Shown here in pieces: positions 1 to 26,245 of a stretch of 26,245 nt of DNA. The stretch comes from a virus (taxonomy: Duplodnaviria; Heunggongvirae; Uroviricota; Caudoviricetes), in the IMG/VR virus record IMGVR_UViG_3300005399_000003. One strand, written 5' to 3'. Numbering within the stretch: the first letter of the stretch is position 1; the number at the start of each line of letters is the position of its first letter. Both the position numbers and the translations under genes were made by a program. The notes below the pieces were generated by a model. The model saw only the letters and a list, made by a program, of their open reading frames with translations, was not told where the DNA came from and did no database searches.

Positions 1-1
1 C

Positions 2-871
2 ACCGCAGGTAGCATCTCGACCCTTTCTGGCGGCGTCGGCATTCAAGCCAATGTGTCGGGCAAGAGAAACGCTTTCTACGCCTATCAAAACAATACTAAT
101 GTCTATGCCCTTTACGGCAGGAACACCGCATGGGGCGGGGGTGCTGCGCAGATTTCAAGCTCCGGCGGCTTTACCGTCCAGGCCATCAACAACACGAACG
201 GCTCCGGTCCTTACGGCTCCTACTGTGCCTTTGTGGGTCAGCAAAACGGTGGCGGTGAAGGTAAGGTGGGCGTGTCTACGGGTCATGCTTTTGAATCCAT
301 CACCGGGGGTTTTCGCGATAGCGCAGGCGGCGGGTTTAGCCCCTTCACTGGCAGACACGAAGCAATGATGTCCAAGTCGGCAGTCTATGAGCTGGGCGAC
401 ATTGTTGTTGACGCTCAGCTTGTGGCAAAGAGCCTATCGGATGCCTTCACGGAAGTTGAGGTCTCCACACAGGCAAACATGCCAAATGCTGTAGGCGTGC
501 TGTCGCAGGTTTATGACGAATGGTTCATTCCGGCCGCCTTCATCGTTCAATCTGAGCCCGACCCTGACTTTGAACCAACGCCGGAGCAGCCCGCTGAGCC
601 GGTACAGACCCGCCAAGACGTTGCAGACTATGAGAGCGACTATGACTTGGTAATGACCAACTCCGTCGGGGAGGGCTGCATCAACGTCTGCGGGCGGAAT
701 GGTGACATTCAAAAGGGCGATCTAATCGTCACTTCGACCATGCCCGGCAAGGGCATGCGACAGGACGATGACATCATTCGCAGCCGCACGGTGGCGAAAG
801 CCCGCGAAGACGTGGTCTTCTCACATGCGAATGAGGTAAAACAGATCGCCTGCATCTACATGTGTGGATAA
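2..871 (+). CDS. Tail fibre/tailspike, C-terminal part (5'-truncated by the window), with a probable C-terminal chaperone-like domain
   Basis: The frame is open from base 2 (TAGSISTLSGGVGIQANVSGKRN...), so the GTG at 53 is not the true start. A Gly/Ser/Asn-rich beta-type body is followed by SPFTGRH...GEGCINVCGRNGDIQKGDLIVTSTMPGKGMRQDDD, a C-terminal domain typical of phage fibres. It lies directly before the lysis genes. Confidence 0.7.
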   Translation, partial: TAGSISTLSGGVGIQANVSGKRNAFYAYQNNTNVYALYGRNTAWGGGAAQISSSGGFTVQAINNTNGSGPYGSYCAFVGQQNGGGEGKVGVSTGHAFESITGGFRDSAGGGFSPFTGRHEAMMSKSAVYELGDIVVDAQLVAKSLSDAFTEVEVSTQANMPNAVGVLSQVYDEWFIPAAFIVQSEPDPDFEPTPEQPAEPVQTRQDVADYESDYDLVMTNSVGEGCINVCGRNGDIQKGDLIVTSTMPGKGMRQDDDIIRSRTVAKAREDVVFSHANEVKQIACIYMCG

Positions 872-876
872 ATCTG

Positions 877-910
877 TGTTACAATATCAGTCAGCGGTGA
901 CTGATATTGT
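877..910 (+). promoter_or_regulatory. Extended -10 promoter (TGTTACAAT, 877-885) with an overlapping palindromic operator
   Basis: Perfect 13-bp inverted repeat ACAATATCAGTCA-GCGG-TGACTGATATTGT (881-910). Its core TCAGTCA-N4-TGACTGA (887-904) matches five other intergenic sites. It lies upstream of the lysis cassette. Confidence 0.65.
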
Positions 911-937
911 GCCGTCATATGTGAGCTGGAGATACAC

Positions 938-1519
938 ATGACAAAGGACGGCAAGACAGAGGAGCACGCCGGCCCGCTTTACTGGGTCGTCAAGCGCTTC
1001 ATGACAAAAGCCACGGATACGCTGATCTTGGCGATCCTGGCAGCAGCGGGGCTGGCGCTCTCAGGGCTGCTTGGCCCTGTGGTGGATCGCACGAAGGCAA
1101 TCTGGAACTCACCCATCGTCTTAGAGCAGATCGTCAACCGCATGGATGAGGTCACGGGCGCCAATCGTATAACGAACCAGCCCAAGGACATGAGCTATGT
1201 CGTGGAACCCGTCTATGTGGGTCAGGACATCAAGCTCGTCCTCTTCATCGGTCGCACTGAGATCGGCGCAGGCTGTGTGTCGCATTCCATCGTGCCGCTG
1301 TTCACCGACGAGAACGGCGTCACTTACCCCGGCGACAAGCGCGCTCCACGCCAGCAGCTTGGCACGAAGGTCGTCAAGCGCGAGCTGATCTTCTCCCCGC
1401 CTCGAACCGTAGGGGCCGGGCGCAATTCGGTCGCTTTGCAGCTCGAATACACCTGCGGCGACGAAGTGATCTTCGAAAACACCGTCCCCGTCTATTTCAC
1501 CACATTGGAGAGACCATGA
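938..1519 (+). CDS. Single-pass membrane protein; holin or lysis-regulator candidate
   Basis: GGAG RBS precedes ATG 938. There is one hydrophobic segment (TLILAILAAAGLALSGLLGPVV) and a ~140-aa C-terminal domain with two Cys. The stop overlaps the endolysin start (ATGA). The function is inferred from position only. Confidence 0.5.
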   Translation: MTKDGKTEEHAGPLYWVVKRFMTKATDTLILAILAAAGLALSGLLGPVVDRTKAIWNSPIVLEQIVNRMDEVTGANRITNQPKDMSYVVEPVYVGQDIKLVLFIGRTEIGAGCVSHSIVPLFTDENGVTYPGDKRAPRQQLGTKVVKRELIFSPPRTVGAGRNSVALQLEYTCGDEVIFENTVPVYFTTLERP

Positions 1520-2571
1520 GCATACATCGTATCATCGCTCACTGGACAGCCGGGGGCAGTCGCGCCTCTGCGCTCGACATGGAGCACTATCACCGTCTTG
1601 TCGAATATGACGGGACCATCGTTGCCGGCACTGAGAAGATTGCTGATAACATCGTCACATCCGATGGCGACTATGCTGCGCATACCCGCAATCTGAACAC
1701 CGGCTCAATCGGCGTTGCCATGTGCGGCATGCGCGGGGCAAAAGAGCACCCCTTCGACTCCGGCCCGTCGCCACTGACTGAAAAGCAGTTCAATGCCTTT
1801 TGCATTCTGATTGCTGACCTGTGTCGCACCTACTCGATCCCTGTCACCCGCGAGACTGTTCTGACCCACGCCGAAGTCGAGCCGACCTTGGGCGTCAAGC
1901 AGCGCGGAAAGTGGGACATTACCCGCCTGTCGTTCAAGCCCGAGATCGTCGGCGCCATCGCTGTCGGTGACTACCTGCGCGACCGCGTGCGCCAGATCCT
2001 TGGGGATGACGCCGTGACGCGCCATGAACAACGCCCAATCCTCAAGATCGGCCGCCACAATCCTGTCGCCGCTGTGCGGGAGCTGCAAGAAGACCTCGCC
2101 TATATGGGCTACCATCATGGCAAGATCGACGGCATCTTCGGAAAGCGCACCCGCGCCGCAGTTCTCGCGTTCCAGGCTAATGAAGGTCTGATCACCGACG
2201 GCATCGTCGGTCCTTCGACATGGGCTGCTTTCGAGAGCGCGGAGTTTATGCCTGAGCGTGAAGTGACACCCGAGGAGCTCAAGAAGACATCGCGCACTTA
2301 CAAGGCCGCTGACAAGGGTGAGAAGGCCCTCACAGCGACCGAGGGCGCCTTGGGCACGGGTCTGTCTGTCACTGCCGCTGTCGAGATCGCCAAGGGCGCC
2401 CAGCAAGCCGAAGGCGCGCTGGAAATCGCGCAACGCCTGCTAACCGAATACTGGCTGGCGATCATCGTCGTGCTCGCTGTGATCGTCGCGGCGCGCTACG
2501 GCAAGCGCATCCTGCGGGCAATTAAGGACTACCGTTATGAGGACGCCGTCGAAGGGCGTCACGTCGGATGA
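1516..2571 (+). CDS. Endolysin: N-acetylmuramoyl-L-alanine amidase (Amidase_2-like) + peptidoglycan-binding domain + C-terminal hydrophobic anchor
   Basis: Zn-amidase motifs IIAHWTAG, HYH, AAHTRNLNTGSIGVAMCG and HAEV...KWD. PG_binding_1-type segment VRELQEDL...DGIFGKRTRAAVLAFQANEGLITDGIVGPSTW. Hydrophobic tail YWLAIIVVLAVIVAA followed by basic residues. Confidence 0.9.
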   Translation: MSIHRIIAHWTAGGSRASALDMEHYHRLVEYDGTIVAGTEKIADNIVTSDGDYAAHTRNLNTGSIGVAMCGMRGAKEHPFDSGPSPLTEKQFNAFCILIADLCRTYSIPVTRETVLTHAEVEPTLGVKQRGKWDITRLSFKPEIVGAIAVGDYLRDRVRQILGDDAVTRHEQRPILKIGRHNPVAAVRELQEDLAYMGYHHGKIDGIFGKRTRAAVLAFQANEGLITDGIVGPSTWAAFESAEFMPEREVTPEELKKTSRTYKAADKGEKALTATEGALGTGLSVTAAVEIAKGAQQAEGALEIAQRLLTEYWLAIIVVLAVIVAARYGKRILRAIKDYRYEDAVEGRHVG

Positions 2572-2825
2572 TCCTTAAACCCTTTCTTCCCTACATTCTT
2601 GGCGCCGCGGTCGCAGTGATCGCGGGCCTCGGCGTCCAGAATACCCTCCTGAGACATGAGAATGACGACCTGAAATCGTCACTTCAGTTCGAGAAGACCA
2701 AAAGCCTCTCGTGCGATGCGCGTGTCTCCAGCATTATAAAGGACAAGCAAAGTGACGCGACTGTTACTGATCCCAGCGTTTTCAATCCTCCTGATGGCTG
2801 GTTCCTGCCCGAATCCCAACATTGA
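2568..2825 (+). CDS. Inner-membrane spanin (Rz-like)
   Basis: N-terminal TM helix (FLPYILGAAVAVIAGLGV) followed by a coiled-coil-like segment. ATGA overlap with the endolysin; the 3' end overlaps a lipoprotein ORF in another frame. Confidence 0.75.
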   Translation: MILKPFLPYILGAAVAVIAGLGVQNTLLRHENDDLKSSLQFEKTKSLSCDARVSSIIKDKQSDATVTDPSVFNPPDGWFLPESQH

Positions 2826-2985
2826 ACCTGCCTATCAAGGGCCGCTCTTCTGCGATGTCGAAGAAGCCCGGCGTTTCACCCGAGAAGAATGGGATATTCG
2901 CGCAACGCGCTGGCCCGAGAACCTCTCCAAAGACATCAAGACGAACCTGACCTGGGATCGCGAATGCTTGGAGCAGATCAAATGA
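2752..2985 (+). CDS. Outer-membrane spanin lipoprotein (Rz1-like)
   Basis: Signal peptide MTRLLLIPAFSILLMAGS-C with a lipobox-like Cys and a Pro-rich segment after it. Overlaps the i-spanin by 74 nt, the standard overlapped spanin arrangement. Confidence 0.7.
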   Translation: MTRLLLIPAFSILLMAGSCPNPNIEPAYQGPLFCDVEEARRFTREEWDIRATRWPENLSKDIKTNLTWDRECLEQIK

Positions 2986-4109
2986 CCGACAAGAATGAGC
3001 AGATCGTCCGTCTGAAAGACACCGAAGGGCTGAGCTGGGGCGAGATCGGCGAGCGCACGGGTCTTTCAGCTGAGGCTGCCCGCAGTCGATACCGCAACCA
3101 GCGCAAACGCATCGAGCTCCAGGAGAGCCCCGGCATTCTCGAAGCCGCCGAGAACCTCGGCATTCTCGACATGATCAAGCTCAAGGGCGGTTGGCTTAAA
3201 AGCAAGGACGCATCGCTGCGTTTCGACACGCCCAACGAGCCCGATGAAGATAATGCGCTGGATGAATACGTTGAGCGTCTAAAACGGGCGCTAGGGGCGC
3301 TTCCAGCTGCCCGCCCTAGTACCCACACCCCAGATGCCCCTGACAGCGTTCAAGCGCGCTATTTAGTCGCTGACCTGCACGGCGGGATGGCGGCGAACAT
3401 GGCGGTCTCCGGGGGTGAATATGATCTCGATCTAGCGGAGCATCGTCTGGTCGATGCAACGCAGCGCTTGGTGCAGCAGACAGCCCCGACCCAAACGGCG
3501 GTCATCGCCAATCTGGGCGACATGTTCCATGCCAACGACAGCAAGAAGAAGACCTTTCACTCAGGACATATCCTCGACATGGTGAAGCAGTCGTTCCCGC
3601 AGATCGCTCTGCGCGTGACGATTGCCATGATCCAGATGATCGAGACTGTTCTGAGCAAGCACGAGCATGTCATCTACCGCGGCGTGCCCGGCAACCACGA
3701 TGTCGATCAGTTCTTCTGGCTGACGATCGCCATTATGATGCACTACCGCGACAACCCGCGTGTCACCGTCGAGATGACAGAGGGTAAGCTCATCGTCGAC
3801 ACCTTCGGGCGCTGCATGAACGCCTATCATCATGGCGACAGCACCACCTTTCAGCGCCTCGTCAATCAGATTTCCGATCAATACGCCCCTGATTGGGGCA
3901 AGACCTATTGGCGCTATCTCGATACGGGCCATGTGCATCACGACACCGCTAAAGAGGTCGGCGGCATGCTCTGCGAGAGCCATCGCAACCTCGCACCGGT
4001 GGACGCGGCAGCCCACGGTTTTGGCTACTGGGGGCGGCAGGTTGCAAAGTCAGTCGTCATCCACAATGAGCGCGGTGAGATCGACCGCCACATCGCCTCT
4101 TTCGGCTAG
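2982..4109 (+). CDS. N-terminal HTH + calcineurin-like metallophosphoesterase
   Basis: The start is placed at ATG 2982 (ATGA overlap with the o-spanin stop), not 2889. HTH: GLSWGEIGERTGLSAEAARSRY. All five phosphoesterase motifs are present: ADLH, LGDMFH, GNHD, HHGD, GHVHH. Confidence 0.82.
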   Translation: MTDKNEQIVRLKDTEGLSWGEIGERTGLSAEAARSRYRNQRKRIELQESPGILEAAENLGILDMIKLKGGWLKSKDASLRFDTPNEPDEDNALDEYVERLKRALGALPAARPSTHTPDAPDSVQARYLVADLHGGMAANMAVSGGEYDLDLAEHRLVDATQRLVQQTAPTQTAVIANLGDMFHANDSKKKTFHSGHILDMVKQSFPQIALRVTIAMIQMIETVLSKHEHVIYRGVPGNHDVDQFFWLTIAIMMHYRDNPRVTVEMTEGKLIVDTFGRCMNAYHHGDSTTFQRLVNQISDQYAPDWGKTYWRYLDTGHVHHDTAKEVGGMLCESHRNLAPVDAAAHGFGYWGRQVAKSVVIHNERGEIDRHIASFG

Positions 4110-4116
4110 GCGTTCA

Positions 4117-4148
4117 TTATTCACTACTGACTGACTATGTGGTAGAAT
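4117..4148 (+). promoter_or_regulatory. Sigma70-type promoter with the operator over the -35
   Basis: TTCACT (4120-4125), a 17-bp spacer, then TAGAAT (4143-4148) with an extended TG. Operator TTATTCA-CTAC-TGACTGA at 4117-4134. Confidence 0.65.
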
Positions 4149-4187
4149 GACCGCGTAGCTACTCCCAACACAGCAGAGGAATGTTCC

Positions 4188-4550
4188 ATGCCCGTAAACT
4201 ACAACGTCGCCGTGAAGACGGCACGCATCACTGCCACCCGCGACTACTTCGCTAACGGCACCCTCGAAATCCAAGACAGCGGCGGCACTGCACTGGCGAC
4301 CTTTGATCTCACAGCCTCGGGCGGCACAGTCGCTTCGGACACCTGGACCCTGACCTTCGACGCCAACACCGTGTCGGCCGCCAACTCCGGCATCGCAGCC
4401 AAGGCTGTGATCAAAAGCTCCGGCGGTTCCGCGCATATCACGGGCCTCTCGGTCGGTGAATCCGGCGCCGACGTCATCGTGGACAACACCGACATCAACA
4501 GCGGTCAGGACGTCACGATGAACTCCGCTTCGATCCAGCACGCAGCCTAA
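4188..4550 (+). CDS. Small beta-rich virion structural protein
   Basis: RBS GAGGA. 120 aa, Ala/Thr/Ser/Gly-rich (…GLSVGESGADVIVDNTDINSGQDVTMNSASIQHA). Resembles small proteins I recall from phage fibre/appendage modules. First gene of the second fibre operon. Confidence 0.6.
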   Translation: MPVNYNVAVKTARITATRDYFANGTLEIQDSGGTALATFDLTASGGTVASDTWTLTFDANTVSAANSGIAAKAVIKSSGGSAHITGLSVGESGADVIVDNTDINSGQDVTMNSASIQHAA

Positions 4551-4577
4551 TCGCGCCCCTGAGCGCAGGAGAAGTTC

Positions 4578-7500
4578 ATGGTAAAGTTCGTCAACCGAGC
4601 GATGATGACAACCCACACGACAGGGACCGGCAATGTCACGTTGCTGGCCGCTGTTGATGGCTATCATGACTTCGATTCAGCTGGCGTAGGGAACGGCGAT
4701 GTCGTTCCCTACACAATCGAGGATGGCGATCAGTTCGAGATCGGCCAGGGCGTCTACAACAACGCCACCAAAGTCCTCACTCGGATCGTTGAGCAAAGCT
4801 CAAACAACGACGCCAAGATCAATCTCAGCGGCGACGCGCGGGTCTATGTCACTCTGCGGGCTTCTGACGTTGACGATCTGCAAACTCAGATCGACGGCAA
4901 ATCAGCCTCCGGCCACGGTCATTCGATCAGCGATGTCTCGGGCTTGCAGGCTGCTTTGGATGGCAAAGCGACCTCCGCACAGGGCGCCAAAGCCGACAGT
5001 GCCGTGCAGCCCCAGGCAGGCCACGGTCTGTATCCCAATGCCGATAAGACGAAGCTTGCCGGCATTGCGACAAACGCCACCAAGAACGCCACAGACGCGC
5101 AGCTGCGGGATCGTAGCACCCATACCGGTTCGCAACCGATTTCCACTGTCTCAGGTCTGCAAAGCGCCCTGAACGACAAGCTTGATGCGAATGCGGCCGC
5201 CGTATCCGCCGACAAGCTCACAACACCGCGTTCAATCGCACTGAGCGGTGACGTGTCTGGCTCGACGTCTTTTGATGGCTCGGGCAATGTGACCATTACC
5301 GCGACCGTTGCAAACAACAGCCATACGCACACCATCGCCAACATCGGCGGGCTGCAAAACGCCCTCGATGGCAAAGCGACCGCGGCTCAGGGTGCCAAAG
5401 CTGACGCTGCCATTCCCGTATCGGAAAAGGGCGCTCTCAACGGCGTCGCAGAGCTGGATGGCACAGGCAAGGTGCCCGCATCCCAGCTGCCCTCCTATGT
5501 CGATGACGTGCTGGAATATGCCAACCGCGCAAGCTTCCCCGCCTCGGGCCGGGATGGCACGCTCTACATCGACGAAGCTGAAGGCGATGTCTATCGCTGG
5601 ACAGGCTCTGCCTATATCCAGATCAATGACGCCGTGTCTTCTGCCGATCAAGCGACCAAGCTTGCGACGGCGCGCACAATCTCCCTGTCCGGTGATGCAA
5701 CAGGTTCGGTGAGCTTTGACGGCTCCGCGAACAAGACCCTGAACGTCACCGTCAAGGACAACAGCCATAACCATACGATCGCCAATGTGGATGGTCTTCA
5801 GACGGCGCTGGATAGTAAGCTTGCAGCGAGCGCGAATGCGGTATCTGCGTCGAAGCTTTCCAGTGCTCGCACGATCTCCCTTGGGGGCGATCTCACTGGC
5901 TCCACATCTTTCGATGGTTCGGGCAATGTGACGATCAACGCATCGGTGAAAGATGACAGTCACAGTCACATCATTGGCAACATTGATGGTCTCCAAACAG
6001 CGCTGGACGGAAAAGAGGCGGAAAGAACGCCGGGCGAGCCTCATAGCAACTTGGGCACTCCAAGCGTGCGTGAGATGGCCCTGTTCGATGCACAGTTTAA
6101 CAACAAGATCGACTTCTACGACCCGAACCTGTTCTGGATCGAGACATCCAACGATGGCGTCAGCTGGACTGAGACAGCGGACAGTGAAACGCACAAGCGC
6201 CGCTTGGTTGGCGGTGACGGTAGCGCGAGCATTGTAATTCCGCACGGCACTCCGTTCTATCGTATTCGCATGAAGGCTAAGGACTACGTTTACCTGAATG
6301 CAGTCTATTTCTACTGGTCCGGCAGTGGGAATACCACAAAGGTCAAGATCCAAAAGAAACACAAGAACTCGGCCGCATGGCAGGCGCACACCAATTCAGA
6401 GAAGGCGGTAGGCTCCTGGCCTGGACATCTTTACCTGTCGCACCCGACAATCCCGTGGCACCCGAACTCTGATACGACCCATCTTCAAGAGGTGGCAGTC
6501 GTGTTTGAGCCTAACTGGGGCTCGCAGGGAAATGCTATTTCACTGTACCGCATGCAGTGGTGGGGCGGGTATCCTGCCGGGCGTCGTAATGTCTATTCGA
6601 CGGATGAACATGCCAACGTCAGCTTTCCGGCTGACATTTCCGCTGCGAACTTGAATGTGAGCAATTGGGACACGGCCTATAGCTGGGGCGACCATGCTAC
6701 TGAGGGATACCTCAAGTCTGTTTCCTGGGGGCAAATTGCAGGCAAACCCGGCACGTTTAGTCCGTCTGCTCATAGTCACCCGCTGAGCGAGATCGACAAT
6801 CTCTCCATTCAGGCAGAATCTGTTCAGATCGACACCAGCCATGGGTATATTCAGCTGGGTCCAAAGAACGGCTCTTACTGCCATGTATATACCGACCGCC
6901 CGAGCTTCTATTTCAATAAGGAATTGCAGGTTCTTGGTAAGCAGGTTTTCCATACCGGCTATCATCCCAATGCTGACAAGCTGACCACAGCCCGCACCAT
7001 TTCCCTGTCAGGCGATGCCAGCGGCTCTGTCAGCTTTGACGGCTCGGGCAACGTCACTTTGCCAGTGACTATCGCGAACAACAGTCACTCCCACACCATT
7101 GCAAACATCAGCGGGCTGCAAACTGCCCTTGATGACAAGCTGGCGGCGAGTGCCAACGCGGTATCCGCATCGAAGCTTTCCAGCGCCCGCACCATCAGTC
7201 TTTCTGGCGATGCCTCTGGGTCCGTATCCTTCGACGGATCTTCGAACGTCTCGATCAATGTCAATGTCGCTGATGACAGTCACAACCACACGATTGCAAA
7301 CATCGACGGCTTACAGGACGAGCTGAACTCAATCGACTACCCGTGGCTGTCGCAAAATCCCTACAGCTATGATGGGTCCACGCATTACTGGTACTTGAAG
7401 ATCGCCAAAGCCGACGCGGGCAGACATGGCCTTATTGAGTATTATGTCAGCGATGATGTGAACTACCCAAACAGCTCTCACGGCTATATTCGCTTTTCCC

Positions 7501-8234
7501 ACTGGAACAATAGTACCGTATCCGTGCGTCACACGCAGGTTTGGGGTGACACACAACAGGGCATTGAGGTTTTTGTAGACAACAGCGACAATCTCTGGGT
7601 TCGCTGTCCGGGGATCGACTGGGGCGGGGCGGTGTTTAACTACCGCCTCCTTCGCGGCAATATCACAATGGAGAATACCCGGCAGCAGGCCGCGCCCGCT
7701 GCTGTTTGGGAAATCCCAGAAGTGGGTCGGGGGTATCGTTTCAACCGCGGTGATGTGACGGCCGGACCGGTCAACACCTATGACTTCAACACCCATCTTG
7801 GGAGAACCATTAAGGCAGGTCCAAACACCGTCTTTCACGATGGCTACCACCCCAATGCGGACAGGCTGACAACAGCCCGTACCATCTCCCTGTCTGGTGA
7901 TCTGACTGGCTCTGCAACCTTCGACGGCTCTAGCAACGTCACCATCTCTGCATCGGTCAAGGATGACAGCCACAATCACACGATCGCCAACGTCGATGGT
8001 TTGCAGACCGCCCTGAATGGCAAGGCAAGCTCAAGCCAGGGCTCCAAAGCAGACACGGCCTACGGCTGGGGCAATCACGCCTCTGCTGGCTACCTCACAA
8101 CTGTCCCCTTTGCCTCGCAGGCAGAGGTCGATGCAGGAACAATCAACAACAAGGCCGTCGCCCCAGACACGCTCAAGCAGCGTCTGTCAAAGGTTGGCAG
8201 CTCATACGCCCGTCAAATGGCATTTGGAGGCTAA
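4578..8234 (+). CDS. Long fibre/adhesin protein with repeat shafts and internal globular domains
   Basis: N-terminal anchoring-type domain (MVKFVNRAMMTT…GTGNVTL…EIGQGVY), phage-tail-repeat motifs (HxHxIxxxxGLQxALxxK), six ARTISLSGD…GSxSFDGSxN units, a KGALNGVAELDGTGKVPASQLP domain, and a FASQAEVDAG…KAVAP motif near the C-terminus. Confidence 0.88.
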   Translation: MVKFVNRAMMTTHTTGTGNVTLLAAVDGYHDFDSAGVGNGDVVPYTIEDGDQFEIGQGVYNNATKVLTRIVEQSSNNDAKINLSGDARVYVTLRASDVDDLQTQIDGKSASGHGHSISDVSGLQAALDGKATSAQGAKADSAVQPQAGHGLYPNADKTKLAGIATNATKNATDAQLRDRSTHTGSQPISTVSGLQSALNDKLDANAAAVSADKLTTPRSIALSGDVSGSTSFDGSGNVTITATVANNSHTHTIANIGGLQNALDGKATAAQGAKADAAIPVSEKGALNGVAELDGTGKVPASQLPSYVDDVLEYANRASFPASGRDGTLYIDEAEGDVYRWTGSAYIQINDAVSSADQATKLATARTISLSGDATGSVSFDGSANKTLNVTVKDNSHNHTIANVDGLQTALDSKLAASANAVSASKLSSARTISLGGDLTGSTSFDGSGNVTINASVKDDSHSHIIGNIDGLQTALDGKEAERTPGEPHSNLGTPSVREMALFDAQFNNKIDFYDPNLFWIETSNDGVSWTETADSETHKRRLVGGDGSASIVIPHGTPFYRIRMKAKDYVYLNAVYFYWSGSGNTTKVKIQKKHKNSAAWQAHTNSEKAVGSWPGHLYLSHPTIPWHPNSDTTHLQEVAVVFEPNWGSQGNAISLYRMQWWGGYPAGRRNVYSTDEHANVSFPADISAANLNVSNWDTAYSWGDHATEGYLKSVSWGQIAGKPGTFSPSAHSHPLSEIDNLSIQAESVQIDTSHGYIQLGPKNGSYCHVYTDRPSFYFNKELQVLGKQVFHTGYHPNADKLTTARTISLSGDASGSVSFDGSGNVTLPVTIANNSHSHTIANISGLQTALDDKLAASANAVSASKLSSARTISLSGDASGSVSFDGSSNVSINVNVADDSHNHTIANIDGLQDELNSIDYPWLSQNPYSYDGSTHYWYLKIAKADAGRHGLIEYYVSDDVNYPNSSHGYIRFSHWNNSTVSVRHTQVWGDTQQGIEVFVDNSDNLWVRCPGIDWGGAVFNYRLLRGNITMENTRQQAAPAAVWEIPEVGRGYRFNRGDVTAGPVNTYDFNTHLGRTIKAGPNTVFHDGYHPNADRLTTARTISLSGDLTGSATFDGSSNVTISASVKDDSHNHTIANVDGLQTALNGKASSSQGSKADTAYGWGNHASAGYLTTVPFASQAEVDAGTINNKAVAPDTLKQRLSKVGSSYARQMAFGG
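5211..8024 (+). repeat. Six dispersed copies of a ~65-aa coding repeat, arranged 1+2+2+1
   Basis: Units begin near 5211, 5658, 5853, 6978, 7173 and 7860. The tandem pairs are spaced exactly 195 nt apart (5658/5853 and 6978/7173). Confidence 0.9.
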
Positions 8235-8237
8235 AAC

Positions 8238-9587
8238 ATGGCAGATACATTCTTGGAAATCTTCAATGGCACGTTGGATTTTACCAACATGTCCGATGAC
8301 AATGAGCATACCGTTTTAACAACGGATGCCAATACGGCCTATGTCATCAAGGATGTCTACGCGGCTCCAGAAGGAAAAACGGCAGTCCCTCTCGCATTGG
8401 AGGTCAATGGCTTCAACATTGGTGCTGTGCAGAACGCAACGGGGGCTGAAATTATTCCGCCAAACAGTGTCTTGAAAGTAACAGACCCCTCGCGGGGTTA
8501 TCCTCAGACCTGCGAGGAGATAATCCTTACATCATACACAGGCACATTCGACAGTGTTAAAAGAAGTTTCATTTCCGTGGACGGCGAAGCAAAGGAAATA
8601 AGCTCTGTATCGCAGAACATCGGGGGTAACTTCTCCGACGCCGCCCAAACATCGGCGCGCGTAAACGACAAGATCGTGACATCACCTGATGGTAGCATGG
8701 TCTGGCATATTTTGGATGATGGAAACAACGATACAGACTTGTATCAATACACGGCATCAGGTCGTCAACAGTATGCTGGAACAGAGAATCCCACAGCGGT
8801 GAATGATCGCTACGTCGCTAGAGTGGATAGTGATGATCTTTATCTGTCCGACTATGTAGCTGGTGAAATCGGTCTAATCCGCTATGCAGAGAAACACGGG
8901 AAGAACTCTTCGGCGAGCGCAGAGTTTGATAGTACACCTTGGGATGCGGGAAACTATAACCCGCAGCTCGCCCTGTCCCCAGGCGTAGAGCCATATGTCG
9001 CATATCGTTCGCGCGAAAACTCTTATGGCTGGGAGCTAATCATTCCCGGAAGGCAGGGGGATTTCAGTCATACATCCTTCGTATTTCCAGAGACCGTCAA
9101 CGATAACATCGAAGCCGGAGCGTTTTGCTGTAAACCCGAAGGATCTGTGATTTACTTTGGGGGTAAGAATAACGCTGTCCTCACTATTTACAAAGCCATA
9201 AATGTCGCGCAAACGGACAGTTTGACACCTGCAATCGAACGGGTGATCGTCATAGATCAGACAGCAACGCCCGAAGAGTACCAGGGGCTTGCTGAGAATG
9301 ATTTCAAATTCGGCACTCCCGTGCCGCTTTCTCCAAATCGCCTCCTCGTCCCCCTCTCCGATGAGAGCAGCGGGCGTGTTCGGTATTACTCTTACGATAT
9401 TACTTTGAACGTGTGGCGACTAATAGCTGATCTTGGAGAGGTAACGATTGCCAATACACGCAGTCGCCTCATGTCGGCATGCCAGGTAAACGTCGCCTCC
9501 AAAACAGAAAGCCAAATCAACGCTAATGAACCAGATCTTCTGGCGTCCACGCGCGTGCGCATGGTTGGTATAAAAGTTGAACAATAA
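8238..9587 (+). CDS. Fibre-associated protein, possible receptor-binding subunit
   Basis: Starts 3 nt after the fibre stop, with RBS GGAGG. 449 aa, beta-strand-rich, lower GC than its flanks. No recognisable catalytic motif. Confidence 0.5.
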   Translation: MADTFLEIFNGTLDFTNMSDDNEHTVLTTDANTAYVIKDVYAAPEGKTAVPLALEVNGFNIGAVQNATGAEIIPPNSVLKVTDPSRGYPQTCEEIILTSYTGTFDSVKRSFISVDGEAKEISSVSQNIGGNFSDAAQTSARVNDKIVTSPDGSMVWHILDDGNNDTDLYQYTASGRQQYAGTENPTAVNDRYVARVDSDDLYLSDYVAGEIGLIRYAEKHGKNSSASAEFDSTPWDAGNYNPQLALSPGVEPYVAYRSRENSYGWELIIPGRQGDFSHTSFVFPETVNDNIEAGAFCCKPEGSVIYFGGKNNAVLTIYKAINVAQTDSLTPAIERVIVIDQTATPEEYQGLAENDFKFGTPVPLSPNRLLVPLSDESSGRVRYYSYDITLNVWRLIADLGEVTIANTRSRLMSACQVNVASKTESQINANEPDLLASTRVRMVGIKVEQ

Positions 9588-9599
9588 GGAAACAAGAAA

Positions 9600-9881
9600 A
9601 TGCTAAACAGCACAGCAGCGACCGCGGGAGGGGCTAATCCCAAAACCATCTCCGCGTATGAGCCTGAAAGCAATTATGTTGTCATTTACAAAGTACCAAA
9701 TGGCCGAAAGTTCTCCGGGCATCTCCTTGCCGGTTCCACCAGTGCCGTCTCGTGGTTCGAGGTGAATAGGAAAACAATCAAGCTAGGTGTAGGGGCTACT
9801 GTGCCGGTATCACTATTCCCGGGAGATACGATAAGTGCCGCTAATAGCGGCGGTCTGGTTGGAGTTGAAACAGATGCCTAA
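9600..9881 (+). CDS. Small fibre-associated hypothetical protein
   Basis: RBS AAGGA. 93 aa, beta-type composition. Co-oriented within the fibre operon. Confidence 0.55.
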   Translation: MLNSTAATAGGANPKTISAYEPESNYVVIYKVPNGRKFSGHLLAGSTSAVSWFEVNRKTIKLGVGATVPVSLFPGDTISAANSGGLVGVETDA

Positions 9882-10341
9882 TATCACTGTGAAAAGCGAT
9901 CTTTCAGTTCATGTCCTGTCCGATGATGAAAGTCGAGAGTTCAGTCTTGCCGCATATGATCCTGAGACCCAAGAGCCTTTCCGATCAAAGCCAGAGGCCC
10001 TGGCATGCGCTAGACGACTGATGAAAGACTCTAGGGTCTGGCGACAAGTCGCGGCTTCGAAGCCAAAGATGCTTCGCCGCCTGTCGCCTGTGGAGTTCAA
10101 AATGGCATTCACCATCTCTGAGCGCGTAGAGATCGCTAATATTCGTGCGAGTGAAGCCCCGGAGGATGTCCAGGCTAAGCAGGTGCTTGATCTGTGGTAC
10201 GAGGTTCTTGACGACCCGCGCCTTACATTCGTTGATCTGAATCTCCCTTCAATCCAAGAAGGGTTGGATTTCCTTGAGACTATCGGCGTGCTAACCCCGG
10301 GGCGCAAGGAGACTATTATGGCAACCGAAAGCGCCGCTTGA
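9874..10341 (+). CDS. Putative fibre assembly/chaperone-type protein
   Basis: The start is placed at ATG 9874 (GGAG at 9861; overlaps the previous stop). The C-terminal helical segment RRLSPVEFKMAFTISERVEI…VDLNLPSIQEGLDFLETIGVLTPGRKETI resembles proteins found downstream of phage fibre genes. Confidence 0.55.
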   Translation: MPNITVKSDLSVHVLSDDESREFSLAAYDPETQEPFRSKPEALACARRLMKDSRVWRQVAASKPKMLRRLSPVEFKMAFTISERVEIANIRASEAPEDVQAKQVLDLWYEVLDDPRLTFVDLNLPSIQEGLDFLETIGVLTPGRKETIMATESAA

Positions 10342-10347
10342 TTTCAC

Positions 10348-10683
10348 ATGTTCACAAAAAGCGGCGAAGAATGGTTAGTCCTCAAGCCTATTGATTGGGG
10401 CTTGGGGCGCAAACATACCGAGCATCGGGTGACAGTCCCAAATGGCTTTCCGTTCGAAAGTAGTGTACCATGGTGGGCAACATGGTTTCTCGATCCTGAC
10501 GACCCTAATTTCCTGCTGGCGGCTGCTGTGCATGATTGGTTGCTGGAGAACGGATACCGCAGAGCCTTTGCGGACAGTCAGTGGTATGAAGCCGCCCTCT
10601 CTGTGAAAGCGCCGAAGTTCAAACGCGAGGTTGCATACACTCTCATGGTTATCCGTAGCAGATTTGTTGGCCTAAAGAAGTAA
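10348..10683 (+). CDS. DUF1353-like protein
   Basis: Motifs VTVPNGFPFESSVPW and LAAAVHDWL…RAFADSQW, characteristic of DUF1353, which is common beside phage tail genes. Confidence 0.8.
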   Translation: MFTKSGEEWLVLKPIDWGLGRKHTEHRVTVPNGFPFESSVPWWATWFLDPDDPNFLLAAAVHDWLLENGYRRAFADSQWYEAALSVKAPKFKREVAYTLMVIRSRFVGLKK

Positions 10684-10687
10684 GTCA

Positions 10688-13183
10688 GTGCTGGGTTTAT
10701 TCGTCATAAGCGGCGCCCCACTTGCGGACGATGGCGATCTTCCTGAGATCGAAACCTCCTTCTCTGTTCGGGAAGGGGGTTTTGACTTTGCGTCCATGAG
10801 TGCCGCCGTCGAAGTGACGGGTAGCCTCAGCCGTCGCGAGATCGGCAAGGACAGTGCAGTAGCCTCGGGCGAGATCGAAGCTGCGGTGCAGATGGCCCCG
10901 GCTGAGACGGGATGGGATGCCGCGCTCTTGAATGGCGAAGTCGAGATCGAAACCTCCCTCGATACCCGCGAGCTTGCCAAAGACAGCGCCAACATCTCGA
11001 CCAGCATGTCGGGCGAGGCGACTCTGCAAGTGCGCGAGGTAGGCAAGGATGATCTGACTTTTGCCGTTGGGGTTAATGTGGGCGCTTCTCTGAGCGCTTC
11101 GGGCGTTGGGGGCGACACTGGGTCAGCAAACGCAGCGGCGGGCATCAGCGGGGCGCTCAGCGCGTCTGAGAGTGCGTCCAAAGACGATTGGGCTGCAAGT
11201 GCGACTGTCGAGATCGAAACGACACTCAGCACCACGGAATTGACCAAAGACAGCGCGAATGCCGACACAGACATTCGGGTCGCGACTGTCTTCACCGCGG
11301 AGGGTAGCGGTAAGGACGATGTAGATGGCGTCGTCGAAATCGACATCATCTCGACCCTCCTCACGCAAGAGGGCGCGAAAGACATCGCGAGCCTGGTCGG
11401 TGCAATCGAAGTGCAGGGCGACTTGCAGGCGCAGAGCGCAGGTGGTGACGCTGTTCAGATCGACATCGGAGCGGGGGCGACCGCCGACTTCGCAATAATC
11501 GAGACAGGCGATGACGTCGGGCAGGGCGAGATGTCTGCCGAAATCAGCATCATTGCCGAGCTGCGCGATCAGGGCGCGGATAGCTACACGGGGCAGCTTC
11601 AAACCAGCGGTCTGATGGAGATGTTTGCCGCAGAGACAGGCACCGACACTGCTGCGGGGATTGCGGAGGTCGAAGTGACCTTTGATTTGCTCTCTGCGGA
11701 AGCAGTAGGGCTTGATGGCGCAGACGTAATGGTCGGCGCTGTAGCAGGGGCGGTGCTTGCCTCAACTGAGCAGGGCGTTGATGCTGCCGCCGGTACTGCG
11801 CGTGTTGAAGTCGAAGCAACACAGACTGCGGTTGAGCGTGAGGGCGACGATAGCGCCGCGGCAGATGCTGTGCTGCCGATCAAGGGCGCGATGAACCTGA
11901 GCGAGGTCTCCGTTGACGACTTTGAGGCTGATCTGAGCGTCAGTCTTGAGACGCTTGTATCGGCGCGCGAAGACGGGTTCGATGTGGCGCAAAGCCTTGT
12001 CGAGATCGAAGTTCAGTCCGATCTGGCAACACAAGAGGACTATAGCAGTGACAAAGCCTCGGGCCACGCGGGGGCTGTTGCCGGCGTTCGTCTGACCCTG
12101 AGTGAGACCTATGACCCTGACGTCCTAACGGCTGATGTTGAGGATTCGGTCTGCGAGGTCGAGTTTGACGTTCTTGAAAGCGGAGCTGATGTCGGCACGG
12201 GTGCGGTAAGCGTCGAGGTTAGTGCAGATCATGATCTGCGGGAAGAGGCGGGTAAAGACACAGCCCTGGCTCTCGTGCGCAGCGAAGTCACCGGGATGCT
12301 GGTCGCAGAGGGTCTGAACCCTGACATTGCAGATGGTGCCGCTGCTGTTGAGATCGCAGGTGACGTGCTTGCAGTCGAGATGGGTAAGGATACACTTGCG
12401 GCTGACATTGATCAGCTCGTCAAAGCCGCTGTTGAAGCGCGCGAAAGCGGCAAAGACCTGACCGATATTACAGTCAAGCCTGTGGTGCAGGCTGAGATTG
12501 AAGGGATCGAGTACGGCTACGAGACCGCCTCGGGAAGTGTCGGCGTTGCGATCGAAACTAGCCCATTTGCTCTGACCGAGAAGCCTGATCCCGACACCGC
12601 GCGCGCCGCAATAAGGGTTGAGGTCACAGGCAATGCAGGCACGCTCGAAGAGCCATACGGCCTCGACGGCATCGGCGTCATTGCAAGCACAGGTGTAGAG
12701 ACAAACCTCAAGGGCCGGGAGCATTCGAAAGACATCGCCGACATCGAGGCAATGATTGCAATCGACATCAATGTCGCAGCTCCAGAAGAAGTGGGGCTCG
12801 ATGGCGCGCAGGGTTCGGCTTCGATCGAGATCGAAACCGCCGTCGCAGCGGCCGAAGAGGGTGGTGACAGCGCGCAGGGCTTCGTGCAGGCGGGTATCAC
12901 CGCCTCGTTGATGGTCGAGGGCGCTACGCAGGACGATCTAAGCGCAGACGCCAATGTTATCGTGCTGTCGCGCTTCATCGCCCAAGAGCAGCCTGAGAAG
13001 GATAGATTCAGGGCTCTGATGCTCGACCTCGTGTCCCTGCACAAACGGGCCTATGTGATGCTGGGCGTGCCGGCCAAAGTGAACATCTTCGACGGCGAGC
13101 CTGTCAGTGTCGCGAACATCATCGGGCAGCCGCATGAGGCTGTGAACATCAATCGAAAGCCCGCTGCCGCGGGGAGTGGATAA
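10688..13183 (+). CDS. Large acidic repeat protein, probable virion filament/appendage component
   Basis: GTG start 4 nt after the previous stop. N-terminus MLGLFVISGAPLADDG. Very rich in Asp/Glu/Ala, with recurring E-x(2-4)-[GKP]-D turns separated by alternating-hydrophobic strands. Confidence 0.7.
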   Translation: MLGLFVISGAPLADDGDLPEIETSFSVREGGFDFASMSAAVEVTGSLSRREIGKDSAVASGEIEAAVQMAPAETGWDAALLNGEVEIETSLDTRELAKDSANISTSMSGEATLQVREVGKDDLTFAVGVNVGASLSASGVGGDTGSANAAAGISGALSASESASKDDWAASATVEIETTLSTTELTKDSANADTDIRVATVFTAEGSGKDDVDGVVEIDIISTLLTQEGAKDIASLVGAIEVQGDLQAQSAGGDAVQIDIGAGATADFAIIETGDDVGQGEMSAEISIIAELRDQGADSYTGQLQTSGLMEMFAAETGTDTAAGIAEVEVTFDLLSAEAVGLDGADVMVGAVAGAVLASTEQGVDAAAGTARVEVEATQTAVEREGDDSAAADAVLPIKGAMNLSEVSVDDFEADLSVSLETLVSAREDGFDVAQSLVEIEVQSDLATQEDYSSDKASGHAGAVAGVRLTLSETYDPDVLTADVEDSVCEVEFDVLESGADVGTGAVSVEVSADHDLREEAGKDTALALVRSEVTGMLVAEGLNPDIADGAAAVEIAGDVLAVEMGKDTLAADIDQLVKAAVEARESGKDLTDITVKPVVQAEIEGIEYGYETASGSVGVAIETSPFALTEKPDPDTARAAIRVEVTGNAGTLEEPYGLDGIGVIASTGVETNLKGREHSKDIADIEAMIAIDINVAAPEEVGLDGAQGSASIEIETAVAAAEEGGDSAQGFVQAGITASLMVEGATQDDLSADANVIVLSRFIAQEQPEKDRFRALMLDLVSLHKRAYVMLGVPAKVNIFDGEPVSVANIIGQPHEAVNINRKPAAAGSG
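10760..13010 (+). repeat. About 34 imperfect ~22-23-aa coding repeats
   Basis: Counted by eye: REGGFD, REIGKD, AETGWD, RELAKD, REVGKD … RESGKD, REHSKD, AEEGGD, QEQPEKD. Confidence 0.75.
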
Positions 13184-13192
13184 GAGGGCGAT

Positions 13193-13555
13193 ATGGCCAA
13201 GCAGTATAACATCGAAGATAGCCACAAGGGCGAGATGCTGGAGATTGTAATCGCCGTCAAAAACCCCGATGGCACTGTGATCGACGACCCCACGGGGCAG
13301 ACGATAACGATCACAGTCGGCCGCACGCCGAATGACAACAAGATCCTGGCCTTCAACAGCGCGGATGAGCAGGTCAACATTCTCAATGTCGATAAGGGCG
13401 AATGGTACATTAAGCTTACCGAAGAAGAGTTGGCTGGCTTGCAAGAAGACCGGGCGTATTACTACAACATCTGGTCACAAAGCGCAGCGGGCGCGCCTCG
13501 ACTACAAGCCTACGGCAGACTGAAACGAAAGCCTGCAATTCAGTACATGATCTAA
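13193..13555 (+). CDS. Small Ig-like/BppU-N-like structural protein
   Basis: RBS AGAGG. Pattern GEMLEIVIAVKNPDGTVIDDPTGQTITITV…GEWYIKLTEEELAGL…YYYNI resembles baseplate BppU N-terminal-type domains. Last gene before the terminator. Confidence 0.55.
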   Translation: MAKQYNIEDSHKGEMLEIVIAVKNPDGTVIDDPTGQTITITVGRTPNDNKILAFNSADEQVNILNVDKGEWYIKLTEEELAGLQEDRAYYYNIWSQSAAGAPRLQAYGRLKRKPAIQYMI

Positions 13556-13558
13556 GCC

Positions 13559-13582
13559 AAAGGCCGCGTAAGCGGCCTTTTT
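13559..13582 (+). terminator. Rho-independent terminator (possibly bidirectional)
   Basis: AAAGGCCGC-GTAA-GCGGCCTTT followed by TT, immediately after the stop at 13555. Confidence 0.88.
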
Positions 13583-13610
13583 GCTGTCAAGCACATTGTT
13601 CGGCTGCGAG

Positions 13611-13632
13611 TAAGTCAGCAATGAGTTACAAT
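13611..13632 (+). promoter_or_regulatory. Operator overlapping a -10-like element upstream of the replication operon
   Basis: TAAGTCA-GCAA-TGAGTTA (13611-13628), one mismatch from a perfect palindrome. Overlaps TACAAT (13627-13632). Confidence 0.65.
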
Positions 13633-13660
13633 TGTGCCATCAGTTCTGAAGGAGAATGGC

Positions 13661-14455
13661 ATGTCCTCACGCCGTCGTCGGGAAGCAGAAACCGCCCGCA
13701 AGATCGAAGCAGAGCAACTGGCGCGAAAGGATCAGCCTGTACGCCGAAAGAAGGCGAAACCACCCCTCAAACCGCAGACAGACGCGCAGGCCCATTACCT
13801 GAACTGCATCGAGAACTGCCGGATCACATTCGGCCTTGGCCCCGCAGGGGTTGGCAAGACATACTGCGCCGGACGGACTGCCGCCCGGATGCTCAAAGAG
13901 AAGACCGTCGAGAAGGTTGTTCTCTCCCGCCCCGCGGTAGAAGCAGGGCAACCGATGGGCTTCCTCCCGGGAGATGTCGATGAAAAGATGGCTCCCTACA
14001 TCGCTGCTTACGGCCCTGCCTTCACGGATGAGTTAGGCTCGGGCAGCTTTGAGTATTATACAAGTAATAGCATAATCGAAGTTGTACCTCTTAGTTTTAT
14101 GCAGGGCAGGAGCTGGGATGAACCAACGATCGTCCTTTTGGATGAGGCTCAGAACAGCACCATCTTCGAGATGAAGATGTTCCTCACAAGGCTCGGGAAG
14201 GGTGCCAAGCTGATCATCGACGGCGACCCTCGGCAAATCGCTCCAGCCCTCAATGGTCAGTCAGGACTGATTGACGGTCTAAAGCGCACCCGATACATTA
14301 AGGGGGTAGGGGTAGCACAGTTCACACATGAAGACATCGTTCGCGATCCGCTCGTGAAGGACATTCTGCTTGCCTATGGCGACTTTGAAGAGGGAACAGA
14401 AGTTGAAGCACATGATCTGCCGCAGTTCATCACTGGAGATCGACACGCGGGTTGA
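13661..14455 (+). CDS. phoH: PhoH-family ATPase
   Basis: The start is placed at ATG 13661 behind AGGAG. Walker A GPAGVGKT, plus SRPAVEAG, GFLPGDVDEKMAPY, LLDEAQN, FLTRLG, GDPRQ and DIVRDPLV. Confidence 0.93.
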   Translation: MSSRRRREAETARKIEAEQLARKDQPVRRKKAKPPLKPQTDAQAHYLNCIENCRITFGLGPAGVGKTYCAGRTAARMLKEKTVEKVVLSRPAVEAGQPMGFLPGDVDEKMAPYIAAYGPAFTDELGSGSFEYYTSNSIIEVVPLSFMQGRSWDEPTIVLLDEAQNSTIFEMKMFLTRLGKGAKLIIDGDPRQIAPALNGQSGLIDGLKRTRYIKGVGVAQFTHEDIVRDPLVKDILLAYGDFEEGTEVEAHDLPQFITGDRHAG

Positions 14456-15194
14456 GCACCTGGTCAAGCACTACGGGGAGTTCCAAGGGTCCGCTTTGGA
14501 CTTCCTGTCGCTTGAAGTTTACGTTTCAAGATACTGGACGAGAGAGCAAATTAAGATCGGCATCGAGCGCACGCAGCAGACGTGGTTCGACTATCGCATG
14601 ATCCATCCCGCGATGCGGGTTCTGCATTTTGCACATGAATATGCCCGCGCACGGGAGCGGGCTTTCCATCATCACTACGGGCGCTCAAAGGCCCAAAGCC
14701 CCGTGAATCCTTATAGCAAGCGCAGTTTGAGAAGCGGCTCCACTGCGTTGCTGATCAACACCATGCACATCGTTGATCAGATGAAGATGCCTTACCCGCT
14801 GTTCTTCGATGCGGTGATCGAGGCGCTTTTGCAAAAGCACGGCTATACGAAAGATTGGGACAGCACGGGCTGGGCCGCTGCCGCTGACGGGGTTCCGCTC
14901 TTGGGGCATATGCGCCACGGGCAGTCTGTCATTGCCGCTCAGCGGGCCTTTGAAGAGCGCTGCCGCACCCGTATGCCGCTGCCCAAGCATCCCAGCTACC
15001 GTATGAAGAACTGGGCCGGCACTCCTGCGCAAAAGGACTGCGTTGCGTGGTTCTGCTCAGAAGCAAAGCACCGGCGCGAGACAGAGCGCCCCTATGTTCT
15101 CAAGCGCATGATCGAGGATGACTTCCTCAATGAACGCGAAGTGCTCAGACGCTTCGGGGCCGATATGGTCAAGACAATTCGGGCTATCGTTTAG
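14412..15194 (+). CDS. Conserved phage hypothetical protein upstream of the helicase (start uncertain: 14370 or 14412)
   Basis: A long ORF filling the gap between phoH and the helicase. The motif TWFDYRMIHP recalls the gene preceding dnaB in SSU5/pHCM2-like elements (from memory, unverified). Confidence 0.7.
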   Translation: MICRSSSLEIDTRVEHLVKHYGEFQGSALDFLSLEVYVSRYWTREQIKIGIERTQQTWFDYRMIHPAMRVLHFAHEYARARERAFHHHYGRSKAQSPVNPYSKRSLRSGSTALLINTMHIVDQMKMPYPLFFDAVIEALLQKHGYTKDWDSTGWAAAADGVPLLGHMRHGQSVIAAQRAFEERCRTRMPLPKHPSYRMKNWAGTPAQKDCVAWFCSEAKHRRETERPYVLKRMIEDDFLNEREVLRRFGADMVKTIRAIV

Positions 15195-15203
15195 CCCAGA
15201 CTA

Positions 15204-15221
15204 CAAGTCAGCAGTGAATAA
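15204..15221 (+). promoter_or_regulatory. Palindromic operator just upstream of the helicase start
   Basis: CAAGTCA-GCAG-TGAATAA, ending 9 nt before ATG 15231. Confidence 0.65.
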
Positions 15222-15230
15222 AGGCGAGAC

Positions 15231-17963
15231 ATGACAGAAGAAACAGTGGAAGAGTTCGAAGCAGAGGCGACATTCGACTTCGACGAAGCATTCCAGCTCA
15301 AGGTGGCGGCTCTCTGCACGCGGGACGTAATGTTCAATGTGCGCACGAGTGGCCTGATCGAGCCAGGCTATTTCGAGAACGCAGCACATGGCACGATCGT
15401 GGGTCTGGTGAGCAATCACTATGACACCTACAAGACCGTGCCCTCGACAGTGGTGCTTGCGAAGCTGATCAAAGATGCGGTCGCATCGAAGATCATTCGC
15501 GAAGATATGCTGCCGGATGTCAAAACGGAGCTGGGCAAGATCCTCCGGGCTGATCTTAGCGATCGGGACTATGTGGTTGATCAAGTCGCAACCTTCGCCC
15601 GACATCAGGCGATCTACAACGCGATGATCAAGTCCAGCAGCTATCTGGAGAAGAATGACTTCGACCAGATTGAAGCTCAGATGGGCAAGGCGATCATGGT
15701 GGGCGCCAATGACGCAAGCGAAGCCCACGACCTTTTTCTCGACATTGAAGCCCGGGCGGAGATGCGTAAAGAGATTGCGGCGGGCACACGCAAGCGGGCC
15801 GTGACATCAGGCTATCGAGAGTTTGACGATGCCACAGCTGACGGCGGCTTCACCCGCGGCGAACTGTCAGTCCTCATGGGCCCGGCGAAAATGGGCAAAT
15901 GCGTAACAGGCGACACGCTGATCATCACCGAAGACGGGATGGTGCGTATCGACGACTATCTGCCCCCTGACATGCCAACAGGCGCAATGGATGCGATCGA
16001 CATCGGCATTCTGGGAAAAGACGGCGCTGAACGTGCAAGCCACATCTACAACAGCGGTGTGCGAAAGACCCGCCGGATCAGAACCCGTCGCGGCTATGAG
16101 ATTGAAGGCAGTCTCAATCACCCCATGATGGTTATGACCAAAAACGGTCTCGATTGGGTCAATCTCGAAGATGTTCGCAAAGGCGATGCGATGGCTGTCC
16201 AGCGCGGGGAATTGCGTTTTGGACATCACGTTGATCTGATCCCGGCGCGCAATGCCACGTTCGATTGGATCGAATTCAGCCCAAGGCGGGGAACGCACAA
16301 TCTGATCAAACTTCCCGTTGCGATGACGCCCGATTTAGCGGAGCTTCTGGGCATGATTGTTGCCGAGGGGCATGTTGCCATAAAGGACGCACTTGTCACC
16401 TTTACGCAGAAGGACGAAAGCATTCTGCGGCGATACTGCGAACTCATGCACCGACACTTTGGGCTTGAGCCGACGGTCAGCAAGGGGGATCGGGCCTTTG
16501 AGGCGCGTGTCTATAACCGCATGCTGCAAGTCTTCCTCGACAAGCTCGGACTGCCCGCGACACTCTCTGCCCAGAAGGAAATCCCAAAGAGCATCAGGCG
16601 CGCTCCCTATGGCGTTGTGAAGCGCTTTCTGGAGACTGTCATGGGTCTGGAAGGGTCTGTCGTCACAGCCCCGTCAGGCAAGCTCTCATATCATCTGACG
16701 ATGGCATCGAAGGAGCTGATGCGACAGGTGCATCTGCAACTGCTCAACTTCGGCATTGTCTGCAAGATGCGGCTCAAGCCCGGGTGTGCAACAAACGGCA
16801 CAGGTATCATGCGGGAATACTGGCACATCGAAGTGGCAGGGCAACACAATCTGCAACTGCTTGCGGAGATTGGGCTCTATGAGCCGCGCAAGACGAAAGC
16901 TCTGAAGGAAGGGCTGACGGGTATTGACGCAACAGCACAAGACCGCATCCCCAATGCCGCTGCAAAAGTCACCAAGATCATGCAGGAGATGATGGCGGCC
17001 GGCATTAAGCTGAAACGTGATGTGCCACCGACGCTCTGCAAACAGCTCTATGCCGTGAAATCTGGAAGACGGCACCTGAGCTATGTCATCGCCGATCAGC
17101 TGTCTGAGTTCATCGGGGATAGGGTGATGGGCGAGGGAGTCACATGGCTGCGCGATACATTGCGACAGGGCTATGCCTATGACGAGATCGTGGAGATTGT
17201 CGAGGGCGAGGCGCAGACGATGGATATCTCTGTACCTGAGACCAACAGCTTTTGGGCAAATGGCCTGATCAGTCACAACTCCTTCGGGCTATTGAATTTC
17301 GCGGTGAATGCGATCAAGGCGCGTTTCAACGTGCTGTTTATCTCGCTCGAAAACAGCGTCGAGGTGACGACCAATCGGGCAGAGGCGTATCTGTCAGGCA
17401 TCCCAACCCGCGATCTGAATGATCACATCGACGAAGTGGCACAGAAGGTGCGCGCGGCTCTTGAGGGGCGCGGGACAATGAAGGTGCATCGCTTTGCGAC
17501 CAACTCATTCTCCCCGCGTGACCTCAAGCGATTGATCGAGCGCTACCGCGCGCAGGGCATGCTCTTCGATATGGTCGTGATCGACTATTGGGACATTATG
17601 AAGCCGCCCATCCGCTACAAGGATGACAAGATCTCCGAAAGCCGCGAGATCGGCGTCGAGCTGCGTCAGATCGCGATGGAAGAGGACATCGCAATGCTCA
17701 CAGCGGTGCAGACGAACCGCGAGGGGTACAAGGCCAAGACTGCGAAAGCTGATCACGTCGCCGAAGACTTCAACAAGGTGCGTCTCGCTGACTTCCTGTT
17801 CTCAATCAACGCGACAGATCAAGAAAAGGCCGACAAGGTTGCACGGCTCTATTTCGCTGCCGTGCGTAACGCAGAGGGCGGCTACGAGCGCACGGTGCAT
17901 CAAGACTTGGCGCGCGCCACCTTCATCAAGAAGTTTGAGCCAAAGGGGTCTTACGGTGAGTGA
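15231..17963 (+). CDS. dnaB: DnaB-like (SF4) replicative helicase precursor containing an intein
   Basis: Walker A GPAKMGK/S is split by an intein. Also FISLENS, VVIDYWD and TAVQTNREG motifs. The spliced product would be 450 aa (910 minus 460). Confidence 0.92.
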   Translation: MTEETVEEFEAEATFDFDEAFQLKVAALCTRDVMFNVRTSGLIEPGYFENAAHGTIVGLVSNHYDTYKTVPSTVVLAKLIKDAVASKIIREDMLPDVKTELGKILRADLSDRDYVVDQVATFARHQAIYNAMIKSSSYLEKNDFDQIEAQMGKAIMVGANDASEAHDLFLDIEARAEMRKEIAAGTRKRAVTSGYREFDDATADGGFTRGELSVLMGPAKMGKCVTGDTLIITEDGMVRIDDYLPPDMPTGAMDAIDIGILGKDGAERASHIYNSGVRKTRRIRTRRGYEIEGSLNHPMMVMTKNGLDWVNLEDVRKGDAMAVQRGELRFGHHVDLIPARNATFDWIEFSPRRGTHNLIKLPVAMTPDLAELLGMIVAEGHVAIKDALVTFTQKDESILRRYCELMHRHFGLEPTVSKGDRAFEARVYNRMLQVFLDKLGLPATLSAQKEIPKSIRRAPYGVVKRFLETVMGLEGSVVTAPSGKLSYHLTMASKELMRQVHLQLLNFGIVCKMRLKPGCATNGTGIMREYWHIEVAGQHNLQLLAEIGLYEPRKTKALKEGLTGIDATAQDRIPNAAAKVTKIMQEMMAAGIKLKRDVPPTLCKQLYAVKSGRRHLSYVIADQLSEFIGDRVMGEGVTWLRDTLRQGYAYDEIVEIVEGEAQTMDISVPETNSFWANGLISHNSFGLLNFAVNAIKARFNVLFISLENSVEVTTNRAEAYLSGIPTRDLNDHIDEVAQKVRAALEGRGTMKVHRFATNSFSPRDLKRLIERYRAQGMLFDMVVIDYWDIMKPPIRYKDDKISESREIGVELRQIAMEEDIAMLTAVQTNREGYKAKTAKADHVAEDFNKVRLADFLFSINATDQEKADKVARLYFAAVRNAEGGYERTVHQDLARATFIKKFEPKGSYGE
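15900..17279 (+). mobile_element. Intein with LAGLIDADG homing endonuclease (460 aa)
   Basis: N-terminal Cys (CVTGDTLI), block B (GSLNHPM), endonuclease motifs LLGMIVAEG and FLETVMGLEG, block H (SKELMRQVHLQLLNFGI), and C-terminal FWANGLISHN followed by Ser as the +1 residue. Confidence 0.95.
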
Positions 17964-19038
17964 GATTGACGATCTTCTGGAGAGCATTCTGCTTGAGGAT
18001 GTGCTTGAGCGTGAGGGCATGGACTACGGCACAGGCTCGGGCAGTCGTGGCGAGCAGCTGAACATCAAGGAGTGCCCTTTCTGTGGCGGGGACGACTGGA
18101 AAGTCTATGCCAACCGCGACAGCGGCTTGGGCAACTGCTTTCACGGCTCATGCCAAGAGACGTTCAATCTCTACAAGTTCACGCGACAGGTGGTCGAGAA
18201 TAGCGGCGGCGGCAGTGCCGTCGCTTATCTCAACAAGCTCGCGATGGAGATGGGTTGGCGGCCGGCAGCGCGTGAGCGGGTCGATGTCGAGACCTATGAT
18301 GCAACAGATTGGGAGCTTCCGGGCGGCACGATCAAGCTGCCCGACCGCAAGGGCAACATGCTACCCTATCTCACAGAGCGCGGCGTCGATGCAGAGACAG
18401 CGGAATGGTTCGATCTGCGCTACTGCCATGATGGGTGGTACAAATACACCAAAGTCGGCGGCGAGGAGGGCTTCATGCCTTTCAAGAAGCGCGTGATCTT
18501 CCCCATTCACGACCTTGACGGCACGATGGTGAACTTTCAGGGCCGCGACATCACGGGCAAGGCAGACAGCAAATACATCTTCCCACCCAGGCTGCCCGGG
18601 ACAGGGCGTTTCCTCTACAACGGACATCGCTTTGGGCGAAAGAAGCGGGCGCTGCTCTGCGAGGGCGTCATGGACGTGATCGGGGCGCATAAGGCGCTGG
18701 AGTCGCACAAAGAGATCGGCATCTTAGGCAGCTTCGGCATGCATCTGTCGTCGGGTGATGATGGCAATGATCAGATGTCGCGCTTTCTGGAGCTGAAGGC
18801 GAGGGGTCTCGAAGAAGTGACGATCATGTGGGATGGCGAGAGGAAAGCCTACAAGGCAGCTGTGAAAGCCGCACGCACCCTCTGCGGCATAGGGATCAAG
18901 GGAAAGGTCGCGATGCTGCCTGCGGGCAAAGACCCCGGCGAAGCGCGGGCTGCCGAGATTATCAGCGCCTATGAGAAGGCGGTCTCAGCGAGCGGTAGCG
19001 GGGGCTTGGCGCTGACTTTGAAATGCCCGTATAAGTAA
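17956..19038 (+). CDS. DNA primase (Zn finger + TOPRIM)
   Basis: The start is placed at GTG 17956, overlapping the helicase stop. Zn finger CPFCGG…CFHGSC, RVIFPIHDLDG…FQGR, and TOPRIM motifs LCEGVMD and MWDGE…DPG. Confidence 0.9.
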   Translation: MSEIDDLLESILLEDVLEREGMDYGTGSGSRGEQLNIKECPFCGGDDWKVYANRDSGLGNCFHGSCQETFNLYKFTRQVVENSGGGSAVAYLNKLAMEMGWRPAARERVDVETYDATDWELPGGTIKLPDRKGNMLPYLTERGVDAETAEWFDLRYCHDGWYKYTKVGGEEGFMPFKKRVIFPIHDLDGTMVNFQGRDITGKADSKYIFPPRLPGTGRFLYNGHRFGRKKRALLCEGVMDVIGAHKALESHKEIGILGSFGMHLSSGDDGNDQMSRFLELKARGLEEVTIMWDGERKAYKAAVKAARTLCGIGIKGKVAMLPAGKDPGEARAAEIISAYEKAVSASGSGGLALTLKCPYK

Positions 19039-19064
19039 GTCACTATTGATCTACCTGCTATCGT
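19036..19064 (+). promoter_or_regulatory. Operator plus extended -10-like element
   Basis: TAAGTCA-CTAT-TGATCTA (19036-19053; left arm perfect, right arm two mismatches), followed by TGCTATCGT (19056-19064). Confidence 0.5.
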
Positions 19065-19099
19065 GTTCTACGAATGATTCGAGAGACGAGGGGAAGACG

Positions 19100-19693
19100 A
19101 TGATGGAAATGCTGCCGCCGAGAGCTGAGGGGCTGGTCAAGAGCATGCTTGAGAGTGCCAAGAGGCAGATCGAGCGTAATCTCACCGATATGTACGGTAC
19201 AGTCCCGCCCATCACGGACAGTCACACGGTAAGAGCGACGCTCACGAACGACACGGCGGGAATGAGAAAGAGACTGAACCTCTCGGCTGAGGTTCACTTC
19301 CGGATCGAACAGCATCGCACTGAAATGGAGCCTCTCGCGCTCGCTGATTCCGACCGTCTTCGTCCTGTATCCCCTGTAATAAAGACAGAAACGCTCTCGT
19401 CCTACACCTGTGACTTCGCATTGGAAGTCTGGCTCGATGACATGGAGATCGCGTCAAGCGAAGGCATGGCATGGAATAAGGTGATGGAGAGCATGGAGGT
19501 TAAACTTCATCAGATCGAAGGCGAAATCGTACCCACTGCCAGTGATGATTTGAGAAGCGAGAAAACAGCCCACCACAAACTCGGTAGGACACAAGAGACT
19601 GTTGCCCCACCAAGACCCAAAGCGCATTCTAAACCCACAGCAAAGAAGAGCGCCCCTAAAGTGACCCACGACGAGGGTTTCGGCGCGTGGTGA
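19100..19693 (+). CDS. Phage hypothetical protein
   Basis: The start is placed at ATG 19100 behind GAGGGGAAG. 197 aa with a Lys/Pro-rich tail ending in GFGAW. Confidence 0.7.
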   Translation: MMEMLPPRAEGLVKSMLESAKRQIERNLTDMYGTVPPITDSHTVRATLTNDTAGMRKRLNLSAEVHFRIEQHRTEMEPLALADSDRLRPVSPVIKTETLSSYTCDFALEVWLDDMEIASSEGMAWNKVMESMEVKLHQIEGEIVPTASDDLRSEKTAHHKLGRTQETVAPPRPKAHSKPTAKKSAPKVTHDEGFGAW

Positions 19694-19697
19694 GGGA

Positions 19698-19715
19698 GAA
19701 GTCAGCAGTGACGAA
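19698..19715 (+). promoter_or_regulatory. Palindromic operator overlapping a GTG start codon
   Basis: GAAGTCA-GCAG-TGACGAA covers the GTG at 19708-19710. Confidence 0.6.
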
Positions 19716-20337
19716 CCACTATACATTCGATTGCCCTGTGACACAGAGCGCAGCGAAGCTGGAGGATTGTGAACGCCGGCATAATGCCGCGATGCAGGGC
19801 AAGCACAGCGAAATCGAGCCGAAGATATGCGCGGTCGCGCATCAATGCTGGATGTGCCCGGTACGCAATGCCTTTCGCGTGGGCGGCCCGTGGAGCAAGC
19901 CTGGCAGCAAGCCGCATTGGGACAGCCCTCGGGAGGGGGTCGCCAAGCTGCCGTCGCAGATCACGGGTTACGCCCTGCGGCATACGCTGCCCAATGAGAA
20001 CGACTATCGCCGCGCGGGTATCTTCGAGGGGCCGATCTACAACGATCACCTGATGAAGCTGCAAGGGGTCGCGGCGTCAGCGGCGCCCAAGCCCCAGCCC
20101 AAGGCGAGCAAGCCCGCGCCCAAGCGTAAAGCGAAGCCCAAGAGCAACCTTGATGCGCTCGATCAGGTCGAGACGAACAGCATGAGCAAAGCGGTCACAG
20201 AAGCCGTTGCAGCTGAGAAGGCAAAGCCCAAAGCCGCCCCGCAGCCAAAGCTCAAGGCAGAGAAGCCCGCGGCCCCGGGCAAGAAACTGTCGCTCGCGGA
20301 GCGCGCCAAACTGATGAAGCAAAGGAAGTCGGCATGA
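19708..20337 (+). CDS. Cys-rich N-terminal domain + Lys/Ala/Pro-rich tail; hypothetical protein
   Basis: GAGGGAG RBS 9 nt before GTG 19708. Five Cys lie in the first ~50 aa (CPVT…CERRH…CAVAHQCWMC). The C-terminal half is low-complexity and basic (PKPQPKASKPAPKRKAKPK). Confidence 0.72.
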   Translation: MTNHYTFDCPVTQSAAKLEDCERRHNAAMQGKHSEIEPKICAVAHQCWMCPVRNAFRVGGPWSKPGSKPHWDSPREGVAKLPSQITGYALRHTLPNENDYRRAGIFEGPIYNDHLMKLQGVAASAAPKPQPKASKPAPKRKAKPKSNLDALDQVETNSMSKAVTEAVAAEKAKPKAAPQPKLKAEKPAAPGKKLSLAERAKLMKQRKSA

Positions 20338-20873
20338 GCATCGGGGAATTTCTGAACAACTGGCGCGATCGCGTGCGGCGTCTCGATCAGAAGCATTACG
20401 GCAAGCGCGAAGTCGAGGAGATGCTCAACAACGCTATTTCCAAGCTCGAAGACGCTGGCGTGCCCGACATGTCTGAGACATGCCGCGGACCCATTCAGAT
20501 CGAGACGCTCAGACGCGGAGATGTGTTCATTCACAAGCTGATCGGCGGCAAAGTGCGCCCGTGGATCGTGCTGAAGGACAAAGGTGAGTTCGTCATCGCG
20601 GTGTCGATGTCGTCCAGCGAATGCATTCCCGGCGCCATTAAGTCGAAGTGCCGGCTCTGGCCGAACTCCTGGATCACCCCGACGATCACCACAGTGAGCA
20701 AGGAGTTCGCCCTGAAAGAGGTGACGCGACCTTACACAGATCACGCGCATTTGGAGAAGATCGAGCAGGACATCATGCGGACATTTGAGCCGCAGCGTAT
20801 CACGTCCATCGCTCAAATTCTCCAGCGCATGAGACCAGCAGGGGGCGAAGGCCCTGTTGTAACCCAACCATGA
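20334..20873 (+). CDS. Protein with a PemK/MazF-like motif pattern
   Basis: LRRGDVFI…GGKVRPWIVL…VIAVSMSS parallels the PemK/MazF pattern (RGD…RP.LV…V.V.P.TS). It has a ~50-aa N-terminal helical extension and an ATGA overlap with the upstream gene. Confidence 0.55.
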   Translation: MSIGEFLNNWRDRVRRLDQKHYGKREVEEMLNNAISKLEDAGVPDMSETCRGPIQIETLRRGDVFIHKLIGGKVRPWIVLKDKGEFVIAVSMSSSECIPGAIKSKCRLWPNSWITPTITTVSKEFALKEVTRPYTDHAHLEKIEQDIMRTFEPQRITSIAQILQRMRPAGGEGPVVTQP

Positions 20874-20892
20874 ACAGAGGAATGATTCACCA

Positions 20893-22275
20893 ATGACTGA
20901 CCGAATTTCGGACATCATCGACGAGCTGAATGCCAATAACGGCACCAACTACAAGATGGACGTGCTCAAGAAGCACAAGGACAACACGTTGCTCCAGCGC
21001 GTGTTGAAGATGACCTACGACAAGGCGACATTCACATACGGCGTCTCCCTGCGCTCGATCGGCAATGTCGAAGAGGCCAAGGGCGTGATGACGCTCGAAG
21101 AGGCGCTCGACATCCTCGAATGGGAGCTTTCGACCCGTGAAGTGACGGGCAACTCTGCCATTGAGCGCCTGCAAGGCGTCGCCGAAGCCCTCGACCTTTG
21201 GGATCAGGGCGTCTTCTTGAAGGTCATCAACCGCGATCTGCGCATCAACATGGGCCGCAGCAACATCAACAAGGTGTTCAAGGGCCTGATCGTGAAGCCG
21301 ATCTACATGCGCTGCGGCGTCTACAACGAGAAGACGGCGAAGAAGTTCAACCCCGAAGGCGCCTTCGTGCAGCTGAAGGCAGATGGCACCTATCGTGAGT
21401 TCCTGGTCGAGAACGGCAAGGTTAACTGCGTCTCCCGGCAGGGTGAAGAATACATCTATCCTGAGATCGAAGAGGCGCTGCGCGAAACAGGCGTCGATGC
21501 CGCCTTCTTTGGCGAGCTGACCGTCTATCGCGACGGCAAGCTGCTCGATCGTGCCACGGGCAACGGCATTCTGCGCAAGAATGAAATCCCCGATGACTGC
21601 AAGGTCGTCTTCGATTGCTGGGACGTGGTCTCGCTCAAGGAATACAACAACGCCATCAACAAGGTGAAGGGTACAACGCCCTATGTAAACCGTTGGACGG
21701 TGGTACAGAAGCTGTTCCCCGACCACACGCATGACCCCTGCGCATCTGGCGCGACCCCTGTGCGTGCCATCGAGTGCATTGAGGTCAACGACATGAGCGA
21801 GGCCCTCAAGTTCACCGCAGAGGTGATGAACCGCGGGCTTGAAGGCACGATCATCAAAGAGCGCAATGCGATCTTCCGCGATGGCACGAACCCGAGCCAG
21901 CTCAAGCTCAAGCTGGAGATTGACGTGGATGTGCGCATCACGGGCTTTCACGAAGGCACGCCAGGCACAGTGCGTGAGAAGACCTTCGGCGCCATGACTT
22001 TCGAGACAGATGACGGGCAGATCAAGGGCCGCACATCGGGCTTCAACAACGCGCAGCTGGAAGACTTCAACAGCCGCCGCGAGGAGCTGATCGGACAGAT
22101 CATGACAGTGACCTGCAACGACATCACCAAGGGCCGTGACAACGACTATTACGCGCTCAGTCACCCGCGCTTTGTGGAGATCCGCACAGACAAGTCGGAG
22201 ACAGACACACTGGAGCGCGCACTCGACACCAAAGCGATGGCGATGATGGTCGATAAGCAAGCAGAGGCTGCGTAA
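20893..22275 (+). CDS. ATP-dependent DNA ligase (T4-like)
   Basis: Motif I QLKADG (adenylated Lys), III FFGEL, IIIa FDCW, IV EGTIIK, V KLK, and a C-terminal OB-fold ending in HPRFVEIRTDK. Confidence 0.95.
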   Translation: MTDRISDIIDELNANNGTNYKMDVLKKHKDNTLLQRVLKMTYDKATFTYGVSLRSIGNVEEAKGVMTLEEALDILEWELSTREVTGNSAIERLQGVAEALDLWDQGVFLKVINRDLRINMGRSNINKVFKGLIVKPIYMRCGVYNEKTAKKFNPEGAFVQLKADGTYREFLVENGKVNCVSRQGEEYIYPEIEEALRETGVDAAFFGELTVYRDGKLLDRATGNGILRKNEIPDDCKVVFDCWDVVSLKEYNNAINKVKGTTPYVNRWTVVQKLFPDHTHDPCASGATPVRAIECIEVNDMSEALKFTAEVMNRGLEGTIIKERNAIFRDGTNPSQLKLKLEIDVDVRITGFHEGTPGTVREKTFGAMTFETDDGQIKGRTSGFNNAQLEDFNSRREELIGQIMTVTCNDITKGRDNDYYALSHPRFVEIRTDKSETDTLERALDTKAMAMMVDKQAEAA

Positions 22276-22280
22276 GCGCC

Positions 22281-22289
22281 TGCTATAAT
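22281..22289 (+). promoter_or_regulatory. Extended -10 promoter TGCTATAAT
   Basis: Perfect TGn-TATAAT 5 nt after the ligase stop. The predicted TSS near 22296 coincides with the start of hairpin 1. No operator palindrome is present here. Confidence 0.7.
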
Positions 22290-22295
22290 AAGCAT

Positions 22296-22375
22296 ACTCG
22301 GGCAGCCCTTTCTCTCGTTCTCCTGCCCGAGACCAGCGCGCCCGATCCTTCCCCTCACCCCAATCGGGCGCGCGC
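22296..22375 (+). ncRNA. Candidate twin-hairpin structured RNA (5' leader or sRNA) with pyrimidine-rich loops
   Basis: A 9-bp stem (22297-22305/22323-22331) with loop CCCTTTCTCTCGTTCTC, and an 11-bp stem (22336-22346/22363-22373) with loop CCTTCCCCTCACCCCA. No U-tract follows. Confidence 0.55.
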
Positions 22376-22397
22376 CTTAACTCCCAAAGAGAAAGCC

Positions 22398-22607
22398 ATG
22401 TCAGATCAAGACACCTTCAAATCCGTCTCTGTAGCAGCCCTTCGCTACATGCACGCCATGATCGCCAAAAACGCGCTTGAGGACGATGATCTGCTCCCCG
22501 TCTTCGCTGAGATGGACGCGCAACTTGCGGAATACGAGGCCACCCGGCCCAAGGACAGCGCCATCGAGCGCGCCCGGGCCAAGCTGCGCATGAAGAGGTC
22601 AGCATGA
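22398..22607 (+). CDS. Small helical hypothetical protein (69 aa)
   Basis: First ORF after the structured leader. ATGA-coupled to the next gene. Confidence 0.7.
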   Translation: MSDQDTFKSVSVAALRYMHAMIAKNALEDDDLLPVFAEMDAQLAEYEATRPKDSAIERARAKLRMKRSA

Positions 22608-22786
22608 GCGCGCGGGACCATGAGTGCCCGCGCTGCCATGACGACGCATACAGCCCCGGTGAGGGGTGCTGCTACAACTGCGGCTATGAGCTCCACGGAT
22701 GGCTCAAAGACCTAATCCCCGCCTTGTTGCTGGTTCTGCTGGGCGGGTTTGCATTCAGCATTGCAATCAACTGGACATTCAAATGA
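22604..22786 (+). CDS. Small Zn-ribbon + transmembrane protein (60 aa)
   Basis: CPRC…CCYNC followed by the hydrophobic segment LIPALLLVLLGGFAFSIAINW. ATGA overlaps on both sides. Confidence 0.7.
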   Translation: MSARDHECPRCHDDAYSPGEGCCYNCGYELHGWLKDLIPALLLVLLGGFAFSIAINWTFK

Positions 22787-23154
22787 CCCCGAAACAATCA
22801 CTGATCATCGAGGCCCTGCGCTTCGCAAACTGGGCGGCAGGGCAGGGGATCGTCCCTGACGACGACCAAGATGTCACCGCGCCCGAAGACTTCCTGATGC
22901 AGTACAGCAAGGAGACAGGCGACGAAGATTGGGAGACCTTTGCCGAGCGCATTGGCGGAAACCTACATATCGCCGGCATTGAGAGCATGACGCTTGAGGA
23001 GCTGGAGCAAGAGCGAGAGGCTTGGCTGAAGGTCTGCCGAATGCCTGTTGGGCCAGATGGCCCCGGCAACGACGCGCGTCGCGCCGCAGGCAACTCCTTC
23101 GATCTGCTCGATGCGTTTGTCTACCGCCGCAAGATGGAAGCGGGGTTGATATGA
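22783..23154 (+). CDS. Acidic hypothetical protein (123 aa)
   Basis: The start is placed at ATG 22783 (ATGA overlap), not 22699. The stop overlaps the next start. Confidence 0.7.
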   Translation: MTPKQSLIIEALRFANWAAGQGIVPDDDQDVTAPEDFLMQYSKETGDEDWETFAERIGGNLHIAGIESMTLEELEQEREAWLKVCRMPVGPDGPGNDARRAAGNSFDLLDAFVYRRKMEAGLI

Positions 23155-23402
23155 GCGATGGCAAGTTCAGCTGCCCCGACTGCGGCAGCGAAAACGCAGT
23201 CTCGAAGGCGACGGCATGGGATGCCCGCGCGGAAATCCCGCCCCAGGTCAAAGACAACCTTGAGCGTCTGGTGCACATCGAGGTGGTGGCCCGCATACTG
23301 ATTGACGACAGTCCGAAGACGCCCGATGAAGAGACGGTAACCGTCACAGTGCGCAAAGACCTTCTCGAAAAGCTGGCAGCAGCCATGGGAATGACGCTAT
23401 AA
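23151..23402 (+). CDS. Hypothetical protein with a single CxxC (83 aa)
   Basis: The start is placed at ATG 23151 behind GCGGGG (ATGA overlap). Begins SCPDCGS…ATAWDAR. Ends overlapping the integrase stop. Confidence 0.62.
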   Translation: MSDGKFSCPDCGSENAVSKATAWDARAEIPPQVKDNLERLVHIEVVARILIDDSPKTPDEETVTVTVRKDLLEKLAAAMGMTL

Positions 23403-24683
23403 AGCCACCCGCTCCAGCTGAGCCCTTCGGAAAGCCAAATCCCCACCCGAGCCATAACGCTCCCTGCCCAAGGCGTGACCTAGAAAGTCACGCCTTAGTC
23501 GTTCGTCGATACTGGCTTCGAGCATGCGGTCTTCGAAGCTATGGCGCAGACAGTAGAGCGAATGCTTCTCCGTCTCCATCAGATCATTCTCCCGCAGATA
23601 CTTGTTGATCGTCGCGCTTACGGTAGACGAGCGATCAAAGTACCGCGGGAAGCCCTGTGGGAACGCCCTCAGAGCGTCTAAGGACACGCCCGTGAGGGGT
23701 ATGACCCTTTCAGCGCTGGATGTCTTCACAGCCCGCTTAAATTCACCCTCTGAGCGCGCCTTAATCTCGATGAAGGGGACTTTCCCGCCCAAGTGAATGT
23801 CTTCCGCAATCAACGCACCCGCTTCGCTGGGTCGAACCCCTGTGTTGATCATCAGATGCACGACAGCCCGCGCTTCGGAGTTCAGGCCCGACAGGTGATT
23901 GCCCTTGATCAAGGTGCGCTTGATCCACTCCGTAGAGAAGGGCTTGCGCACGCCATCTTTCGCGCCTTTGAAGGCCCAGCCTGAAAGCGGCAGATCAAGA
24001 TCGAGGCGTTTCATCTGATTGACCCTGCGCAGCACGGTCCCGAGGTTCTTCATCTCCTTGTTCGCGGTGCCCGGAAGAATGTGCCCCTCCTGAATGCGCT
24101 GACCGTAGAACTCCCGCAGCTCCAGCATGTGATCTGCCGACATGTGTTGAAGCTCGATGTCGCCAGCGACCTCAATGAAGCCTTTGAAAGCGCGCTTGAA
24201 GTTGTTGTGGCGCACCCTGAGCTGATTGCGGGATCGGTTGTTATCCTCTTCTCGGGTGAGTTCAAAGAAGATCTCCAGGGCCTCGCTCATGCGAATGCCG
24301 GGCTTCTTGATGGCGCCGAGAAACGCCCGCGTGCGCCTTGGGTCCATCTCGCCTTCAGTGTTCAAGGTTTTGGTGAACCGCTCGTAGATGTCCTTCAGCG
24401 GAAGCTGAGCAACCTCATCAGCGTGAAGAAACTGCATCCCAGCCGCGGCCGCCAGCTCCTGCGCTGCCTCATAGCGCACCTTGGCAACATCCGTCTCTCC
24501 ACGCACCATCGCCTCCCACATGCCGATCTGCTGTTGCCAGACCTGGGCGGCTTTGATGTTGGCGACTTCGAGACTGTCCGTCTTGAGACTGATCTTGATT
24601 TCCCGACGCTCCTCGACCTCGGCATACCGCTTGGGCACCCGGCGACGGAGCATATAGGTTTTGTTGCGCATGAAGATTGGCAT
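23397..24683 (-). CDS. Tyrosine recombinase/integrase with an N-terminal DUF6538-like domain
   Basis: N-terminus RNKTYMLRRRVPKRY…EIKISLKTDS. Catalytic set: R (TGVRPSE), K (VKTSSAER), YCLRH, LGH and Y (ERYG). RBS GAGGGA. Adjacent to the tRNA 3' end. Confidence 0.93.
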   Translation of the reverse strand: MPIFMRNKTYMLRRRVPKRYAEVEERREIKISLKTDSLEVANIKAAQVWQQQIGMWEAMVRGETDVAKVRYEAAQELAAAAGMQFLHADEVAQLPLKDIYERFTKTLNTEGEMDPRRTRAFLGAIKKPGIRMSEALEIFFELTREEDNNRSRNQLRVRHNNFKRAFKGFIEVAGDIELQHMSADHMLELREFYGQRIQEGHILPGTANKEMKNLGTVLRRVNQMKRLDLDLPLSGWAFKGAKDGVRKPFSTEWIKRTLIKGNHLSGLNSEARAVVHLMINTGVRPSEAGALIAEDIHLGGKVPFIEIKARSEGEFKRAVKTSSAERVIPLTGVSLDALRAFPQGFPRYFDRSSTVSATINKYLRENDLMETEKHSLYCLRHSFEDRMLEASIDERLRRDFLGHALGRERYGSGGDLAFRRAQLERVAL

Positions 24684-24745
24684 TGATTCCCTCTCGATGG
24701 CAATTTGCCAGAGAAAGAACTGCCGGGGAACCCACGAGAAGATCG

Positions 24746-24788
24746 TGTGTACCTAATTGTGTACCAAAATGTGTACCAAATGGACACA
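24746..24788. repeat. Three direct TGTGTACC repeats at 12-bp period plus one degenerate inverted copy; probable integrase arm-type sites
   Basis: TGTGTACC at 24746, 24758 and 24770, and TGGACACA at 24781. Lies between the integrase start and the tRNA. Confidence 0.7.
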
Positions 24789-24868
24789 GGGTCCGAAGTG
24801 CAAAAGGCTGCTATGACCTGTTTATTAAGTCTTTTCAGTATCTTGCAGGAGAAGCAGACAAAGACATG

Positions 24869-24943
24869 TGGCAGCCCGTAGGGGAATCGAACCCCTCTTT
24901 CCAGGTTGAAAACCTGGCGTCCTAACCGATAGACGAACGGGCC
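24869..24943 (-). tRNA. tRNA-Glu (anticodon TTC), intact with encoded CCA; integration target
   Basis: Reverse complement GGCCCGTTCGTCTATCGGTTAGGACGCCAGGTTTTCAACCTGGAAAGAGGGGTTCGATTCCCCTACGGGCTGCCA. Anticodon stem CCAGG/CCTGG with loop TTTTCAA; T-loop GTTCGATTC. Confidence 0.98.
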
Positions 24944-24999
24944 ACTCTTTTGTCAGTCCAGTGCAGCGTTTGGTGTGTGCTGCTCTGTCTGTGAGCGGA

Positions 25000-25028
25000 C
25001 GTTTAAGTAATACTGCGGGGGGCTGCAA
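25000..25028 (-). promoter_or_regulatory. Probable host promoter of tRNA-Glu
   Basis: On the minus strand, TTGCAG-N17-TAAACG, preceded by an AT-rich tract. Confidence 0.4.
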
Positions 25029-25060
25029 GCGGAAAAATGAAGTTTCTTCAGAAAAAGTTT

Positions 25061-26245
25061 TCAGGCCCGCGCGGCGTCCTCCAAACGCAGTTGAACGGTG
25101 CGCCGACCGCGGAAATTGTTAATGTCGAGACGGCCCGCGAGGTGGAAACGCGCGCCGCCGTGGTTTTCCAGCGCGGGGCCGAGGGGGCCGTCGTAAGCGC
25201 CAAATGAAATCGCCTCGAGGTTCGCGCCCAGCCCGTCGCCGAAACTTACTTTGAGGTGGTTCTCGCCCACGCGTTTGGCAAAGCGGATTTGCATGTCCGC
25301 AAAGGCATAGCGCGGGGCAGGGGCGCCGGCGCCGAAGGGGCCGGCTTGGTCGACCATCTCGGCCAGCTCCACGGTGGCTGCGCCGGGCATCATCATGCCG
25401 CAGAGGTTGAGGTCGGCGGGGCCTGCCAAATGCGCGCCCTGTTTGGTGAGCAATTCGCCCAAGCGCGCCATCGCCGCGTCGATCTTGTCTTCCGCCACGG
25501 TCAGGCCTGCGGCCATCTTGTGCCCGCCGCCCTTGATCAGCAGCCCTTCGGCAGCCAGACGCTGAATCGGCGCGCCGAGGTCGATGCCGCTGATCGAGCG
25601 GCCTGAGCCTTTGCCGATGCCGTCTTCGACGCCGATAACGATAGAGGGGCGGTTGGCGGCTTCCTTCAGGCGTGAGGCGACGATGCCCACCACGCCGGGA
25701 TGCCAGCCGGGGCCAGCGGCCCATGCCAGCGGCCCGTCAAAGCCGCGCTCTTCGGCCTGTGCCATGGCGCTGGCGCGCACGGCGGCCTCAACCTCGCGGC
25801 GGTCGGTGTTGAGCTGGTCGAGGCGTTCGGCCAATGCGGCGGCCTCATGCGGGTCGGCGGTGGCCAAAAGCCGTGCGCCAAGGTCGGCTTGGCCAATGCG
25901 CCCGCCCGCGTTGATGCGGGGGCCAAGCAGAAAGCCCAAGTGATAGGCCGTGGGGGCCGTGTCCATCCGCGCCACATCCGACAGGGCGGCAAGGCCGGGC
26001 CGCGCGCGCCGAGCCATGACCTTGAGCCCCTGACGCACGAAGGCGCGGTTCACGCCTGTGAGCGGGGCCACATCGGCGACAGTGGCCAGCGCCACTAAGT
26101 CGAGCATCGCCATCAGGTCCGGCCCCTTGCGCCCCGCTTCGCGCAATTGTCGCCCCACTTCGACGAGCATCAAGAAAACGACCGCAGCGGCACAGAGATG
26201 TGCCAGCGTGCCATCTTCGTCCTGTCTGTTGGGGTTCACCACGGC
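25061..26245 (-). CDS. recJ: Single-stranded-DNA exonuclease RecJ (host gene, 5' part outside the window)
   Basis: VVNPNRQDE, LDLVALATVADVAPL, GFLLGPRINAGGR, WHPGVVGIVASRL, KGSGRS, GGHKMAAG, GPFGAGAP and VGENHLK motifs. Visibly higher GC than the phage region. Confidence 0.97.
   Translation of the reverse strand, partial: AVVNPNRQDEDGTLAHLCAAAVVFLMLVEVGRQLREAGRKGPDLMAMLDLVALATVADVAPLTGVNRAFVRQGLKVMARRARPGLAALSDVARMDTAPTAYHLGFLLGPRINAGGRIGQADLGARLLATADPHEAAALAERLDQLNTDRREVEAAVRASAMAQAEERGFDGPLAWAAGPGWHPGVVGIVASRLKEAANRPSIVIGVEDGIGKGSGRSISGIDLGAPIQRLAAEGLLIKGGGHKMAAGLTVAEDKIDAAMARLGELLTKQGAHLAGPADLNLCGMMMPGAATVELAEMVDQAGPFGAGAPAPRYAFADMQIRFAKRVGENHLKVSFGDGLGANLEAISFGAYDGPLGPALENHGGARFHLAGRLDINNFRGRRTVQLRLEDAARA

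Follow-up and report, generated by a model that had tools for sequence, protein, structure and literature searches.

A candidate anti-Shine-Dalgarno riboregulator: a conserved twin-hairpin RNA behind an extended -10 promoter in SSU5-like temperate phages and phage-plasmids

The stretch of DNA analysed in this work is 26,245 nt long, is referred to below as the window, and represents the right-hand end of a temperate phage in its integrated state. Genes for lysis, tail-fibre and PhoH proteins come first; a DnaB helicase gene with an intein, followed by primase and three genes of unknown function, lies 5' of the ATP-dependent DNA ligase gene (20893-22275). The ligase gene ends directly before a gap of 122 nt, which separates it from four small genes of unknown function (22398-23402, plus strand) and holds a promoter and twin hairpins, the subject of this report. 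The four genes form an operon composed of orf69 (22398-22607), its first gene, orf60 (22604-22786; product Cys-rich and hydrophobic at its tail), orf123 (22783-23154) and orf83 (23151-23402), all on the plus strand and convergent with the gene of a tyrosine integrase (23397-24683, minus strand). A tRNA gene (24872-24943, minus strand) is the attachment site of the phage, and a host recJ-like gene is listed after it. Calls for the small-gene operon agree with the gene calls of two identical contigs, L070 and L074. No Pfam or PHROG function was found for the four small proteins; the predicted model of the orf69 product consists of three helices (pLDDT 73) and had no fold match at E ≤ 0.001.

Comparison with related contigs provided several details of this region. 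The window and L070/L074 have orf123 and orf83, which L020 and L061 lack; by its gene content the small-gene operon is a variable cargo region. The intein of the DnaB-like helicase (window 15231-17963) contains a LAGLIDADG endonuclease domain, and in L061 the ligase block is preceded by an inserted HNH endonuclease gene. Three contigs, the 94.7-kb L070 and the contigs L061 and L069, represent the free phage, with attP joined. In them the integrase gene precedes an HTH (repressor-like) gene on the opposite strand and a cobT-like gene, and next come genes of an AAA+ protein (CobS/MoxR-like), a phage sigma-70-family factor and DNA polymerase III alpha. The phage thus has a sigma factor of its own, with possible consequences for promoter use.

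An extended -10 box (TGnTATAAT), TGCTATAAT, occupies positions 22281-22289 of the plus strand and is accompanied by neither a recognisable -35 nor an operator dyad. When both strands of the window were scanned, TGNTATAAT was found once, against 0.09 occurrences expected. Transcription is predicted to start at about 22296, and hairpin 1 begins seven bases after the box. This hairpin (22297-22331, plus strand) has a perfect 9-bp stem (22297-22305/22323-22331) closed by loop 1A (22306-22322), 17 nt long and pyrimidine throughout but for one G. Hairpin 2 (22336-22373, plus strand) has a perfect 11-bp stem (22336-22346/22363-22373) and a C/U-rich loop of 16 nt, loop 2a (22347-22362). An unstructured leader (22374-22397) follows on the same strand and carries the ribosome-binding site (RBS) of orf69, AGAGAAAG, at 22388-22395. 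Every coordinate that a preliminary description of this DNA had given for promoter, stems, loops and complementarities agreed with the sequence, as did its account of a perfect extended -10 in front of two perfect GC-rich stems (9 and 11 bp) that lack a U-tract. The loops, described there as dominated by pyrimidines, contain 30 pyrimidines among 33 bases (fractions of 0.94 for loop 1 and 0.88 for loop 2). The folding check it had called for gave a minimum free energy of -39.3 kcal/mol and z = -4.5, and none of 200 shuffled sequences folded as well. A strict scan of the window's plus strand for tandem perfect hairpins returned two pairs, the twin hairpins and a shorter pair at 14719-14780 with loop pyrimidine fractions of 0.47 and 0.58, which leaves the element at 22297-22373 as the only tandem pair with pyrimidine-rich loops on that strand. 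Neither hairpin is followed by a U-tract, the loops are 16-17 nt long and the terminator scan gave no call, so that the element does not qualify as an intrinsic terminator.

Relatives were gathered with the ligase, the orf69 protein, RepA and CobT as anchors. Clade A comprises the window, at least 14 metagenome contigs of identical sequence (L070 and L074-L078 among them) and the close variants L020, L060, L061, L063 and L064; L001 and L062 constitute clade B, L002 (a contig also listed as L016, L021 and L044) clade C, and L003 clade D. The module of promoter and twin hairpins occurs at the equivalent position in four further lineages of the SSU5-like phage/phage-plasmid clade, which supports a real and conserved structured RNA, proximal to its promoter and with anti-Shine-Dalgarno-like loops. 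An equivalent -10 box lies 7-10 nt 5' of hairpin 1 in L020, L060, L061, L063, L064, L001, L062, L002 and L003, and a short AGAACA-like stretch is found between the extended -10-like box and the structured RNA in all clades. Folds of the RNAs of four relatives had z values from -3.9 to -5.4. Stem pairs were read from per-lineage folds, because MAFFT, applied to the hairpins, put the 3' arms of L001 and L002 in the wrong place. In L001 and L062 the outer bases of the stems are kept and inner pairs are exchanged, while the stems of L002 (12-15 bp and 14 bp) are unrelated in sequence, paired nonetheless, and stand at an equal distance from the -10 box; the structure is conserved with compensating changes. 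In L003 the RNA folds as a three-way junction, a closing stem around two internal hairpins, and downstream of it are a long hairpin, a U-rich tract and then the 3' end of an opposite-strand repA. With this U-tract hairpin and no real ORF behind it, the L003 element would be a free-standing sRNA gene. A loop core, CUGUCU(C), is common to L001, L002 and L003 within otherwise unrelated stems.

What surrounds the module varies. Genes that follow the RNA are unrelated in L001 and L002, and there are none in L003; the upstream gene also changes from lineage to lineage, while promoter and hairpins stay together as a unit. At the place taken by the integrase gene in the window, L002 and L003 carry repA with iterons, and L002 parA as well, which identifies these two as plasmid-type relatives. 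In L019, whose ligase is 74% identical, a plain U-tract terminator stands in place of the RNA. The element was not found in more distant relatives gathered by ligase (L023-L043) or by RepA (L045-L059), a search of INPHARED phages returned distant ligases only, and two scans of genome contigs with the ligase gave no match. Scanning for the pattern in its stop-codon and promoter context yielded the locus already known from the L001 contig and, besides, three AT-rich matches ascribed to chance. A covariance model, R1, built from three training sequences, proved too sequence-bound: in 277 kb of relatives it recovered its training sequences only, missed L002 and found nothing new. The gathering-threshold Rfam search of the whole window returned the tRNA only, and the permissive search of Rfam 15 gave nothing relevant at E ≤ 10 for the window region and L003, at E ≤ 5 for L001, L002 and L020, or for L019. 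We are confident that the element is a real, conserved and uncatalogued phage RNA.

The pattern of substitutions among close relatives separates a fixed scaffold from changing loops. All 40 stem nucleotides are invariant across six clade-A contigs, and the substitutions of this clade are confined to the loops, the 4-nt spacer and the 5' leader. The 24-nt leader with the orf69 Shine-Dalgarno sequence (SD) is identical throughout the clade except for a 1-nt insertion in L064. Loop 1 exists as two alleles, A and B, which differ at 6 of 17 positions, all by transitions, on an invariant stem; loop 2 has three variants (2a, 2b and 2c), again on an invariant stem, and the alleles of the two loops assort independently. 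Flanking coding DNA of the window and L061 differs by approximately 8%, and set against this divergence the rate of loop evolution is no lower than that of neutral sites, whereas the scaffold stays fixed. Among close relatives the loops are thus the fastest-changing part of the RNA, the opposite of a typical conserved sRNA seed. Co-evolving specificity and relaxed constraint fit this fast evolution equally well.

Complementarity of the loops to phage RBSs pointed above all to the gene directly after primase, g19100 (19100-19693, plus strand), whose RBS region (19080-19096, plus strand) is the best candidate for a target acted upon in trans. Its CGAGAGA (19080-19086) complements loop 1A, and one base later GAGGGGAAG (19088-19096), ending 3 nt before ATG 19100, is the exact complement of CTTCCCCTC in loop 2a. 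The duplex of this RBS with loop 2a has an energy of -18.7 kcal/mol (p 0.007) and that with loop 1A -20.2 kcal/mol (p 0.08); the site is also the best non-self match of loop 1A in the whole window. Just upstream lies an imperfect operator-type dyad, AAGTCA-N4-TGAtCT (19036-19053, plus strand), and dyads of this type are likewise placed before the post-primase gene in L002 and L003. The dyad marks g19100 as repressor-controlled, whereas the promoter of the RNA lacks one, in agreement with the earlier suggestion that it is operator-free. The second candidate target is the RBS (19689-19707, plus strand) of the next gene after g19100, a 209-aa reading frame starting at GTG 19708, a start set by comparing the N-terminus with that of the L001 homologue. 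There GGTGAGGG complements the 3' half of loop 2a (-21.4 kcal/mol, p 0.013).

In the relatives, the post-primase RBS was a test position set beforehand, and cognate loop-RBS p values were obtained against composition-preserving shuffles of the loops. Loop 1 of L002 is unrelated in sequence to the loops of the window, yet the L002 post-primase gene (ATG 2815; 2815-3228) carries GCGAGACAGA, a perfect 10-nt complement of this loop ending 1 nt before the ATG (-19.0 kcal/mol, 0 of 400 shuffles), although by duplex energy alone the site is not the top one in its locus. At the homologous gene of L003 (2486-2920) the cognate match is weaker (-11.4 kcal/mol, p 0.015). The match of loop 2 to the post-primase RBS, reported initially for the window as an exact complement, has been the most informative of the leads, with cognate complementarity at this position in three lineages and in different sequences: it changes together with the loop. 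Exchanged between lineages, the window's loops were not significant on the L002 RBS, and on that of L003 only loop 2a was nominally so (p 0.03); the L002 loops were not significant on the window site. Nominal cross-matches were seen for the L001 and L003 loops that share CUGUCU on the L002 site (p 0.007-0.02) and for L001 loop 1 on the window site (p 0.01). Combining the L002 and L003 cognate values by hand with Fisher's method, leaving out the hypothesis-generating window and allowing for two loops per RNA, gave P about 0.002. All 14 contigs carrying g19100 are identical, which confines the test of covariation to comparison between clades, with three to four independent lineages. The clade-B phage L001 lacks this gene; a perfect 9-mer instead joins its loop 2 to the RBS of an 89-aa ORF located just upstream of the RNA (-19.6 kcal/mol, 0 of 400 shuffles). 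No Pfam or PHROG family matched this ORF, for which we note a putative helix-turn-helix motif. L019, which has the same 89-aa gene without the RNA, shows no loop match at its RBS.

The usual SD of the phage is GGAGA-like, the complement of UCUCC-type loop cores. Short matches were weighed against a chance background, as the preliminary description had advised. Complements of at least 8 nt occur at 4 of 29 curated RBS windows (g19100, the 19708 gene, orf69 and an AAA+ gene on the left arm), where 0.67 would be expected with shuffled loops (P = 0.0056). This part of the check favours the matches; the other is less clear, since with a crude gene list and the window alone a 9-mer at some RBS was reached by about 17% of composition-preserving loop shuffles, and complementarity there exceeds only modestly what C/U-rich loops would yield with purine-rich RBSs. 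A statistic summed over five lineages, with a cruder gene list, gave P about 0.0005. These comparisons support action in trans on phage RBSs, as far as complementarity can suggest it.

Two observations accompany the candidate targets. The three post-primase proteins are otherwise dissimilar, with a WGR domain in L002 and L003 and no family for the window protein, but all end in aromatic-Gly-x-Trp (FGAW, as in the g19100 product, or WGSW), and this C-terminal tag is thereby linked to a gene slot apparently under control of the RNA. In L002 the 9-mer GCGAGACAG, which complements loop 1 of that phage, has three plus-strand copies (2804, 6477 and 7702; about 0.06 expected), one at the post-primase RBS and two inside repA and parA, where they are antisense to the gene; a further copy with one mismatch, at 8126-8134 (minus strand), is in sense orientation immediately 5' of the parA SD. 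The extra copies may be more targets or may reflect P4-like action on read-through transcripts.

Two further sites were examined as targets and rejected. The preliminary description had also paired loop 1 with the SD region of the integrase mRNA; the energy of this duplex, -11.8 kcal/mol, was reached by 39% of shuffled loops, and the integrase leader is identical in L061 despite a different loop 1, so the integrase gene belongs to the context of the RNA and is unsupported as its target. The strongest single match of all was found in L061, where the RBS of the cobT-like gene (5413-5423) contains an 11-nt complement of loop 1B (0 of 300 shuffles). Compared among L061, L069, L070, L071 and L072, the RBS of this first left-arm gene differs between sister phages exactly at the 11-mer site, and only two other bases of the intergenic region differ between L061 and L069. 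The cobT RBS of the window phage has no match to its own loops, and as the strong match is restricted to L061, this RBS was dismissed as a conserved target; some strong matches are accordingly lineage-specific or due to chance. Separately, the fold of the integrase leader itself (window 24684-24725, minus strand; z -3.2) joins the SD GAGAGGGA to a C/U tract upstream of it that has CUUUCUCU in common with loop 1A; L061 has this leader unchanged. This leader hairpin is likely to sequester the SD and to control integrase translation.

Comparison with known RNAs placed the element near several families and inside none of them. Cuckoo-type sRNAs are Hfq-bound and stress-induced and keep a conserved chromosomal neighbourhood. 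The family comprises RSs0680a-d/CcsR1-4 of Rhodobacter and SmelC397/alpha-r14 of Sinorhizobium, and is defined by 2 to 4 adjacent hairpins of similar size, each with CCUCCUCCC in the loop (PMC4615179). Like these, the RNAs of the window, L020, L001 and L002 have two adjacent hairpins of similar size, stems vary with many compensatory changes, and the setting is alphaproteobacterial. However, CCUCCUCCC is missing from the loops of the window and of its relatives, the nearest stretch being CCUUCCCCUC, and the Rfam search gave no match; membership in the cuckoo/alpha-r14 family, to which the preliminary description had likened the RNA, is not upheld. Loops of the phage RNA are of UCUC/CCCUC type, or of CUGUCUC type in relatives, and the two loops are unlike each other, in contrast to cuckoo. 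The phage RNA also comes immediately after its own promoter and forms the 5' leader of an operon, whereas cuckoo RNAs are co-transcribed behind a DUF1127 gene; it resides in a prophage, and its candidate targets are phage genes.

The biological setting has closer parallels among phage RNAs. C4-type RNAs control an antirepressor or a replication operon and are matured by processing. They include the c4 antisense RNA of the phage-plasmids P1/P7 and the related P4 CI RNA, both covered by the Rfam family C4 (PMC8546580, PMC4825925). Here, too, a small RNA belongs to a temperate phage or phage-plasmid, stands at the head of a small-gene operon, has two loops proposed to pair at the ribosome-binding region and concerns genes that are also under a dispersed-operator repressor; the loop variants between near-identical phages recall P1/P7 heteroimmunity. 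On the other hand, there was no match to the C4 covariance model and the fold differs in four of five lineages, the C4-like closing stem with two internal hairpins being present in L003 only. The best-supported candidate target lies 3.2 kb upstream in another operon, whereas that of c4 is directly downstream on the same transcript, and no antirepressor gene was recognised here. In the Gifsy-1 prophage of Salmonella, the RNA IsrK, whose Rho-independent terminator allows some read-through, switches on an antirepressor gene located downstream (PMC4825925). It resembles our RNA, as read here, in being a translation-acting prophage RNA that occurs in two forms, an sRNA and the 5' portion of a longer mRNA that contains small ORFs, and differs in that a terminator is found here only in L003 and that the reading we favour is repression in trans. 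Among Firmicutes, LhrC1-5 and RsaE/RoxS expose several C/U-rich loops, each able to pair with the SDs of several mRNAs. The exposed C/U-rich loops of the phage RNA are potential SD-pairing sites of the same kind, but sequence and host are unrelated, and the Firmicutes RNAs are chromosomal, stress-regulated and equipped with terminators. In architecture, then, the RNA resembles cuckoo and in setting P1 c4, P4 CI and IsrK, while it lacks the defining features of both cuckoo and C4; we regard it as a known kind of RNA and a new family, absent from Rfam.

The explanation that we prefer, and to which we would give about an even chance, is that the RNA is an antisense (anti-Shine-Dalgarno) riboregulator of phage mRNAs. 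Transcription would begin at about 22296 from the operator-free extended -10 promoter, and the first ~78 nt would fold into two stable hairpins displaying long pyrimidine-rich loops; in the window phage the RNA would double as the 5' leader of the four-gene operon beside the integrase gene. The loops would pair with purine-rich RBSs of a few phage mRNAs and block initiation of translation, the clearest candidate target being the repressor-controlled gene directly after primase. Such pairing would place a second, post-transcriptional lock on genes already silenced by the prophage repressor. Of this scheme, RNA synthesis, loop-RBS pairing and repression by pairing are the steps that we infer.

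A purely structural role is the alternative that we take most seriously while still considering it unlikely: the hairpins would protect a 5' leader against 5'-end-dependent decay, or bind S1, Hfq or a phage factor, with no pairing of the loops. It is consistent with hairpins that begin at the predicted +1, with loops that drift quickly (all six A/B differences being transitions) above fixed stems and a fixed downstream leader, and with the statistical weakness of complementarity when the window alone is considered. It accounts poorly for the RNA of L003, which is kept without a downstream gene, for perfect loop matches of 9 to 11 nt that coincide with RBSs in L002, L001 and L061 and greatly exceed those of shuffled loops, and for the CUGUCU(C) core kept within unrelated stems. 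Should the loops pair with host instead of phage messages, the RNA would be a cuckoo-like anti-SD RNA by which the lysogen reprograms host translation, a form of lysogenic conversion. The two-hairpin architecture with C/U loops, similar to that of Rhodobacterales cuckoo RNAs, speaks for this, loop diversity could track host targets, and the operator-free promoter is plausibly active in the prophage; given that the loops lack CCUCCUCCC and that the covarying matches found are phage RBSs, we hold it to be distinctly improbable.

The same complementarity could act in cis, with loop 1 pairing to the orf69 SD and gating the small-gene operon, as the preliminary description had offered as one of two options. 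The 8-nt complement between CTTTCTCT (22308-22315) and AGAGAAAG, 2 nt before ATG 22398, is indeed exact, and the duplex with loop 1A reaches -9.7 kcal/mol (p 0.03). This holds for allele A only: the phages with allele B (L020, L060 and L061) have lost the match with the SD unchanged, and their duplex of -4.8 kcal/mol is reached by 57% of shuffles. L062 has an L001-type RNA directly before an orf69 homologue and no loop-SD complement, and the genes downstream are unrelated in L001 and L002 and absent in L003. As a conserved function the cis switch was rejected, and we consider it very unlikely as the explanation of the element. Scarcely any weight, slightly less again, goes to the view that the element is no RNA regulator. 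It would then close the replication-gene operon as a terminator or insulator lacking a U-tract, or act at DNA level, for example as a protein-binding cruciform or a single-strand initiation site. Its place immediately behind the ligase stop codon, where the replication module meets the lysogeny/maintenance module, would suit this, and in two lineages the minus strand folds about equally well. Yet the extended -10 box is conserved at fixed spacing between stop codon and hairpin 1 in every lineage, the plus strand is more stable by 4-8 kcal/mol in L002 and L003, and promoter and hairpins stay together while the upstream gene differs. Moreover, relatives have canonical U-tract terminators (L019), from which it follows that the U-less twin hairpins are not ordinary ones.

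Returning to the anti-SD riboregulator, a more specific and speculative extension, which we think rather unlikely, is that the RNA determines specificity in the manner of an immunity factor, as c4 does in P1/P7, its fast-diversifying loops co-evolving with the RBSs of a few repressor-controlled genes. If this were true, co-circulating strains would differ in which incoming or resident genomes are silenced after transcription, and in SSU5-like phages and phage-plasmids both lysogenic repression and superinfection immunity would gain a second, RNA-based layer. To our knowledge, very few model systems of temperate-phage riboregulators exist (P1/P7 c4, P4 CI, lambda oop, P22 sar and IsrK). The element described here would add one for a globally distributed marine phage/phage-plasmid group so far without genetics. 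It offers candidate RNA-target pairs with natural compensatory variants across lineages, and would support the idea that anti-SD-loop RNAs are a common phage device for control of translation.

Structures of a comparable kind were also noticed in more distant phage-plasmids of the RepA type. In L054 (2331-2413), L056 and L057, tandem hairpins lie about 90 nt upstream of repA and bear CCCCTCCC-type loops; they may represent another anti-SD-loop RNA or a structure of the iteron region.
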